This document shows positions 1-63,374 of a stretch of 63,374 bases of DNA, piece after piece. The notes beneath the pieces were generated by a model. It was not told where the DNA came from, ran no database searches, and saw only the letters and a list, made by a program, of their open reading frames with translations. The stretch covers positions 1 to 63,374 of the forward strand of contig PAJM01000036.1 in NCBI GenBank assembly GCA_002706065.1, read 5' to 3'. The position numbers were made by a program, and so were the translations under genes. The stretch is from Methanobacteriota archaeon. GTDB taxonomy: Archaea; Thermoplasmatota; Poseidoniia; Poseidoniales; Poseidoniaceae. Every line of letters begins with the position of its first letter. The first letter of the stretch is position 1.

Positions 1-88
1 AACTCACCTTTGCCTGAGCCGGGCATGCCACAGACCGCAAGGACTCGACTCATGCTCGAAACGCTGTGGCGAGGCCTCATCAATGTTG

Positions 89-1798
89 TTAGTTATCGAA
101 GGGTGATTTGCCCCAACGTCGGTCCATTAATTTCCACAGCAAGCCACTCGCTCCAATCAATGCAAGGGAAACACCAAGCATGCCCCAGAATCCTTGCTGC
201 ATTTGCTCGCTGTCGAATGTCACCGATTCCGCATCCAGACCATTCTCCCGAACTTGGCTGAACCAGTTCTGATAGAATTCTGTATCACCTTGAGTGAATG
301 AGAGAAGGAAGAGCATCAACAGTGGAAACACAGTCCCAATCCAAAACTTGGTCATGATGGCCCCATCAAAGATGGCTTTGTTCGGCCTCAATCCCATCAA
401 GAACGCCGTTAATGCGACGATGTAGATCGAGTTGGCAAACATGATGATGACCCCGATTGGCAATGCACCCCATTCATCGAGGCGCCATGCCATGACAACA
501 AGGAAAATCAGAGAAATCCAAGACGTTGCAAGGAAGTAGACGACCACTTTCGCCCGAATCAATTGCGGCACACTAAGTGGGAGTCCGTTCATGAAATCTG
601 GGGAATCCAGAGCGGTCAACCATGAATAGAAGTTGAATCCAAAGAAGCCGAGGAACGGCGCATAGGAAAGCAAATTGATGGGGATTGGTGCTTCAGCAAA
701 GTCCACCAACCAAGCCATTCCAAGGAGAACCAGTAAGGGGATGGAATACGATACAGTCATTTTCTTGAGAGCACCTGAACGTTTGAGATCGACAAATTCC
801 TTTGCGACCAAAAGACGAACTTCGCCTTTTCCGAGGAATTTTAACCGTCGATAGAATGGTTCGAATAAATCTGCATGTTCAATGACCTTTGCTTCGAAGT
901 CGTCAAGGATGAGTACCGCTGAGATCAAACCAACGCCTGCGCACCCAATGATTGCTGCGACAACAATCCACAGTGCCTGTTCCCGTTGAATTGCAAGACC
1001 CCATAGACCAAGATCGAAATCGATGAATCCAATTCCCACGGCAATTCCAAGGAAGACGATCAATATTGGACCGAGTATTGTGAACGGACGACCTCGCATC
1101 CACAACGAAGAAGCGAGGAACGAAATCGCAAGCCCTTGTGCAATCGTCGTGAACATCGCCAACCATGTCCATGGCAATGAAGACCACTTCAGTGGTGTCG
1201 TGATTGCCCCGAGTTCACCCAGTAAAATGCCGAACGCCATTCCGAGGATAATTGGAGTCAAAATCAGCAGTGCATAGTAAACCAGTTCTTTCACAAAAAA
1301 GGCATAATGTGCCATTGAATTCGGAAGGGGTTGAATCGCTGGAGCGGCGATTAAGTGATTCTTGTTACCGTCGCGTTGAGAGATGGCTTCACGACCTCGA
1401 AATGCAAACGTACCCATTCCTAAACTGAAGAACAGCAACGGTAAATGAAGCCCGAATCGAAGCTGATCCCACGTGAACGATTTGGTCTCCATATCGGAAG
1501 ATTGAGCTGCAGAATCACCAACAAGGAACTGCAGACCAACCGTTGTAACCATCGTCACGAGTGTGAGCAGAAGGGGAAACAAAACAACCTGTCGTTTCTT
1601 TGCAAAATCGATGTTCTCCCTCCATTCTTCACGAAACATGTATCGGAATGTGGTCGAGAATGCAGCAAATCCACGTTGTGGTTCAAGTAGTCGAACGCCT
1701 CCTGGAGAGGTTCCAAGTGAAGTTCCAGCAGTGTCATCGTACGTTTGAACAACATCATCCCACTCTCTCGAGACAATACTGGAGGCGGGCACAATCAT
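89..1798 (-). CDS. Large polytopic membrane protein, probable ABC exporter permease
   Basis: 569-aa ORF with about 12-14 hydrophobic segments; start overlaps the stop of the ABC ATPase gene (ATGA overlap at 1795-1798). Confidence 0.7.
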   Translation of the reverse strand: MIVPASSIVSREWDDVVQTYDDTAGTSLGTSPGGVRLLEPQRGFAAFSTTFRYMFREEWRENIDFAKKRQVVLFPLLLTLVTMVTTVGLQFLVGDSAAQSSDMETKSFTWDQLRFGLHLPLLFFSLGMGTFAFRGREAISQRDGNKNHLIAAPAIQPLPNSMAHYAFFVKELVYYALLILTPIILGMAFGILLGELGAITTPLKWSSLPWTWLAMFTTIAQGLAISFLASSLWMRGRPFTILGPILIVFLGIAVGIGFIDFDLGLWGLAIQREQALWIVVAAIIGCAGVGLISAVLILDDFEAKVIEHADLFEPFYRRLKFLGKGEVRLLVAKEFVDLKRSGALKKMTVSYSIPLLVLLGMAWLVDFAEAPIPINLLSYAPFLGFFGFNFYSWLTALDSPDFMNGLPLSVPQLIRAKVVVYFLATSWISLIFLVVMAWRLDEWGALPIGVIIMFANSIYIVALTAFLMGLRPNKAIFDGAIMTKFWIGTVFPLLMLFLLSFTQGDTEFYQNWFSQVRENGLDAESVTFDSEQMQQGFWGMLGVSLALIGASGLLWKLMDRRWGKSPFDN

Positions 1799-2577
1799 TC
1801 CTCCTCAGAGTTGATTCCTTCCTCAGAATTGCGTTCAGCTTCTTCAATGGAGTGTCCGACCAATCGAATGAAGACATCTTCCAGTGTTTCTTTTTCGGAC
1901 TCTTTCAAGCCTGAGACAGTTCCAGCCGCCAAGACTCGACCGTGGTTGATAATCGCCATCCGATTGCACATACGCTCAGCCATTTCAAGGACGTGTGAAC
2001 ACAGGAAAATCGTACCCCCATTCTCCACATGTTCAAGCAACCATTCTCTGCATTTGCGCTGATAGATTGGGTCGAGATTCGCAAACGGTTCATCCAAAAA
2101 CAATAGCTTGGGTTTGTGGATGAAGGCAGATGCAAGCATGACCTTTTGCCGTTGCCCTTTTGAGAGATCCTTACACATTGTGTCCCGTTTTTCCTGCAAA
2201 CCAAACCAGTCCAACCAATGTTCAACTTGTTCTTCGAGATTCTCCAGACCTCTCAACCGAGCAACGAATTGAAGAAACTCAGTTGGCGTCAAAAACGAGG
2301 GCGGAGATTCCGATTCGGGAACGATTCCAATGTTGGCTTTCAGTTTCTGTGGCGATGCTCGTGCATCCACACCCAACACCTCGATTTGACCTATGGATGG
2401 TTGCAATTGCCCAGTTAGAAGTTTGATGAATGTGGATTTCCCTGCACCATTTGGTCCGAAGACTCCAAAGAACTCTCCCGAGTAGACTTCAACGTTAAGC
2501 GGGTGGAGTGCTACGAACTCGCCGTATCGCTTACCCATGTCGACTGCGCTCACGAGAGGCTGTGCGTCATCGCCCAT
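1795..2577 (-). CDS. ABC transporter ATP-binding protein (export type)
   Basis: Walker A GPNGAGKST, signature LSKGQRQK, Walker B LLFLDEP, switch CSH. Start placed at MGDDAQ (2577); the ORF track start is 2622. Confidence 0.92.
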   Translation of the reverse strand: MGDDAQPLVSAVDMGKRYGEFVALHPLNVEVYSGEFFGVFGPNGAGKSTFIKLLTGQLQPSIGQIEVLGVDARASPQKLKANIGIVPESESPPSFLTPTEFLQFVARLRGLENLEEQVEHWLDWFGLQEKRDTMCKDLSKGQRQKVMLASAFIHKPKLLFLDEPFANLDPIYQRKCREWLLEHVENGGTIFLCSHVLEMAERMCNRMAIINHGRVLAAGTVSGLKESEKETLEDVFIRLVGHSIEEAERNSEEGINSEEE

Positions 2578-2671
2578 ACAGTATCGAATCAACTTTAGGT
2601 TTTCATTCCTTGCTTGAATCACCTAAGTGGTCCATCGGTGAACTCTTGAACTTCCGTGAATTGCCAAATCC

Positions 2672-3514
2672 ATGACGCCCCCTCAAGATGATGTTCTTAC
2701 CGTTGAAACAATCCCCGTTGATGCTTGTGATGACAACACAGTTGTCGCTTTGGTCACCATCAATCGCCCAAACAAATTGAATGCACTCAATGCAGATGTC
2801 ACATCGGCGATGAAAACGATGGTCGAATGGGCAGAATCCGAAGACTCGGTACGCTGCATCATCATGACTGGAGCCCAACCTCTCAAGCCTGAAGAAGGAA
2901 AACGAGCGAAACCACATGCGTTTGTTGCAGGTGCGGACATCACTGAATTCCTTGGTGCAGGAGTCGAAGAAATCACCATCAAATTTACGGACAATGCCAT
3001 TGAAGCATTGTGGAACATGAGCAAACCAACGATTGCTATGATCGATGGTTTTGCCTTGGGAGGTGGACTTGAAGTCGCATGTTCTTGCGACATTCGTTTT
3101 GCAAGTTCCCGCTCAAAGTTCGGAACTCCTGAAATCAATCTCGGACTTATACCTGGATACGGCGCCACTCAACGACTTGTTTCGTTGCTTGGTTACGGTA
3201 AGGCACTGGAAATGGTCTACACGGGCGAAATGATCGGTGCTGAAGAAGCACATCGGATTGGCCTCGTGAATCACGTTGTAGAAGCCGATGAATTGAAACA
3301 AAAAGCATTGGAGATGGCATGTCTTATCGCAACCAAATCCAGTCACACACTTCGAGTGGCGAAATCGACAATGCGTTCAGCACTCGATGAAGGATTAACC
3401 GAAGGAATTGCAACAGAAGCCAAGGCGTTTGCGAAGCTGTTTGATACAGAAGACCAGGAAATTGGAGTGCAAGCATTCCTCAATCGAGAGAAAGCACAAT
3501 GGAAGCACAAGTGA
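2672..3514 (+). CDS. Enoyl-CoA hydratase/isomerase (crotonase family)
   Basis: AFVAGADI oxyanion motif, GFALGGGLEVA, PEINLGLIPGYGATQRL with both catalytic Glu. Confidence 0.93.
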   Translation: MTPPQDDVLTVETIPVDACDDNTVVALVTINRPNKLNALNADVTSAMKTMVEWAESEDSVRCIIMTGAQPLKPEEGKRAKPHAFVAGADITEFLGAGVEEITIKFTDNAIEALWNMSKPTIAMIDGFALGGGLEVACSCDIRFASSRSKFGTPEINLGLIPGYGATQRLVSLLGYGKALEMVYTGEMIGAEEAHRIGLVNHVVEADELKQKALEMACLIATKSSHTLRVAKSTMRSALDEGLTEGIATEAKAFAKLFDTEDQEIGVQAFLNREKAQWKHK

Positions 3515-4225
3515 TCAAAATCCAACAATCAAATGCCAAGCAATGGCAAAGATTGCAACGTCAGCAAGCGCATGGGCGACCCATGCCACCCAAACACTCC
3601 GATATTGGATGTAGATCCATGAGAAGATGACTCCCCCAATGAAGACTCCCAGAGATGCGAGGGCATTACCAAGAGGGTCGATGAAGAACGCTAACGCAAT
3701 GGTATGATGCAGGGTGAAGATGCCTGCTGAGAGCAAAATTGGTTTCCATTTCCCACCAACAATTTGTTCAAGTTTTGACGTAATGAACCAACGGAACACG
3801 TATTCTTCCAAAACGGAGTTCACAAAAATCCAGAAGATGATGGCGATCGCGAACTTCCAAGGAACTGTTAGACCGAACGGTTCGAGGATATCATACAAGT
3901 CCTCACGTCGTAAAACAAGGTCACCGAGAATGAAATAGGCAATTCCAATGACGAGAATCATCCCAATTCCAAGAAAGGCCGAAACCAACCATCCTCCGTT
4001 CTCTGGTATCGAATAGGAACGCTCACCACCTTCGATTTTGAGATACCAGTAGGCTGGCAGTCCAAAGACCCACAGTTTCGTGAGAATGAAAACAATTGCA
4101 GCAATAAGTCCAGCTTTGAGAGCGAAACCTGTAATGACGGACACGGTTGGTGCTATCGCAACAAGGACCAGTCCAAGTAATGCCTGTCGTTGCTGTTTGG
4201 GTGTGGCTTGGGTAATTGCTACCAT
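3515..4225 (-). CDS. CPBP/CAAX-type intramembrane glutamic endopeptidase (Abi family)
   Basis: LEEYVFRW (EExxFR), F-x3-H (FTLHH), AHALAD (HxxxD/N); multiple TMs. Confidence 0.88.
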   Translation of the reverse strand: MVAITQATPKQQRQALLGLVLVAIAPTVSVITGFALKAGLIAAIVFILTKLWVFGLPAYWYLKIEGGERSYSIPENGGWLVSAFLGIGMILVIGIAYFILGDLVLRREDLYDILEPFGLTVPWKFAIAIIFWIFVNSVLEEYVFRWFITSKLEQIVGGKWKPILLSAGIFTLHHTIALAFFIDPLGNALASLGVFIGGVIFSWIYIQYRSVWVAWVAHALADVAIFAIAWHLIVGF

Positions 4226-4234
4226 TAACAAGCC

Positions 4235-5143
4235 TCAATCTTCGTCCATTTCCATTTTCAATGCTGCAAGTGCTCCGGAGGGGCTTGGAAGATCTGGTAG
4301 AGGAAGTGGGTTTCCATCAGGACCGATCAGGGGAGGGAGTTCGAGAGGAGATGGTTCATCAACTACTTCGTCCGAAATAACGGCTTCAAATCCAGCGTCA
4401 AGTTGTGAACGATACTTGAGAATACGCTGGTCATCGATTCGAATGAATGTAGCCCCGTAGATGTGGCCAGGATCAGGATTGAGAGGTTCATCAAGAACGG
4501 TCAGGCCATGGCCTTCATTCTGTAGAGCTGCGACGAGGTCTTCTCGAACGACGTGTTCTTCCCACATACGCGATGTTGAAGCCCGAATGTCTGCCATTTG
4601 CGAGCGACGACGTGCCTCGATGCGTGCACGTATTTCGCTGTGACGTGAGGCTCGTTCTTTCACCGTCGCTTGGATATCAGCTTCTTCGACGGATTCTGGA
4701 CTGACTTCAACGACGTATTCATCTGCGACGTGAACGGTTTCAACTTCAACCATCGGTAATGCATCGATGGCTTCTTCTTCATCACCACTCATCGAAGCCA
4801 TTGCTGCACGCTGGGCTTGCTGAGCGGCAAGGATCTTGGCTGCCTTTCGTTCTTTGAGCGACATCGCCTTGGCTGGTTTTGGTTCAGGATTCAATTCGTC
4901 CACAGCATTCGATTCAATTTCGGGTTCGGAAATCGCATCGGTTGAACTTGAGGATGAAGGCGTTGCAACTTGTGCAGGAAGTTCAAACGAAGGGGTGCCA
5001 GAAAGGATGTAAACCAATCCAAGTGCAACCATTATCCCAATGGTTATCCATTGCTGGTTTTCATCCATTTCACCGACGGAAACGAAATAGAACAGCAAGG
5101 TAGCAACAAACGCCAATGCGATTGTGTTTCGCAAGAACCCCAT
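4235..5143 (-). CDS. Hypothetical membrane-anchored protein (N-terminal TM hairpin, acidic and Pro-rich cytoplasmic part)
   Basis: Two N-terminal TMs, charged helical middle, Pro-rich C-terminus. GGAGTGA-like RBS upstream of the ATG at 5143. Confidence 0.7.
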   Translation of the reverse strand: MGFLRNTIALAFVATLLFYFVSVGEMDENQQWITIGIMVALGLVYILSGTPSFELPAQVATPSSSSSTDAISEPEIESNAVDELNPEPKPAKAMSLKERKAAKILAAQQAQRAAMASMSGDEEEAIDALPMVEVETVHVADEYVVEVSPESVEEADIQATVKERASRHSEIRARIEARRRSQMADIRASTSRMWEEHVVREDLVAALQNEGHGLTVLDEPLNPDPGHIYGATFIRIDDQRILKYRSQLDAGFEAVISDEVVDEPSPLELPPLIGPDGNPLPLPDLPSPSGALAALKMEMDED

Positions 5144-5172
5144 GCCTATCACTCCATCCAAGAACTCCCTGC

Positions 5173-5793
5173 TTATGACGATGATGCCGTCTCGGGTGTT
5201 GAAAGCAAGTCGATAAGACCATCCAAGGCCTTGCGTCGATGACTGAATTTTTCCTTGACCGGCAATCCAACTTCAGCGAAGGTTAGCCCATTGGTTGTGA
5301 TTGCTTCACCATGAAATTCAACATCGTCAGGAATGAAGATTGGATCGAAACCAAAGCCATCGCTACCGCTGGGCGTGATTGCAAGACTGCCCCGACATAT
5401 CCCTCTTGCAACGTGAATTGTGTCATCAAGGAGCAAGGCAGCGACCGCCTCAAAACGGGCATCTCTCCGTTTGTCTGGCCCAACAAGTTTGAGCAAGCCA
5501 TCGCAATCAAGGGTCTTCAGGACGTAGGCTGAATAGACTCCGGGAAACCCGTTGAGTTCGTCCACAAATAAACCGGCATCTTCGACCATGAGGGCATCGT
5601 TTGAATCGGGAAGGTATGCTTTCGCTTGTTCAAGTTTTGAGCGAGCGACTGTTTCCAAATCATCGCATTGCGGTTCAACAATGTCGACACCCTCGATTGT
5701 CAATTGTTTGACATTGAAACCCAGTGGTTCAAGCGAATGCTTGGCTTCGCGCACCTTTCCTGCGTTGCCAGTCATGAACCAAACTGTTCGCAT
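5173..5793 (-). CDS. rdgB: Non-canonical purine NTP pyrophosphatase (RdgB/HAM1 family)
   Basis: FMTGNAGKVRE, EDAGL, GFPGVYS, GFGFDPIF, SHRRKAL. Start placed at MRTVWF. Confidence 0.95.
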   Translation of the reverse strand: MRTVWFMTGNAGKVREAKHSLEPLGFNVKQLTIEGVDIVEPQCDDLETVARSKLEQAKAYLPDSNDALMVEDAGLFVDELNGFPGVYSAYVLKTLDCDGLLKLVGPDKRRDARFEAVAALLLDDTIHVARGICRGSLAITPSGSDGFGFDPIFIPDDVEFHGEAITTNGLTFAEVGLPVKEKFSHRRKALDGLIDLLSTPETASSS

Positions 5794-5877
5794 GGGTATG
5801 CCATATCGCGTGCCATTGATGGCTTTTCGCTTGATTTCAAGCACGAACTTCAAGGTCTTTGTTGTCAAGCAAGAACC

Positions 5878-6255
5878 ATGTTCCAGCAGGTGTTGATTGT
5901 GGCCTTGGGTGGAGGAATCGGTGCTGCACTTCGATATCTCACCTCCGAATGGGTTTCCAGTGATGGGTTTCCTTGGGCGACCTTGAGTGTTAACCTCGTT
6001 GGGTCCTTCCTGATGGGTGCGCTTGCTGTGGGGCTTGCAGAGCAGATGATTTCCAAGGACCTTGCTCTTCTCCTTGGAACCGGTTTACTCGGAGGATTGA
6101 CTACGATGTCTGCATTTTCAGTTGAAACTATACGGCTTCTCGAGGGACAACAAACCAGTCTTGCTGCAGGTTATGTTACCCTCACGATGGTTCTTTGCCC
6201 CTTGCTTGCTTTGCTGGGCTGGAAACTCTCTGAAACAATTCTAAGTCCAACCTGA
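5878..6255 (+). CDS. crcB: Fluoride efflux channel Fluc/CrcB
   Basis: GGGIGAALRY, FPWATLSVNLVGSF, GLLGGLTTMSAF. Lies inside track ORF 5668-6255; start at MFQQVL. Confidence 0.93.
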   Translation: MFQQVLIVALGGGIGAALRYLTSEWVSSDGFPWATLSVNLVGSFLMGALAVGLAEQMISKDLALLLGTGLLGGLTTMSAFSVETIRLLEGQQTSLAAGYVTLTMVLCPLLALLGWKLSETILSPT

Positions 6256-6287
6256 ACTTTAAGTGGATGAATCAATAGGATGAAGTC

Positions 6288-6707
6288 ATGACAACCCAGA
6301 ACTTGATTGCAAAATTGAACGAAGCACTTGGGTGGGAACTCCGCGCCATCAACATGTACGCTCACTATGCAGCATACATTCGTGGAATTCATCGTTTGCA
6401 ACTCGAGCCTCACTTTTCGGCGGAAGCGAACGAATCGATGGTTCACTCGAACATCGTTCGTTCAGCCATTGTCAAACTCGGTGGCGTAGCCGTAACCGAA
6501 CGAAATCAAACACCCATTGAACACGTCTCTTCGTACCTCGATATGCTTGCGGAATCGTTCAAGACGGAGACGAAAGCCGCAGAAGTATACGGTGAATTGA
6601 TGGCCATGATCAAAGAAGCAGGAGATGCTGAGTTGTTGGACACAATCGAGCAAATCTATCTCGCTGAAGTTCGCAGTGTGGAAGAATTACGCCGGCTTAC
6701 AGAGTGA
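6288..6707 (+). CDS. Ferritin-like (bacterioferritin/Dps-like) four-helix bundle protein
   Basis: LNEALGWELRAINMY, EANESMVH (ExxH), IVKLGG, ETKAAEVY. Confidence 0.8.
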   Translation: MTTQNLIAKLNEALGWELRAINMYAHYAAYIRGIHRLQLEPHFSAEANESMVHSNIVRSAIVKLGGVAVTERNQTPIEHVSSYLDMLAESFKTETKAAEVYGELMAMIKEAGDAELLDTIEQIYLAEVRSVEELRRLTE

Positions 6708-7862
6708 TTAGACTCGAATACTGAGCATGCGCTCAAGAGCGATCAGTGAACCTTCCTGAACATCTTTTGGTACCGTTATTTGATTGTGTATCTGATTGTC
6801 AGCAAGTTTCTCCAAGAGATCCATCAAGTACGCTGGATGAATCATGTACATGGTCGAACATGGGCATATTTCTGGGTCAAGACATTCAATGTGTTTGTCT
6901 GGATGGTCATCGGCTAGGCGCGCAACCATGTTGATTTCTGTTCCTATCGCTACTGCTGCGCCTCGTGGAAGATTGTTGACGTAATTGATGATGAATTGTG
7001 TTGAACCATTCGCATCCGCTACATCCACCGTTTCCTTTGGACACTCTGGATGAACCACGACAACACCTTCAGGATGGCGCTGTCGGAAATCTGCGATTTG
7101 ACTCGGTTTGAAGCGCTTGTGAACAGAACAAAAACCATGCCAGAGGATGATGCGGGCATCTGTGAGGTTAGAACTCGCACCAACACCTGGCGTCCAAGTC
7201 GGCATTTGATCTTCCGTAATCCCCATTTTCAATCCCGTGTTTCTGCCAAGATGCTGGTCAGGGAAAAAGAGGACGGCACCCTTTGGACCCGCTCTGTCGA
7301 AAGCCCATTGCAGAATTCCTTCGGCATTGGATGAGGTACAAACAATTCCACCATGACGGCCGACGAAATCCTTGAGATCTGCACTACTGTTCATGTACGT
7401 CACTGGAACGAGATACGACTCTCCTTCGTTGGCAACGTCTGCCGGATTGGCTTTGCTGATTGGATCTTGAAGATTGGTTGAAGCCAACATTTCATTCCAA
7501 GCGGCTTCCACGTCGACAAGTGTTGCCATATCGGCCATCGAGCAGCCTGCTCGCAAATTTGGAAGCATGACCACTTGGTCATCAGAAGTAAGAATGTCTG
7601 CTGATTCAGCCATGAAATGAACGCCACAAAAGACGATGTATTTCGCATCAGATTCAGCTGCTTTTTGACTGAGCATGAAGGAATCACCAAGGAAATCAGC
7701 ATGCAAAACGATGCTATCTCTCTGATAATGATGTCCAAGAATCAGTAAATCATCACCAAGTTGTTGTTTCAGTTCAGAGATACGCTCCGCAATCGCCTTA
7801 TCCTCTGGCGACATTGACGCCGAAGAGAAATCGACGGCGCACATAGCAAGTGAGATCGACAT
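6708..7862 (-). CDS. nadA: Quinolinate synthase
   Basis: ILGHHYQ, FCGVHFMAESA, AGCSMADMA, TYMNSSA, CTSSNA, GFCSVH, VHPEC, GTEINMV. Start uncertain (7862 chosen). Confidence 0.95.
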   Translation of the reverse strand: MSISLAMCAVDFSSASMSPEDKAIAERISELKQQLGDDLLILGHHYQRDSIVLHADFLGDSFMLSQKAAESDAKYIVFCGVHFMAESADILTSDDQVVMLPNLRAGCSMADMATLVDVEAAWNEMLASTNLQDPISKANPADVANEGESYLVPVTYMNSSADLKDFVGRHGGIVCTSSNAEGILQWAFDRAGPKGAVLFFPDQHLGRNTGLKMGITEDQMPTWTPGVGASSNLTDARIILWHGFCSVHKRFKPSQIADFRQRHPEGVVVVHPECPKETVDVADANGSTQFIINYVNNLPRGAAVAIGTEINMVARLADDHPDKHIECLDPEICPCSTMYMIHPAYLMDLLEKLADNQIHNQITVPKDVQEGSLIALERMLSIRV

Positions 7863-7947
7863 GCGTATCGTTCTTTCCAAACCGCCTTCCAATTTCAACC
7901 CATTGCAATCGCTGAACTTATCAAAAGGAGGCAATTCGGTAGACACG

Positions 7948-8631
7948 ATGGCATTCACGGGTGACAAGCGGCTCTACCTTGGTGCAGAGGCAGAAGTTTG
8001 GCGTGGCTCATGGATGGGACAACCTGCTGTTCGCAAGCAACGCCGACTCCGTTCATGGCGTCATCCTGATTTGGACGACCGTTTGGGTCGTCGACGAATG
8101 ATTGCCGAAGCACGGCTCATGGTCCGACTGTACAAGAAAGGACTCAACATCCCTGTCTTGTACGATTGCGACGTCCAAGGACAGCAACTTGTCATGAGCA
8201 ACATTCCAGGATTACCGCTCATCGATCTCCTCAATGACCGTTCGCTTGACGATTCAACTGTTTTGGAGTATCTCCGATCTGCAGGACGCAGTATCCGGAT
8301 GCTGCACAGAGAAGCGATTGTGCATGGTGATCTTTCAACCAACAACATCATTATTACGCCTGATGGCGATGCAGTCTTGATTGATTTTGGACTCGCAAAA
8401 ATCGAATTTGAGACAGAATTGTATGGGATTGATTTGCACGTTCTCTTTGAAATTCTTGGTGCATCCCATCCTCATCGAGAGGATGCTATGGAGGCTGTTC
8501 TCGAAGGGTATGCTCAGTGCGAAACGGAATTGGGTCCTGCTGCAACAACGCCGGGAGGCGACCCTGTTGCAATGAAGGATGTAATCGAACGATTTGATCT
8601 CATTCGGACTCGAGTACGCTATCATGGATGA
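7948..8631 (+). CDS. bud32: KEOPS complex kinase Bud32 (stand-alone, not fused to Kae1)
   Basis: YLGAEAEV, WRHPDLDDRL, EARLM, IVHGDLSTNN, LIDFGL, DLHVL, RVRY end. GGAGG upstream of 7948. Confidence 0.92.
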   Translation: MAFTGDKRLYLGAEAEVWRGSWMGQPAVRKQRRLRSWRHPDLDDRLGRRRMIAEARLMVRLYKKGLNIPVLYDCDVQGQQLVMSNIPGLPLIDLLNDRSLDDSTVLEYLRSAGRSIRMLHREAIVHGDLSTNNIIITPDGDAVLIDFGLAKIEFETELYGIDLHVLFEILGASHPHREDAMEAVLEGYAQCETELGPAATTPGGDPVAMKDVIERFDLIRTRVRYHG

Positions 8632-10696
8632 TGTTGTCCTTTGAGGACTCATCTTGACGCTGTAAAATGTAGATGAACGTCAGAACGATCAACACAATGA
8701 CCGACCATTGGAGGACAAGACTGGAATATGTCGCAAGTTCAGTTCCACGATGAAGCACGTTCATGGTCACTTCTCCATCCTCTTCAACTTCGATGTAAGC
8801 AATCCCTCCTTCAAGAGCGAGTGGATTGACCTGATCGATGGTATCCGAGGTCAATTGTTCGGAATAATTTGTAGGAAGATGCAATTGATGGATTTCCCAG
8901 TCACCGTACTTATCATTGAAACTGAATGGATTGTAATGATCTTTTGCTTCCCAGACAACGTAATCGTATGCCAAAGAGATGTTGCCCACCGGATAAATCG
9001 GATCGAAACCGAGCCATTGGTCACCGGTCGTTCGGTCGTAGAGGACCATCCGGTCGAGAGCTGAAACATTCACTCGAGCAGCGATATGTTGAGAATTGAA
9101 GGAAACCTGAACTATGCTTGCATTGCCTTCATCAACGGGTTGCTCCCATTCTTCGAGAACGCGGTTCTGCTCCGGTGATGTCGATGCAGTCACAACGATG
9201 CTTTGCGAATCAAGTGCGCCTATGGTTCCAATGCGCAACGTAGAGGGTTGCTCCTTGGAGACCATGAGGATTTCAACCCCTGAAACCGACATCAACTCAA
9301 TTGTTTCACCATTCGGAAGGGTTGGAACAAGTACTGTTGCTCCTTCGGTATTAACTCCATACAGAACGTCATCGACAATGTAGAGGGCGATAAGTTCGCC
9401 TTGGAATGAAGTCAGTCGCAGCGATTGGATTCCAGTAACCTGTTGTTGAGAGATGATTTGATCCGGGTTCTCAACATCAAGAATGCGTAACTCTGAATCA
9501 TTTGCTAGCACAAGATAGTTCTCATACAACGCGAATGGAGAATTGAACTGCATCAATGGTTGAGCGACGGTACTGGGATCAAGTGAAGGTTCCGAGACGT
9601 CATGAATCAAAACGATGGCTTCACCGGATTGATTGTCCATCGTCGCCATCCAACCCTCTGATGCTACTGCACCCTGTGCGGATTGAACGCCTTCTGCGGG
9701 AAGTTCGTTGTGCGTTAAGTCCCATGTAATGACGGCTCCTGTGAGAATCAAAATAGCGACAATGAACGTTCCAGTTTCTTTGCTGGTTGGTTTCAACAGT
9801 TTAGCACCGTATGCTTTGAGACGATTGAACAGAAACGATGCGGAATGACGTGGACGCGTCAATACCGTCGCCAAGCGACTGTTGATGGTCCGTTCATCGA
9901 AAACTTTCCACACAGAATCGTTCGTTCGCTCCGTCAATCGTACCGTTAATGCGGCGACCATCATCCCTCCAATGATGTCGACAAACCAATGGATTCCGAG
10001 ATAAATAATGGCGAATGCTGTCAGTATAATGTAGCCCAAAGTCATGTTTTGGAATCGTCGCCAACGACCATCGTGATCGTATTTCCGGAACGTTAGCCAA
10101 ATGGCAAACGGAACGGCAATATGCAGTGAAGGCATGCAATTCGTAAACGCATCAATACGGCGGAACCAATCTTCGATTTCTGGATTCAAGGTGTAGGCAA
10201 TCGCGTCCATATCCTCGACATAAAACCCCGTTACTCGAACGTTAAAAAAGAGATAAAATGGAATAGCAAGGAGATAGACCCAAGCAATACTCAATGCGAT
10301 ACGGTCTGCCATCCATCGGTCATCAAAATAGGTCACATAGAAAATTGAGGCATAGGTAATGAACATGAATCCAGCAATGTAGAAATGTGTCATCAACACA
10401 TCGAGCCATTCTGCTCGAAATGTGTCTTGGAACCAGACAACCAAGTCGCCTTCAATCGCATAGATGTAAGGCGTCATGTCAATGCCCGTTCGAGCCATTA
10501 AGATTCGATCGATTTGATCGAGAAAATCCTTTGCGTTGTAAATCGAGAGTGCGATCAAAAGGTGGAGCCAATAGCGTCGAATGAAGTCAACGAATCCACT
10601 CAGTGTCAACTTGGCCCATGGTGGCTTGAAATACGGCATCAGGAAGACACCTACAGCCAATGCTGAGATGAGCCAAGTGAGATAGACTCCATCCAT
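8600..10696 (-). CDS. PAP2-superfamily (AUR1/IPC-synthase-like) membrane enzyme fused to a beta-rich extracellular domain with a C-terminal TM
   Basis: NCMPSLHIA and IYLGIHWFVDIIGG motifs in the 6-TM N-terminal part; ~330-aa beta-rich region; final TM LVLQWSVIVLIVLTFIYIL. Confidence 0.75.
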   Translation of the reverse strand: MDGVYLTWLISALAVGVFLMPYFKPPWAKLTLSGFVDFIRRYWLHLLIALSIYNAKDFLDQIDRILMARTGIDMTPYIYAIEGDLVVWFQDTFRAEWLDVLMTHFYIAGFMFITYASIFYVTYFDDRWMADRIALSIAWVYLLAIPFYLFFNVRVTGFYVEDMDAIAYTLNPEIEDWFRRIDAFTNCMPSLHIAVPFAIWLTFRKYDHDGRWRRFQNMTLGYIILTAFAIIYLGIHWFVDIIGGMMVAALTVRLTERTNDSVWKVFDERTINSRLATVLTRPRHSASFLFNRLKAYGAKLLKPTSKETGTFIVAILILTGAVITWDLTHNELPAEGVQSAQGAVASEGWMATMDNQSGEAIVLIHDVSEPSLDPSTVAQPLMQFNSPFALYENYLVLANDSELRILDVENPDQIISQQQVTGIQSLRLTSFQGELIALYIVDDVLYGVNTEGATVLVPTLPNGETIELMSVSGVEILMVSKEQPSTLRIGTIGALDSQSIVVTASTSPEQNRVLEEWEQPVDEGNASIVQVSFNSQHIAARVNVSALDRMVLYDRTTGDQWLGFDPIYPVGNISLAYDYVVWEAKDHYNPFSFNDKYGDWEIHQLHLPTNYSEQLTSDTIDQVNPLALEGGIAYIEVEEDGEVTMNVLHRGTELATYSSLVLQWSVIVLIVLTFIYILQRQDESSKDNIIHDSVLESE

Positions 10697-10773
10697 ATTG
10701 ATGTCTCCTAAGTCCTCGGTGGAGGCTTGTGCTCAAGAACCCTATACCTACTTTTCAACACGAGAGGCTCGAA

Positions 10774-11133
10774 TCACCATGCGCCGTGAACATAGGGGCG
10801 GCCATGGTCAGGGTCACGGCGATGAGCAAGGTCCCAGATTCGTTCAAATCGATATATGCCGCTGGAGCATCCGGTTTCCCATTCAAATGCAACAGCATAA
10901 TTTCCAACGGTGCGGACCGATGGCTTTTGTTTAGAATATGCTTCTACAGTTCGGCGAAGTTGCATGCTCGTGTCGTCTTCGTTACGAAGCGGTGCGCATT
11001 TCGCACATGGGCAGGCAAAGCGAAGATCATCGTACGTGACAAGGAATGTTGAACCGTCTTCATAGGTAAGTTCCATATCGATATCTCGACGTTCAAGCCG
11101 ACGCAATTCAAGAGGTTCTTCACTCATGTTCAA
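10774..11133 (-). CDS. DUF971 / GBBH-N-like domain protein
   Basis: LRFACPCAKC, VGNYAV, WETGCSSGIYRFE. Confidence 0.85.
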   Translation of the reverse strand: MNMSEEPLELRRLERRDIDMELTYEDGSTFLVTYDDLRFACPCAKCAPLRNEDDTSMQLRRTVEAYSKQKPSVRTVGNYAVAFEWETGCSSGIYRFERIWDLAHRRDPDHGRPYVHGAW

Positions 11134-11136
11134 TCC

Positions 11137-12153
11137 TCAGATGATTTCCAAATTGGAGGAACTCGCACCATCCAATTGCGATTGAATGGATGCAACGACA
11201 TGAGAAAAGGCGGATGCAGATGCTCCTTCTGGCTCAGAAACAATGCGGTGAACCCCATCGTCTCCACCCCGGACGAAACCAGGATCAAATGGAAGTGCTC
11301 CGAGGAAAGGGACTCCAAATTCTTCAGCCGTGGAGCGACCTCCGCCCTCCTTGAAAATGTCAAGGGTGACACTGAATCGACCTTGATCGTCACACGTTGT
11401 TCGAGCCGTTCGTCCGGCCGGTGCAGCGATTTCAATCTCAGAGCCAGGGGTTCCTTTCCCCTGAATCGTGTAACCACTCATGTTCTCAACCACGCCAAGA
11501 ACCGGAACTTTCAGCGAGGAGGCAAAAGAAATCGATTTCCGACTGTCAAGAAGAGCAACATCCTGAGGAGTGGTTACAATGACCATTCCATCGATATCTG
11601 GTAAGGATTGGGCAACCGTCAAAGGTTCGTCGGAGGTACCGGGTGGGAAATCGATGATGAGATAGTCAAGATTACCCCATTCAACGTCCCCAATGAATTG
11701 TTGAATCGCACCGAGTTTGATCGGACCGCGCCATACGACAGGTGTGTCTTCATCCTCTAGAAGAAATGCCATCGAAATGACCTTGACGCCCAAATGACCT
11801 TGAGCAGGATGAATCCTTCCTGCCTCAACGTGCAACTTTCTTCCATCGAGACCCATCATCTTTGGCACATTTGGTCCGGTAATATCAATGTCCAAAATAC
11901 CAACTTTGTGACCTTGTTGAGCAAGTGCAAGTGCGAGGCCTGTTGAAACGGTTGATTTGCCGACGCCGCCTTTTCCTGACAGAACCATAATCTTGTGTTT
12001 GATCTTCTTTCCGATTTCAGCCATTGCCATCTTTCGCCTCATTTGCGCGTAGGCTTGCTCCATTTGCTTTTGTGCACCAGCGTCGGGTGCTGCGGGTGCT
12101 TCCTCAGGAGCACCGTTTCCCGGGGTGTGCATCGAAACAGGTGAATCGGACAT
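11137..12153 (-). CDS. mrp: Mrp/NBP35/ApbC family P-loop ATPase (lacks the canonical CxxC)
   Basis: [50 protein letters not shown]. Confidence 0.92.
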
Positions 12154-12187
12154 ACAATACCCACATCTTCTGCCTACTTCAATGCGT

Positions 12188-12526
12188 TTATTTTTCCTTC
12201 ACAAAAACAAACCATCCACCGTGTGTGAGAGTTGTGAGCAGTAAAGCCCCTACACTTGCAACGATTTGGAACTCCATGCCCGTGTAGGCATAGGCAATCC
12301 CAACTGCTAACGGCAAGCTGACAACGTAGCCAATGGTTGTTGATTTTGACCCCGTCTTCTTCAATCTGTAATCGATTAACCAAAGCAACGCGCCGCAACA
12401 AAACGTCATCAACACCAAGACGATGGCAACACCCTGAAACAACAGATGCCAATCCTTTGCTGCGAAGACAATGTGCAAGACAAAGAGAAGAAGATATGCG
12501 CTCGAGAAAATGACCAACGACCGCAT
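12188..12526 (-). CDS. Small hypothetical membrane protein (about 4 TM)
   Basis: 112-aa hydrophobic ORF with ATG start filling the gap between mrp and the ArsC-like gene. Confidence 0.65.
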
Positions 12527-12591
12527 TGGAGAATCCTTCCTATGCCTTCGAAGGAGTCAAGATTGATAAGATACATCACCGTCGAAATAGC

Positions 12592-12948
12592 ATGCGATTG
12601 CTTTTTGTTTGCGTTGGAAACTCGTGTCGATCTCAAATGGCTGAAGGAATTGCTCGTCATCTAGGCCATGAAGCAGCCAGTGCAGGCACGCATCCTGCGA
12701 CGCAAGTTTCTGCAAATGCGATCAAGGTTCTTGCCTCAAAGGGAATCTCAACCGCTGAACTGCGTCCAAAATCTGTTGATTTGTTCAGTGCTGATGCGTT
12801 CGATATGGTGATTTCGATGGGATGTGGTGTCTCTTGCCCAACCATGCAGATCGACCAAGATTGGGGGCTCGACGATCCAGTCGGGCAATCACTTTCTGTT
12901 TTCGAGGCGACTGCAAACGAAATTGAACGAAGATTGTCTGAGTTGTGA
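12592..12948 (+). CDS. Low-molecular-weight phosphatase / arsenate reductase ArsC family
   Basis: FVCVGNSCRSQMAEG (CX5R), SAGT, SMGCGVSCP, DWGLDDP. Start at MRLLF. Confidence 0.88.
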   Translation: MRLLFVCVGNSCRSQMAEGIARHLGHEAASAGTHPATQVSANAIKVLASKGISTAELRPKSVDLFSADAFDMVISMGCGVSCPTMQIDQDWGLDDPVGQSLSVFEATANEIERRLSEL

Positions 12949-13266
12949 TTATTCCTCTTCAGCCATCTCACCCTCGCCGAGCAATTCGATGTACATGCTG
13001 CTAACAGTTTTCGTCCGACCGTCAGCGTCCTCAAGTTCAACCGAATCGGTTTTGATGTCGACTATGGTGACCTTTTCTGGCAACATGGAGGCAATAATTC
13101 CGTGTCGTCTTCGACAGATTTCAGCGACATCCACTGCACGACCAATGGCTTGTCCTCTGGCTTGAAGGCGAACAAGTCGTTCTCCATCCTTCATTGCCAT
13201 CATTACAGCTTTCACATAGGAGAAAGAGGGTTTCTTGCCAACATAAACAACTCGAGCGTCAGTCAT
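12949..13266 (-). CDS. albA: Archaeal chromatin/RNA-binding protein Alba
   Basis: VYVGKKP..YV, LQARGQAIGRAVDVAEI, VSSMYIEL. Confidence 0.92.
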   Translation of the reverse strand: MTDARVVYVGKKPSFSYVKAVMMAMKDGERLVRLQARGQAIGRAVDVAEICRRRHGIIASMLPEKVTIVDIKTDSVELEDADGRTKTVSSMYIELLGEGEMAEEE

Positions 13267-13313
13267 AGTATGCCATTGTACAAGCAGTATGTAAAGGCTC
13301 TTTCAGTTGATTT

Positions 13314-13388
13314 TGGTGCGAGCGCCGGGACTCGAACCCGGGTTCAGGCGTTGGCAACGCCCGGTGATAACCACTACACTACGCTCGC
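13314..13388 (-). tRNA. tRNA-Gly(GCC), CCA encoded, no intron
   Basis: Reverse complement GCGAGCG TA GTGTAGTGGTTATCAC C GGGCG TT GCC AA CGCCT GAAC CCGGG TTCGAGT CCCGG CGCTCGC A CCA folds as a cloverleaf with anticodon GCC. Confidence 0.97.
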
Positions 13389-13445
13389 AGGTAGCAACCA
13401 ACCCACTGAGCGGGGGTATAAACGATTGTCGGCGCAATTCTGTGC

Positions 13446-16400
13446 TCACTGGAAACCAAATCGGTCATGCCCTTCTTTCGGTGGTTGACGTTGCCGTAAA
13501 TAGACGGCTACACCGGCGAAAAGAGCCGCGACACCAACGACGAGAGCAATCAATGTAAGGGGCAATTCATCTCCCTTCGCTCCAAGAGAGTCGTCATCAG
13601 CATCTGCAACAAAAACGACAAACGAGGTTGGAGATGTTGCATCACCATACGAATCAGATGCTTGGATGAAGATTTCGTGGGCACTGATCGGTGTTGACGT
13701 TCGGATGGAAGCAGTGGCTGTGTAGATGCCATCGTTCGCCTCTTTGTCCAACCCTTGCCCATTGTCGTACAAATTCACCCAACGCTCGGTTTGTCCAAGT
13801 GGCTTAAGCAGACCTAAATCAGCACGCACGAGAAGGATTCCGTCAGCATCCGCAACCTGAATTTCGATAGCTCGCTCCACATTGGAATCAGCTCGTCGCA
13901 ACGGTTCAGTGGTCGCAAGGGACAGCGTTGGGGGTGTATTTTGAACGGTTACGGCCAAATCGACATCGGTCGAACTCGGCTGGAAATGATGTTCAGAGGT
14001 TTGGGTCTTTGTCACGAGTATGCTTGCACCAAGTTCATCGGTCAATCGTACCTTCAAAAGACGAAGGCCTGGCGTCATCCCTTGTGGCATGGTGAGCTCA
14101 CAAATCCAAGCCTCGACTTTGAGGCAGGGTGTTTCCTCTCCACCGTATTCTCGGAGGTCGACAACAACCGATTCCACTCCATGGAAGTCAAGCACGTCCA
14201 ACGTCATCAACGCAGCACCTCCACGGACGACCGTGTCCGGCTCAATGGAGGCACTCAGAATCCGAGGTGCTTGGTTCTCGACCAGAATGGTCGTCGAATA
14301 GACGTCGGTTTCACCCCACTCATCCACAACATCCACGCTGATTGAACGTTCTCCAACCTCCATACCTTGAACAGAAACCAAAGTGGTCCATTGATTATCA
14401 CCAATGGTCTGATCCCCAACGAGGCCACGATCATTCAACGAAACGGTTCCGAGTCCGATCGATGAAAGATCGACAACAACGCTCACAACGTTCCAATCAG
14501 GGTCGTCAACGGTTGCAACCAAATGTGCGGGGGATGCTCCTTCTCCGAACACAAGACCCTCCATGAGCGAAAGATCGAGGACGACAGGTGGATTGTTGTC
14601 ATCAGCAGAAACGATGCTTGGTGAAAGGATAGCGTCGACGGCTTGAGATTCGTTAAGCAGAGCGATTTCTTCGTTTTCACCGAATTCGATTTCGAATGAG
14701 CGCGTTGTACTTGCAAGCAGGCCCGTCAATGGTCCTTTGTGGACGATTGAACCTTGAGCCGTTCCTGAAACGCCGTCACTGTAGACTCCAGTCCATTGAA
14801 TGACGCTGAGATTTTTCGCGTCACGTGGCTCGATGCTTTCCTGGCCAGCCGTGACGGTGAGAACGATCCCATCTTGAGCAAGAAGGCGCACAACGTCGCC
14901 AGTTTCCATTGGTACAGGTGCGAATCCTGCTTCCCGCCCAACCGAAATGTTTCCAAGCGCTTCCTCTACTTCTGGAGGTGCAGGGTCACGTTCGATCGGG
15001 CTGCGTTGCGGGCGCTCGTCTCCACTTGATGGATCTGGACCTGTTTCTGTCCAGACAAGTCGCACGGTTCGGTTGTCCCAGTCTGCGTTTGTCGCTTGGT
15101 AAATGTACGAATCGTTGTGGTATGAACCTACCCCGCTACCGCCAAAGAAATTGCTCCCACCTGCACCGGTCACGTTGAACCACGTTTCGCTGTGAATTAC
15201 ATTGACATCATGTTCGACAAGGGTGTGGTTGAGTTGAGTTCCTGTTTGCTCAATGGTTTGAACGACACCGAACGTCCCTTGAACGTCGCCAGAAAGCGTA
15301 CCATCAACATGGACGTCATCGATTAACGTGATTCCGTCCTCAACACGGTTGTGAAACGTATACACCGTTCCGTTGACCACCATCGAAGAATTTTCTTCCT
15401 CATCTTCGAATCCAAAGGTTCCGTCACCACGGATTACATTCAATTGGTCAACGCGTACACCATTCTCCCATCGTTCCAGTGTTTCGAATTGGTCGAGTTG
15501 GAGGTTAAATTCTGAGCCTTCATCGGCAAGGAGCATGTCTGCTGTTGCTTCAATTTGTATGTGTTCTAGGACACGTACTCCGTCATGGTCAATGGTCTCC
15601 AAGAGCAATAAGCTGATGTCACCGTCGACATCGAATTGTGCATCATCTTCCTCACCATCGACAAGCAATGCACCGAATGCTTCCAATCGAAGACGTTCTG
15701 TGACAACGTTGTCAATGTTTGAACGATTCAGCAGGGCATCGACCACTGTCGCATTGATGGTGGTCACCAATCCATCCTCCTCGAGCTGCAACAAAAGATC
15801 ACCACTACCACGTGCCTGAATGACTTGCGATGTCAAGACGCCAGAGGTAACGGTTTCATTCTTCCAAAAGGATTCGAAATCAAGGTTTAACTCGGTTGTT
15901 GAATCATTGGTAATCTCGGACGTAAGCAACGTTCCATTGCCCAATTCGTATGAATTGAGAACTTCACCGATTCGCTGTTGCCACCCGTTCCCCTCGAAAA
16001 GAAGCATGAACGATTGATTGCCTTCTGGAGTCTGATAGTTCTGTTCAAGGGACCACGCTGTTGTTGTTGTCACTTCATGATCGGCCATCGGCTGGTTCCA
16101 CGAGCCCACAGTAAAGGTTCGTTCGACAAGGATTGGAGATGGAAGAGGTGTTCCGTCATGCCCATTGATGGTTACTTCGATGGAGATGGTATCGTTCCAA
16201 CCAACCATCGTATCAAGAACGACGCGGGCTGTTAACGTCGGTGTGTTCTCGAGGAACGTCGTTTGTATGGTTGGATCCAAATCCAATGAATCTCGCAAAT
16301 GTTCTATGCTGATATCGTAATCATGAGTTGAAGAATCAGCAAACGTCAGGATATAGGCATGCTCGTTGCTCAGCGCAGAAGTACCGCTCCAATCGGTGGT

Positions 16401-16496
16401 GATGGAGACCGTCGGAGAATCCTGTGCAGAGGCGAAAGAGGACATCGGCGTCAGCAGGAGAAGGAACACAAGAGCAACACTTCGAGAACTTCCCAT
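13446..16496 (-). CDS. Large secreted, C-terminally anchored surface protein (~1016 aa) with Ig-like and choice-of-anchor-X-like motifs
   Basis: Signal peptide MGSSRSVALVFLLLLTPMSSFASA; acidic beta-rich body; LNDRGLVGDQTIGDNQWT and LYDNGQGLDKEANDGIYT; C-terminal TM followed by RQR. Confidence 0.8.
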   Translation of the reverse strand: MGSSRSVALVFLLLLTPMSSFASAQDSPTVSITTDWSGTSALSNEHAYILTFADSSTHDYDISIEHLRDSLDLDPTIQTTFLENTPTLTARVVLDTMVGWNDTISIEVTINGHDGTPLPSPILVERTFTVGSWNQPMADHEVTTTTAWSLEQNYQTPEGNQSFMLLFEGNGWQQRIGEVLNSYELGNGTLLTSEITNDSTTELNLDFESFWKNETVTSGVLTSQVIQARGSGDLLLQLEEDGLVTTINATVVDALLNRSNIDNVVTERLRLEAFGALLVDGEEDDAQFDVDGDISLLLLETIDHDGVRVLEHIQIEATADMLLADEGSEFNLQLDQFETLERWENGVRVDQLNVIRGDGTFGFEDEEENSSMVVNGTVYTFHNRVEDGITLIDDVHVDGTLSGDVQGTFGVVQTIEQTGTQLNHTLVEHDVNVIHSETWFNVTGAGGSNFFGGSGVGSYHNDSYIYQATNADWDNRTVRLVWTETGPDPSSGDERPQRSPIERDPAPPEVEEALGNISVGREAGFAPVPMETGDVVRLLAQDGIVLTVTAGQESIEPRDAKNLSVIQWTGVYSDGVSGTAQGSIVHKGPLTGLLASTTRSFEIEFGENEEIALLNESQAVDAILSPSIVSADDNNPPVVLDLSLMEGLVFGEGASPAHLVATVDDPDWNVVSVVVDLSSIGLGTVSLNDRGLVGDQTIGDNQWTTLVSVQGMEVGERSISVDVVDEWGETDVYSTTILVENQAPRILSASIEPDTVVRGGAALMTLDVLDFHGVESVVVDLREYGGEETPCLKVEAWICELTMPQGMTPGLRLLKVRLTDELGASILVTKTQTSEHHFQPSSTDVDLAVTVQNTPPTLSLATTEPLRRADSNVERAIEIQVADADGILLVRADLGLLKPLGQTERWVNLYDNGQGLDKEANDGIYTATASIRTSTPISAHEIFIQASDSYGDATSPTSFVVFVADADDDSLGAKGDELPLTLIALVVGVAALFAGVAVYLRQRQPPKEGHDRFGFQ

Positions 16497-16550
16497 ACCG
16501 GCCTCTTCACGCCGCTCCTCTCTAAGGGTGTTGGCGGATTGCTTCAACAA

Positions 16551-17507
16551 TCAAAGATTCAGAATGTAGGCAAAAAGAAGCGGTGCAACGATGGTCGCAT
16601 CGCTCTCAACAACAAACATCGGTGTTGATGCATCGATTTTGCCCCATGTGATTTTTTCGCTCGGAGGTGCGCCAGAGTAACCCCCATACGACGGTCGAGA
16701 CTCCGATATTTGTCCAAACCATGACCACAGTGGGACGTTTCGATCGAGATCTTGATTGAGCATGGGCACGACGCATATGGGGAAGTCGCCAGCGATTCCT
16801 CCTCCGATTTGGAGAAAAGCGAGGGGCTGTTCTTGACTCTCATACCATGTTGCAAGGTGCTTCATGTATTCAATTCCAGAGAGGACACAATCCGAGTCAA
16901 CCTTCCCTTCGATGGAGCGTGCTGCGAAGATGTTCCCCATCGTGGAATCTTCCCATCCAGGAACGAAAAGAGGGAGGCCCATTTGAGCTGCTGCGAGCAC
17001 CCACGAGGCGTCCATATCTCCCTCGCTTGAAGGCAACAACAATTCTTCTCGCAGCAGATCGTAGAAATAGAGATGGGGCAGTTGCCGTAGTTGACGTTCT
17101 GTAGCTGTCTCCCAAATTTGGACTAAATGGGTTTCAAGCGCTCGAATCGCTTCGTGTTCGGGGATGCAGACATCCGTTACACGGTTCATCTTCTTACCGA
17201 GCAGTTGTTCCTCATCGTCCAGCGACAACGCCCTCCAATTCTCAACAGTTACGTAATGAGGATACGCCATTAGACGGAAGATGTCTTCTTCCAGATTTGC
17301 CCCCGTACAACTTATGCCTGCAACGTACCCTTTTCGAATCAAAGGAGCGAGAAGTTTGCCAATACCTGCTGTACTCATTGCACCTGCAAGCGTGATGAAT
17401 AATTTCCCACCTGACTCAAGGTGACGAACGAGCGAAGATGACATTGCTGCCAATTCTCCAGCATTGAAGTGTTGAAAATTTGAATCGACCGTATTTCGTA
17501 TTCCCAT
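16551..17507 (-). CDS. Deoxyhypusine synthase family protein (bacterial-like clade; may act as homospermidine synthase)
   Basis: TLAGAMSTAG, SCTGANLEED, NRVTDVCIPE, PGWEDSTMGN, QIGGGIAGDFPICVVP, YSGAPPSEKITWGK. Confidence 0.9.
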   Translation of the reverse strand: MGIRNTVDSNFQHFNAGELAAMSSSLVRHLESGGKLFITLAGAMSTAGIGKLLAPLIRKGYVAGISCTGANLEEDIFRLMAYPHYVTVENWRALSLDDEEQLLGKKMNRVTDVCIPEHEAIRALETHLVQIWETATERQLRQLPHLYFYDLLREELLLPSSEGDMDASWVLAAAQMGLPLFVPGWEDSTMGNIFAARSIEGKVDSDCVLSGIEYMKHLATWYESQEQPLAFLQIGGGIAGDFPICVVPMLNQDLDRNVPLWSWFGQISESRPSYGGYSGAPPSEKITWGKIDASTPMFVVESDATIVAPLLFAYILNL

Positions 17508-17509
17508 GG

Positions 17510-17896
17510 TTACACCTCCGAAAAAAGAAATCGGTCAACGCTTTCTTCCTGCATCAAAACAAGGCCGGGGCATTGTTTGACAAGAGCATCTTTGATTTGA
17601 GTTACAATTGTTTGTGGATCTGTCGAGCCGCATGTAAACGTATCAATGGCCAACAGACCTCGGTCAAGGTAGCAATGTGCGCTAACATGGCTCTCATCGA
17701 TCAAGACCACTGCAGCGAAGCCGGGAGGAGAAACTGAACCATCGAAATTTTCGACATGGGCATGAACTTCACGTGCACCACTGTTCGAAACAGCCTCCTG
17801 CATGATTTGGAGCATTTGATTTCCATCAAACCCATCGTGTGGAAAGAATTCAGCATAATCAAGAAACACGTGCGTTCCACGGGCAGATGAAGACAT
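17510..17896 (-). CDS. Pyruvoyl-dependent AdoMet decarboxylase family proenzyme (SpeD/SpeH fold; substrate could be arginine or ornithine)
   Basis: GTHVFLD, VVLIDE/SHVSAH self-cleavage site, AIDTFTCG. Confidence 0.88.
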   Translation of the reverse strand: MSSSARGTHVFLDYAEFFPHDGFDGNQMLQIMQEAVSNSGAREVHAHVENFDGSVSPPGFAAVVLIDESHVSAHCYLDRGLLAIDTFTCGSTDPQTIVTQIKDALVKQCPGLVLMQEESVDRFLFSEV

Positions 17897-18907
17897 CTAT
17901 TCACCTCCCTTTGGTTGTGAGAAACCTGTAAACGGTTCGGAGGAACGCACGGGACCTGAAGGTTCCTTCGTGGTGTTCCACATTCCGTTCTTTCTGGCCA
18001 AAACATGGGCAGCGACCACTTTTGTTGCCAGCATTGCTGCAGTGAACTGTGTCAATGGTGAGTCGTGTTGAACACCGATTTCATTGACATCAGCACCGAC
18101 AACAACAGCGTTTGGAGCATTGAAAAGCGTTTGAATCGTTTCTTCAACTTGCCAATAGGACAAGCCACCTGGTACTGGCGTTCCAGTCGCAGGAACAAGG
18201 GCGCCATCAAGCCCATCGATGTCGATGGTCAGATGCACTGGACCTTCGATGGAGGAAAGCACCTCCAACCATTTGTCCCAATGCTGCAAACCATCTCGAA
18301 CAGATTGTGTATCTCTTGCAAAGAAGGTGGTTATTCTTGAATCGGTTCGCATGCGTTTGTGTTCCTCGCTACTGAAGGCACGAATACCAACTTGGAGCAG
18401 TGATCCAACTCCTGCATCGAGTGCGCGTGCTGCTGCACACGCATGTGAGTGGGCTTCTCCTTCCAATTCTTCTCGCAGATCACTGTGCGCATCGATTTGA
18501 ACAAGCGTAAGATTGGATAGATCATTCTCGACAAGTGGGTGGTGCCGAGTTGCTTCCATAATCGGGGGAAGGATGCCGTGTTCTCCACCGAGACACAGCG
18601 GAAAGCAGTCTCCCTTGAACCAAGGAATCAGATGGCTTGTCAATGAGTCGAGTTGTTGCAAGAGCGTTGGTTCATTCCCATCCCATGCTGGAATTGTATG
18701 GATGGAAAGACCTGCAGGTAAATCCTCGTTCAATTGAACATCGAACAATTCGACTTGGGCCGACGCTTCAATGCACGCTATTGGTCCTTGAGCTGTCCCC
18801 TGACGGTATGATGTGGTCAATTCATACAGCAACGGTAGGATGGCGATATCCACGTCGCCTTGGCCTTGGTCGAGACCCAGAAAGGTCGGTACGCCTTCGT
18901 CCTCCAT
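17897..18907 (-). CDS. speB: Agmatinase (ureohydrolase family)
   Basis: TTSYRQGTAQGP, LGGEHG, QIDAHSDLR, TIDIDGLD, TGTPVPGGL. Confidence 0.85.
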   Translation of the reverse strand: MEDEGVPTFLGLDQGQGDVDIAILPLLYELTTSYRQGTAQGPIACIEASAQVELFDVQLNEDLPAGLSIHTIPAWDGNEPTLLQQLDSLTSHLIPWFKGDCFPLCLGGEHGILPPIMEATRHHPLVENDLSNLTLVQIDAHSDLREELEGEAHSHACAAARALDAGVGSLLQVGIRAFSSEEHKRMRTDSRITTFFARDTQSVRDGLQHWDKWLEVLSSIEGPVHLTIDIDGLDGALVPATGTPVPGGLSYWQVEETIQTLFNAPNAVVVGADVNEIGVQHDSPLTQFTAAMLATKVVAAHVLARKNGMWNTTKEPSGPVRSSEPFTGFSQPKGGE

Positions 18908-19067
18908 GTTGTCCGCGTCCGCTCCGCGCTTCTAAGCATTCCCAAATCAAGGGCAAAAACGCCTTTGAAGGTGGATTTACATGAAAATCAGCCGATGTGT
19001 TAATATACATCGTCAACCAATATACAATAGTGTTCTCGGAGTAAAAACCGGGGCGGGGTGATGGAAG

Positions 19068-19487
19068 ATGGGAATGACACTACAATCGTTGACGCAAGCA
19101 ATACAACAACATATCGATACTGAAATGGATGCAGAGGTTGCTGCAGGCATGGCCGAGCACGCACTCGGATTCTTTGGATTCTACAACCGTATCATCGATA
19201 ATGCACTTGAACCAACGGACCGTAACTTGTTCTACATGTTCCAAGATTACGATCTCTTGACCACTGAATCGGAAGAAACGACCCTTTGGGATGGACGTGA
19301 ATGGCGCATTCACTACTGGAAATTCAAGCCTGACCTCAAAGAGCGTGTCGAATCCTACATGCAACGCCAGCGCAAGCCTGAGGACATCGATCCGTTCGCT
19401 GACATCTACGGCACGGATGGGCAATCCATCTGGACACGCGAATCTGAAAAGGTTCAGAATCCAAATGCATTCACCAGCGATTGGTGA
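19068..19487 (+). CDS. Conserved Thermoplasmatota protein (DUF6015-like)
   Basis: AEHALGFFGFYNRIIDNALEPTDRNLFY...ETTLWDGREWRIHYW resembles DUF6015 as I recall it. Confidence 0.65.
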   Translation: MGMTLQSLTQAIQQHIDTEMDAEVAAGMAEHALGFFGFYNRIIDNALEPTDRNLFYMFQDYDLLTTESEETTLWDGREWRIHYWKFKPDLKERVESYMQRQRKPEDIDPFADIYGTDGQSIWTRESEKVQNPNAFTSDW

Positions 19488-19517
19488 GATGCCATTGCAA
19501 GCGTTTTTGTTTCACCG

Positions 19518-20903
19518 ATGAGAGGACAGGCCATGCGAGTCGCAGTCGGCCTCGTCCTCTGTCTCCTTTTGGCCGGTGTTCCGCCTGTTGTTAGCGCATC
19601 TTCAGATACGAGCGACGATGAGGCATGGCCCGGAGAACCGATCGACAACCATCTCCACATGACGTGGGCTGCGTTGACCATGGAAGTCAATGAGTGGGCC
19701 GATAACAATCCAGACATTGTCAAATTGGTTGATGCTGGTAACTCTGAGTTGGGAAAAACACTCTGGGTTGTACAGATTTCGGACTGGTCCATGGAGACGA
19801 AAGCCAACGGAACGGCGAAAGAAATCATTTACATCGATGGAGGGCACCACGGTAACGAGTATCTCGGGACAGCGCTCGCTTGGCTTTCAGCACAATGGTA
19901 CATTGAGAACTGGAACGAAGGCAATCAAGAAGCCATTGATGTTCTTCAAAACACGGAGATTCATATCTTAATCATGCTCAACCCTGACGGAAACGACTTT
20001 GATACACGATGGAACATCAACCAAGTCGATTTGAATCGAAATTACGATCACTACTGGAACACCTGTCCGACAACACAACCAGGAAGTGCTGCGTTCAGTG
20101 AATCGGAGACGGCTGCAAACTCGCAATACATGAACACCTACGTCACAGACGCTGATCTTTACGTAACCATGCACACTGGCGTCTGGATTATCCTCTATCC
20201 ATGGGGGAAGTGGGCGAGCCAACCATCCGACTGGGAATTGTTCCATGGAATTCGAGAAGAGGTCCATGCCACCATTTCCGATATACCCATTCAAAATGCC
20301 AACCAAGGATTGTATCCCAACTGCGGAACGAGCAGAGACTATGGATATGGTGTCATGGGGATACCTACGTTCACCTTCGAAACCGATGATGAACAGTTCG
20401 TTCCCGGTTCTGTGGAAGCGCTGAACGAACGATTGGGTGAAGAAATGGATGTGATGCGATACTTGATCACCAACGTCTGGTATTGGAGAGCTCGTCTCGA
20501 TGTCCAAGCGATACAAGTTTCTGATGAGGCAGTTACCATCGATGTTGACAATCTTGGTCGCGCCTCGACGACCAACGCCAGTCTGCAATTCGTAGACTCA
20601 ACCGGACAGGTTTCGTGGACATCGCCACTCTTTTCTGTTAATGCGAGCAACTCGACTGTCGCCGCGCTGGACGCCTCAAATCTCTCATATTCGAAGGACG
20701 GTTCGTGGCAGTTGTATTACCAAAAGCGCGTGATAGACGCCTCAAAGTGGGTGACAGAACCTCTTGAAATCAATGCGACCCTCACGGATGACGATGAATA
20801 TGCAGGCTTCCTTATTGGCTACGGCTTGTTCAGTCCCACGACCATTTTGGCCGGACTTGCAGTCATCTCATTGTTGCGAAAAGAGGATGATGAAGCGCTC
20901 TAA
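19518..20903 (+). CDS. Secreted M14 zinc carboxypeptidase with C-terminal membrane anchor
   Basis: Signal peptide; HHGNE zinc motif, LNPDG, DLNRNY, MHTG, FTFET; C-terminal TM followed by RK. Confidence 0.88.
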   Translation: MRGQAMRVAVGLVLCLLLAGVPPVVSASSDTSDDEAWPGEPIDNHLHMTWAALTMEVNEWADNNPDIVKLVDAGNSELGKTLWVVQISDWSMETKANGTAKEIIYIDGGHHGNEYLGTALAWLSAQWYIENWNEGNQEAIDVLQNTEIHILIMLNPDGNDFDTRWNINQVDLNRNYDHYWNTCPTTQPGSAAFSESETAANSQYMNTYVTDADLYVTMHTGVWIILYPWGKWASQPSDWELFHGIREEVHATISDIPIQNANQGLYPNCGTSRDYGYGVMGIPTFTFETDDEQFVPGSVEALNERLGEEMDVMRYLITNVWYWRARLDVQAIQVSDEAVTIDVDNLGRASTTNASLQFVDSTGQVSWTSPLFSVNASNSTVAALDASNLSYSKDGSWQLYYQKRVIDASKWVTEPLEINATLTDDDEYAGFLIGYGLFSPTTILAGLAVISLLRKEDDEAL

Positions 20904-20957
20904 ATTGCTGAAAACGATGCGCAAGGTTTCAAGTGCCCCAAGAGGTTCGGGGAAACC

Positions 20958-22457
20958 ATGCAAATCAACGTAAGCCCGAGTCATAACATCGACGGAACTC
21001 TCATTCTTCCTCTCTTTGAAGGAACCGATATTGTGCCTGAAGCACATGCAACTGGCCTGCATGTCGCACTCAAGGCTCAAATTAACCGAGTACTCGCTGA
21101 TGGAGACTTCAAAGGAAAAGCGAAATCGACGATGACACTGTTTGGAGGCGAGGGTGGAAAAGCGATGCTCGTTGGTCTTGGAAAAGAAGGAGATGCTGAT
21201 GTTCATGCATACCGCAAGGCCGGTGCTGCAGTCATTGCTGCTCGCAAGAAGACCCACGGTACCGATCTTACTGTACGCTTTGCTGGAGCAAGCATCGAAT
21301 GCATGGGCGCTTTCGCAGAAGGTATGTTGCTGCGCGATTATTCCTACGATGACTACAAGATGCAGAAGGAAGAAGATAAGGAAGCAGAGCGTAATGTACG
21401 AATTACCTGCGATGAAGGTCAAGAAGAAACATTGGAGGCGCTCGTCAAGATTCACAGCGGAGTTGCATCAGGAGTTCATCTCTCTCGTGACCTCGGTAAC
21501 TGCCCTCCGAACGATATGTTCCCTGAAGCGTTTGCTGACAAAGCATGGGAATGGGCAAAGGATTACGATAACGTCGAAGTGACCATCATCAACTACGAAC
21601 ATGCCATGAAAGCAGGCATGGGCGGTCTTGTCGCAGTCGGCATGGGTTCCTCTCGAAAACCATGCATGGTCATTTATGAAATGAACAAGGAAAAACCGGG
21701 CCGTTGCCCTCTCCTCGTTGGAAAGGGAATTACCTTCGACACCGGGGGTATCTCTCTCAAACCAGGGGCAAACATGGACGAAATGAAGTACGACATGGGC
21801 GGATCCGCAACCGTCTTTGGAACAATGGAAGCCCTTGCAGCAACCGGATACGATGGTAAGGTCGTAGCAATCACATGCATGGCAGAAAACATGCCTGCTG
21901 CAAATGCCCAACGACCGGGTGACGTCATTACTACACTCTCTGGAAAGACCATCGAAGTTCTCAACACCGATGCTGAAGGCCGATTGGTTCTCTCCGATGG
22001 TCTTTGGAAGGCTGGGGAATTCGACCCTGAATTCATCATTGACTTCGCAACGCTCACAGGAGCCTGTGTTGTTGCCCTTGGTCACGAGGCCACTGGACTC
22101 TGGTCAAACGATGACGACTTCCGTTCAAAGATTCACGAAGCTGGGAACGCTGTTGGCGAACTTGCGTGGCCAATGCCACTCCTTCCAGCGTTTGAGAAAG
22201 AAATGACGGACTCAAAGATTGCTGACACTCGAAACCTTGGCGCAGGTCGTTGGGGAGGAGCAAACACCGCCGCAGCCTTCCTCAAGCAATTCGTTCCAAA
22301 TCGAAACTATGAGGAAGACGGTGAGCAAATCACATGGGCTCACATGGACATTGCTGGAACCTACTGGGGTGCAAAGAGCAACACCATGGTTGGAAACGGC
22401 GCAACAGGAATCCATGTCCGTACCATGTATCACTTGATTACAAACTGGAACAACTGA
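20958..22457 (+). CDS. pepA: Leucyl aminopeptidase (M17)
   Basis: VGKGITFDTGG, MKYDMGG, NTDAEGRLVL, ATLTGA, AHMDIAG. Confidence 0.95.
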   Translation: MQINVSPSHNIDGTLILPLFEGTDIVPEAHATGLHVALKAQINRVLADGDFKGKAKSTMTLFGGEGGKAMLVGLGKEGDADVHAYRKAGAAVIAARKKTHGTDLTVRFAGASIECMGAFAEGMLLRDYSYDDYKMQKEEDKEAERNVRITCDEGQEETLEALVKIHSGVASGVHLSRDLGNCPPNDMFPEAFADKAWEWAKDYDNVEVTIINYEHAMKAGMGGLVAVGMGSSRKPCMVIYEMNKEKPGRCPLLVGKGITFDTGGISLKPGANMDEMKYDMGGSATVFGTMEALAATGYDGKVVAITCMAENMPAANAQRPGDVITTLSGKTIEVLNTDAEGRLVLSDGLWKAGEFDPEFIIDFATLTGACVVALGHEATGLWSNDDDFRSKIHEAGNAVGELAWPMPLLPAFEKEMTDSKIADTRNLGAGRWGGANTAAAFLKQFVPNRNYEEDGEQITWAHMDIAGTYWGAKSNTMVGNGATGIHVRTMYHLITNWNN

Positions 22458-22467
22458 ATGTGATGGC

Positions 22468-23205
22468 ATGCAACAACCTCTTCTCTTTTCGGGGTTGGTC
22501 TGCCTCATCCTATGTTCAGGTTGCCTCGGCTTCGTAAACGATGAAGACTCGGAGACAAGTTTGATCGTTGTGCTCAGCCAGGACCGCATTGTTATCGAAA
22601 CGGTTTACGATCAAGCCGAACTGATTTCGTCTTCAACTCCGACCGTTGATGTTGACTTTTCACAGACGACATCCGATGTTGGAATTGTCACATATGGTAT
22701 TCTTACAGATGATGGCCGTTCCTTCAGCATCGATGCGACTAAGGGTCAAAACATCTCGATTGAGTTCCAACATCATGGCATGTACACCATCACAGTGTAT
22801 GCGATCGATTCTCAAGATGTTCAACTGCAAGAAGTGAAGACTCTCATCGTCGAACAAATCATTACGTGGTCCGAGCTTGATACGGGAAGTCCTGAGTCGT
22901 TGTTTTTTGAAACCACACCAGGGAATGACGGACCTTCACCTTCGTATTTTATTCTCAATTCGACAGTAAGCAATCCGTCTCCGCTTCTCGAAATCGATGG
23001 ACGTGATGTTGATGTTGAGTGGGCCGTTATCAACGAGGATGGCCAATGTTTGGGCCATCGAGAAATCATTGAAAATGGCGATTCATTCACGTGGAACACG
23101 CTGCATTTTACACCCGTGGAAATGCATGAGGTTGATCTCACCATTCATGAGGGACAGGATTCTGTTGATGTCGAGCACAGGATTGAATTGAGATATACGG
23201 AATAA
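22468..23205 (+). CDS. Putative lipoprotein with PKD/Ig-like domains
   Basis: Lipobox-like ILCSGCLG, beta-rich body, HGMYTITVYAID. Confidence 0.65.
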   Translation: MQQPLLFSGLVCLILCSGCLGFVNDEDSETSLIVVLSQDRIVIETVYDQAELISSSTPTVDVDFSQTTSDVGIVTYGILTDDGRSFSIDATKGQNISIEFQHHGMYTITVYAIDSQDVQLQEVKTLIVEQIITWSELDTGSPESLFFETTPGNDGPSPSYFILNSTVSNPSPLLEIDGRDVDVEWAVINEDGQCLGHREIIENGDSFTWNTLHFTPVEMHEVDLTIHEGQDSVDVEHRIELRYTE

Positions 23206-23295
23206 GGCTGAATCATGAAACCAAAATCTTTGGTTGAATGATGACCTGAGAAAGACTTTGTATTGTCGTTCTTATCGTTCAGATTAGGTGAGATT

Positions 23296-23757
23296 ATGAT
23301 AACTGTTGCAGATGTGGAAAACGTGCAGCGCGAATGGGGCGAAGGTATTGTTCGAATTGCTGAAGCGTACAAGCTCGAGGATGATTACACCGCAATCGCT
23401 ACAAAGCACGTTGAAGATCTCTATGCATACGATTTGAGCGAAGTTTTGTTCAAACCAACCATGGCTTCCAAGGAACAATTTCGTCCAACCTTTGAAGGTG
23501 CGTTGTCGTACTTCGTCGCATCAAATGGTGCTTGCAAAGAAGACACTGGGTTTGCAATCAAAGGTTGGACGTCTGTCGAATTTGAAAACTCAGGTGTTCT
23601 CACCAATGATGTCAATGCCGTAGCGATGGGCAACTACTTCTTCACGGATGCAGAGGGAAGCAAAACCAAGGTTGAGTATACCTTTGGATACATTCGTGAT
23701 GATGCTGGTAAGCTGCGCATCGTCCTGCACCACTCATCACTTCCAGCAACGTTGTAG
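23296..23757 (+). CDS. COG4337-type NTF2-like protein, iota-carbonic anhydrase (LCIP63-domain) family
   Basis: Q-x-x-WGEGIV, LY-x-YD, VLFKPT, GALSYF, EDTGFA, AMGNYFF, KVEYTFGY, LHHSSLP. AGGTGA RBS before ATG 23296. Confidence 0.8.
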   Translation: MITVADVENVQREWGEGIVRIAEAYKLEDDYTAIATKHVEDLYAYDLSEVLFKPTMASKEQFRPTFEGALSYFVASNGACKEDTGFAIKGWTSVEFENSGVLTNDVNAVAMGNYFFTDAEGSKTKVEYTFGYIRDDAGKLRIVLHHSSLPATL

Positions 23758-23826
23758 AACGAATCAAACCATATTCTGTAATTTGTGGATGCAGCACTCG
23801 ATCGAGTCCGCTGCGATGACCTGTTG

Positions 23827-24315
23827 TTAGGGACTCTTGGTCGTATTTCGCATCAGCATCGTTACTGATTTTTCCTTATGATGAACGATCCCCACCTCCT
23901 CAAATCGAAAGCGGTGATGGAATCTCATCGATCCCGGATTGGGTGGATTCAAATTCACTTCTGCTGCGACTGGAATGCTGTTCTCTTGTGCATAGGAAAC
24001 GACGCGTTCGTACAGTAGTGTACCAATTCCCTGGTTCCTTTTGTCTTTCGAAACAGCAATCCTATCAACATAAACGAACGCATCAAAGTGGTCGTTGAAC
24101 CATGCATAATTTGGGCTACCGTACGTGGTTCCGGGAGACAAACAAAGAACGAATCCAAGCAATTCTTCTTCTTTGAATGCCCCTAATGAGAAATCGGAAA
24201 TCGCGAGCAGGTCTCTGAGTTCCTGTTTTGACACTTGACCCGTCCCAGGCAATCCCTGCTCGTTGATTGACCAGATGGATTCGACATCATCGTTTGATAA
24301 TGTTCGTGTGTCCAT
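23827..24315 (-). CDS. GNAT family N-acetyltransferase
   Basis: YVDRIAV, RNQGIGTLLY acetyl-CoA motif, EVNLNPPNPGSMRFH. Confidence 0.88.
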   Translation of the reverse strand: MDTRTLSNDDVESIWSINEQGLPGTGQVSKQELRDLLAISDFSLGAFKEEELLGFVLCLSPGTTYGSPNYAWFNDHFDAFVYVDRIAVSKDKRNQGIGTLLYERVVSYAQENSIPVAAEVNLNPPNPGSMRFHHRFRFEEVGIVHHKEKSVTMLMRNTTKSP

Positions 24316-24368
24316 GAACGTCGTTCAACCGTGGAGGTATATTGTCATGCACCTAGCGAAATGATGCA

Positions 24369-25547
24369 TCACCAAAACTCATCCACCTGGAACAATCCGA
24401 GTATGATTCCAATCATGACGATAAAGAAACACAGCGGAATTGCATAGGCTGCACCGAGTGCTCGTGCGTGATTTTTCTTGAGGTGTTCCTTTACGGGGGC
24501 AATCGCCAAAACAAGAATCACTATGAAAAAGAGACTCTCCTCCAACACTCCAAAGCCGATAAGTATCATGAAAAATCCCATAAACGAATAACCCAACGAA
24601 TAGAGAAGATGTATCCCAAAACCCTTCAAAAACTCGAGGCGAAGAACGGCTAATCCAACAACGAGTCCGATTCCTGGGAGGACTGTTCCCATGAATAATG
24701 CGTCATCATCGCCTCCTTCCATTACCGAAAGAACTGTAAAAAGCAAATACAGTAAGGGAAAATAAAACAAAGCCATCGATGCAAATTTGACTGGATCGTT
24801 TGATTCTTTGAGCTCGTTGTAATTCTCGTGTCCAACGACTCCATATGGTACTTTGAACACAGCCTCGCTGGTTGAAGGTTCCCGTTCGAGAATCTTCTGA
24901 GGAAGTGGAACAAGGTTCGGATGGATCACAAACCCAACAAAAACAGCCAACAAAAAACCAAAACTCTCGAAAAGAATTTCGATAGCAAGGAAAAAGTCTC
25001 CTAACGAATAAGCATGTTGAAAGATGATGTAAAACATTGCCAACCCCATGATGGTTGAGTAACCAGCGCTAAACATTCCAATTCTTTCGAATATCAAATT
25101 AGGTTGTTCTTTGTGAGACCAACAAACAACAAAAATTCCAATGAATACAATGGGCATAACATCTCTCAGAATAATCAACAAGAGAACCAATGGACCTGCT
25201 TCTTGTCCAACCCATGAATAACTCTCGAACAACGATCCATCGAAAAGGAAACCGAGAAGGTCAATGATCTCCGAAATTCCATTCATGTTGTCAGCATAAT
25301 AGTACCAATCATTGTAAAACCAATCCTGGACCCCGTGAATGAGTGTAATCCAGTAAACCGTTCCCCAATTCAGAAACATCGAAATTGTAAACAAAACCGT
25401 TGCGAATTCCAGCCTCCGGGTTTGATGATTTGTTGAATCTGATGGAGGGAGAGGATTTGGAACTGCGGTTTGAGGTTCCTGCTCAATCGATTGCGGGAGT
25501 TCTGTATCAGGCTTTGTTGGGTTGATTACGACAGATTGAGGCTTCAT
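24369..25547 (-). CDS. Hypothetical polytopic membrane protein (AT-rich gene)
   Basis: About 9-10 TM segments after a Pro/Gln-rich N-terminus. Start placed at MKPQSV with GAGGT just upstream. Confidence 0.65.
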   Translation of the reverse strand: MKPQSVVINPTKPDTELPQSIEQEPQTAVPNPLPPSDSTNHQTRRLEFATVLFTISMFLNWGTVYWITLIHGVQDWFYNDWYYYADNMNGISEIIDLLGFLFDGSLFESYSWVGQEAGPLVLLLIILRDVMPIVFIGIFVVCWSHKEQPNLIFERIGMFSAGYSTIMGLAMFYIIFQHAYSLGDFFLAIEILFESFGFLLAVFVGFVIHPNLVPLPQKILEREPSTSEAVFKVPYGVVGHENYNELKESNDPVKFASMALFYFPLLYLLFTVLSVMEGGDDDALFMGTVLPGIGLVVGLAVLRLEFLKGFGIHLLYSLGYSFMGFFMILIGFGVLEESLFFIVILVLAIAPVKEHLKKNHARALGAAYAIPLCFFIVMIGIILGLFQVDEFW

Positions 25548-25730
25548 ACCTCTTCTGTCCCACATGTCGCGCTCTGCTTCCACGAAGCATGGACGAGTAC
25601 ACTGCAACATAAAATTAGACCCTGCAATATGTGTATGATTGAGAATTTCAAATCAAGAAAGCGAAGTCAGGTTCATATACCACACTGCACTCGCAACTAT
25701 GTAACCTCAGGTTAAGTAGTGGTGAAATCA

Positions 25731-26429
25731 ATGGCTGGTGACGACTGGGAAGAGAAGATGTTGGATCAACTCGAACGCCTTCTTTCCAACATGGGCATGA
25801 ACATGTCCAGAGAGCAATTGCGTGCACTGCTCCAGCAATTTCGCTCCCAGTTTGAGAAGATGGGGATTGATGAAGAGCGAATCGCCAAAGGTGATGTCAA
25901 CTTCAATTTTGATCTAAGCAACTTGCAAAATTTCTTCCAACCTGGTATGGACTTCAATGAACTGTTCAAAAACATGGGTGTTGACGTCCGAGTCGACGCT
26001 TCACCCGTCGAAATTGAAACACCTGAAGGCGATGAACAAGACGACATGGTGCTGCCAGCAGACGATGTCTACCTCGAGGGTTGGAACATGACCATCACTG
26101 TTGATTTCGCAAAGAAAGAACTCGAGCAAGATCAAGTCGAATTGAATCTTATCGATGGAGGGACGCTCGTCGAAGTTCACCGCACCACACAGCTTGCGCC
26201 TGTGGCACGAATCGAACTACCACATGCCTGTGAGGATGTCCTTGACTTTTCACTCAACAACGGAATCCTCGACATTACGCTGCGATTGATTCCTCCTGAG
26301 GATGCTTTTGCAGCACTACCACCATCGGAAGATGGTGATGATACCATTCCCCTGAGCGACGACATCGCCATCGAACTTGCGGACGATGACGACGATGACG
26401 ACGATGACGGAGGAATCCCTATTCTGTGA
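25731..26429 (+). CDS. Small heat-shock protein (Hsp20/alpha-crystallin-like) with acidic tail
   Basis: [31 protein letters not shown], terminal IPI (IxI) motif after a poly-Asp run. Start at ATG 25731 or GTG 25719. Confidence 0.72.
26381..26408 (+). repeat. In-frame GAC/GAT low-complexity repeat encoding a poly-Asp tract
   Basis: GACGATGACGACGATGACGACGATGACG encodes DDDDDDDDD. Confidence 0.8.
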
Positions 26430-26445
26430 AATGGAGATGAAGAAA

Positions 26446-28332
26446 ATGAGTAAAGTAATCGGAATTGACCTCGGAACAACCAACAGCTGTGTAGCCACCA
26501 TCGAAAACGGTGAACCAATTGTTATTGCCAACGCAGAAGGCGCACGAACCACGCCTTCCGTTGTGGCGTTCAACAAAGACGGTGAGCGATTGATCGGTAT
26601 CACTGCCAAGCGCCAAGCAGTCACAAACCCAGAACGAACTATGATTTCTGTCAAGCGACACATGGGGACCAACTGGAAGACCGACATTGACGGAACAAAC
26701 TACACGCCTCAGGAAATCTCAGCTTTCATTCTTCAGAAGTTGAAGGCTGATGCCGAGGCATACCTCGGACATGAAGTCAAGCAAGCTGTCATCACATGCC
26801 CTGCATACTTCACCGATGCACAACGTAAGGCAACCAAGGATGCTGGCCGCATTGCAGGAATGGATGTACTTCGAATCATCAACGAACCAACTGCTGCTGC
26901 ACTTGCATATGGTGCGGACAAGGGTGAGGACCAAACCATCCTTGTCTACGATCTCGGCGGTGGAACATTTGACGTCTCAATCCTCGAAATCTACGATGTT
27001 GACGGACAACCGCAAATCGAGGTAAAAGCCACTGCAGGGAACAACAAACTTGGTGGAGACGACTTTGACGAGCGCATTATTGAGTGGTTGGTGAGTGAAT
27101 TCAAGCGAGAAACTGGTATCGATTTGTCCAAAGACAATCAAGCCATGAGCCGCCTCAAAGAGGCTGCTGAGAAGGCAAAGATCGAACTCTCCGGCACCCA
27201 ATCCTCCCAAATCAACCTCCCCTTCATTACCATGAAGGACGGAAATCCAGAGCACCTTGACATCACACTGTCAAGAGCACGATTCGAGGATCTTATTGCA
27301 AAGCACATCGAAGATACGATGGCTCCGACACGCCAGGCAATGAAGGACGCTGGTGTCAAGAAAGGCGACGTTGACAAGGTCATCCTCGTTGGCGGTTCAA
27401 CACGAGTTCCTGCAGTACAAACAGCCATCGAAAAGGAAACTGGAAAAGCACCGTACAAGGGTATCAATCCAGACGAAGCCGTCGCAATGGGTGCTGCCCT
27501 TCAAGCGGGAATCATTGCTGGAGATGACGAGGTTTCCGACATCCTCCTCCTCGACGTCACACCACTAACGCTGGGTATTGAGACCCTCGGTGGCGTGACA
27601 ACGACCATGATTGAACGAAACACTACGATTCCCGCTCGGCGAAGTGAGATTTATTCAACGGCGAGTGACAACCAACCTGCTGTCGAGATTCACGTCTTGC
27701 AAGGAGAGCGTGAATTCGCAAAGGACAACGTTACCCTCGGACAATTCCATCTGACCGATATCCCACCGGCGCCACGTGGTATCCCTCAAATCGAGGTTAC
27801 CTTCGACATTGATGCAAACGGAATCGTCAACGTCAGTGCAAAGGATATGGGAACAGGAAAAGAACAGTCGATTAAGATCGAGTCGCAAACATCCCTTTCC
27901 GAGGAAGAAATTCAAGCAAAGATCGCAGAAGCTGAGACATTTGCTGAGGAAGACAAGCGACGAAAGGCGAAGATTGAACTCCGCAACATGGCGGATCAAA
28001 TCGTGTACCAGACGCGTCGAACCCTCGATGAGAACGAGGACAAACTCGATGCCTCGGATCTTGAACCGGTTCGAGAGAAACTGACTGAGCTCGAAGCGTT
28101 GGTCCAAGATGGTGAAGGCAAACCAATCGATGATGAAGCATTGGACGAGGCTGCAATTCAAGCCAAGGTCAAGGAAGTCGAAGAGTCGATGCACGCCATC
28201 TCTTCAAAATTGTACGAGGCAGCCGCTGCCGAAATGACGGAAACTGAGAACAACGAAGGCGATGGAAACATCAACGTTGAGGCTGATGATGTCGTCGATG
28301 CTGACTTTGAAGTCGTTGATGAAGAAGACTGA
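26446..28332 (+). CDS. dnaK: Chaperone DnaK (Hsp70)
   Basis: [65 protein letters not shown]. Start at MSKVIG. Confidence 0.98.
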
Positions 28333-28370
28333 AACATCGCACTTATGTGTAGGCCACCGTTGGTGCGACC

Positions 28371-29981
28371 ATGAGCGATGTTCCAATCCTTGAAGAGACG
28401 GACCGTACAACGGGACGTGATGCTCTTCGGAAGAACATACAGGCTGCAGTAGCACTTGCTGGAGCAGTACGCTCAACACTTGGACCGAAGGGTCTCGACA
28501 AATTGCTTGTTGATGATGAAGGTCGTAGCATGGTGACCAACGATGGGATTACTGTACTTGAATCAGCCAAGGTTGAACACCCGATTGCGCACATGCTGAT
28601 CGCTGCAAGTGCTACTCAAGATCAAACCGTTCGTGATGGAACAACATCAACCGTCCTCCTTGCCGCTGAATGGTTGCAAAATGCCTGGCATCTTGTCGTT
28701 CAAGGCGTCCATCCTGCGACGATTGCACGTGGATATCGAATGGCAGAAGCCTACTGCAAGGAACACCTCGATTCGCTGACGTTTGAAGCGAGTGAGGATG
28801 ACATTAAGTCAGCAACAATGACTTCACTTGCGGGCAAGTTGCACCAAAAGATGCAAACCACAATCTCGGCCTGTGCTGTAGAAGCTGCTGAAGCGATTAC
28901 AATGCACGCCAATGGAACCATCGTCGCAGACCCTACCCGCGTCAAAGTCATCACACGCAGTGGCCCATCGGTCGAAGAATCCAAACTGATTACAGGCCTT
29001 GCACTTCCAAAAAAGCGAGCACACGTGGAAATGCCTTCTTCCCTTGGAGCAGGTTCTGTTTTGCTGGTCGATGGTGGTCTCGAACTTCGATCACTATCGA
29101 CCGATGTTCAACTCAATGTTACGTCAACATCCGTGTTGCAATCGTTTCGAGAGGCTGAACAAGAGCGCTTGCTCGAACAAGTTCAGAAATTGGCCGATCT
29201 CAAAATAACCCTGCTCGCATGTCGGGAAGGAATTGATGACAGCATTCTTGCTCACCTCTCTGAAGCAGGAATCAAGGCCTTCCGCAGAGTTGCAAAGAGC
29301 GATTTGGAACTTCTTGCCAGGGGCTGTGGAGCGCGTCTTGTTCCAACCATCCATCAGGCCAAAAAGACGGACGTTGGCGTCTTCATCTCAAGTCAATGTG
29401 AACGTTGGGGAGACGTTGATCACTGGATTCTCGAAACCGATGAAGGTGGTGCCACCTTCGTTGCAACCGGTAGCACCGAAACAGTGGTTGGAGAGGTTGA
29501 GCGGTGTTTTGCAGACGCACTGGGTGTTGCTTGTCGATTAAAAGAAAATCCAAAACTTATCGCTGGAGGTGGTGCGACGTACATCGCTTTAGCCCGACGG
29601 TTACGGCGATATGCTGAAACTGTTCCTGGTCGAGAGCAACTCGCAATCGAGGCCTTTGCAGACGGTCTTGAAACCATTCCTCGTGTCCTTGCAGAGAATG
29701 CTGGAATGGATTCCATCGACACGCTCTTGCAAATCGTATCCATCCAGACCAACGACGATGATGATTCGATTGGGTTGAATGTTCTGACCCGTCAACCAGA
29801 AAACATGCGAACCTCCAACATTGTCGAACCGTCGCGTGTCTTGGAACAAGCCATTTCGGGCGCAAGCGAGGCCACAATCGCAGTCCTGAGAATCGATGAT
29901 GTCCTCTGGGCGAGGCAAGAAATCAGCGTACCCGATGATGTTCAAGCAAAACTCGATGGTTCTGCACCTGACCGTCGCTAA
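28371..29981 (+). CDS. Group II chaperonin (thermosome) subunit, divergent
   Basis: STLGPKGLDKLL, VTNDGITVL, RDGTTS, AGGGA, AIEAFADGLETIPRVLAENAG, LRIDDV. Confidence 0.9.
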   Translation: MSDVPILEETDRTTGRDALRKNIQAAVALAGAVRSTLGPKGLDKLLVDDEGRSMVTNDGITVLESAKVEHPIAHMLIAASATQDQTVRDGTTSTVLLAAEWLQNAWHLVVQGVHPATIARGYRMAEAYCKEHLDSLTFEASEDDIKSATMTSLAGKLHQKMQTTISACAVEAAEAITMHANGTIVADPTRVKVITRSGPSVEESKLITGLALPKKRAHVEMPSSLGAGSVLLVDGGLELRSLSTDVQLNVTSTSVLQSFREAEQERLLEQVQKLADLKITLLACREGIDDSILAHLSEAGIKAFRRVAKSDLELLARGCGARLVPTIHQAKKTDVGVFISSQCERWGDVDHWILETDEGGATFVATGSTETVVGEVERCFADALGVACRLKENPKLIAGGGATYIALARRLRRYAETVPGREQLAIEAFADGLETIPRVLAENAGMDSIDTLLQIVSIQTNDDDDSIGLNVLTRQPENMRTSNIVEPSRVLEQAISGASEATIAVLRIDDVLWARQEISVPDDVQAKLDGSAPDRR

Positions 29982-30014
29982 GTTCAATTCCTCGTGATTT
30001 ATTGAGAACCAGCA

Positions 30015-30042
30015 TATAAATATACAAAAATCGCGGGAGGGG
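30015..30042 (+). promoter_or_regulatory. Putative TATA box (TATAAATA, 30015-30022) and GGAGGGG RBS upstream of HMG-CoA synthase
   Basis: TATAAATA ends 22 nt before ATG 30044; purine-rich SD-like run at 30036-30042. Confidence 0.5.
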
Positions 30043-30043
30043 T

Positions 30044-31600
30044 ATGGTCAACGTTGGAATTGACGATGTAGCGATTCACTTTCCCCGCTTGTACATGGAC
30101 ATGCGAGACTTTGCAGAGATGCGAGGTGCAGACTACGGAAAACTGAACAAAGGCCTTGGTCTCAAAGCAATGGCAATTCCAGATGTTCACGAGGATACTG
30201 CAACCATGGGCGCCATGGCAGTAATGCGACTGATTGACCGAAATGGTATCGATCCTCGGGATATCGGCCGAATGTACCTCGGGACGGAATCTGCTCTTGA
30301 CGGCGCAAAACCAACAGCAACATACATTCTGGATATGCTTACACAACGCTATCAGGATCGATTTGGTGAAGATTGTTTCAGAAATTGTGACGTTGTCGAC
30401 ATGACCTTCGCTTGTATTGGCGCAGTTGACGCCCTCCACACAACTCTAGATTGGGCAGCACGTTCAAACGAAGACGATGATCGCATTGGAATCGTTATCT
30501 TTTCTGACAACGCAAAGTACGATCTTGAATCAAGCGGAGAGTACACCCAAGGAGCGGGCGGTGGTGCCTTGTTGATTCGACAAAACCCTCGCCTTCTTGA
30601 AATCCCAGACTGTTGGGGTGTCTCGACAACTCCAGTCCATGATTTCTTCAAGCCACGACGAAATGTAAGCATACGCTCCGTAATTACCAATGTCATGACC
30701 CTTGCTCAGGAGACTGGGCAATCGCTCAAGAAAGGAATTGTCGAGCGCATGGTCAAGCATCTTCCAGAGTCAACCGTGCGACGGCTCGGTATTTTCGCTC
30801 ACGGTGAAGAATCCGTAAGCGTTCATCGAGACGAGCCTGTTTTCGATGGCCAGTTCTCAAACCGATGTTACCAGCAGGCTGTCCGACAAGCATTCTACAA
30901 CTTCAGCCAACGAGCTGTTAAGCAGAAGCGCTGGGATCCCGAACTCGATACCCAATTTACAGAGCAATGGTCGCGAATCATCATGCATCTTCCGTACGCA
31001 TTCCAAGCAAAGCGGATGTTCCCTGATGTCTTCCGCCATGACCGAATGAACACCTCGATGTGGCCAGGTGTCGTCGAACAGATCGGAGAACAACCCGAAA
31101 AACCGGAAAGCGATGATCCACAAGCCATCATGGACTGGGAAAAAGAAATGGATGGATATCGGAGAGCGATTTCAAAGACACCTCAATATATGGAGTTCCA
31201 CAAGGAACGCATCGAAAAAGGTCAACGTGCTTCAAGTCTGATTGGAAATCAGTACACAGGTTCGATTTTCTTGGCACTCATGTCCACCTTCGAATCCGAT
31301 CTAGAAGACAACTCCTCACTCGAGGGAGAATTGTTTGGATTGTGCGGATACGGTTCTGGAGCCAAGGCAAAGGTGTTCGAAGGGAAGGTTGCGCCACGAT
31401 GGCGAGAAGTTGTTGCCCGATGGCAGTTGTTTGAACGTCTTGCTGGACGTGTCGCAATCGACCAAATCACTTACGAAAATCTTCACAAAGGACTTCAAGA
31501 GCAAAGCGTTGTTTCACCCCGTGGCGAATTCGCACTCGTTGAAATCGGAGAAGACGGTGCAAACGAAGGTGCTCGTACCTACAAGTGGATTTCACAGTGA
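30044..31600 (+). CDS. Hydroxymethylglutaryl-CoA synthase, long bacterial-type
   Basis: GTESALDGAKP (Glu), FACIGA (Cys), GEYTQGAGG, MHLPY (His), IGNQYTGS, GYGSGAKA. Confidence 0.92.
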   Translation: MVNVGIDDVAIHFPRLYMDMRDFAEMRGADYGKLNKGLGLKAMAIPDVHEDTATMGAMAVMRLIDRNGIDPRDIGRMYLGTESALDGAKPTATYILDMLTQRYQDRFGEDCFRNCDVVDMTFACIGAVDALHTTLDWAARSNEDDDRIGIVIFSDNAKYDLESSGEYTQGAGGGALLIRQNPRLLEIPDCWGVSTTPVHDFFKPRRNVSIRSVITNVMTLAQETGQSLKKGIVERMVKHLPESTVRRLGIFAHGEESVSVHRDEPVFDGQFSNRCYQQAVRQAFYNFSQRAVKQKRWDPELDTQFTEQWSRIIMHLPYAFQAKRMFPDVFRHDRMNTSMWPGVVEQIGEQPEKPESDDPQAIMDWEKEMDGYRRAISKTPQYMEFHKERIEKGQRASSLIGNQYTGSIFLALMSTFESDLEDNSSLEGELFGLCGYGSGAKAKVFEGKVAPRWREVVARWQLFERLAGRVAIDQITYENLHKGLQEQSVVSPRGEFALVEIGEDGANEGARTYKWISQ

Positions 31601-31614
31601 ATCCGAAATGATGT

Positions 31615-32583
31615 TCAGCGAACCTCTTGTTTGTTGGATAAGCCGTGCAACATCGCTTTGACCATCTCGTCCAAATCGTACGTCGGGGACCAATTCCATT
31701 CTTGTTTGGCGATAGATCCATCGACTGAATCTGGCCATGAATCTGCATACGTTTGACGTACGTCCGGAGAAAAATCACACGTGAAGCCATCCACCTCTTT
31801 TGCGATGGCTTGTGCAAGTTCTTCGGCTGTAAAGGATTGACAGTCGATGTTGTAGCCTGCTTTCGATGGCCCAAGTGTATCGACTTGGGCGTCCATCAAC
31901 ATCAGCGTTGCACGTATCGCATCGTCCATGTAGAGCATCGGTAGACGCGTGTCGGGACGAACAAAGCAATTGTAGTACCTGTCCTTTAGAGCAGCTTCGA
32001 AAATTTCCACTGCATAGTCGGTCGTTCCTCCACCTGCAGGTGCCTTGTATGAAATGAGACCAGGATAGCGGATACCTCGAACGTCAATTCCGTGCTTTTC
32101 CCAGTATTCCTGGGCGAGTAATTCCCCTTTCACCTTGGTCTCACCGTACACTGTTGTTGGGTTGAGGGCTGTAACTTGGGGAGCATGTTTTGGTGCATCT
32201 GGGCCGAAAACGGCGATGGAAGATGGGATGAATACGCGCAAGGAGCACTCCTTTGCTGCTTCGAGAACAGATATGGTTCCACCAACGTTGACTTTACGGC
32301 ACAACTCTGGATTCTGCTCGCCCGTAGCGGAGAGCAGTGCGGCGAGATGATAGATGGTACCGACTCCTTCTTGTCTGCACAGAGTGATGATCGCCTCGGT
32401 GTCCAACACATCAAGGAGAACATGTACACCTCCGTTTGTTGACGCCTTTGTGTTCTCTCCACGAATGTCCGAAGCAATCACATTTGCGGGTCCATGTTTT
32501 TCTCGCAATGCTTCAACGAGTTCGGTTCCAATTTGACCTAATGCGCCAGTGACCAGAATCTTGTCCGCTACAAGTCCCGGCAT
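31615..32583 (-). CDS. L-threonine 3-dehydrogenase, extended SDR type
   Basis: TGALGQIGTEL, HLAALLSATGE, PSSIAVFG, TVYGETK, GGGTTDYAV, LPMLYMDD. Confidence 0.85.
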   Translation of the reverse strand: MPGLVADKILVTGALGQIGTELVEALREKHGPANVIASDIRGENTKASTNGGVHVLLDVLDTEAIITLCRQEGVGTIYHLAALLSATGEQNPELCRKVNVGGTISVLEAAKECSLRVFIPSSIAVFGPDAPKHAPQVTALNPTTVYGETKVKGELLAQEYWEKHGIDVRGIRYPGLISYKAPAGGGTTDYAVEIFEAALKDRYYNCFVRPDTRLPMLYMDDAIRATLMLMDAQVDTLGPSKAGYNIDCQSFTAEELAQAIAKEVDGFTCDFSPDVRQTYADSWPDSVDGSIAKQEWNWSPTYDLDEMVKAMLHGLSNKQEVR

Positions 32584-32691
32584 ATGTTGCGCTAATTCTG
32601 ACGATACTTGAAACTAGAGATAGAACAAACTCAGTCTTGAGAGCCAATATTGATATGGTATGCGCGACGGGTAGAAATCCCGTTGATAGGC

Positions 32692-34314
32692 TTGAAGTAC
32701 GTAATTGTCAGCGGAGGGGTGCTCAGTGGACTGGGCAAAGGCGTCACTGCAAGCAGCATTGGCGTGCTCTTGAAGAGTGCTGGACTGCGAGTCACATCCA
32801 TCAAAATCGATCCGTATCTGAACAGTGATGCTGGCACAATGAGTCCATTTGAGCATGGCGAAGTCTTTGTTCTCGATGACGGTGGAGAGGTTGATCTCGA
32901 CCTCGGAAATTACGAGCGTTTCCTTGACCTCAACCTTGCTCGAGACAACAATCTCACGACTGGAAAAGTCTACTCGAAGGTACTGGATGCTGAGCGACGT
33001 GGCGATTATCTCGGAAAGACGGTGCAAGTCATCCCACACATCACCGATGCTGTTCAGGATTGGATCATCGACGTTGCAAAGCGACCCGCTGATGGAAGTG
33101 AAGAAACCCCTGATGTTTGCATTATCGAGCTTGGAGGAACGGTTGGCGATATTGAAAGTGCACCTTATCTTGAGGCACTGCGCCAATTCCAGTTCCGAGT
33201 GGGACGCGAGAATGTCACCTTTGTTCACGTCTCCCTTGTGCCTGTTTTGGGGCCTGTTGGAGAACAGAAAACAAAGCCAACTCAACACACTGTCAAGGAA
33301 CTGATGGGACTTGGCATTACACCAGATGTTCTGGTTTGTCGATCGAGTAAACCTCTCAATGATGAAACCCGACAGAAACTCTCTGCCTTCTGTCATGTCC
33401 ATCCCGATGCTGTCTTCTCCACGCATGACGTGCCAAACATCTACCACGTTCCATTGATGCTTGAAGAGCAAGGATTCTGCAAAATCCTTGACATTGATTG
33501 CAACAAGACGGGACTTCTTGCAGAATGGAAAGAGATGGCACATCGTCTCGATGAACTCACGGAAGAAGTGCATATCGCAATGGTTGGGAAGTACACCGAT
33601 CTTTCCGATGCTTACCTCTCGGTTATCAAATCTCTACAGCACGCAGCGATTGCGGTTGAGCGCAAGTTAACCATCGATTGGATTGAAGCCAGCGATTTGG
33701 AGGATTCCAACAACTCTGACGCATGGAACCTCCTTCGTAATGCACATGGTATTTTGGTACCGGGAGGATTCGGTGATCGAGGCATTGAAGGAAAGGTACT
33801 CGCAGCCCAATACGCTCGAGAAAACACCGTCCCCTACCTTGGCATATGCCTTGGATTGCAAGTTGCAACCATTGAGTTCTGTCGAAACGTTTTGGGCATC
33901 ACCGATGCGACGTCGACAGAGTTTGATGCTGATGCTGCGAATCCTGCAGTCATTTTCATGCCTGAAATTTCCAAAACACATCTTGGTGGTACGATGCGCC
34001 TTGGCTCACGACCAACCATCTTCCAAGTGAATGATTGTGTTGTGAAACGACTCTATGGCGGTCACGATTCAGTCAACGAGCGACACCGACATCGCTACGA
34101 GATCAACCCTGACCTTGTTGAACAAATTGAGGCTGCAGGGTTGAAATTTGTCGGTAAAGATGAGAGCGGACAACGATGCGAAATTTTCGAATTGGAAGGT
34201 CATCCGTACTACGTAGGAGTCCAATATCACCCGGAGTTCAAATCGCGACCAGGTCGCCCAAGTCCACCGTTCCTCGGATTGTTGCTGGCATCGAGTGGAC
34301 AAGCGCTACCTTAA
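32692..34314 (+). CDS. pyrG: CTP synthase
   Basis: [41 protein letters not shown]. Probable TTG start at 32692. Confidence 0.97.
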
Positions 34315-35447
34315 GCCTCAAGCACTCGGATGACACGAGTCGTCCGGTAACCTTGAAGCAACTTCACAAATCGACGTTGCTGGAATTCTTCGTCCAAGGC
34401 AACATCTCCTGTATCGATTCTGACGCTGGAAAGCCCCAGCAGTTTCGAAGGTGTAGCAACACCAAGAATGGAATCCAATCCAATCGCTCGGAGCACATCA
34501 GGAGACAATTGGAGGTTGCCTCGCCCGATAAGGAAACCTTGCCCACCCATCGGGGAGAGCAACAGCAGTCGTGGACCATCATAGTTGACAAGATGCTCAA
34601 GCAATTTGGCTTCGTTCAAATCGGAATGAATCGTTCCTTTGTGTTGAATGTCAATGCCGAGGAGTGTCAATTCTACCCCAAGGTGTTCGCCCATGCGACG
34701 CAAGGTTCCACCACTTCCCCAAATCACCATCAACTCAGGATCGTCCTCAATCAGATTTTCGATGTGTTTAGCGAGCCCTTCGATGGTCTCGGCCTCACTT
34801 GCTCGCTCGACTTGTTCTTTCGCTCCTTGCATAAACCGTGGGCTGGATGGAGTCCATGCTTCACCGTACATGCGTACTTTCCATTCTCCTTGTTGGTAGA
34901 TCTCTTCATCGAGATCCATGACTTCTGTAATTGCAACCATCAAATCACCTTGAAGGAACGCAAGGAGTACTTCTGCTGCTGCATTCGGAGTTGTTGCGAA
35001 ACATCCTGAGTGCATTTTTACACCCGCCGGGACGCCAATCAATGGTGTATCGTTCTCATCAAGCGCGTTCACGACATCGCGTGTGGTTCCATCTCCGCCT
35101 GCATAGAGAATGGCATCCACATCGGCTGCGACCAAATCCAAAACGAGTGCAGCAGTATCTTCTGCGGTTGTTTCCGATGGCGAAACCTGTCGTTGCTCAT
35201 ACTCAACGCCCTGCAACCAATCACCGCCCATTCGGCCAGTCCATGCGACAAACGTTGGTTGTACACCAATTCGGTTCAAACTGGATTGTTGCAACTCGAT
35301 GAATTTGCTTATGCATTGTTGCATTCGTGGACCTGAGCGATCGACTGCACCCGCTTCACGAGCCTCTTTTGCTCGCCCGTCACTTCCTTTGAATCCCAAT
35401 CGGCCACCAAGACCTGCATCCGGATTCACAAGAATACCGATTCGCAT
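34311..35447 (-). CDS. ATP-NAD kinase / AcoX-like family protein
   Basis: [43 protein letters not shown]. Start at MRIGIL. Confidence 0.8.
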
Positions 35448-35543
35448 GATTGTACACACGTTCAGTTCGTTTTCAATCATTGCTCTTGACCGTATCGAAT
35501 CAGACGACCGATGTTTTGATGTTGCATACCATCATGGCGTCTC

Positions 35544-35840
35544 ATGGTCAAACAATCCAAGCCAGACGAAATCGTTCTCGATGGCATCATGCAAGAAAGC
35601 ATGAAGGAAATGGGAAAGGGTGAAACGAGCGAAGTGGTAAAAGAGGACCAAAAACCAGTTGAAGCGCCACAAAACGAAAATGGAACACCCCAATTCGGAT
35701 TCAAACTTGGTCACATCGATACTCCAGACACGTTTATTGTTCAACCAAAAGAAAAGGAAGCAAAAAAGGATGGCAAAGAACAAGTCATTCTTGAACGGCC
35801 GAGTCAAGGTTTGGATGATGACATCGTCGTTGATTGGTGA
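35544..35840 (+). CDS. Small hydrophilic hypothetical protein
   Basis: 98-aa ORF filling the gap before thrS, ends DDDIVVDW. Confidence 0.55.
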   Translation: MVKQSKPDEIVLDGIMQESMKEMGKGETSEVVKEDQKPVEAPQNENGTPQFGFKLGHIDTPDTFIVQPKEKEAKKDGKEQVILERPSQGLDDDIVVDW

Positions 35841-35896
35841 TTTCAAGCGTCGCATTGATGAAGAGGACCGTCGAGGCGTTGGTAAGAGGCGTCCAT

Positions 35897-37924
35897 ATGT
35901 CGATGGTCAACGTTACACTCCCTGATGGAACAATCAACGAGTATGCCGCTGGCGTAACCGCTGGTGAAGTCGTGATTGATGCCCTTGGCAAGAAACATGG
36001 CTGTCTTGCTGCACGTATCGACGATGTTGAGCGAGACCTTTCAACAGAATTGACCGCTGATTGCAAGCTCGAAGGGATCCTAGCCGACAGTGATGCGGGC
36101 ATGTACATCCTTCGCCACAGCACTGCTCATCTTCTTGCTCAAGCGGTCCTGGAGCTGTATCCTGATGCCAAACCAACCATCGGACCTCCAATCGATCGCG
36201 GGTTCTACTATGATTTTGCGATGGAACCCATTGGAGAAAGTGATCTAAAGCCAATTGAAAAGAAGATGCATGAAATCGCTCGACGTAATCTGAAAGTGGA
36301 ACGCATTGAACTTGATGAACAAGATTTGCGCGACCACTTTACATCCAATCCGTATAAAATTGAGATTATCAATGACAAACTGGAGGCAGGCAGTGGCTCT
36401 ACGATTTACAAGCAAGGTGACTGGTATGATCTCTGCCTTGGACCCCACGTTCCAAGTACTGCAAAATTGATGTTTTGTCGGCTTACTTCAGTCTCCTCAG
36501 CTTATTGGAAAGCCGACCAATCCCGTGAGCAATTGGTGCGAATCTACGGAATCGTTGAGCCCACGAAAGATGCTCTGAAGGCAACATTGCACCGTATGGA
36601 GCAAGCGAAACTTCGAGACCATCGAAAACTCGGCAAGGATTTGCAACTCTTCCATGTTGATGAGGAGGTTGGCCAAGGACTGATTCTATGGACGCCCCGT
36701 GGCGCCATCGTTCGACAGCAATTACAGGATTTCATTTCGCATCATCTGCGTCGACAAGGATACGACCAAGTCTTCACTCCACACATCGGTAAACTCGACC
36801 TGTATCGTACCTCTGGACACTTCCCCTACTACCAGGAAAGCCAGTACCCTCCACTTGTAGAGCGAGATTTGATGAAGAAACTCGCTGATGAAGGATGTTC
36901 CTGCTCTGAATTGTCCAACATGATGAGTACAGGTGATATCGAAGGGTACATGCTCAAACCGATGAACTGTCCACATCACGTCAAGATTTACGCATCTCAA
37001 GCACGATCGTATCGTGATCTTCCACTCCGTCTTGCAGAGTTTGGGACCGTTTATCGGTGGGAACAATCGGGTGAAATTTCGGGTATGACGCGAGTTCGTG
37101 GATTCACACAAGACGACGCCCATCTGTTTGTGACCGAGGACCAAATTGCGGACGAAGTCATGGGATGCATTGAATTGGTTCAAACGATATTTGACGTTCT
37201 TGGTATGCACGACTACCGCGTTCGGGTTGGCTTACGAGATCCAAACAGCGACAAATACGTTGGCGAATCGGAACGATGGGATCGTGCTGAGGAAGCATGT
37301 CGATCCGCTGCCGCAAAACTTGGCGTCAATTGGTCAGAAGAAGAAGGTGAAGCTGCCTTCTATGGACCGAAAATCGACTTTGTGGTCAAGGATGTTATTG
37401 GGCGAGAATGGCAACTTGGAACCGTTCAGGTGGATTACAATCTTCCAGAACGGTTCGATTTATGGTACAAGGGTAGCGACGGTGAGAACCATCGTCCTGT
37501 AATGATTCACCGTGCACCGTTTGGTTCAATGGAGCGCTTCTGTGGCGTGCTTATCGAGCATTTCGCAGGAAAATTCCCGACTTGGCTTTCACCGACACAA
37601 GTTCACATCTTGACGATTTCTGAGAAGCACAAGGAGTTTGCATCACATGTCGCTCAGCAGTTGCAGCACGAGGGAGTTCGCGTCAAGATCGATGATGGGG
37701 ACGATACGATTGGCAAAAAGATTCGAACCCATCGCAAAATGCGTCCTGCTTACTTGATGATTCTTGGGGATGGAGAGATGAACAACAACTGTGTCTCGTT
37801 GCGTTCACGTACCGGTGATCAGGTCGCTGATATCCCTGTTGATCAATTCATCAGCGAACTCAAAAAAGAAATTGAAGATAAAATTTCAGAACCTGGTTTG
37901 GTTCCAACCAGTAAGGAAAACTAA
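35897..37924 (+). CDS. thrS: Threonyl-tRNA synthetase, bacterial type (TGS plus N2 editing domains)
   Basis: TLPDG (TGS), RHSTAHLLA, DLCLGPHV, RDHRKLG, KPMNCPHH, EAAFYGPKID, MIHRAPFGSMERF. Start at 35897 or 35903. Confidence 0.97.
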   Translation: MSMVNVTLPDGTINEYAAGVTAGEVVIDALGKKHGCLAARIDDVERDLSTELTADCKLEGILADSDAGMYILRHSTAHLLAQAVLELYPDAKPTIGPPIDRGFYYDFAMEPIGESDLKPIEKKMHEIARRNLKVERIELDEQDLRDHFTSNPYKIEIINDKLEAGSGSTIYKQGDWYDLCLGPHVPSTAKLMFCRLTSVSSAYWKADQSREQLVRIYGIVEPTKDALKATLHRMEQAKLRDHRKLGKDLQLFHVDEEVGQGLILWTPRGAIVRQQLQDFISHHLRRQGYDQVFTPHIGKLDLYRTSGHFPYYQESQYPPLVERDLMKKLADEGCSCSELSNMMSTGDIEGYMLKPMNCPHHVKIYASQARSYRDLPLRLAEFGTVYRWEQSGEISGMTRVRGFTQDDAHLFVTEDQIADEVMGCIELVQTIFDVLGMHDYRVRVGLRDPNSDKYVGESERWDRAEEACRSAAAKLGVNWSEEEGEAAFYGPKIDFVVKDVIGREWQLGTVQVDYNLPERFDLWYKGSDGENHRPVMIHRAPFGSMERFCGVLIEHFAGKFPTWLSPTQVHILTISEKHKEFASHVAQQLQHEGVRVKIDDGDDTIGKKIRTHRKMRPAYLMILGDGEMNNNCVSLRSRTGDQVADIPVDQFISELKKEIEDKISEPGLVPTSKEN

Positions 37925-37980
37925 TCCGGTTGAGTGCATTGATTCGCACTGCATAAAAGGGAACAAGGCTTGGGAAATGT

Positions 37981-40539
37981 ATGAGTGGACCGGTGATTGT
38001 TGAGGGCTTTGCCTCAGTCGCCATTCTTCCGTTGATTCTTGCTGCGGTGATTGCACTCTTGTTTTGGCGAACGGTTGTTCCCCGTCAATTGCGGGGATTG
38101 CAAGTCGCCTTCGAAACAGGGCCAAAACGGTACGAGGTTCACACGGTCACAGAATCGTTCAATGAAGCACGAGATTTACTCCGAAGTCGTGGCATGCGGT
38201 TTGGTGTTGCGACCTACCTCTTTGCATTGACTGGAGCGTTGTTGTTGTTCTTTGAGTACCTCATTTATGCCAACGGTTGGAGCGATGGGTTCCATGCACC
38301 GAACATTTCACTGGCATTGATACTCATCATCCTTCCTGCGGTCATCTCTTCAGGATCGTCATTGGGTGCTCAAATCATCAAGCCGATTGGCCATGGGAAA
38401 GCAAAGCTGCAAGAATCGAGTGGTGTACGAAACACTGGCTACTTCGCACTCACGGCTTGTTGGTTCATCGGAGTTGGGTTCTTCTATTTGGTACTGGGCA
38501 TGTGGGACGTTTCGTTCACGCATCGATTGAGTGGATCGTTGTTGCTTGCCTTCTCACCATCGATTATTGCCTATGGCCGCGTCATGGGTACATCGTGGCA
38601 AGCCCTGCGCCAATCATCAGCTCAAATTGCGAAAGGAAATGCCTCACCGTTTCATAATCACACACCCAACGCTCGACAGCAAGTTATCGCTCGAATTGTT
38701 CATCTCAACACATTGGCCATGCCTGTCGTTGCAATCAATACGTTCTTGTCACTCATTGCAATTGTTGTATCGCCTGAATTGTTCACGCATTCAGAGAAGG
38801 TCATCGAACTACCGGAGTACAGAGAACAAGCGACCATTATGGAAGAGGGAGGGATTCTCGGATTCTTCCTCATCGAGTTGTTTTCAAACATACCAGACCC
38901 TGGATTGAGGGTTCCCTTGGTCACATCGATTTTGTTGTTTTTGCTACTCAACGTAGCATTGGTTGGTTTCCTCTTTGTTTACGAAGTGGCAAGAATTCTG
39001 TTCCTCGATGTTCAGGATGTTTCTGGCAGAGGTGGTATTCGACTCGCTGATAGCCGTTTACTACGAGCGGAACGAAGTCAACAGGCAAAAGTCCTCAACT
39101 TCTGTTTCACTGGATTTGCAGGTCAATCAATGCTGTTGTTGGCTCTTGCAATGATCACCTTTTGGGATTCAAGTTTCCTGCCTCAAGGGGCTGCATGTGG
39201 TGATTGGGAAGGCACACTGTGTACATATGTTGAGAAAGATGCTATGGAAGAATTGACGTGGATGCTTGCTTCAGGCGGACAAATCTGCTTCCTTCTCATA
39301 TGGTTAACCTCACTCCAAGTCGGCTCAAAACTTGACGATATCTCCTTTGATGCAAGCATCAGCAAACAACGACAAATGCTGACAGAAATGGAAGACATGA
39401 TCTATCTCAAACAACGACCGTTCACGGAACTTATTGCAAAGGATCGCTGGACTCGAGCCATCGAATACTATGATGAAATTCTAAATCCAACTGAAGCCTC
39501 AACTGAAGGGCTTGACCTCCTTCGTCAAACCGGTGCCAAAATGCAACTCTATGCTGGACTCAATCGGTGGGAAGAAGCGGAGGAGAATGCGGTATCGTTG
39601 CTTGCCTTACAAACCGGAAGAAAAGCGCAAGTCGCTCGTTTGATTCTCGCTGCTGCAAGTTTATGTCAACGCGACTTACCTGAGGCGGCACCACGTCTTG
39701 CACTTCTCAACAAAAGCGACATTGAAGCAGCACGATTGCAATGGTTTGCAGCTGTTCTGGATTCAAAGCGAAAGATTCCAAGTGAATCTCAACCTGTGTT
39801 GAGTATTGATCCGTTGATGCGTCGAAACATCGACTTGTTGGAACGTACTGCGAAAGGAAATCCGCGTGGAAACACAAAATATCGCAACAAACCAGCAGAT
39901 CGACTCATGCTTCTCGGAGATTGTGCACGGATGCGTCTTGAAGATCGCAGTGAGGAAGCGTTGTCCATGCTTGAATCCTTCATGAAGAGGCATGAGGATG
40001 ATGCGAAATTGCCAACGTCAACATGGTCCCAAGGAAAAGTTGTTGTGGCCTTGTTGCACCTTGATGCAAATCGACCGAATACCGCCGTACGGATTGGTCG
40101 TGAATTGCGTATGAAAGAGCCGAGACATCCTCATGTACGATCATTGATTCGAATTCTCAACGAATTGGGACTTCTTGATGCGATGGCAACTGAACCAACC
40201 AAGATGACCATGCTCGTTGATTCTGAAGGAGATTGGATGCGTGATTGGCCAATCCTGCATACCGTCCACGTCTCACCACGGTTGGGTTCAACTGCGGCTC
40301 GAAAACATGCAGGAAAAGCGAATGTATGGATTGTTCATTCCAAGGAGCAGTCGGTTTCGAAGTTCTACAATCGAACGAACTTATGGAAGAAAATCCCTTA
40401 CACTGGTGAGAACCATCCACCACACGGAATCTACCTTCACCTCTACGGCATCATCACCACCATTGCTGGAATGCCTGTTGACCTTGGTTTGCCGAGTGGA
40501 ATAAACATTGATGACTTACTCGTGCGTGGAATTATTTGA
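37981..40539 (+). CDS. Large hypothetical membrane protein (about 9 TM) with TPR-like helical C-terminal region
   Basis: 852-aa ORF; hydrophobic N-terminal ~450 aa, then Ala/Leu-rich helical repeats. Confidence 0.75.
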   Translation: MSGPVIVEGFASVAILPLILAAVIALLFWRTVVPRQLRGLQVAFETGPKRYEVHTVTESFNEARDLLRSRGMRFGVATYLFALTGALLLFFEYLIYANGWSDGFHAPNISLALILIILPAVISSGSSLGAQIIKPIGHGKAKLQESSGVRNTGYFALTACWFIGVGFFYLVLGMWDVSFTHRLSGSLLLAFSPSIIAYGRVMGTSWQALRQSSAQIAKGNASPFHNHTPNARQQVIARIVHLNTLAMPVVAINTFLSLIAIVVSPELFTHSEKVIELPEYREQATIMEEGGILGFFLIELFSNIPDPGLRVPLVTSILLFLLLNVALVGFLFVYEVARILFLDVQDVSGRGGIRLADSRLLRAERSQQAKVLNFCFTGFAGQSMLLLALAMITFWDSSFLPQGAACGDWEGTLCTYVEKDAMEELTWMLASGGQICFLLIWLTSLQVGSKLDDISFDASISKQRQMLTEMEDMIYLKQRPFTELIAKDRWTRAIEYYDEILNPTEASTEGLDLLRQTGAKMQLYAGLNRWEEAEENAVSLLALQTGRKAQVARLILAAASLCQRDLPEAAPRLALLNKSDIEAARLQWFAAVLDSKRKIPSESQPVLSIDPLMRRNIDLLERTAKGNPRGNTKYRNKPADRLMLLGDCARMRLEDRSEEALSMLESFMKRHEDDAKLPTSTWSQGKVVVALLHLDANRPNTAVRIGRELRMKEPRHPHVRSLIRILNELGLLDAMATEPTKMTMLVDSEGDWMRDWPILHTVHVSPRLGSTAARKHAGKANVWIVHSKEQSVSKFYNRTNLWKKIPYTGENHPPHGIYLHLYGIITTIAGMPVDLGLPSGINIDDLLVRGII

Positions 40540-42318
40540 TCACACACGTCTTCGCAATCGTTCCATAGAACCATCTGCTCGACCAAGTTGCTCAAGAGCG
40601 GCTTCGACCTCTCCTCCACTCAACCGCTCTTCAGCAAGCGATATCGCAGCCTCTGTTTGTTTCATGTCCTCATCCGTAACCGGAATGCTCGAAGCAGTGC
40701 ATTGGTTTCTCAAAACAGTCCATTCTTGACGGACGAAATCGAGAAGCGTTTGCGCCTCAGCTTGCTCGTTACCGAGTGCATCGAGATCGATGGTAAGACG
40801 TTCAAGCAAGGTTGCTGCATGACTCCATTCGCGCTCATCGGCTGCCTTCTGAACTTGTTTGAATCGATTCATCCATTCATCAGCATCAGAGAAGGTCTCG
40901 AATCGATCTGTAATCTTCTTTCGTTGTCGAAGTGCGCGTCGGACGCTTTCCATGGCCTCACGTTCGATCTGAATCACGCGAGTGACGCCTTCTGCAAGAC
41001 CAATCGATTGACCAGTATCGCCTGCTTCTAGCGCTGATTCCGCTTGTTCCAAACGACGTTCCAACTCAGACGTATCAAATCCGTCTGCTGCCTTGAGCGC
41101 CTTTGCTGCATCATTCAGCACCTCTACCGCTCGTTCTCGGGCATCCCCGTCAGCTTGGAGTTGGATTGGAATAACACATGCAAGTTCAAACGCTTTCTTC
41201 GGCGCTTCTCTGTCAAGTTGCTTCTTTGCATCAAGGATGATTTGACGTAGATTGTTGATTGTTGCACCTGATTGGCCAGTCAGCAATTCCTCAGCGGTCC
41301 GAATCGCATCTTCTGCCTGCCCCCACCATGTGACAATCTCTTGCGCTCTTCGTTTTGCTTGCCGGAACAACCCCTCTGCTTCTCGAAGAGAGCCAAGGCT
41401 GACCTCTCGCTCACCCATCTCGTAAGATTTTCGTGGGCGCTTCGCAAGTGGAGCCAACTCCTCCGCATGTTGAATGACGACGAAGGCTTCATTTCGAACA
41501 ATGTCAACATCTGTAGCGAGTGATAGCGAGCGTTCGATGTCTTCTGCAGCTTCACGTAAGAGCCGCATACCAAAGGACGGATCGATGTGACCTTCTTCTT
41601 TTGCGGTTATGACAAGACTGCTTGCTTGGTCCACTGCTGCACCTTCGGATCGTAAAACGAGGAGGCGATTCTCAATGAAATCAAGTTCTTGACGGAAGGC
41701 TTTCCTCTCCTCACTCATGTCATCCCCTGCAATCCACAGGTACACAACATGAGCAAGAACTGCGCCACTCAGCAGCGGATGGGCCCAATCCATTGGTTCT
41801 GTAATCCACGGTTCACCAGCACGATCTCCAACAAGCATTCCAAACACGGTTAACGCTCCAATTCCGGTCATCATCGCTCGAAACCGCATTACATCAATGC
41901 CGCCACGAAGTGTATTCGCAGACGAGGAGTACATCACATAACCCAACCCAACAAAGAGCACGGTTGCTATGATATCGCTCGTGCTTGACGAGTACGCACG
42001 CAGGGCAAACATCAGGAAGACAGGCCAAATGATGCTCGATGCAGCCCCAATCCGTGTACGAGCACGAGGATCATCGAGAATCAAATCTTGAATGACGATG
42101 CCCCAGAACAGGACAAGAACGGGCATGCCAAGGCCAACCAGTAGGCTTGCATCACCAATAAACGCATCTTTGAGCACTGGCCATGCCAGCCAGATTGCAC
42201 CACTCAAGCAAAAGAGTGCACAAATTGTACTCAAGCGCTCGATTCTCTGGATACGCAACAAGCGCTCGGCTTTAATCGCCTCATCGACATCGCCCCAGAG
42301 CATGAACCAACCAGGCAT
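40540..42318 (-). CDS. Membrane protein (6 TM) with long C-terminal helical-bundle repeats
   Basis: N-terminal TMs then ~380 aa rich in A/E/L/R. Start uncertain (42318 or 42303). Confidence 0.75.
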   Translation of the reverse strand: MPGWFMLWGDVDEAIKAERLLRIQRIERLSTICALFCLSGAIWLAWPVLKDAFIGDASLLVGLGMPVLVLFWGIVIQDLILDDPRARTRIGAASSIIWPVFLMFALRAYSSSTSDIIATVLFVGLGYVMYSSSANTLRGGIDVMRFRAMMTGIGALTVFGMLVGDRAGEPWITEPMDWAHPLLSGAVLAHVVYLWIAGDDMSEERKAFRQELDFIENRLLVLRSEGAAVDQASSLVITAKEEGHIDPSFGMRLLREAAEDIERSLSLATDVDIVRNEAFVVIQHAEELAPLAKRPRKSYEMGEREVSLGSLREAEGLFRQAKRRAQEIVTWWGQAEDAIRTAEELLTGQSGATINNLRQIILDAKKQLDREAPKKAFELACVIPIQLQADGDARERAVEVLNDAAKALKAADGFDTSELERRLEQAESALEAGDTGQSIGLAEGVTRVIQIEREAMESVRRALRQRKKITDRFETFSDADEWMNRFKQVQKAADEREWSHAATLLERLTIDLDALGNEQAEAQTLLDFVRQEWTVLRNQCTASSIPVTDEDMKQTEAAISLAEERLSGGEVEAALEQLGRADGSMERLRRRV

Positions 42319-42411
42319 GGTTTTGATGATGAAACCACCGACGGTTTGCACACTGTTCTGCAACAATGTTCAAGGGTGTGCTTGGATGGTTGATGAAGAA
42401 GGGGACATCCT

Positions 42412-43356
42412 ATGAAAGGACTCATCACGATGGACGATTTGACCAACGAAGATATACACAGCATTCTTGCTGATGCTCAGCGACTGCTTCCAGTCGCCCG
42501 AGGGGAAACCTATCTCCCACTACTTGAAGGGAAAATACTCGGCAATCTGTTTTTCGAACCAAGCACTCGAACTCGAATGTCCTTTGAGACTGCGATGAAG
42601 CGACTTGGAGGGGATGTGATCAACCTTGGTGATGTCAAGACGTCCTCAGTCGTGAAAGGAGAAACCCTGTTCGATACCATCCAGATGGTCGATGGTTACA
42701 CCGACATCATCGCAATGCGTCATCCAAGACAGGGTGCTGCACGCTATGCACAAGATGCTGCACGGGTTCCAATCCTCAATGGAGGAGATGGTGCAGGTCA
42801 TCACCCAACGCAGACCATGCTGGATTTGTTTACCATTCAACAATCCCACGGCACGCTTGAAGGATTAACGGTCATTCTTGCAGGTGACTTGCGCTATGGA
42901 CGTACCGTACACAGCCTTTCTCATGCATTGGTTCGATTTGGGTGCCGTTTGATTTTTGCTTCACCGGAATTGTTACGGATGCCACCAGAAATCGTTGAAG
43001 ACTTACGAGAACACGGTGCAGACGTCACCGAAACCGACGATCTCCTTGGCAACATCAACCATGCAGATGTCGTGTACATGACACGAATCCAAAAAGAGCG
43101 ATTTGCTGATGAAGACGAATATGCCAAGGTTGCTGGTGCCTACAAACTGCATGCACGAGATCTTGACAACGCCAAGTCAGAGATGGTGATCATGCACCCG
43201 CTACCACGTGTCGATGAAATTCATCCGAGTGTTGACAAAACACGTCATGCACGCTACTTCGAACAGGCATTCAATGGAGTTGTGGCTCGAATGGCACTGC
43301 TTTGTCGATTGCTTGGTATCGAAGTTCCTGCTGAAATCGGCGGAGGTGATGCCTGA
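42412..43356 (+). CDS. pyrB: Aspartate carbamoyltransferase catalytic subunit
   Basis: FFEPSTRTRMSFE, HPTQTMLD, GRTVHSL, YMTRIQKER, MHPLPR. Confidence 0.97.
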   Translation: MKGLITMDDLTNEDIHSILADAQRLLPVARGETYLPLLEGKILGNLFFEPSTRTRMSFETAMKRLGGDVINLGDVKTSSVVKGETLFDTIQMVDGYTDIIAMRHPRQGAARYAQDAARVPILNGGDGAGHHPTQTMLDLFTIQQSHGTLEGLTVILAGDLRYGRTVHSLSHALVRFGCRLIFASPELLRMPPEIVEDLREHGADVTETDDLLGNINHADVVYMTRIQKERFADEDEYAKVAGAYKLHARDLDNAKSEMVIMHPLPRVDEIHPSVDKTRHARYFEQAFNGVVARMALLCRLLGIEVPAEIGGGDA

Positions 43357-43832
43357 TGGCTGAAGAGCACAACATGCGAAGAGTAACTGCAATCAAAAAC
43401 GGGACCGTTATCGATCATATTCCATCAGGCCAAGCGCTCAAAGTGCTTGAATTGCTGAATTTGACCAGCGATACCTCCGTCCCGGTTTCCTTAGTGATGA
43501 ATGTCCCCTCAAAGAAAATGGGTTCCAAGGACATCATCAAGGTCGAAGATCGGGAGTTGACGCAAGCAGAACTTGACCGCTTGGCATTGGTCGCTCCAGA
43601 ATCAAGCATTGCGATCATCCGTGCATACTCAGTTGCAGAAAAGCTCACCGTCAATTTGGGCGAAGAGGTTCGAAATGTTGTTCGCTGCACCTTTTCCAAC
43701 TGCATAACGCAGAACCTAAGAGAACCACTTCCACATCGATTGAGAGTCACGAAAACTGACCCACTAACGCTACGATGCCACTACTGTGTACGTCCACAAA
43801 ATTTGGATGAGTTGATTCACAACCTACTCTGA
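43356..43832 (+). CDS. pyrI: Aspartate carbamoyltransferase regulatory subunit
   Basis: IKNGTVIDHI, KDIIKVE, C-x4-C...CHYC zinc ligands; TGATG coupling to pyrB. Confidence 0.95.
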   Translation: MAEEHNMRRVTAIKNGTVIDHIPSGQALKVLELLNLTSDTSVPVSLVMNVPSKKMGSKDIIKVEDRELTQAELDRLALVAPESSIAIIRAYSVAEKLTVNLGEEVRNVVRCTFSNCITQNLREPLPHRLRVTKTDPLTLRCHYCVRPQNLDELIHNLL

Positions 43833-44819
43833 TTTCACATCGAGAAGGTCTCGCATATCGCATGCTTTGCATGTTGATCCTGATGTTGGTGAACCACATC
43901 GTTGGCACTTTGTTGGATGCGATTGAACTGATGGTGCTTGTTGGCGAGCGACTTGTTTGATGTTGTCCGACATTCGAACCAAGCTATGCCGTGTCCCAGG
44001 TACATCCTGTTCGAGTTGAGCGACAATGTCTCGATATCGCCATCGGAGAGCACCTTGAGCGTATGGACATTCCTCATGATGCAATGGAAGTTGTTTGTGC
44101 ATTGCGAGGAGATGAATTTCTTGCTCAGGAATCCAACGAAGTGGAACGATTCTCGGTGGCAATCCATTCACAGGAGCATCGGTGTGTGGCGCTAGTCGTA
44201 AAGTCCGTTCGATGTCACCATTCGTCATGTTCATGAGGACGGTTTGTGCCATATCGTCCAGATTGTGACCAAGTGCAACAACATCAGCCTCGACTTGTTT
44301 TGCAAGGGCATTGATGCCTTGTCTACGGAAGACGCCGCAATAAGAACACGGCATGGTGGATTTTCCTTCCTTGCTGTTTGAAATCATTGGTAACCGTTTC
44401 ACAACTTCATCCATATGGTGGAATTTGAGATCTTCATAGCTGGTCGATATGAACTCAACACCAAGAGATTCGCACAGATCGATTGCGCACTGCAACGAAG
44501 GTGGACGGTAGCCATCAATCCCTTCGTCAACACACCCTGCTACAATACGGACATCGCGTCGCATTCCGATCAACTCGACGAGAAGCGTTAGAAGAACAGC
44601 CGAGTCTTTTCCACCAGAAATGGCAACGAAGACCGTCGTTGGTTTGGATTTGTCCAGGTGGAGTTGCTTTCGAAGTTCTTTCGCGACCTTCTTCCGAATC
44701 GATTTCTCAAGATGATGGCCACACAAGATACGACCGGAATAGGCTTGTTCGACCACAGCCTCCTTGCCACAGACATCGCAAGCAGGTGCTTGGAATGGAC
44801 TCTGTGTTGCCTCCGCCAT
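43824..44819 (-). CDS. tRNA 2-thiolation protein TtuA/Ncs6 (TIGR00269 family)
   Basis: CDVC...C..H zinc finger, ISGGKDS PP-loop, CSYCGVFRR, GHNLDD, ECPY, C-terminal CxxC/CxxC. Confidence 0.9.
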   Translation of the reverse strand: MAEATQSPFQAPACDVCGKEAVVEQAYSGRILCGHHLEKSIRKKVAKELRKQLHLDKSKPTTVFVAISGGKDSAVLLTLLVELIGMRRDVRIVAGCVDEGIDGYRPPSLQCAIDLCESLGVEFISTSYEDLKFHHMDEVVKRLPMISNSKEGKSTMPCSYCGVFRRQGINALAKQVEADVVALGHNLDDMAQTVLMNMTNGDIERTLRLAPHTDAPVNGLPPRIVPLRWIPEQEIHLLAMHKQLPLHHEECPYAQGALRWRYRDIVAQLEQDVPGTRHSLVRMSDNIKQVARQQAPSVQSHPTKCQRCGSPTSGSTCKACDMRDLLDVKSE

Positions 44820-44883
44820 GGTGATTGGTCACATCTCCTCCATTAAACGCCTCCGATTGAGCCTCTCGATGGAACTAAAATAT

Positions 44884-45046
44884 CAATTGGAATTTTAAAT
44901 TTCCAATTGGAATATTACACAAAATCGAGCACCAAATCTGCTCTGTATGGCGCGGAAAGCAAGAGTCTTTGGTTTCTCCGCGCTAACGGTTTTGAAAATT
45001 TGCAGTTGGAATTTTGAATTGTGTGGCCAAATCCCCCTACGGGGGA
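44884..45046. promoter_or_regulatory. Cluster of palindromes and direct repeats in the divergent intergenic region
   Basis: CAATTGGAA-N8-TTCCAATTG (44884-44909); palindrome TTCCAATTGGAA (44901-44912); TTGGAATTTTRAATT at 44887 and 45006; GCGCGGA...TCCGCGC (44950-44983); TCCCCC-TAC-GGGGGA (45032-45046). Confidence 0.6.
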
Positions 45047-45101
45047 AGAGTTTCGGCAAAGTTCTTGAATGGTACGTTGCTGTGAAGAGGTTTGGGCTAC
45101 C

Positions 45102-45443
45102 ATGCTGGACAGGTTGTTTTCTCAACTTTGCGAACTTAAGGGGGCCACCCATGTTCGCTTGATGGATCAATTTGGCAGTGTCGTTCAATCGACCAGCAAA
45201 TGGCCAGAATCCGCAACAGAACAGAGGCACACGTGGGCAGATTGCTGCTCAATTGCTGAAGAACTCGAATTAGGCCCATTGTTCGAAGTGTGGGCTGAAG
45301 GGCGACGGTTGACACTGTTCGACCACTTTGAGAACAACCTGTTCGTCCACATTTCCGGTAAGGACGGGAAAAAAGGCGTATGGCGTTACGAATTGGAACG
45401 CCTGCGACAGGAATGGAATTCCAAACAACTGAAGGTGATATGA
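45102..45443 (+). CDS. Small Roadblock/LC7-like protein
   Basis: 113 aa, helix-beta-beta-helix-beta pattern: LFSQLCELKGATHVRLMDQFGSVV...AEELELGPLFEVWAEG...KKGVWRYEL. Confidence 0.6.
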   Translation: MLDRLFSQLCELKGATHVRLMDQFGSVVQSTSKWPESATEQRHTWADCCSIAEELELGPLFEVWAEGRRLTLFDHFENNLFVHISGKDGKKGVWRYELERLRQEWNSKQLKVI

Positions 45444-48400
45444 TGTTTGATCTACCGCATATTGAACGATTTGATGATGAAGTGGATGTCTCTTCTGGGT
45501 CCATCCAACCCTTCGAACATGGATTCATCACAACATGGGTTGGTCGGAGAAAAACACCGTTTGGCCATCGACTGGTCCGTGCTGGACGCATTGTTGGTTG
45601 GATTTGTGAAGGTTCGAGTTCGACCAAACTGCTCGGTGGAGCAGATGCTCGTACTGCGCTTGAAGAAGCTGAGAAGAACCAGCATCGCTTGGTCGCTTCA
45701 ACATGTTCCATGAACGGACTTGCAGAAATTGCAACTCTGATACCAGAAGCATTCGAGTTTCAAGCAGATACGCAAGGACTCGGTGCAAGAGGAGCCCTCA
45801 CAGATCGTCTCTTTGCTCGCAACATTTCAGCCGTATTACAAGCACTGTCAGATTATGAACACGTTCGTGGCGCACTAGCCGCAGACCAAGGAATCATCAT
45901 CGACAGTATGGGTGATTTGCCAGGCAAGGCAGAGGAGCTCTCGGCAACCGTGGCTTCCCTATCCGATGCAATGAACGCTCAACACGCGAACCTTGGAGGA
46001 GATGGAAGCGGTTATGCATCACTAACCATGGGCGATTCCTCGTTACTTCTCACCTCAAGCAGCAGCATTGTCTTGGCTGTTTGGACCGAACTTGATGCAA
46101 ACCATGCGCTGTTGTTGACGGATGTCACTGCCAAACTCGATGGTGAAATAGGAACGTATGCTGAAGGATCGGCATCACTCCCAGACGGGTTTATTCTTCG
46201 TGAAGGCAAAGGAGGTGCTGATGCTGTGATGTCGATGCTGCATGCTGCTCTTGAAGAACGAGTCACAGGCCATCTCAAGGCTGGTGTGAGCGATAAATCA
46301 GTATCGCTTGCGCTCAACAACGGCCTTCCCGTGGCGATGGCTGCCAATGGCCAGTCGTTCGAAGATGCCATGCTCGGATTGACCGAGAGTAAGCGTGTCT
46401 TGAAACTGCACAGATTAGCATCTGGCACAATGGTATCAGCGTCGACTGGTGACGTCTCAGCCTTTACGCTCAAGCAATTTGTCGAAGCACTTTCGACGGT
46501 TCGAACACGTTCTGAGAAACGACGTGACTCCATGATGCATCGATTGATGAACATGTACGGCTTTGAAATCGGACTCGATGATGTGCGTGCTGTTCGTTCA
46601 AAGTTAAGCATCCATGTTGGAGGGCAGGAAGCCGCTCAAACACTACCCAATGCGACGCCTCTTGCAGGTGTCGATTCAGGTTTGCGTCGTCGACTCGAAG
46701 AATCTGAACGACGGGCAGATTCATTGATGCGGACCAATGCAGGTTTAAGCACGCAACTCAAGGATGCAGAAAAAGAGCGAACTGAGGCTTTGATTCGCTT
46801 GGAAGAAGTCAAACAATCATCGGGTGAACAATCGAACACGATTGAATCGAAGAACGATCAATTGAACCGTGTACAAGTCACCGTTTCAGAATCAAGGACA
46901 CGAATGGAACAAGCTGAGGAGCGAGCAGATCGTTTGCTCAGAAGGGTCAGTGAACTTGAGCATCAATTGAGTGAGCGAGCAGCAGAATTAGCGAAAGCAC
47001 TCGGAGATACGGAAAGCAGTGTTGCTCTTCGCGATGAACTTGAATCTCTCTCAAACCAAGAGGCGACCACACGAGCAGATTTGGAATCCAATGCTCAGCA
47101 GTTGTCTTCAGTTCGTGAACAAATTGAACTTGAAGAACGCCGTCTTCGTTCCCTTGAGGAACAAGTTTCAGCACTCCGAGATCGGCAAGCAAGTGCTCAA
47201 ACAAAGAGCAATGCTTCCGAGGAGAAGATTCGATCTGCTCAGGCTCGTTTGGATCAAATTGAGGCAGAAACACTCGCAAGTCGACAACGCGCTGAAGAAG
47301 AGCGTCAACGCCTTGCTGAAGATGAAGCTCGACGAATGCAACTTCATTCCGAGATGCGTGAACTCATGGGCGAGCGGAAAGAATTGCTTACCGAACTCGG
47401 CAATCTTGGAGCACGTCGTGGTAATGCGGAAACTGAACTCTCTGGCCTAATTGCGCGTGCTGAAGCACTCACAGAAGCCCACGAAGAAGCAGTATCTGAT
47501 ATCGCAGAAGCTGAACGACTCCGTGCACGCCTCTCCGAGGAACCACTCGCACAAGCTTTGTTGAACGATGATGCAACCTTCCGCGGCCTTGGCCCTGTTT
47601 TGGAACGGCTTGAACATGCACGTACGCTCGGCTACTCTGTAGTGCTCCTTGATCGTGCTGTTGAACGGGCATTACAGGTGGTTCAATCGACGGTTGATCA
47701 CATTGCTGCAACGCCGCGACATCTTCTGAGCAGTGAAGTCATGACGCTACTTGAGCGCCAGGTGCCGCAAACTGCAGGTGCTGTGCGAGGATTAGCCCGC
47801 TGGTCTGTACAGCAACGTCTGGAAAACCAGCTTGGAGAAACCGTTGGACATCTGATCATCGACTTGGAAGGAATCCTCGAAGACTACGACCGGTCGATTA
47901 CCATGCTACGTCGTATGCGAAATGTTCTCGACCAACTCGGAAACCTGGGCGCTCCTGGTGAAGAAATTGAGGCATTGCGAATGAATTGTATGCGTCCCGA
48001 AGCATTGCCAAGCGTCGCTGTTGAAACACGCCGTTTGATTCGAGTTGCTCTCGATGACATCTATCTCGAGGCAGACCAACGTGATGCTGGTGAAGCGATC
48101 GCCTTGGAACAAACAGCACAGGTTTTGGAAGAACTGTTAACGCAAATCGATGCTTCTGGATTAACCAAAGGTGTACCGCGTGGAGCTATGTGGGACTTCC
48201 AACGGGACGGATATTTGCCGTTCGAACGTTCGGCGATTCCCGTTGGGCAGCGAACACCAGTGATGGATGATATGATGGAAAACATTCAGCCAACGTTGGT
48301 TGTTGAAGAGACTGTTTCACTTGATTCCGAGCCGGTGGTTGTTGAACTCTCGGATGAGTGGGAAGAGATGCCTGCACCAGACGATGCTGAAGTATCCGAA

Positions 48401-48574
48401 GCCACCATCGATGAGGTCAGGACCGTTCCAATGCAGGAAGATCGTGCAGATCTTGAAGCGGAATTGGCTCGCCTCGATGCAGAACGTCAACTACGAACGC
48501 CTGAAGTTGAGGAAGTGAAGCGCGACCCTCGTTTGGATGCCTTGCACGATCAACTCTCCGAACTGGATTTCTGA
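45440..48574 (+). CDS. Large multidomain protein: DUF2226-like, Roadblock/LC7, DUF2226-like, long coiled coil, helical C-terminus
   Basis: AAGGTGA RBS and ATGA overlap with the upstream gene. Roadblock segment VRGALAADQGIIIDS...AEELSATVASL; heptad-rich region ~46680-47620; no Walker A/B. Confidence 0.8.
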   Translation: MMFDLPHIERFDDEVDVSSGSIQPFEHGFITTWVGRRKTPFGHRLVRAGRIVGWICEGSSSTKLLGGADARTALEEAEKNQHRLVASTCSMNGLAEIATLIPEAFEFQADTQGLGARGALTDRLFARNISAVLQALSDYEHVRGALAADQGIIIDSMGDLPGKAEELSATVASLSDAMNAQHANLGGDGSGYASLTMGDSSLLLTSSSSIVLAVWTELDANHALLLTDVTAKLDGEIGTYAEGSASLPDGFILREGKGGADAVMSMLHAALEERVTGHLKAGVSDKSVSLALNNGLPVAMAANGQSFEDAMLGLTESKRVLKLHRLASGTMVSASTGDVSAFTLKQFVEALSTVRTRSEKRRDSMMHRLMNMYGFEIGLDDVRAVRSKLSIHVGGQEAAQTLPNATPLAGVDSGLRRRLEESERRADSLMRTNAGLSTQLKDAEKERTEALIRLEEVKQSSGEQSNTIESKNDQLNRVQVTVSESRTRMEQAEERADRLLRRVSELEHQLSERAAELAKALGDTESSVALRDELESLSNQEATTRADLESNAQQLSSVREQIELEERRLRSLEEQVSALRDRQASAQTKSNASEEKIRSAQARLDQIEAETLASRQRAEEERQRLAEDEARRMQLHSEMRELMGERKELLTELGNLGARRGNAETELSGLIARAEALTEAHEEAVSDIAEAERLRARLSEEPLAQALLNDDATFRGLGPVLERLEHARTLGYSVVLLDRAVERALQVVQSTVDHIAATPRHLLSSEVMTLLERQVPQTAGAVRGLARWSVQQRLENQLGETVGHLIIDLEGILEDYDRSITMLRRMRNVLDQLGNLGAPGEEIEALRMNCMRPEALPSVAVETRRLIRVALDDIYLEADQRDAGEAIALEQTAQVLEELLTQIDASGLTKGVPRGAMWDFQRDGYLPFERSAIPVGQRTPVMDDMMENIQPTLVVEETVSLDSEPVVVELSDEWEEMPAPDDAEVSEATIDEVRTVPMQEDRADLEAELARLDAERQLRTPEVEEVKRDPRLDALHDQLSELDF

Positions 48575-48583
48575 GGTGAGCAG

Positions 48584-48820
48584 ATGACCGACACGCTTCT
48601 ATTACGCAATGAATCAAAAGGATCCTCCTACCCAATGGTGCTTGAAAAACTCATTTTTCTTGCTTCCATCGTCGGTTTTGTCCTTCTTAATCAGTATGCG
48701 TGGTCTTCAATCGACACCATGTTGTATCAATGGCTGACCACCATCGGGTTGGTCTTGAGTATGCTGATTCTCAACGAGTTTGTCGGACGATTCATCCAGT
48801 CAATGCGAAGAAGAACTTGA
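48584..48820 (+). CDS. Small 2-TM membrane protein
   Basis: GAGGTGA RBS before ATG 48584; two hydrophobic helices and a basic C-terminus (RRRT). Confidence 0.65.
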   Translation: MTDTLLLRNESKGSSYPMVLEKLIFLASIVGFVLLNQYAWSSIDTMLYQWLTTIGLVLSMLILNEFVGRFIQSMRRRT

Positions 48821-50023
48821 TTAGAATTCCTTTTCCTTCACCGGTTCAGGAGTTTTGTTCATCATCGACTCAATGAGCCCCCAAACTCTCTGCCACGGTA
48901 CAAAGAATCGCAGAAGTGCGACCAAACTCAAGAAGAGAAGAGCAGAGATAACCAACCCATAGGTCAAGGATAACTCGATTGATTCCGAGACTTGTGCAGC
49001 CCATTGACTTCCTGTTGAAGTCTCCATCACTTCGAGAAGGACACTATGGAATCCTAAAGCGACGACGGTGACCATACCGGTCACCGTAAGGAATCCAGCG
49101 GTATGGCGCAAATGGCCGTTGAGAACATTGTCCATTTGACGGACGTATTCCGGGTCTCTCTTGCACGATTCAGGGAGACGATAGGCATACTCGAGATAGC
49201 GGATGACGCCGAACCCAGACTCTTGGAACACCATGATGAGAACTGCGATGAGAATGAGTGAGAACTGTTCAGGAGTCACCAGATAAAATCCAAACAGTCC
49301 AACCGTTGGATCGCTGGACTGAGATTCCAATGAGATCAGGTTTGAACCCCAATCCCCAAGTTGTGATTTGATGAGAGGGAACGTCAAGATTGCATGGATT
49401 CCCAAAAAGAGGAGTGTGAATCCAATTGCCCATCCAATGGATCGGCGCGATAGACCCCAAATTCCACGCGTACCCATAACCACTGGAAGCAGATAAATGA
49501 AGAGAATAATCAATGAGAGAATCATAAGCAGAGGCCATTCCAAGGTCTTCAATTCACTTTCAGAAGGTGCTCGAAGATCCCAGGAGAAGAGCATTGAAGG
49601 AATCCAATTAAGTGCGAGACGCCCTACAAGGAGTACCATCAGCGTGATGATAAATCCGAGTTTGATTCGTTGTTGTACACGAGGTGATTGGAAGGCGATG
49701 AGTGCCATCGAACCTCCAAGGCCTAGACCGAGAACGATTGGAACGTAAAATCGAGCAAGGCCGGTCCGTCCAGAACCAATCAACCAGTCACCAATTGGGA
49801 TGTCCCCCACACCTCTTTCCAATTCACCAAACAGCATCGTGTGGTCAATGCTGTTGACAACGTATGTGGAAACCACTTCGAGGTACATCCAAACCAGAGC
49901 AATCGTCGATACGACTTGGAGCGTAATAATCTGCCATTGCTTGCGCAAGGTCTTGAGATGAAGCGTCCTTGCACGGCCTCCCATCAGGGAAACATCGCTT
50001 TGTGGGTCAACTTCACCTGCCAT
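48821..50023 (-). CDS. Hypothetical polytopic membrane protein
   Basis: 400 aa, about 8-9 TMs, directly abutting the DUF58 gene. Confidence 0.75.
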   Translation of the reverse strand: MAGEVDPQSDVSLMGGRARTLHLKTLRKQWQIITLQVVSTIALVWMYLEVVSTYVVNSIDHTMLFGELERGVGDIPIGDWLIGSGRTGLARFYVPIVLGLGLGGSMALIAFQSPRVQQRIKLGFIITLMVLLVGRLALNWIPSMLFSWDLRAPSESELKTLEWPLLMILSLIILFIYLLPVVMGTRGIWGLSRRSIGWAIGFTLLFLGIHAILTFPLIKSQLGDWGSNLISLESQSSDPTVGLFGFYLVTPEQFSLILIAVLIMVFQESGFGVIRYLEYAYRLPESCKRDPEYVRQMDNVLNGHLRHTAGFLTVTGMVTVVALGFHSVLLEVMETSTGSQWAAQVSESIELSLTYGLVISALLFLSLVALLRFFVPWQRVWGLIESMMNKTPEPVKEKEF

Positions 50024-51298
50024 CTAATACCCCCTCACCTGCATGATTGCCTGAGACAAATCCATGTCTGGCATCCAATCGATTACTTGAGCGCCTGAGC
50101 CAGCAAGTGTCGTCAATCGGTTCTGGCGCTCCAGCTTCAGAACTTCATAGGACATACGCGGAATTCGTGAGACAAGTCGCTCAAAGTCGATGCTCGATGG
50201 AGAAAGAACGGTTACTTCATGTCCACGTCCAACAAGATCTCGAACCGCTGCAGGAACGGTTCCATCCCCTTCACATGAGGAGATAACAAACACAGGACTA
50301 CCGCGACTGAAACGTCCACTCAGGGAGTTTGTCACAGCTTGTAATGGCATGCTACCCTCTGGTTTCACGCCGGCAAGAGAACTTAGAATCTTGAAGTACT
50401 GCTTGTCACCTGTATCCGGTGGAAGATAGGCAAGACCATCTCCATAGATTCCCAATGCCACACTGTCTCTCCGCTTGAGGAAAAATGCAGCAAGACTTGC
50501 TGCACTTACGGTTCCCATTTCAAGTGGATTCTTGAGAACGGTTCCAATCCGAGCAACGTCTCGTGAATCGAGCAGGATGTACAAATCAGTCACGGCATCA
50601 CGGCACTTTTCGTTAACCATCAGGTCCCCAGTCCGTGCGAATGCTTTCCAGTTAATGTTCTTGAATGGGTCACCGGGGACATACTCTCGAAGAGAATAAA
50701 ATTCTGAACCTTGACCCGGAGTGCGCAGTGTTGTTGCCCCAGTGTACATCTTTGGCGTACGGGAGCGCAAGAACGCTTCTTCAACCTCTTTGATTTGTGG
50801 AAAGATGACAATATCCGAATGGTGATCAACATACATATCTTCAACACCGAGATTGAACGTGTTTCTGGTTCGTAGTGAAACGGGGCCAATCGAGTAATGG
50901 CCACGGAGTGGGCAGCGCAGAACGTATCGAATACGTGCACTTTCTCCAGGACGAAGGTTGAGGCGCATTTGATTCAAACCACTTCGCAGTTTCATCTCGT
51001 GTGGTATGTTATCGTACACATCGAGGAGTTGTGTTCGACGATTTGATCGGTTGGTGACAAGCAATTCAACGTACAGATCGTCACCTTTGTACAAATTATC
51101 CGCCGAGAGGGTACGTTGAACTTCAATGTCGCCGTGCCCCGAAACCCATGAATTGACCACGATGAAGGTGATGAGAGTCAAACCAAGAATCATCATTTGA
51201 TTGTTGGTGATCATCATTCCGATGAGAATTAGAGCAATTCCGCCTGTGAACGTAAAGGATGCTTTGCGTGTCCACATCTTGCTCACCTTCGCCCCCAA
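50024..51298 (-). CDS. DUF58 domain protein (vWA-like, usually MoxR-associated)
   Basis: N-terminal TMs, Ig-like segment (CPLRGHYSIGP), GSEFYSLREYVPGDPFKNINWKAFARTG. Confidence 0.9.
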   Translation of the reverse strand: MGAKVSKMWTRKASFTFTGGIALILIGMMITNNQMMILGLTLITFIVVNSWVSGHGDIEVQRTLSADNLYKGDDLYVELLVTNRSNRRTQLLDVYDNIPHEMKLRSGLNQMRLNLRPGESARIRYVLRCPLRGHYSIGPVSLRTRNTFNLGVEDMYVDHHSDIVIFPQIKEVEEAFLRSRTPKMYTGATTLRTPGQGSEFYSLREYVPGDPFKNINWKAFARTGDLMVNEKCRDAVTDLYILLDSRDVARIGTVLKNPLEMGTVSAASLAAFFLKRRDSVALGIYGDGLAYLPPDTGDKQYFKILSSLAGVKPEGSMPLQAVTNSLSGRFSRGSPVFVISSCEGDGTVPAAVRDLVGRGHEVTVLSPSSIDFERLVSRIPRMSYEVLKLERQNRLTTLAGSGAQVIDWMPDMDLSQAIMQVRGY

Positions 51299-52899
51299 GC
51301 TTTGATTCGTTTCACAAGAGCAACCGATTGTTCCAAGGAATATTTTCCTGGTTCGATGGCGAACTTAGCCAGTACAGGATCTTGAATCAATCCAACAAGT
51401 TCTTTCGCAGACATGGCATGGAATTCTTCGACTGTGAGGCCATTTTGATTGCGAACCTTCGATAAGAATACCTGCCGTATTTTCTCAGTTTTGGCATAAT
51501 AGGTGTACCGATTTGCGTCGCCAAAGCCATAGTAGATGATGCTGAATACGTGACGCCATGGCTCTGGGTCCCTCTTCTTGAGAAGAACGGCCTCAAACGT
51601 GATGAACAGAACCACAAACAGAGCAAGCATAGCAAGCCCTTCACCTGTGAAGTACACCAACAGGAAGTACACGTTGTTGTATGAATCAGCAAGAAGGGAG
51701 TTTTGTGGATGACGACTCTCATCGAAAATGACCATCGCGTTTTCTGCTGCTTGCCCTTCCTCGCCTTGCTTTGTACTCATCAACGATTCAGCAATGACAT
51801 CGAGTGCCCATTTGCGGTTGTCGTTCGCCGGGATGTACTTGTCTGTGAACCCATATTCACCGTCATTGAACCGTTCATAATCGTAAATTGCGTTGATGAG
51901 TGCGCTTCCATCAGAGATGAAAAACACTCGACCACCTTCATCGGGATCACAATTCACTGAAGCGCATGCTTCGATTGAGAGATTGAACTGACCCCATAGA
52001 TCAGGGGTTTCGCTTGTCTGTTCGTTGCTGACCCAAAGATATCCATCTCCATTGACATCGACACTCGCTTGATTGCTCGTCACAGATCTGACGTTCACGT
52101 CTTTGAGAGCCCCGCGAACCCCTGGCACAATTTCGAGCCCAGTAACGTTGTTCAGCAGCATTGTGTAGGTAGCGTTGTATTCGATACGTCCAAGTTGTCC
52201 AGCGCTCTTCACCCAATGGTGAGAACAAACACCCGCTTCCTCTTTGGTCATGGATTGACCGTCAAGGTTCGAGCAGGGGTGAGCTCCCAGTGTTGAAGAC
52301 CAACGTTCGTGTTCGTCGATCGTTGAGGTATCGAGTACAGTCCCGTTCATTCCACATGGACTTGATTGCATGCACATCCAAACGTAGTTCTTATCGAGTT
52401 CTGCAACATAATTTGAATCGTACAATTGGTAGCCAGTGTAACGAACTCCATAGGCCTCACCGATGCTTCCAGCATAGCCGAAATCTTCGAGAACGATTAC
52501 GGTGCCACCGTTATCAACAAACTCTACAATTGCATCGACTTCGGAAGGAGAATATCCATCTTCAGTTGCGATGGTGATGAACCCATCCTCATCAAACTGG
52601 GGAAATGAGAGTGTATCTCGTTCAACACCAGCAACGACAAACGTTGTGTTTCGAGGATCTTCAATGTCCGCAAGAAGCAAAGGACTGCTCACCAACGATT
52701 TGGTCTCAACGCCCATCGCATTGATGTCTTCTCGGAACGCAGACATGTCATCCCAATCGTCATCGTAGGCTGACAATTGATTGGTCTGACTGATGTTGAT
52801 GAAATTCTGAAGGATGGTGAGAAGAAGAATACCAAGAACAGTCCAGAATGCCAATTGGAGTCCAATTCGCTTGAAATTTCTGTTCCGTTCGGCCGCCAT
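51283..52899 (-). CDS. DUF4350-like (glutamine-amidotransferase-like extracellular) membrane protein
   Basis: N-terminal TM, SAYDDDWDDMSAFR, YSPSEVDAIVEFVDNGGTVIVLEDFG, VFFISDGSALIN, IFDESRH, second TM. GGTGAGG RBS. Confidence 0.75.
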   Translation of the reverse strand: MAAERNRNFKRIGLQLAFWTVLGILLLTILQNFINISQTNQLSAYDDDWDDMSAFREDINAMGVETKSLVSSPLLLADIEDPRNTTFVVAGVERDTLSFPQFDEDGFITIATEDGYSPSEVDAIVEFVDNGGTVIVLEDFGYAGSIGEAYGVRYTGYQLYDSNYVAELDKNYVWMCMQSSPCGMNGTVLDTSTIDEHERWSSTLGAHPCSNLDGQSMTKEEAGVCSHHWVKSAGQLGRIEYNATYTMLLNNVTGLEIVPGVRGALKDVNVRSVTSNQASVDVNGDGYLWVSNEQTSETPDLWGQFNLSIEACASVNCDPDEGGRVFFISDGSALINAIYDYERFNDGEYGFTDKYIPANDNRKWALDVIAESLMSTKQGEEGQAAENAMVIFDESRHPQNSLLADSYNNVYFLLVYFTGEGLAMLALFVVLFITFEAVLLKKRDPEPWRHVFSIIYYGFGDANRYTYYAKTEKIRQVFLSKVRNQNGLTVEEFHAMSAKELVGLIQDPVLAKFAIEPGKYSLEQSVALVKRIKAWGRR

Positions 52900-52985
52900 T
52901 TCCTCACCTACCTAGTACACCGTTCATACAGACACGGTTTAACATCGGTTTAGAAGGTTGTCCAAATCTGTTGCAAAAATGCTCA

Positions 52986-53228
52986 TCAGATTTTGAGCAT
53001 AATTACATGGCCAAAGGAAGAGACTTCAGTCGATGGAATTGACACCACGCCGTCGTTCGCAGGGAATGGGAGACGACTCACATCAATATGGGCTGAGCAT
53101 TTAACAAGAAGTTCGGATATTTCTCCGTTCGATACATCAACCACCAGATCGGAAAGTTTGCCCAGCTCCTTTCCTTTCTTGTCTTGGACCAAACGCCCGA
53201 GCATTTCTTGTCCGAAACTGGATGACAT
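52986..53228 (-). CDS. PRC-barrel domain protein
   Basis: EMLGRLVQDKKGKELGKLSDLVVDVSNGEISELLV...IPSTEVSSFGHVIML. Confidence 0.85.
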   Translation of the reverse strand: MSSSFGQEMLGRLVQDKKGKELGKLSDLVVDVSNGEISELLVKCSAHIDVSRLPFPANDGVVSIPSTEVSSFGHVIMLKI

Positions 53229-53281
53229 ACGACTCGCCTTGCAGATTCGTCAACGACGGAAGGACTTGACGGTTTCCGTAC

Positions 53282-55507
53282 TCACATGGTTTCCATGCCG
53301 AAACCATAATCGCGTGAGCGCTTGATGTTCGAGAGTCCTGACGTCAGCCGAGTCTCCATCTTTTGATAATACTCGAGCATCTCAGGAGTCACGGTTGGAC
53401 GCACACGTGTGATGGCTTCGTCAAAGTGTTTCTTTGCAACCTTCTTCTTGTTTTCACGCATAGCGATAAGTGCAGCTTCTCTGCAGACCGCTTCAATGTC
53501 AGCACCGGTGAATCCATCCATGCCTGACAGAAGGTCTTTGATGGAGAATTTCGATAGCGGCATACCGTTCGAATGAATTTCAAAAATCGCTTCTCGTGCA
53601 GGCGCATCAGGCGGTGGGACGTGCAAAACACGCTCAAATCGGCCGCTTCGAAGGAGGGCTGGGTCGATCATCTCAGGACGGTTGGTTGCGGCAACAACAA
53701 TGACACCATCCAAGGATTCAACACCATCCATGCTGGCGAGGAGTTGATTGACGACTCGATTACCGACATCGCTTCCTTCACCGTTCGAAGAGCTTCGCAT
53801 GCTGGCAATGGATTCAAACTCGTCGAGGAAGATGATCGAAGGTGAAGACTGCTTGGCTTTCTTGAAGATTTCACGGATTCCACGTTCCGATTCACCAACC
53901 CATTTTGAAATCATCTCTGGACCCTTTATCGAAATGAAATTGGCTTGAGCTTCGTTCGCAATTGCCTTTGCGAGCAAGGTTTTCCCCGTACCTGGTGCAC
54001 CGAAAAGAACGATGCCTCGAGGCGGTTTGATGTTGAAATGTTCGAACACCTCCGGCTTGGTGAGTGGCCACTCGACGGATTCTTTCAGTCGATCCTTGAC
54101 CTCGTTGAGACCGCCGACTTCATCCCATGCAATCTCTGGCACCTCAACATAGATTTCTCGAAGGGCAGATGGTTCAATGTCCTTGATTGCATCTCGGAAA
54201 TCGTTCATTCGTACTTCCATCTTCTCCAAAACTTCTGGAGGAATGGTTTCCTCGTCAAGGTCGATTTCAGGCAGGTATCGTCGGAGGGCCTTCATGGCCG
54301 CTTCACGGACGAGTGCGGCAAGGTCTGCACCGACAAACCCGTAGGTGTTGTCAAGAACCCAATTGACTTCGAAGTCATCAGCAATCGGCATCTGTCGTGT
54401 ATGAACTTCCATGATTTCTTTTCGCCCGTCTCTGTCAGGAACGCCAATCTCAATCTCACGATCGAATCGGCCGCCTCGACGAAGCGCTGGGTCCAACGCA
54501 TCTCGGCGGTTGGTAGCACCAATGACGACGACATTGTCTCGGCCTTGCATTCCGTCCAAGAGTGTGAGCATCTGGGCAACGACGCGTCGCTCAACCTCGC
54601 CACTGACATCTTCTCGCTTTGGACAGATGGAATCGATCTCATCGATGAAGATAATAGCCGGTGATTTTTCACTCGCTTCGTCGAAGATTTCTCTCAGTTG
54701 CTTTTCGGATTCACCGTAATACTTCGAGATGATTTCGGGCCCATTGATGGATTTGAAGTGAGCGTTTACTTCGGTTGCAACCGCCTTGGCAATCATGGTT
54801 TTTCCGGTACCAGGAGGCCCGTGAAGCAGGACACCTTTTGGAGGGTCGATTCCAAGTCGCCTGAACAATTCAGGATGCTTGAGAGGAAGTTCGATCATTT
54901 CTCGAACCTTCTGGAGTTGCTGTCCGATTCCTCCGACATCCTCGTAGGTGATTCCTTCGGACTGACCAACATCTTCGTCATCAATGGCTTCGTCTTTGAT
55001 GACAATGTCCGTATCGCTGGTGACTTTGACGATGCCTTTTGGCGTGGTCTGAACAACTGCAAACGGCAATGCTTCGGCAAACAGCGTCATGCCAGGGATG
55101 AAAATTCGATCACCGGCCATAACCGGTCGCTTTGACAGACCGCGACGTGCGAATCCTTCAATGCCCGGACCAAATTTGACCTTCTGCTTGTTGGCCATAA
55201 CTGGTGACAGTGTTAGTTTCGTGCACTCTTTGGCTTCAGCCTTTGAGATGGTGACTCGGTCTCCGAGACTTACGCCTGCGTTTTTTCGGATGATTCCATC
55301 AATACGAACGATATCCATCTTCGAGTCTTCTGGGCGGCTACGCCAATAGATGGCTGCCGTTGAGCGTTTCTCACCTTTGATTTCAACAATATCACCGGGT
55401 TTGAGGTCAAGTCCATGTTCGCCAGAAATTCTGGCTCGACCATGACCTACATCGGATGGAATGGCTTTTGCTACACGTAAGGAGACTTCGTTATCTTCGC
55501 CCGACAT
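53282..55507 (-). CDS. cdc48: CDC48/VCP/VAT family AAA+ ATPase
   Basis: N-domain, D1 GPPGTGKT / FIDEID / [10 protein letters not shown]2 GAPGTGKT / FLDEFE / RSGRFE. Start at MSGEDNE. Confidence 0.97.
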
Positions 55508-55616
55508 ACCAAGTCCAAGTCCCGAGAGTACTAAAACCATGAGTTATGAAAATCCCGTCAGAATTTGATGCGTTTGGAACGTAGCCTTCATGGAGGGCAT
55601 CCAACTCGATTGAATT

Positions 55617-57245
55617 ATGGTACACGTACTTGAAGCAGGTTTGACGTTCCTCGAAGCCAACAATCCAAAAAATCGCCCGAGCGTAAAAGGGTTCAACATC
55701 ATCAACGGTCAATTGATAGAATCGAGTGACGGCGCAACATTTGAATCAAAAAATCCAGCATTGTTGAGCGATGTTCTTGGATCATTTCCATTGTCAACCA
55801 AAGCGGATATTGATGCTGCTCTTGATGCTGCTCATGATGCATTTCCAGCATGGTCAGCTACACCTGCTCCAACGCGTGGCCAAATCATTGGAAACATGGG
55901 TCGTCTCTTGATGGAACATAAGGAAGACCTCGTTCGCCTTCAGGCCCGGGAAATCGGGAAAACTTTGAAGGAATGTGGTGGTGAAATTCAAGAAGCAATC
56001 GACACATGTCTCTTCTTCCAATCCGAAGGTCGACGTCTTTACGGACAAACTGTAAACTCAGAACTTCCTGACAAGGAATTGTTCACCTATCGAAGACCAC
56101 TCGGTGTTTGCGGTATCATCAATGCCTGCAATTTCCCGTCCGCAGTTCCATTCTGGAAAATGATCCCAGCGATTATGTGCGGCAACACATGCGTTTGGAA
56201 GTCTCCCCAGGACTCACCTCTCCTTTCCTTTGCTCTTGCTCGAATCATGCATCAATCAGGCCTACCTGATGGTGTCATCAACCTCGTGCATGGTAAGGGC
56301 AGTGGTGCAGGTCAGCACCTCATCAATGCTGTTGATGAAGGGCGTGTGAACAAAATCTCGTTTACTGGCTCAACTGCTGTTGGAAAGATGATCGGAGAAG
56401 TCTGTGGACGAAACTTGGTCTCGTGCTCGCTTGAACTCGGTGGAAAGAACCCGCTTGTCATCATGCCATCTGCAAATCTTGAAAATGCAGTTGAAGGAGC
56501 GTACTGGGCAGGTTTCGGGACTGCGGGACAACGCTGTACTTCCCTTGGAAATCTCATCATCCACAAGGACATCTACGACGAATTCGTTGCAAAGTTGATG
56601 GAGAAAGTTCACTCGACGAAAGTTGGTGATTCACTCGAGCACGATGGTGTTCTTTACGGGTCAATGCTTTCAGAAAAGTACGCTGATGACTTCCTCGAAG
56701 TGATCAAGATTTGCGACGAGGATGGAGCAACCAAACTCTATGGAGAAGGCCGAATCACATCGGACAACAAGCCCTCGGGCTTCCTTGGTACACCTGAGGA
56801 TGGTGTCTTCATGTGGCCCCACGTGTTTGTGGACGTGACCGAAGACATGCGATGTTTCCACGAAGAGCTGTTTGGCCCTGCAATCACACTGGTCAAGGCT
56901 GATGATTTCGATCATGCCCTTCACTTGGCCAATGCTAGCCCATACGGCCTCTCCTCCGCAATCTACACCAACGACAGGTTGGAAGCATACCGGTTCAAAA
57001 CCGGAATCAAGGCAGGAATGACGGGCATCAACAATTCAACAACGGGTGCAGAGGCGCATCTCCCATTCGGTGGCGTCAAAGGGAGCGGGAATGGGACAAG
57101 AGAGTCAGGAATTTGGGTCATTGAAGCCTATTCATACTGGCATGCTGTCAACGATGAGCTTTCTGGAAAATTGCAACTCGCACAAATGGACGTCGATGAA
57201 ATCGAAATGGTTGAAGCAGAAGTTCGTTGGGATGAATTGGTCTAA
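55617..57245 (+). CDS. NAD(P)-dependent aldehyde dehydrogenase (substrate unknown)
   Basis: CNFP, WKS, FTGSTAVG, LELGGKNP, AGQRCT, EELFGP, PFGGVKGSG. Confidence 0.92.
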   Translation: MVHVLEAGLTFLEANNPKNRPSVKGFNIINGQLIESSDGATFESKNPALLSDVLGSFPLSTKADIDAALDAAHDAFPAWSATPAPTRGQIIGNMGRLLMEHKEDLVRLQAREIGKTLKECGGEIQEAIDTCLFFQSEGRRLYGQTVNSELPDKELFTYRRPLGVCGIINACNFPSAVPFWKMIPAIMCGNTCVWKSPQDSPLLSFALARIMHQSGLPDGVINLVHGKGSGAGQHLINAVDEGRVNKISFTGSTAVGKMIGEVCGRNLVSCSLELGGKNPLVIMPSANLENAVEGAYWAGFGTAGQRCTSLGNLIIHKDIYDEFVAKLMEKVHSTKVGDSLEHDGVLYGSMLSEKYADDFLEVIKICDEDGATKLYGEGRITSDNKPSGFLGTPEDGVFMWPHVFVDVTEDMRCFHEELFGPAITLVKADDFDHALHLANASPYGLSSAIYTNDRLEAYRFKTGIKAGMTGINNSTTGAEAHLPFGGVKGSGNGTRESGIWVIEAYSYWHAVNDELSGKLQLAQMDVDEIEMVEAEVRWDELV

Positions 57246-57360
57246 TCGTTCAAATTGTGATTTGTTTTCTTTCAAACGCTGCACACGAGCGAAGGGCCAA
57301 CCTCAAAGACCCTAACATACTGGGTCAACTATCTCCCCTACACGAGGAGGTAGTGATCCT

Positions 57361-58170
57361 ATGGGTGAAGGCATCAAACTCCCCGTCATTAACGGGCTCG
57401 GGCGGACCGACCGCATCGACAATTGGTGGGCACAACCGTTCTGGATGGGGCTCGCACTCACCGCTGCGCTCGTCTACACTGCGTGGCGCCTCATCCTTTT
57501 CCCGGAGAGCATCTACTACAACCTTGAAGGGTCGACTGTCGTGTCACCAATCTTTTCACCAAACATCCTCGAATGGAGTTTATTCGGTCTGAACGAATGG
57601 GAACATCCGAGTTGGGTCAATGCGGCTATTCTTGTCTTGTGGATTCCGTTTGGTTTCCGAGGAACCTGCTATTATATGCGTCGAGTCTACTATCGAACCT
57701 TTTTTCAATCACCGACAGGGTGTTGGGTTGATGAGCCAGAAATCAACAAACGAATCGGTTACGGCGGTGAGAAGCGTTTGTTCATCTTCAACAATCTCCA
57801 CCGTTATTTCCTCTATGCCGCGATGATTATCATTATTATCAAGTGGTGGGACGTTACGCACACGTTGCACTTTGATGCGGGCTGGGGATTCTCTCTGGGA
57901 ACCTTCATCATGGCAACGGAGGCGTTCCTCTTGACCATGTACGTAACATCATGTCACGCTCTTCGTCACCTTGCAGGTGGCAGCCTTGACCGGTGGGTAA
58001 GTGGGATCTCTGCTTTCCGAGGTCGCATATTCAAGCGGATTAGTTTGTTCAACCGATCTCACGGATTCTGGTTCTGGGCAAGTCTTGGCTTCGTTTTCCT
58101 TGGTGATCTTTGGACCATCGCGGTTGCAGAAGGGCACATCAGTGACATGGCCTTCGTTTTGGTGGGGTGA
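57361..58170 (+). CDS. Succinate dehydrogenase membrane anchor, Mycobacterium Sdh1 (Rv0249c)-like
   Basis: FRGTCYYMRRVYYR, NLHRYFLY, TSCHALRH, NRSHGFW; first gene of the sdh operon. Confidence 0.8.
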   Translation: MGEGIKLPVINGLGRTDRIDNWWAQPFWMGLALTAALVYTAWRLILFPESIYYNLEGSTVVSPIFSPNILEWSLFGLNEWEHPSWVNAAILVLWIPFGFRGTCYYMRRVYYRTFFQSPTGCWVDEPEINKRIGYGGEKRLFIFNNLHRYFLYAAMIIIIIKWWDVTHTLHFDAGWGFSLGTFIMATEAFLLTMYVTSCHALRHLAGGSLDRWVSGISAFRGRIFKRISLFNRSHGFWFWASLGFVFLGDLWTIAVAEGHISDMAFVLVG

Positions 58171-58174
58171 AGAA

Positions 58175-60028
58175 ATGAGTGAACCCTACACCAGACACGA
58201 ATACGACGTTATCGTCATTGGAGCAGGTGGAGCTGGACTTCGTGCTGCGATCGAAGCTGCGCGATGCGGTGCTAAAACAGCCATCATTACGAAATCGCTC
58301 CTCGGCAAGGCACACACGGTTATGGCAGAGGGTGGTTGTGCTGCTGCTTTGCAGAATGCAGACCCTCGAGACAATTGGAAGGTTCACTTCCACGACACCA
58401 TGAAAGGAAGCAAGTGGCTTGCGGACTGGAGAATGGCTGAATTCCATGCAAAAGAGGCACCCGATCGAGTTCGTGAACTCGAACAATGGGGCGCAGTCTT
58501 TGATCGAACACGAAAACAGTTGATCAATCAACGCAACTTCGGTGGACACACCTTCCCACGTCTTGCGCACGTTGGTGACGCTACTGGGCTCGAGATCATC
58601 CGTACGCTCCAAGAACGAGGCATCCATGAAGGCATTGACATCTTCATGGAATACACAGTTCGCCATCTCTTGAAAGAAGGGGACCGAGTCACAGGATGTG
58701 TCGCTTACACCCGTGTTGACGGAGACTTCCATGCCTTTTCAGCAAAGTCTGTTGTTCTCGCAACAGGAGGAAGCACCCGCTGTTGGAGTGTTTGCTCTGG
58801 CTCGTGGGAATACACGGGAGACGGTCATGCACTTGCACTGTGGGCAGGTGCTGAACTTCGCGATATGGAATTTGTCCAGTTCCATCCAACAGGGATGGTT
58901 TGGCCTCCTTCGGTTCGTGGGATTCTCGTAACAGAGGGTGTTCGTGGTGAAGGCGGTCGGTTAACGAACAGCGAAGATGACCGATTCATGTTCAACTACG
59001 TTCCGGAAATGTTCCAAGGTGACCATGCTGAAACAATTGAAGAAGCCGACCAATGGGTTGAGGAAGTTGTTAGTGGCAAACTTGCAACGGTTCGTCGACC
59101 TCCTGAACTCTTGACACGTGACGTTGTCGCAAAGGCCATCAAGGCTGAGGTTGAAGCAGGCCGTGGTTCGCCCCACGGTGGCGCCTTCCTCGACATTTCA
59201 CATCGTGGTGAAGAAGCGATCAAGAAGAAGCTTCCATCCATGTATCACCAATTCATGGAATTGGCTGGAGTTGACATTACAAAGGACGCCATGGAAGTCG
59301 GCCCAACTGCGCACTACATCATGGGTGGTATTCGTGTCGATGCAGAGTCACAGGAAACCACAGTCCCAGGCCTCTACGCATGCGGTGAAGCCTCTTCTGG
59401 GCTGCATGGTGCGAACCGTCTTGGCGGGAATTCGCTGTCTGATCTTATCACCTTTGGAAAGCGCGCAGGAGAATATGCTGCAAAGCGAGCCAATAACTTG
59501 GCCCAACCAAGTATCGATGGTTCACAAGTCAGCAAAGCCATCGAGGATATGATTGCACCATTTGCTCGAGAAGGTGGAGAGAATCCGGGCATGATTTACG
59601 ATGAGATGCGTGAAATGATGCAACTTAAGGTTGGAATCATTCGAACCAAGCATGAACTTGAGGAGGCGTTGGTTGACCTCACTGCATTCAAAGAACGAGC
59701 AATGGAGTCCTTCCCAGGTACAAGTCGTCGTTACAACTCTGGTTGGCATCAGGCGCTTGATTTGATCAACATGGCAGACGTTTCCCATGCATGCGCACTC
59801 GCTGCACTTACTCGTGAGGAGAGTCGTGGTGGGCACACTCGCGATGATATGCCAACACCTGAAGATGAATACTGGGGCAAGACGATCAACATCATCTGGA
59901 TGGAAAATGGTGAAATCAAAATTCGACAAGAACCAGTCGAAGAGATGCGCGATGATCTTCAAGCTGCAATCAAGGAAGTCAAAGCCATGATTGCGGAGCG
60001 TGCCAAAGAACAAGGAGGTGACGACTGA
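58175..60028 (+). CDS. sdhA: Succinate dehydrogenase/fumarate reductase flavoprotein subunit
   Basis: IGAGGAGLRAA, KAHTVMAEGG (FAD His), QFHPTG, TEGVRGEG, HYIMGG, HGANRLGGNSL, REESRGGH. Start at MSEPY. Confidence 0.95.
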   Translation: MSEPYTRHEYDVIVIGAGGAGLRAAIEAARCGAKTAIITKSLLGKAHTVMAEGGCAAALQNADPRDNWKVHFHDTMKGSKWLADWRMAEFHAKEAPDRVRELEQWGAVFDRTRKQLINQRNFGGHTFPRLAHVGDATGLEIIRTLQERGIHEGIDIFMEYTVRHLLKEGDRVTGCVAYTRVDGDFHAFSAKSVVLATGGSTRCWSVCSGSWEYTGDGHALALWAGAELRDMEFVQFHPTGMVWPPSVRGILVTEGVRGEGGRLTNSEDDRFMFNYVPEMFQGDHAETIEEADQWVEEVVSGKLATVRRPPELLTRDVVAKAIKAEVEAGRGSPHGGAFLDISHRGEEAIKKKLPSMYHQFMELAGVDITKDAMEVGPTAHYIMGGIRVDAESQETTVPGLYACGEASSGLHGANRLGGNSLSDLITFGKRAGEYAAKRANNLAQPSIDGSQVSKAIEDMIAPFAREGGENPGMIYDEMREMMQLKVGIIRTKHELEEALVDLTAFKERAMESFPGTSRRYNSGWHQALDLINMADVSHACALAALTREESRGGHTRDDMPTPEDEYWGKTINIIWMENGEIKIRQEPVEEMRDDLQAAIKEVKAMIAERAKEQGGDD

Positions 60029-60795
60029 TGTCCCTCAAAGGAAAAAAGCAAGCGTTCAAGCTCGCTCGTGGAGAAGACGGGGAGACCGCTCTAACGGAGT
60101 ACGAAATTACGCTCGATGAGGGCATGGTCGTACTCGATTGCATGCACCGTATCCAGCATGAACAAGAACCTGACATGGCCGTTCGTTGGAACTGCAAAGC
60201 AGGAAAATGTGGTTCGTGTTCCGCAGAAATCAATGGACGACCACGTTTGATGTGCATGACTCGAATGAGTGATGTTGTTGCAGAGACGCCCGAGGGCAAG
60301 CCGATTGAAATTCGACCCATGAAGACTTTCCCGCACATCAAAGACTTGGTTACGGATGTTTCTTGGAACTATGATGTTGCACAACGCATTGCACCAATTG
60401 ATGGACCCGAATCAATGGATTGGGAGTTCAACCAAATGGAAGCAGATCGAGTTCAACACTTCCGTGAATGCATCGAGTGCTTCTTGTGTGTCAACACATG
60501 TCACGTCCTTCGGGATCACCAAATGTTCGATGAGTTCGCTGGACCTCGAAATCTTGTACGACTTGCACAATACGAAATGCATCCTCTCGATACTGAAGAT
60601 CGTGTCCCAGAGATCAAGAAGGAGTTTGGAATTGAATACTGCAACATTACACGATGCTGTACGGAAGTTTGTCCTGCTGGAATTCAAATCACGGATGATG
60701 CCATCATCCAACTGAAAGAACGTGTTGTCGATCGATATTACGATCCCCTACAACGTATCTGGAGATCGATTACTCGACAAAAAGTTCGTTACTGA
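60028..60795 (+). CDS. sdhB: Succinate dehydrogenase iron-sulfur subunit
   Basis: CKAGKCGSC...C, CIECFLC..C, CNITRCCTEVC; TGATG coupling. Confidence 0.95.
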   Translation: MSLKGKKQAFKLARGEDGETALTEYEITLDEGMVVLDCMHRIQHEQEPDMAVRWNCKAGKCGSCSAEINGRPRLMCMTRMSDVVAETPEGKPIEIRPMKTFPHIKDLVTDVSWNYDVAQRIAPIDGPESMDWEFNQMEADRVQHFRECIECFLCVNTCHVLRDHQMFDEFAGPRNLVRLAQYEMHPLDTEDRVPEIKKEFGIEYCNITRCCTEVCPAGIQITDDAIIQLKERVVDRYYDPLQRIWRSITRQKVRY

Positions 60796-60849
60796 ACGCC
60801 CGTTTTTGGGTACTAAGATTCGGTGTATCGAATCCTAGCGTGTACTGTT

Positions 60850-61014
60850 TCACTCTCCTGCTTGAATTTCAGCCATGCGGTCGCTTAGGAGAATCAATGC
60901 TGATGCCCAAAGGCCGACAAAGATTCCCAAGTTCTCATCATGCGCAAAGTAAATTGCGATGCTTCCGAGAATCGAGACAAGACTTGCTCCAAAACCTAGT
61001 TTTTTCCAATCCAT
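60850..61014 (-). CDS. 54-aa small 2-TM membrane protein (below the ORF-track cutoff)
   Basis: MDWKKLGFGASLVSILGSIAIYFAHDENLGIFVGLWASALILLSDRMAEIQAGE; AAGGAGGTGA RBS at 61021-61030. Confidence 0.8.
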   Translation of the reverse strand: MDWKKLGFGASLVSILGSIAIYFAHDENLGIFVGLWASALILLSDRMAEIQAGE

Positions 61015-61020
61015 AGTGTT

Positions 61021-61058
61021 TCACCTCCTTGTTAAGAAATCAACGTCAAAGATATAAA
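61021..61058 (-). promoter_or_regulatory. TATA box (TTTATA, 61053-61058) and strong RBS AAGGAGGTGA for the 54-aa gene
   Basis: Minus strand reads GATTTATATC...AAGGAGGTGAAACACTATG. Confidence 0.6.
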
Positions 61059-61121
61059 TCGCTGTTTCAGAGATGTTGTCAAAGGGTTGACGAAAATCAA
61101 ACCGAAGATTTGGTTAATCCG

Positions 61122-63374
61122 ATGAAGCGTGGGAAAATCATGGCGGGGGACCTGCAGCACATCCACGACCCCGCCAAAGCCGAGGAATTTGCTCGTGCTT
61201 TAGGCCTCAAGATTGGCGGAGGGGGGCATCCATTTGCAGGGCCATGGGGTACAAAAGGACTCTATGCATACAGGTCAGGAAAATACAATGGTATGGCTTT
61301 TTTTGGCACAAACGGAGATGAAAGAAGTCGTCTCAGGATGCCAACTGAATCCGACCAGTATCGACCATGGAATCGTTACGACTCCTACATTCCAACACAA
61401 ATTCAAGAAAAACTGATCGCCTTAGAGGATGATGATTCTACGAGCATCGGCCAGGCAATATGGACGAAACCCCCAGAAATATCTTCGCCGAAACACATGC
61501 ATGAAGGAAAAATAGCACTCAAGAGCGTCCATGGCAAGTTTCTGAGTGCACAGCCTGACGGACGAGCAGAGTGGAATCGCGGCATTGCAAGTGATTGGGA
61601 ATATTTCCATCTCGAGAGACGGGAAGATGGTAAAATCACACTCAGAAGTACGCACGGTATGTACGTTTCAGCACAACCTGATGGGACGGTGCAAATCAAT
61701 CGCCAAGCGGCACCACCAACTGGATGGGAGGAGTTCACGGTCGAAAACCGTGGCAACAATATCGTCTGTTTGATGTCTTGTCACGGTAAGTACCTGAGTG
61801 CCCAGCTCGATGGCACAGCACAATGGAACCGTGACCATGCGCCAAAAGGCGGCTGGGAAGATATCCAGTTCATACAACAAGGTGGTACAGGCCAAGTATC
61901 CGACGACTCTCAAATTCAAAGTCACATCAACGCTAGTCGTTTCTCCACGTCTGCTTCAGATGAATCAATTCAGGTGCTGGAAGCCGTGTCCGGTAAGCCC
62001 GTTCGTTTCAAACTCAACAATCCGCCAAGCCACAACGAAGCTTGGGTCGGCATTTATCCAAAAGGCGTGAGCGATCAAAATCATGGAGCGCAGAACCAAC
62101 GGTGGAAATACATCAGAGACATCGACGTGAACAACGTGTCGTTAACAATCGGGAAGTGGGATGAAGGCCATTGCGACATACGTGTCTTTTCCGATGGCGG
62201 ATTCACGATGGTCGAACGAAAAGATTTCTTTATTCAATCGACGCATAAAACCCACTCAACCGACGCTGCAACTCGAATCCAAGAGCACACTCCCGTCAAA
62301 CAGCAAGAACCCATTGAAATGTTAGAGGCTGTAAGCGGTAAGCCCGTTCGTTTCAAACTCAACAATCCCCCAAACCACAACGATGCTTGGGTCGGCATCT
62401 ACCCTCCACACGTGAGCGACCAAGACCACGGAGCGCAAAACAATCGATGGAAATGGCTTCGCAACATCGATACCAACAATGCATCACTCCCAAAGCAAGC
62501 AACAGGCCTTTGGAGCATACGGGTGTTCTCTGACGGAGGACATACGCTTCACGCACGGAAAGACTTCGTTGTGAAACCGGTCAAGCCTGTTGACCCGGCC
62601 GTTCTAGAATCAAGTCGGAGATCGGCATTGATCGCTTTGGTCATCGGTATAATTCTGCTTGCGCCAGGCGTTCCGTTGTTCATTCTTGGTTTGGGTGAGG
62701 GTCTCAGCGAAGGCATGACCTCCGCAAGCTTAGAGATTGAAGACGTCGACGGTCAAGGCGATTTGGGATGGGGGATTTATGTCGAGGGGAGCCCCGTTGA
62801 TTTCAATTCAAACGGCATTTATGACCACTGTGAAGACATCATCGTGAACGCTACCCACACAGGAAGCTGGATGTCAGACCCGTGGACGGGATATCAGAAA
62901 GTCAACCCTCCAGATGAAAGTCGACAAGTCTTCGAAGATATCGGCTGCAAATCCAGTGATCCCGTCGACCAACGCCATCACGATGGAAGAGACCTCATCA
63001 GAATAGGACAAGCATGCCACGGTTGCATGGCAGGCACAACAACCATCACGATACAAAACCAAAACGGTGATACGCTCAATATGTGGATTCAAAGCGAGGA
63101 GAATAAGGAAACCCTTGGGATGCTCATTCCCGGCGCCATATTCATGGGTATAGGCGGCTTTACGTTCATTGTTAGCCTTGTCATCCTTTTGAAAACGGGA
63201 TTCAAATCCAATGCTCTCTCATCCTCCAAGAGAAGAGCGGCCGCTGCCACGGGCGTAGGCATAACCTTGGTCATCATGGGTTTACCGCTTCTCATCATAG
63301 GAGCTACATCCACGAGCGAGGACAGACTCGCAATGTTAATTCCAGGTGCGGTAATGTTTAGCATTGGCGCATTG
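61122..63374 (+). CDS. Multidomain membrane protein, truncated by the window end: fascin-like beta-trefoil, two tandem ~90-aa repeats, TM hairpins
   Basis: Translated by hand: 751 open codons from ATG 61122 with no stop. Repeats IALKSVHGKFLSAQPDG / ITLRSTHGMYVSAQPDG / VCLMSCHGKYLSAQLDG. Confidence 0.88.
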   Translation, partial: MKRGKIMAGDLQHIHDPAKAEEFARALGLKIGGGGHPFAGPWGTKGLYAYRSGKYNGMAFFGTNGDERSRLRMPTESDQYRPWNRYDSYIPTQIQEKLIALEDDDSTSIGQAIWTKPPEISSPKHMHEGKIALKSVHGKFLSAQPDGRAEWNRGIASDWEYFHLERREDGKITLRSTHGMYVSAQPDGTVQINRQAAPPTGWEEFTVENRGNNIVCLMSCHGKYLSAQLDGTAQWNRDHAPKGGWEDIQFIQQGGTGQVSDDSQIQSHINASRFSTSASDESIQVLEAVSGKPVRFKLNNPPSHNEAWVGIYPKGVSDQNHGAQNQRWKYIRDIDVNNVSLTIGKWDEGHCDIRVFSDGGFTMVERKDFFIQSTHKTHSTDAATRIQEHTPVKQQEPIEMLEAVSGKPVRFKLNNPPNHNDAWVGIYPPHVSDQDHGAQNNRWKWLRNIDTNNASLPKQATGLWSIRVFSDGGHTLHARKDFVVKPVKPVDPAVLESSRRSALIALVIGIILLAPGVPLFILGLGEGLSEGMTSASLEIEDVDGQGDLGWGIYVEGSPVDFNSNGIYDHCEDIIVNATHTGSWMSDPWTGYQKVNPPDESRQVFEDIGCKSSDPVDQRHHDGRDLIRIGQACHGCMAGTTTITIQNQNGDTLNMWIQSEENKETLGMLIPGAIFMGIGGFTFIVSLVILLKTGFKSNALSSSKRRAAAATGVGITLVIMGLPLLIIGATSTSEDRLAMLIPGAVMFSIGAL
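61991..62368 (+). repeat. Intragenic duplication with an identical 33-bp core (61991-62023 and 62336-62368), 345-bp offset
   Basis: CGGTAAGCCCGTTCGTTTCAAACTCAACAATCC occurs twice in frame. Confidence 0.9.

Follow-up and report, generated by a model that had tools for sequence, protein, structure and literature searches.

A cysteine-poor Mrp/NBP35 ATPase with a beta-rich insert in place of the CxxC loop in archaea of the order Poseidoniales, and its DUF971 neighbor in the family Poseidoniaceae

Introduction

The deviant Walker A motif of Mrp-type ATPases is defined as GKGGhGK[ST], and in canonical Mrp/NBP35 proteins a CxxC motif bridges a [4Fe-4S] cluster (PMC6345978). Plastid HCF101 has no CxxC and still binds a [4Fe-4S] cluster, whose ligands (Cys128, Cys347, and Cys419 in Arabidopsis) are located in the DUF59 and Mrp portions of the protein, with none in DUF971 (PMC2805927). 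In plant and apicomplexan HCF101, DUF971 is the C-terminal domain, and CxCxxC is an ordinary motif of the DUF971 family (PMC7980591). The bacterial DUF971 protein has been called an "FeS cluster maintenance protein" by Price et al., who inferred its tie to Mrp from the cofitness of the two in several Shewanella species (10.1101/072470). As of 2025, DUF971 had no defined function (PMC11838916).

Here, we analyze a 63,374-nucleotide stretch of DNA (the window; contig PAJM01000036.1) from a member of the Poseidoniaceae, in which a gene for an Mrp ATPase is followed by a gene for a stand-alone DUF971 protein (Table 1). The partnership of Mrp and DUF971 is already known; the cysteine-poor, insert-bearing, split form described here is a new variant of it. 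In the literature searched, we found no account of a Cys-free or Ig-insert Mrp, and no name for the insert-type DUF59-Mrp that we find in Planctomycetota.

Results

Table 1. Coordinates of the Mrp-DUF971 locus within the window.
Feature	Position	Strand	Basis or remark
PAP2-domain membrane protein, 698 aa	8600..10696	-	PF14378/PF01569; context only
Stand-alone DUF971 (GBBH-like_N) protein, 117 aa	10774..11127	-	PF06155, AF2, Foldseek
C-terminal tail DPDHGRPYVHGAW of DUF971	10777-10815	-	Poseidoniaceae only
C87 of DUF971 (in GCSSG)	10867-10869	-	Alignment to 3luu, 2l6n
C39-P-C41-A-K-C44 (CPCAKC) of DUF971	10996-11013	-	CxCxxC motif
Intergenic spacer ATCTGAGGATTGAACATG, 9 nt	11128..11136	-	SD-like TGAGGA overlaps Mrp stop codon
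Mrp/NBP35-family P-loop ATPase, 338 aa	11137..12153	-	PF10609, AF2, Foldseek
Beta-rich insert G227-D265 of Mrp, 39 residues	11359..11475	-	Alignment, AF2, Big_6 match
ENMS motif of Mrp	11476-11487	-	Directly before insert
Deviant Walker A of Mrp, residues 59-68	11950..11979	-	Alignment, 30 Mrp proteins

Judged by its sequence, the ATPase is a bona fide member of the Mrp/NBP35 family, with all its nucleotide-binding and switch motifs intact. It matches PF10609 (NUBPL/ParA) at 300 bits (E 1.6e-89; gathering cut-off 27.1 bits), in two pieces (residues 50-232 and a C-terminal piece) because the insert interrupts the protein. Its Walker A fits the deviant form, and an alignment of 30 Mrp proteins shows no variation at S59-K66 and T68 and hardly any at S67. 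D88/D90, W141-G143-P144, and D168-PPG-D175 are also conserved. The Mrp-specific motifs ENMS, FKxGGG, and LGxLPxD, which surround the site where the cluster used to sit, are strictly kept. The protein falls short of the NCBIfam equivalog thresholds for MrpORP (320.7 vs 450 bits) and ApbC (204.2 vs 348 bits). Its AF2 model (pLDDT 84.6) has ApbC 8zkc, Cfd1 6g2g, and AF2382 2ph1 as best Foldseek matches (E 1e-25 to 1e-22); ATPase-type HypB of Thermococcus kodakarensis (3vx3, 5aun) is also among the best structural matches, with a TM score of 0.87-0.90 on the target. Phylogenetically, the Poseidoniales Mrp groups with archaeal/NBP35-like Mrps, split off at 99% SH-aLRT.

The canonical CxxC after ENMS is absent. 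Where canonical relatives read ENMSGFICPHCGxxxDIFKxGGG, the Poseidoniales protein has the insert G227-D265 between ENMS and IFKEGGG, a net gain of about 27 residues that removes CPxC. An earlier note, made from the sequence of the window, had described an Mrp/NBP35 homolog without CxxC and with a single Cys, and both descriptions hold. That Cys is C254 (nucleotides 11392-11394), confined to the source genus and replaced by Ala, Thr, or Ser in other genera; several relatives (L028, L031, L034, P0122, and P0128) have no Cys at all. Since it is found in one genus only, C254 is not a conserved ligand, and we ruled it out as a metal ligand. The insert-type Mrp family of Poseidoniales thus has no conserved Cys.

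The insert was placed by the earlier note at about 11361-11469, which falls inside the true bounds; these are a few nucleotides wider at each end. Its likeness to Ig strands is borne out by four strands in the AF2 model (residues 228-233, 239-243, 249-253, and 259-264; pLDDT about 87-94) and by a match to Big_6 (PF17936). Taken alone, the insert reaches 28.1 bits, just over the cut-off of 27.6, while the whole Mrp stays below threshold (E 4.6e-5). The match covers just profile positions 13-53 of 83, so the insert corresponds to half an Ig-like/Big_6 domain. Among 25 homologous inserts, 11 match Big_6 and 7 match CarboxypepD_reg. Conserved in the insert are Gly and Pro positions, a single Asp, and a single aromatic residue; the acidic conservation lies in a D-x-x-G turn. 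Such residues are what one expects of beta turns and a hydrophobic core, not of a metal site, and in the alignment no His/Asp/Glu cluster is shared by the archaeal and planctomycete inserts.

The neighboring protein belongs to DUF971 (PF06155; 58.2 bits, E 1.4e-15, gathering cut-off 22.8 bits), and its CPCAKC lies exactly where the earlier note had put it. The note's start for this gene differs: the TTG 3 nucleotides past the Mrp stop is not the conserved one, and relatives share instead the ATG at 11127, 9 nucleotides past the stop. The SD-like TGAGGA over the Mrp stop codon suggests that translation of the two genes may be coupled. The AF2 model of DUF971 (pLDDT 86) retrieves 2l6n, 3luu, 2l6p, and the N-terminal domain of BBOX1 with Foldseek probabilities of at least 0.9 and weak E-values; the solved Shewanella protein (2l6n) is without the Cys motif. 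The CxCxxC itself is nothing peculiar to this locus. The fourth position is distinctive: C87 aligns with the DGH-motif His, the usual family residue, of 3luu and 2l6n, and with the His of planctomycete DUF971 and of the CxxC-retaining MGIII-type fusions (genera g22/g23). The fusions of genus g24 have neither His nor Cys at this position. Cys for His is a variant of DUF971 and no ground for excluding the protein from the family. All four DUF971 cysteines are conserved throughout Poseidoniales.

We find that both proteins are single-copy core genes of the order, Mrp in 117 and DUF971 in 120 of 121 Poseidoniales genomes. Every Poseidoniales Mrp examined has the insert and lacks CxxC. A second, canonical Mrp that could do the usual job, an alternative raised by the earlier note, was found neither in the 121 genomes nor in the source genome; the weaker matches are MinD/ParA-like P-loops. 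The insert, the missing CxxC, and the DUF971 cysteines are each conserved across an archaeal order and are evidently not products of chance. Linkage of the two genes is conserved in one family only. DUF971 lies directly downstream of Mrp on the same strand in all 57 scorable Poseidoniaceae. In the other two Poseidoniales families no adjacency is seen (0/58 genomes), and long contigs place the genes 119-134 kb apart. The conserved downstream neighbor of Mrp across the order is the PAP2 gene, as in Thalassarchaeaceae-like loci (L027-L032); DUF971 stands between the two in Poseidoniaceae only.

In Thalassarchaeaceae, DUF971 lies beside a Pus10-like gene. We considered this neighbor as a clue to DUF971 function and judged it uninformative.

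The distribution of DUF971 in Thermoplasmatota is limited to Poseidoniales, the sister family f4, and one further genome. The remaining lineages sampled lack DUF971, and their Mrp, if any, is of the CPxC type. Mrp is missing from 7 of the 26 other Thermoplasmatota sampled and is thus dispensable in the phylum. The DUF971-Mrp fusions that the earlier note mentioned for bacteria do exist (PMC7980591) and extend to the sister family, whose fused protein has the HCF101 architecture (DUF59-Mrp-DUF971). Loss of CxxC was observed in DUF971-bearing genomes only. DUF971 as a strict compensator for this loss nevertheless fails as a rule, as the MGIII-type fusions keep CxxC in Mrp and have DUF971 as well. 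Since DUF971 is fused to a CxxC-keeping Mrp, its cysteines are needed not solely where CxxC was lost; DUF971 is thus a general partner of Mrp, not a specific stand-in for lost ligands.

A comparable Mrp occurs outside the Archaea. A clade of Planctomycetota (e.g., P0182 and P0381) has a DUF59-Mrp with a beta insert for the CxxC loop, of about the archaeal length and with the pattern G-[YF]-x-I-x-G ... D-x-x-G-x-F-x-T-V-x-x-F. The core is of the bacterial ApbC type, and the N-terminal DUF59 keeps its Cys. In the one planctomycete genome checked (G138), the insert-type Mrp is the sole Mrp found. DUF971 is present in 6/6 insert-type Planctomycetota genomes compared with 105/195 others (Fisher test, P = 0.027), as a Cys3His form unlinked to Mrp. 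A single origin of all insert-type Mrps is ruled out, as the archaeal and planctomycete forms fall on opposite sides of a branch with 99% support; an AU test against a single origin, on a group named after the tree was seen, gave P = 0.0057. Because the insert also sits on a bacterial-type Mrp core in Planctomycetota, its history includes at least two origins or transfers.

The source genome has a bacterial-style Fe-S set: sufS-sufE-DUF59, an A-type carrier, an Nfu-like protein, a CGFS glutaredoxin, and BolA. DUF59 is a separate gene within the sufS-sufE operon, on a different contig (C12) from Mrp and DUF971.

Discussion

The Mrp/NBP35 family is defined functionally by a CxxC that bridges a transferable [4Fe-4S] cluster, and here the sole Mrp has no conserved Cys at all. 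This challenge to the family definition spans an abundant order of ocean archaea (Marine Group II) and a clade of Planctomycetota. Either the job of the ATPase is independent of a cluster, or a partner supplies the ligands. The recurrent replacement of a metal site by half an Ig-like domain is in itself an instructive case of protein evolution.

The reading we favor, tentatively and at somewhat less than even confidence, is that Mrp and DUF971 form a split, HCF101-like module for Fe-S protein maturation. The ATPase alone would be unable to hold a Cys-ligated bridging [4Fe-4S] cluster and would probably act as a nucleotide-driven dimeric clamp or chaperone, with two inserts at the two-fold axis of the dimer, the usual place of the cluster. 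DUF971, the sole Cys-bearing part, might hold a metal or cluster, alone or at the Mrp interface, or might dock the client. The closest mechanistic analogy would be ATPase-type HypB, a dimeric ATPase of the Mrp/MinD family that has no metal site of its own, drives the small Cys-rich metallochaperone HypA, and serves nickel insertion into hydrogenase. In favor of the split module are the conserved ATPase motifs and ApbC/Cfd1-like fold, the lack of any canonical Mrp, the four conserved cysteines of the core gene DUF971, its adjacency to Mrp in Poseidoniaceae and fusion in the sister family, the restriction of CxxC loss to DUF971-bearing genomes, the planctomycete association, the precedent of plastid HCF101, and the bacterial-style Fe-S set of the genome. 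The split-module reading is weakened by the separation of Mrp and DUF971 in the other two Poseidoniales families (0/58) and in Planctomycetota. Further points against it are the family-wide occurrence of the DUF971 Cys motif and its absence from the Shewanella protein, the zinc at the homologous BBOX1 site, the fusions of DUF971 to CxxC-keeping Mrps, the position of the HCF101 ligands outside DUF971, and the presence of other Fe-S carriers.

Other readings weigh the same evidence differently. DUF971 might be a zinc-stabilized adaptor within an Fe-S module whose two proteins are both free of clusters: the Mrp, lacking Cys, would be an ATP-driven chaperone or targeting factor acting on apo-clients or the SUF scaffold, while the A-type carrier, Nfu, and Grx-BolA move the clusters. 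The fold and Cys site of DUF971 match the N-terminal domain of BBOX1, whose homologous site in the human protein (PDB 3o2g/3ms5) we take to bind structural zinc, and HypB is a precedent for an ATPase that works without its own metal site. The alternative Fe-S carriers in the genome, the Shewanella DUF971 without a Cys motif, and the cofitness of DUF971 with Mrp (10.1101/072470) fit as well. The order-wide change from His to Cys at the fourth ligand, which accompanies the loss of all Mrp cysteines, is unexpected for a purely structural zinc, although Cys4 zinc sites are common, and we hold this adaptor role to be rather doubtful. Because other Fe-S carriers are present, Mrp could also have been freed for another role outside Fe-S metabolism, for example as a dimeric ATPase switch or positioning factor with the insert as a protein-binding surface, its adjacency to DUF971 being incidental or due to some other shared function. 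The lack of a conserved Cys, the typical use of Ig-like modules as protein-protein interaction surfaces, the order-wide synteny with the PAP2 gene and not with DUF971, and the absence of Mrp from other Thermoplasmatota all suit such a repurposing. We consider it unlikely, as both genes are kept as core genes, the motifs around the former cluster site are strictly conserved, and the DUF971-Mrp tie recurs as fusion, operon, and cofitness in unrelated lineages (10.1101/072470; PMC7980591).

It is most improbable that the insert-type Mrp still has a cluster or metal site of its own, built from ligands other than cysteine or completed by a thiol from outside. Acidic residues are conserved in the D-x-x-G turn, and non-Cys ligation of Fe-S clusters exists in some proteins. 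The conserved residues of the insert fit beta turns and a hydrophobic core, however, and the archaeal and planctomycete inserts share no candidate ligand cluster. A more specific picture, which we regard as speculative and quite unlikely, has the half-Ig inserts of the Mrp homodimer pairing across the two-fold axis into an intersubunit beta sandwich, an ATP-controlled latch that replaced the labile bridging cluster. Marine Group II archaea and Planctomycetota would then stand for at least two origins or transfers of this solution. The Cys4 DUF971 would dock at this latch as the true cluster carrier. If so, DUF971 would be a new class of Fe-S carrier, which would account for its fusion in HCF101.

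As DUF971 in Poseidoniaceae is separate, probably coupled to Mrp in translation, and the sole bearer of conserved cysteines, the pair offers a clean two-protein system for the questions of whether DUF971 holds a metal or a cluster and of how the ATPase acts on it. The role of DUF971 as a domain of plant and apicomplexan HCF101 is thereby testable through the Poseidoniaceae pair.

Comparison with known systems

The Poseidoniales Mrp shares with ApbC/Mrp, Cfd1/Nbp35, and Ind1 the fold, the family, the deviant Walker A, the switch motifs, and ENMS and FxxGGG. These proteins have the CxxC, whereas the Poseidoniales Mrp has about 27 extra beta residues instead. The resemblance of Mrp-DUF971 to HypB-HypA is a mechanistic analogy only: HypB is just 28-30% identical to the Poseidoniales Mrp and has no beta insert, and we saw no link of Mrp or DUF971 to HypA or a hydrogenase.

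The stand-alone bacterial DUF971 proteins (3luu, 2l6n, and 2l6p) have the Pfam family and fold of the Poseidoniales protein. The latter differs in a Cys4 site where the bacterial ones have Cys3His, in a loop after CxCxxC that is three residues longer, in the conserved C-terminal tail of the Poseidoniaceae, and in partnering an Mrp without cysteines.

In HCF101 (Arabidopsis plastid, Toxoplasma, and the DUF59-Mrp-DUF971 proteins of the PVC group), too, DUF971 and DUF59 accompany an Mrp ATPase. The plant protein is likewise without the CxxC, and CxCxxC is present in most DUF971 members (PMC2805927, PMC7980591). HCF101 is, however, one polypeptide with a bacterial class I Mrp core and no beta insert, whereas in Poseidoniaceae DUF59, Mrp, and DUF971 are three separate genes and the insert-bearing Mrp core is archaeal/NBP35-like. 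The Poseidoniales Mrp has none of the HCF101 ligand cysteines, that of DUF59 being on a separate protein, and the fourth site of its DUF971 partner is Cys where HCF101 has His.

The Mrp gene and its insert

The Mrp of this archaeon lacks the CxxC motif and contains a single cysteine (C254), as the earlier note had claimed and as is evident from both the open reading frame (ORF) and an alignment to canonical Mrp relatives from a 1.8-billion-protein library. Where the canonical sequence is ENMSGFICPHCGxxxDIFKxGGG, the segment is here ~27 residues longer, and both cysteines are gone. Pfam PF10609 accordingly matches in two pieces, residues 50-232 and a C-terminal piece. C254 is restricted to the window's genus, with Ala, Thr, or Ser at this position in other Poseidoniaceae genera. 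Several orthologs are free of cysteine (loci L028, L031, and L034; protein P0122; and the more distant P0128).

The likeness of the insert to Ig-type strands, also proposed from the first reading, is borne out by its Big_6 score and by four predicted strands. The isolated insert scores 28.1 bits against Pfam Big_6 (gathering score 27.6), covering only profile positions 13-53 of 83. Among 25 homologous inserts, 11 match Big_6 and 7 match CarboxypepD_reg. The AlphaFold2 model (30-sequence alignment; mean pLDDT 84.6, pTM 0.81) places strands at residues 228-233, 239-243, 249-253, and 259-264 (pLDDT ~87-94). The insert is about half a beta-sandwich domain. Outside it, the model matches ApbC (8zkc), Cfd1 (6g2g), and AF2382 (2ph1); it also matches ATPase-type HypB (3vx3, 5aun). 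By analogy with the CxxC position in canonical dimers, which we take from the Cfd1 dimer (6g2g), the inserts would lie at the Mrp dimer axis.

In two other bacterial-type Mrps without CxxC (P0174 and P0261), this site is occupied by inserts of another kind that do not look like beta structure; that of P0174 seems helical from its sequence. The CxxC loop of Mrp may be a hotspot for replacement. Separately, a predicted N-terminal helix (residues ~25-50) precedes the P-loop and is kept order-wide; in canonical relatives the N-terminus at that place is variable or rich in Cys.

Features of the Mrp-DUF971 region and related loci
Feature	Position or identifier	Strand	Remarks
PAP2-domain membrane protein	8600-10696	minus	698 aa; gene downstream of DUF971
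DUF971 ORF	10774-11127	minus	117 aa; PF06155 (GBBH-like_N, formerly DUF971), E 1.4e-15
DUF971 C-terminal tail	10777-10815	minus	DPDxGxPYVHGAW
DUF971 C39-P-C41-A-K-C44	10996-11013	minus	fourth Cys, C87
Mrp ORF	11137-12153	minus	338 aa; PF10609 (NUBPL/Mrp-type ParA), E 1.6e-89
Mrp insert G227-D265	11359-11475	minus	[39 protein letters not shown]; between ENMS and IFKEGGG
Mrp ENMS	11476-11487	minus	directly precedes insert
Mrp deviant Walker A	11950-11979	minus	[11 protein letters not shown]
Mrp N-terminal helix (predicted)	12004-12081	minus	[12 protein letters not shown]
LMW-phosphatase/ArsC-like gene	12526-12948	plus	part of conserved Mrp gene order
1034-aa protein	13446-16550	minus	
sufS-sufE-DUF59/SufT operon	C12:~23000-25000 (L068)		own genome
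Further Fe-S trafficking loci	C17:6484-7014, C12:17740-18249, C44:11764-12132		own genome; BolA ORF near the last
DUF59-Mrp-DUF971 fusions	L078-L085		genomes G304, G319, G328, G162, G192, G278, G316, G311
Planctomycete insert-type Mrp	P0182, P0280-P0397; loci L066, L069, L070, L107-L112		

The DUF971 gene

The CPCAKC motif noticed in the neighboring DUF971 gene is indeed present. CxCxxC is usual for the DUF971 family (PMC7980591), and alignment to solved homologs likewise identifies the motif as the ordinary one. The unusual feature is the fourth position, G-C-S-S-G in Poseidoniales versus D-G-H in 3luu, 2l6n, and one planctomycete DUF971, a replacement that makes the site Cys4 instead of Cys3His throughout the order.

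Relatives conserve an ATG start 9 nt past the Mrp stop instead of the TTG 3 nt past it, the spacing given in the first reading; TGAGGA overlaps the Mrp stop. The short spacing suggests that the two genes are cotranscribed. Poseidoniaceae DUF971 proteins share a conserved C-terminal tail that is absent from unlinked versions and may be a docking peptide.

Copy number and linkage in Poseidoniales

A second Mrp, which the earlier note had named as a refuting result if canonical, was found neither in the archaeon's own genome (83% complete; one true Mrp, one DUF971, and no others) nor in any of 121 genomes sampled across the Poseidoniales (Marine Group II), the order to which database names assign this archaeon. 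Mrp occurs as a single gene in 117 of these and DUF971, single copy throughout, in 120; every Poseidoniales Mrp examined has the insert and lacks CxxC.

Conservation of the linkage holds within one family and fails in the other two. In the Poseidoniaceae (seven genera), each of the 57 placeable genomes has DUF971 directly downstream of Mrp and on its strand (one genome too fragmented and one with neither gene were left out), versus 0 of 58 genomes in the other families, where the distance on long contigs is 119-134 kb (genomes G037, G039, G076, and G121). The gene order LMW-phosphatase-like gene, Mrp, PAP2 membrane protein is found in all Poseidoniales families examined, with DUF971 between Mrp and the PAP2 gene in the Poseidoniaceae only. 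The C-terminus of the PAP2 protein is a long non-membrane region with no Pfam match. In the Thalassarchaeaceae-like family, DUF971 is immediately upstream of a ~470-aa gene ending ...HSDEGRTxPSV (L044-L064), which we take to resemble archaeal Pus10.

Also in the window, a 1034-aa protein carries a signal-like segment at its N-terminus and a transmembrane anchor at its C-terminus, and is probably a surface protein.

Distribution beyond Poseidoniales

Among 251 sampled Thermoplasmatota, DUF971 was detected in 52 of 53 Poseidoniales, in 7 of 8 genomes of a sister family in the same class (f4, probably Marine Group III), in one other genome (G192), and nowhere else. In f4 and G192, it is the C-terminal part of a DUF59-Mrp-DUF971 protein of 460-540 aa, the HCF101 architecture, with a bacterial-type core. 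The fusion CxxC is kept in G192 and two f4 genera and lost in a third, where the DUF971 His is replaced too (TDPSPGAGAG). At the fourth DUF971 position, CxxC-retaining Marine Group III-type fusions (genera g22/g23) have D-G-H, and both His and Cys are absent there from g24 fusions. Archaeal-type Mrp occurs in 11 of 17 other Thermoplasmatota genomes examined, with CxxC (mostly CPxC) at the site in 10 and the eleventh unreadable there; none of the readable proteins has the insert, and the remaining six genomes yielded no Mrp at the threshold used. Within Thermoplasmatota, CxxC loss is seen only alongside DUF971; the converse is false.

Searches with three distant insert-bearing proteins recovered >100 DUF59-Mrp proteins (~383 aa, source-named Planctomycetota), all with an insert of like length and pattern and none with CxxC. 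Insert-type Mrp, its CxxC loop replaced by a half-Ig segment, is present in 6 of 201 sampled Planctomycetota genomes (species). All six encode an unlinked DUF971, versus 105 of the 195 others (one-sided Fisher test, P = 0.027, without phylogenetic correction). In G138, the only one of these genomes checked, the insert-type protein is the sole Mrp and is accompanied by a Cys3His DUF971.

A maximum-likelihood tree built on the ATPase core alone, the insert columns left out, has a split with 99% SH-aLRT support that places Poseidoniales and P0128 among archaeal/NBP35-like canonical Mrps, and Planctomycetota and P0196 among bacterial ApbC-like Mrps. A single clade of all insert-type Mrps, a group defined after the tree was seen, is rejected by the AU test (delta lnL 76, P = 0.0057). 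Thus, either the insert arose on two or more occasions or it spread laterally as a segment.

Possible roles of the Mrp-DUF971 pair

The essential CxxC of Mrp/NBP35 proteins serves to bridge a [4Fe-4S] cluster (PMC6345978). In plastid HCF101, which has no CxxC, cysteines elsewhere in the DUF59 and Mrp parts bind the cluster (PMC2805927); the role of DUF971 in HCF101 was still undefined in 2025 (PMC11838916). The archaeon's sufS, sufE, and stand-alone DUF59/SufT (conserved Cys kept) form one operon, so that, with Mrp and DUF971, all three HCF101 modules are present as separate genes. The most economical reading, a tentative one, is that Mrp and DUF971 form a split HCF101-like module, in which the ATPase would have turned cluster-free and DUF971 would be the Cys-bearing partner.

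The genome also encodes an A-type carrier, an Nfu-like protein (sub-threshold), a monothiol CGFS glutaredoxin, and BolA, and its Fe-S trafficking gene set is bacterial-style. These alternative carriers make the loss of Mrp's own ligands tolerable, and they equally permit a change of function; a non-Fe-S role for Mrp is unlikely. For DUF971, the AlphaFold2 model (pLDDT 86) has its matches in DUF971 structures and in human BBOX1, at the N-terminal domain; the homologous site in BBOX1 binds structural zinc. That DUF971 is a zinc adaptor, with a cluster on neither protein, is a less likely rival reading. Metal ligation by Mrp through non-Cys residues is very improbable, since the conserved insert positions (Gly, Pro, one Asp, and one aromatic residue) form a structural pattern and not a metal site. 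Overall, the earlier note's observation is confirmed, apart from the DUF971 start, and its interpretation, a split Fe-S carrier or a repurposed Mrp, partly supported.

The Mrp-DUF971 partnership is already known, and the Cys-poor, insert-type form is a variant of it; no description of the Poseidoniales type was found in the literature searched. Given the structural matches and the known mechanism of ATPase-type HypB with HypA, that pair would provide the most useful mechanistic analogy for Mrp-DUF971.

Follow-up and report, generated by a model that had tools for sequence, protein, structure and literature searches.

A speB-speDA-speY cluster in a Marine Group II archaeon and its probable route from arginine to homospermidine

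The window, by which we mean the whole 63,374-nt stretch of DNA analysed here, carries the speB-speDA-speY cluster already published in 2023 for Marine Group II archaea (Li et al., PMC10407285; fosmid KM3_15_H06 and Ca. Poseidoniales isolate 70165). It is a real and ordinary finding, and the pathway suspected in a first, sequence-only reading of the window is not an undescribed one. The published cluster and the present one agree in lineage, in the three protein families and in arrangement, and differ in that the former comes from other genomes of the order, the window belonging to an 83%-complete genome of genus g1 of the Poseidoniaceae. In the published work, only SpeDA was assayed, and the route was then drawn via putrescine. 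We consider it likely that the three genes form an operon leading from arginine to homospermidine with no involvement of putrescine, spermidine, AdoMet or PLP, most likely by the joining of two agmatine molecules followed by the removal of urea.

The tight packing of the three minus-strand genes, which are only 0 and 2 nt apart, was noted in the first reading and was borne out by the open reading frames, Pfam matches and coordinates [Table 1]. The divergent intergenic region next to speB was found upon reading of the sequence to contain A/T-rich TGTATATT elements, and the promoters of both speB and the DUF6015 gene are presumed to lie within it.

Table 1 Features of the speB-speDA-speY locus (positions refer to the window).
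Feature	Coordinates	Strand	Description
speB	17897..18907	-	Arginase-family ureohydrolase, 336 aa; first operon gene
speDA	17510..17896	-	Predicted pyruvoyl-dependent arginine decarboxylase proenzyme, AdoMetDC fold, 128 aa
speY	16551..17507	-	NAD-dependent DHS homologue, 318 aa; predicted agmatine-homocoupling (G44G/caldomycin) synthase
GGAGGTG Shine-Dalgarno-like motif	17902..17908	-	5 nt 5' of speDA ATG, within speB 3' end
GGAGGTG Shine-Dalgarno-like motif	17513..17519	-	5 nt 5' of speY ATG, within speDA 3' end
Divergent intergenic region, 160 nt	18908..19067	.	Separates speB from the DUF6015 gene; read from the sequence

Chance does not account for this arrangement: speDA immediately precedes speY at each of the 31 Poseidoniales loci inspected, which represent 21 genera. 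Within this set, speB adjoins speDA-speY in one family (f1) and in five genera of another (f3), and is unlinked from the pair in eight genera. In three genera, a single ORF encodes SpeDA fused to SpeY, in support of the two enzymes being functionally linked. A related protein from a public library combines AdoMet_dc, amine N-methyltransferase and DS domains. Across the 151 Poseidoniales genomes surveyed, SpeY was present in about 146 and canonical DHS in 147, while an arginase-family gene, almost always in single copy, was matched in 148. Conversely, speE (PF01564) and PLP-dependent decarboxylases of the alanine-racemase fold (PF02784) were each found in a single genome.

SpeDA matches the AdoMet_dc family (PF02675) with 60.9 bits, and scores 64.9 bits against the equivalog model of bona fide SpeD (TIGR03330), below its cut-off of 75.65. 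The self-processing site E68/S69 as well as H74 and C89 align with S63, H68 and C83 of the Thermotoga maritima AdoMetDC, the HTWPE stretch of which is replaced by HCYLD in the window protein. SpeDA is the sole homologue of its kind in the 83%-complete host genome, and sequence identity over the 31 syntenic Poseidoniales loci ranges from 46 to 76%. Two Marine Group II SpeDA proteins (AIF02979 and DAC51064) were shown to decarboxylate arginine specifically, with no activity on ornithine or lysine; they were devoid of AdoMetDC activity and failed to restore spermidine in an E. coli speD- mutant (PMC10407285). A KM3-fosmid homologue is 59% identical to the window protein. By analogy with the two assayed proteins, which come from the same order and the same gene arrangement and are its presumed orthologues, we infer that the window SpeDA decarboxylates arginine instead of AdoMet, as the first reading had suspected. 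That reading had also pointed out the lack of an aminopropyltransferase gene in the window, and PF01564 proved to be absent both from the window and from the 83%-complete genome, as it is from 150 of the 151 genomes of the order. Thus, of the two elements of a conventional spermidine route considered at the time, namely decarboxylation of AdoMet by the proenzyme and a speE gene elsewhere in the genome, the second was not found in the available 83% of the genome, and the first is at odds with the behavior of the presumed Marine Group II orthologues in the speD- mutant. Searches of the same genome for another arginine or ornithine decarboxylase likewise yielded neither PdaD (PF01862) nor an enzyme of the alanine-racemase fold (PF02784), and an agmatine deiminase was not found there either. 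A precedent for the conversion of an AdoMetDC-fold pyruvoyl enzyme into an arginine decarboxylase is provided by the SpeD-derived enzyme of Sulfolobus (cited in PMC10407285). The crenarchaeal enzyme, however, is of independent origin according to the phylogeny in PMC10407285, and feeds a spermidine pathway rather than a SpeY pathway.

The product of speY aligns with the DS family (PF01916; 140.5 bits) over profile positions 11-287 of 288, indicative of a full-length fold. Its K290, W288 and E284 correspond to K329, W327 and E323 of human DHS, and K290 and E284, which lie in the segment ...SEKITWGK, are both invariant in alignment A1. Where human DHS has D316 and D243, SpeY displays Y277 and N192, an assignment made by motif offset in sequence alignments only; a tyrosine occupies the Y277 position in 111 of 112 SpeY sequences. 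The KHH motif harboring human His288 is missing from this SpeY subfamily, in which profile-profile alignment places GGGIAGDF followed by a loop of about 15 residues instead. Canonical archaeal and eukaryotic DHS (PF01916; NF002294) share with SpeY the fold, the NAD-dependent lysine-imine chemistry and the C-terminal ...E-x-x-x-W-G-K signature, but they carry GGG-x-x-KHH where SpeY has GDF and the loop, and they act on aIF5A, whereas the substrate of SpeY is predicted to be a small molecule. The window SpeY shares 52-57% of its residues with bacterial SpeYs and only 28% with the canonical DHS of its own genome. Among these bacterial relatives are one from a Flavobacteriales locus, in which short ADC, SpeB and SpeY are arranged as published, and one from a Caldilineaceae locus; locus L093 combines a short ADC, an agmatinase and SpeY. 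In a phylogenetic tree, the 46 Poseidoniales SpeYs included all fell in one clade (SH-aLRT 100) beside a Bacteroidota clade and among bacterial SpeYs; the tree is rooted on a single very long outgroup branch and is not read as showing a direction of transfer between bacteria and archaea. The window gene therefore belongs, as judged from its sequence, to the bacterial-type SpeY clade and would not be a canonical aIF5A-modifying DHS. SpeY scored well below the cut-offs of the models for G44G synthase (NF002699; 81.7 bits versus 500) and for the homospermidine biosynthesis protein (NF001980; 140.4 bits versus 450), and reached 117.5 bits versus a cut-off of 434 with the best DHS equivalog model. 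Scores just as poor (85-116 bits) were obtained for bacterial SpeYs of this subfamily taken from ADC-speB-speY loci, so that the NF002699 and NF001980 models do not cover it. No solved SpeY structure was detectable by sequence in the PDB, where the best match was the DHS of P. horikoshii (7cmc; E-value 2e-11).

Two characterized systems bear on the activity of SpeY. In Thermus thermophilus, CdmS (TTHA1570) and SpeB convert agmatine to caldomycin (G44G) and then to homospermidine (Kobayashi et al. 2024, PMC10981699). CdmS shares with the window SpeY its homology to DHS, the catalytic lysine (K299 in CdmS) and the guanidyl-binding glutamate (E293). Human Asp243 and Asp316 are matched by Phe204 and Leu286 in CdmS and by Asn192 and Tyr277 in SpeY, all four of them non-acidic residues. 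As predicted for our locus, a ureohydrolase ends the T. thermophilus pathway; its arginine decarboxylase, on the other hand, is a PLP enzyme, and its genes are bacterial. Further differences reside in the absence of the KHH motif from the window SpeY subfamily and in the mere 82 bits that SpeY obtains with the NCBIfam model named for the activity of CdmS. Given the remodelled loop that takes the place of KHH, the chemistry of SpeY could differ in detail from that of CdmS. The second system is the SpeY/DUH 'diagmatine' pathway described in bacteria by Li et al. in 2026 (PMC13625781), which consists of the same three-function module, encoded for instance by speY-speB-speDA in Capsulimonas corticalis and by ADC-speB-speY in Winogradskyella algicola. 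The SpeY and SpeB proteins tested in that study were exclusively bacterial; the host considered here is an archaeon, which also possesses a canonical DHS and aIF5A.

SpeB matches the Arginase family (PF00491) with 161.5 bits, and its Mn-ligand motifs are complete (GGEHG, residues 107-111; DAHSD, 139-143; DIDGLD, 229-234). It is the only arginase-family gene of the 83%-complete host genome. Its linkage to speY, and the lack of a canonical agmatinase among the genes of that genome, conform to what PMC13625781 predicts for enzymes of the DUH type. SpeB also falls short of the cut-off of the agmatinase equivalog model (TIGR01230; 151.6 bits versus 174.3). Its being the sole arginase-family gene and its low agmatinase score speak only indirectly for a preference for G44G over agmatine, and SpeB is put forward as a probable G44G (diagmatine) ureohydrolase of the DUH type.

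Taken in order, the pathway would begin with the self-cleavage of SpeDA between E68 and S69, generating the pyruvoyl group with which L-arginine would be decarboxylated to agmatine. SpeY would next oxidise one agmatine with NAD+ and bind the resulting 4-guanidinobutyl moiety to K290 through an imine before handing it to a second agmatine, to yield N1,N9-bis(guanidino)homospermidine (G44G, caldomycin). This reaction, demonstrated with CdmS of T. thermophilus and with six bacterial SpeYs, is presumed to apply to the window copy. Finally, SpeB would probably strip both urea groups from G44G to release sym-homospermidine. The first reading had proposed the series arginine, agmatine, putrescine and homospermidine; its arginine start holds and its homospermidine end is likely, but the putrescine step is probably wrong. 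In such a scheme, which goes back to the original description of the cluster (PMC10407285), SpeB would be a true agmatinase forming putrescine, and SpeY would condense either two putrescines or putrescine and agmatine. The gene order is compatible with this older route, as is the 151.6-bit match of SpeB to the agmatinase model, even though that match lies under the equivalog cut-off. Yet T. thermophilus CdmS consumed agmatine only, to the exclusion of putrescine and spermidine (PMC10981699), and six diverse bacterial SpeYs expressed in E. coli without SpeB accumulated G44G and no homospermidine (PMC13625781). All bacterial SpeYs tested join two agmatines to form G44G, which a SpeB-type enzyme then hydrolyses to homospermidine (PMC10981699, PMC13625781), and the window SpeY falls inside the family of these tested proteins by both sequence identity and tree position. 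A canonical agmatinase would, moreover, starve SpeY of its substrate in the view of the 2026 authors (PMC13625781). We thus regard the putrescine route as unlikely.

Agmatine homocoupling could also, in principle, serve to make a working product other than homospermidine: G44G, its half-hydrolysed form N1-aminobutylagmatine, or a polyamine that undergoes further modification. G44G and N1-aminobutylagmatine occur naturally in T. thermophilus (PMC10981699), speB has lost its linkage to speDA-speY in the eight genera mentioned above, and the amine N-methyltransferase domain of the library fusion protein would be in keeping with further modification. The retention of an arginase-family gene in 148 of 151 genomes and the complete conversion of G44G to homospermidine by SpeB-type enzymes in every published test (PMC13625781) nevertheless make such an end-product quite improbable, and homospermidine is retained as the expected product of the cluster.

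A different role for the cluster, also raised by the first reading, is that its DHS-like and agmatinase-like enzymes use agmatine directly to modify aIF5A, along the lines suggested for Haloferax volcanii. The catalytic lysine is kept in SpeY, no spermidine biosynthesis route was detected in the order, and an agmatine-based model for haloarchaea is put forward in PMC5178350. A search of the host genome for a second DHS, however, revealed a canonical enzyme on another contig (C14) which, in addition to presenting the KHH motif, passes the NCBIfam equivalog cut-off (373 bits versus 350). Canonical DHS is found in 147 of the 151 genomes of the order, and the window gene resembles that of its own genome much less (28% identity) than it does bacterial SpeYs (52-57%). 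The fusion of SpeY to the decarboxylase in three genera is, for its part, what would be expected of small-molecule metabolism. Finally, the window, the canonical DHS and aIF5A map to three different contigs. The aIF5A gene, on contig C17 and with its target lysine in a GKHG motif, was identified with TIGR00037; a search with PF01287 was negative in the host genome, and the latter model also missed Haloferax among the control genomes. Direct modification of aIF5A by the window gene therefore appears extremely unlikely, and in the pathway that we favor aIF5A would be served by the separate canonical DHS.

Since no spermidine biosynthesis route was found and canonical DHS and aIF5A have nonetheless been kept, the operon may supply the aminobutyl donor for aIF5A hypusination. 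It is possible, if somewhat doubtful, that hypusination has no other internal source of this donor, apart from any spermidine imported from seawater. The canonical DHS would then act on homospermidine or on agmatine/G44G, and the ureohydrolase might be shared between the two processes. In this DHS, Leu and Ala take the places of human Asp316 and Asp243, a feature in which it resembles the agmatine-using CdmS. If true, this proposal would answer the question raised in PMC13625781 of whether archaea contain both agmatine- and spermidine-type DHS enzymes.

In annotation we would call the three genes speB, for a probable G44G ureohydrolase, speDA, for an arginine decarboxylase, and speY, for a G44G synthase, and would avoid the labels agmatinase, S-adenosylmethionine decarboxylase and deoxyhypusine synthase. 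Marine Group II organisms are among the most abundant archaea of the surface ocean, and, to judge from our census, homospermidine would take the place of spermidine throughout the order and be made by a route that dispenses with both AdoMet and PLP.

Three genes of the window, encoding an arginase-family protein (SpeB), an AdoMetDC-fold protein (SpeDA) and a homologue of deoxyhypusine synthase (DHS; SpeY), follow one another with gaps of 0 and 2 nt by ORF coordinates, reproducing the abutting minus-strand arrangement described in the sequence-only reading. Identical GGAGGTG motifs lie 5 nt upstream of the speDA and speY start codons, within the end of the preceding gene, and are compatible with translation of speB-speDA-speY as one unit. 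None of the three proteins reached the NCBIfam equivalog cut-offs for agmatinase, SpeD or deoxyhypusine synthase. Li et al. (2023, PMC10407285) reported the same clustering of a speDA candidate with speB and speY on fosmid KM3_15_H06 (Marine Group II/III), and found the genes arranged identically in a Ca. Poseidoniales MAG. The window cluster is this published cluster, in the lineage where it was published; it is a genuine, conserved feature, of value for correct annotation and for an order-wide census rather than for novelty. The ORF downstream of speY, most likely starting at an ATG 54 nt past the speY stop codon, encodes a surface protein in which no Pfam domain was matched; it is kept beside the block throughout Poseidoniales (31-90% identity) and was not counted as part of the polyamine pathway. 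The only RNA-family match within the window is a tRNA-Gly(GCC).

Coordinates of the features discussed (window positions unless a contig or locus is named)
Feature	Location	Strand	Length	Remarks
speB	17897-18907	-	336 aa	Pfam Arginase, 161.5 bits
speDA	17510-17896	-	128 aa	Pfam AdoMet_dc, 60.9 bits
speY	16551-17507	-	318 aa	Pfam DS, 140.5 bits, nearly full length
Surface protein	13446-16496	-	~1016 aa	start most likely ATG 16496; signal-peptide-like N-terminus; choice-of-anchor X motif near C-terminus
tRNA-Gly(GCC)	13314-13388	-		
DUF6015 gene	19068-19487	+	139 aa	divergent neighbour of speB
Canonical Poseidoniales DHS	G000:C14:9592-10542 (L001:1405-2430); L117-L126			sequence ...DGSLSGARLREAISWGK
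SpeDA-SpeY fusion	L018:4998-6326	-		also L021, L046, L047, L054
SpeDA-SpeY fusion	L020:3645-5018	+		
PF01564 match	G143:C115:2086-2448			50 bits
G004 loci	C6:52597-54539; C81:6-635			genome of family f2

The purified SpeDA proteins of the fosmid and the MAG both decarboxylated L-arginine as their only substrate, and neither restored spermidine synthesis to an E. coli speD- strain (PMC10407285). In the window SpeDA the processing site is E68/S69, and H74 and C89 align with catalytic residues of T. maritima AdoMetDC; SpeB harbors the complete set of arginase-family Mn motifs. CdmS, the DHS homologue of Thermus thermophilus, consumes agmatine only, condensing two molecules into N1,N9-bis(guanidino)homospermidine (caldomycin, G44G); a ureohydrolase of the SpeB type then turns G44G into homospermidine (Kobayashi et al. 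2024, PMC10981699). Six phylogenetically diverse bacterial SpeYs carry out the same agmatine-to-G44G chemistry, and the ureohydrolases linked to SpeY are G44G-specific, it being argued that a canonical agmatinase would deprive SpeY of its substrate (Li et al. 2026, PMC13625781). The best-supported reading of the window cluster, which we consider probable, is that SpeDA would convert arginine to agmatine, as the orthologues assayed from this order suggest; that SpeY, by family membership, would convert agmatine to G44G; and that SpeB, linked to these genes and the only ureohydrolase of the genome, would release homospermidine. A route through putrescine, whereby agmatine would yield putrescine and then homospermidine as one of the earlier proposals had it, is at odds with all SpeY assays published to date and appears improbable.

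SpeY retains the catalytic lysine (K290), as well as W288 and E284, the latter being the counterpart of CdmS Glu293, which has been modelled as a guanidyl binder (PMC10981699). Like CdmS, it is non-acidic at the positions of human DHS Asp243 and Asp316 (N192 and Y277). Whereas canonical DHS carries a KHH motif, the SpeY subfamily has GDF instead, with Tyr at the Asp316 position, in 110/112 sequences, and profile-profile alignment revealed a remodelled loop of ~15 residues at this point, leaving no obvious counterpart of the proton-shuttling His288 of DHS. Since bacterial members of the subfamily share this feature, we regard it as a difference rather than as evidence against activity. Scanning a single genome from each species retrieved 596 relatives, the best of which beyond Poseidoniales are bacterial (52-57% identity; Bacteroidota, Verrucomicrobiota, Acidobacteriota, Caldilineaceae and Planctomycetota). 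The order short ADC (arginine decarboxylase), agmatinase, SpeY reported in Winogradskyella algicola was also seen at one Flavobacteriales locus. Maximum-likelihood analysis groups all 46 Poseidoniales SpeYs into a single clade (SH-aLRT 100) beside the Bacteroidota clade and gives the canonical DHS of the window's genome a very long branch.

speDA is the gene immediately upstream of speY in 31/31 loci examined. In eight genera of family f3 (split loci L127-L134; G027, G103, G043, G009, G087, G041, G113 and G031), the speDA-speY pair sits elsewhere in the genome, and speB stays in a block of 1034-aa surface protein, DUF6015, speB, M14 peptidase and M17 peptidase genes; speB being kept in this ancestral block, it is speDA-speY that moved. 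In three genera (g4, g6 and g7; 14/14 sampled genomes), SpeDA and SpeY form one continuous ORF of 430-504 aa, in which the ES processing site is intact, as is the lysine of WGK. Such fusions, not mentioned in two JBC papers on the pathway, support a functional link between both enzymes. Two further two-domain fusions, P0161 and P0168, were found in the representative library. A third library protein, P0164 (756 aa), joins AdoMet_dc within a single chain to an NNMT/PNMT/TEMT-type amine N-methyltransferase domain and to a DS part 49% identical to the window SpeY, which hints at a methylated polyamine product.

All Poseidoniales genera sampled have the DUF6015 gene as the divergent neighbour of speB, including those in which speDA-speY relocated, and residues 25-87 of its product are nearly invariant throughout the order. 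AlphaFold models this product as a winged helix (pLDDT 72), and the top-ranking PDB structures, all of them weak matches, are TFIIE-alpha and archaeal TFE-alpha (E 4e-3 to 2e-2, TM 0.4-0.5); the protein could be a transcription factor, any link to the operon being hypothetical.

The window's genome, an assembly of 1.89 Mb in 45 contigs (83% complete), encodes only one SpeD-like and one arginase-family protein; speE, PdaD-type arginine decarboxylase, alanine-racemase-fold decarboxylase, agmatine deiminase and EF-P were all searched for in this 83%-complete assembly and not found. A spermidine synthase, noted earlier as missing from the window, was not found elsewhere in this genome either, and a census of 151 Poseidoniales genomes from 22 genera matched PF01564 in 1/151. 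That sole match (G143), aminopropyltransferase-like, is probably not a spermidine synthase given its score and its position inside an 807-aa open frame. Strong SpeY matches occur in about 146 genomes of the census, canonical DHS in 147, an arginase-family gene, nearly always in one copy, in 148, and PF02784 (alanine-racemase-fold decarboxylases) in one. The latter genome, G004, is devoid of the Poseidoniales-type SpeY and has a DS homologue (29% identical) adjoining an arginase-family gene, which points to replacement of the cluster or to contamination (6%).

The genome also encodes aIF5A with a GKHG hypusination motif. Together with the lack of an EF-P match and with the NCBI names of close homologues of SpeY and SpeDA (Candidatus Poseidoniaceae or Poseidoniales archaeon), this marks the organism as a Marine Group II archaeon. 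A second DHS, which the sequence-only reading had proposed to look for, is indeed present on another contig, C14: it passes the DHS equivalog cut-off (373 vs 350 bits), carries KHH and is 28% identical to the window SpeY. Both this canonical DHS and the SpeDA-SpeY fusions are at odds with the earlier suggestion that the speY product modifies aIF5A directly using agmatine, which we now hold to be very improbable.

Finding a canonical DHS in an order without a recognisable spermidine route raises the question of the aminobutyl donor for hypusination. In 11/11 sequences read of the canonical Poseidoniales DHS, Leu occupies the human Asp316 position; the C14 copy, whose gene contains three ambiguous codons (X) in this assembly, also has Ala at that of Asp243, resembling the agmatine user CdmS (Leu286 and Phe204, respectively). 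Two aligned archaeal DHS chains of the PDB, 7cmc and 8put, likewise have Leu at the Asp316 position, so that Leu alone is no proof of agmatine use. Homospermidine or agmatine from this operon are the obvious candidates for the aminobutyl donor in Poseidoniales, but spermidine may instead be taken up from seawater.
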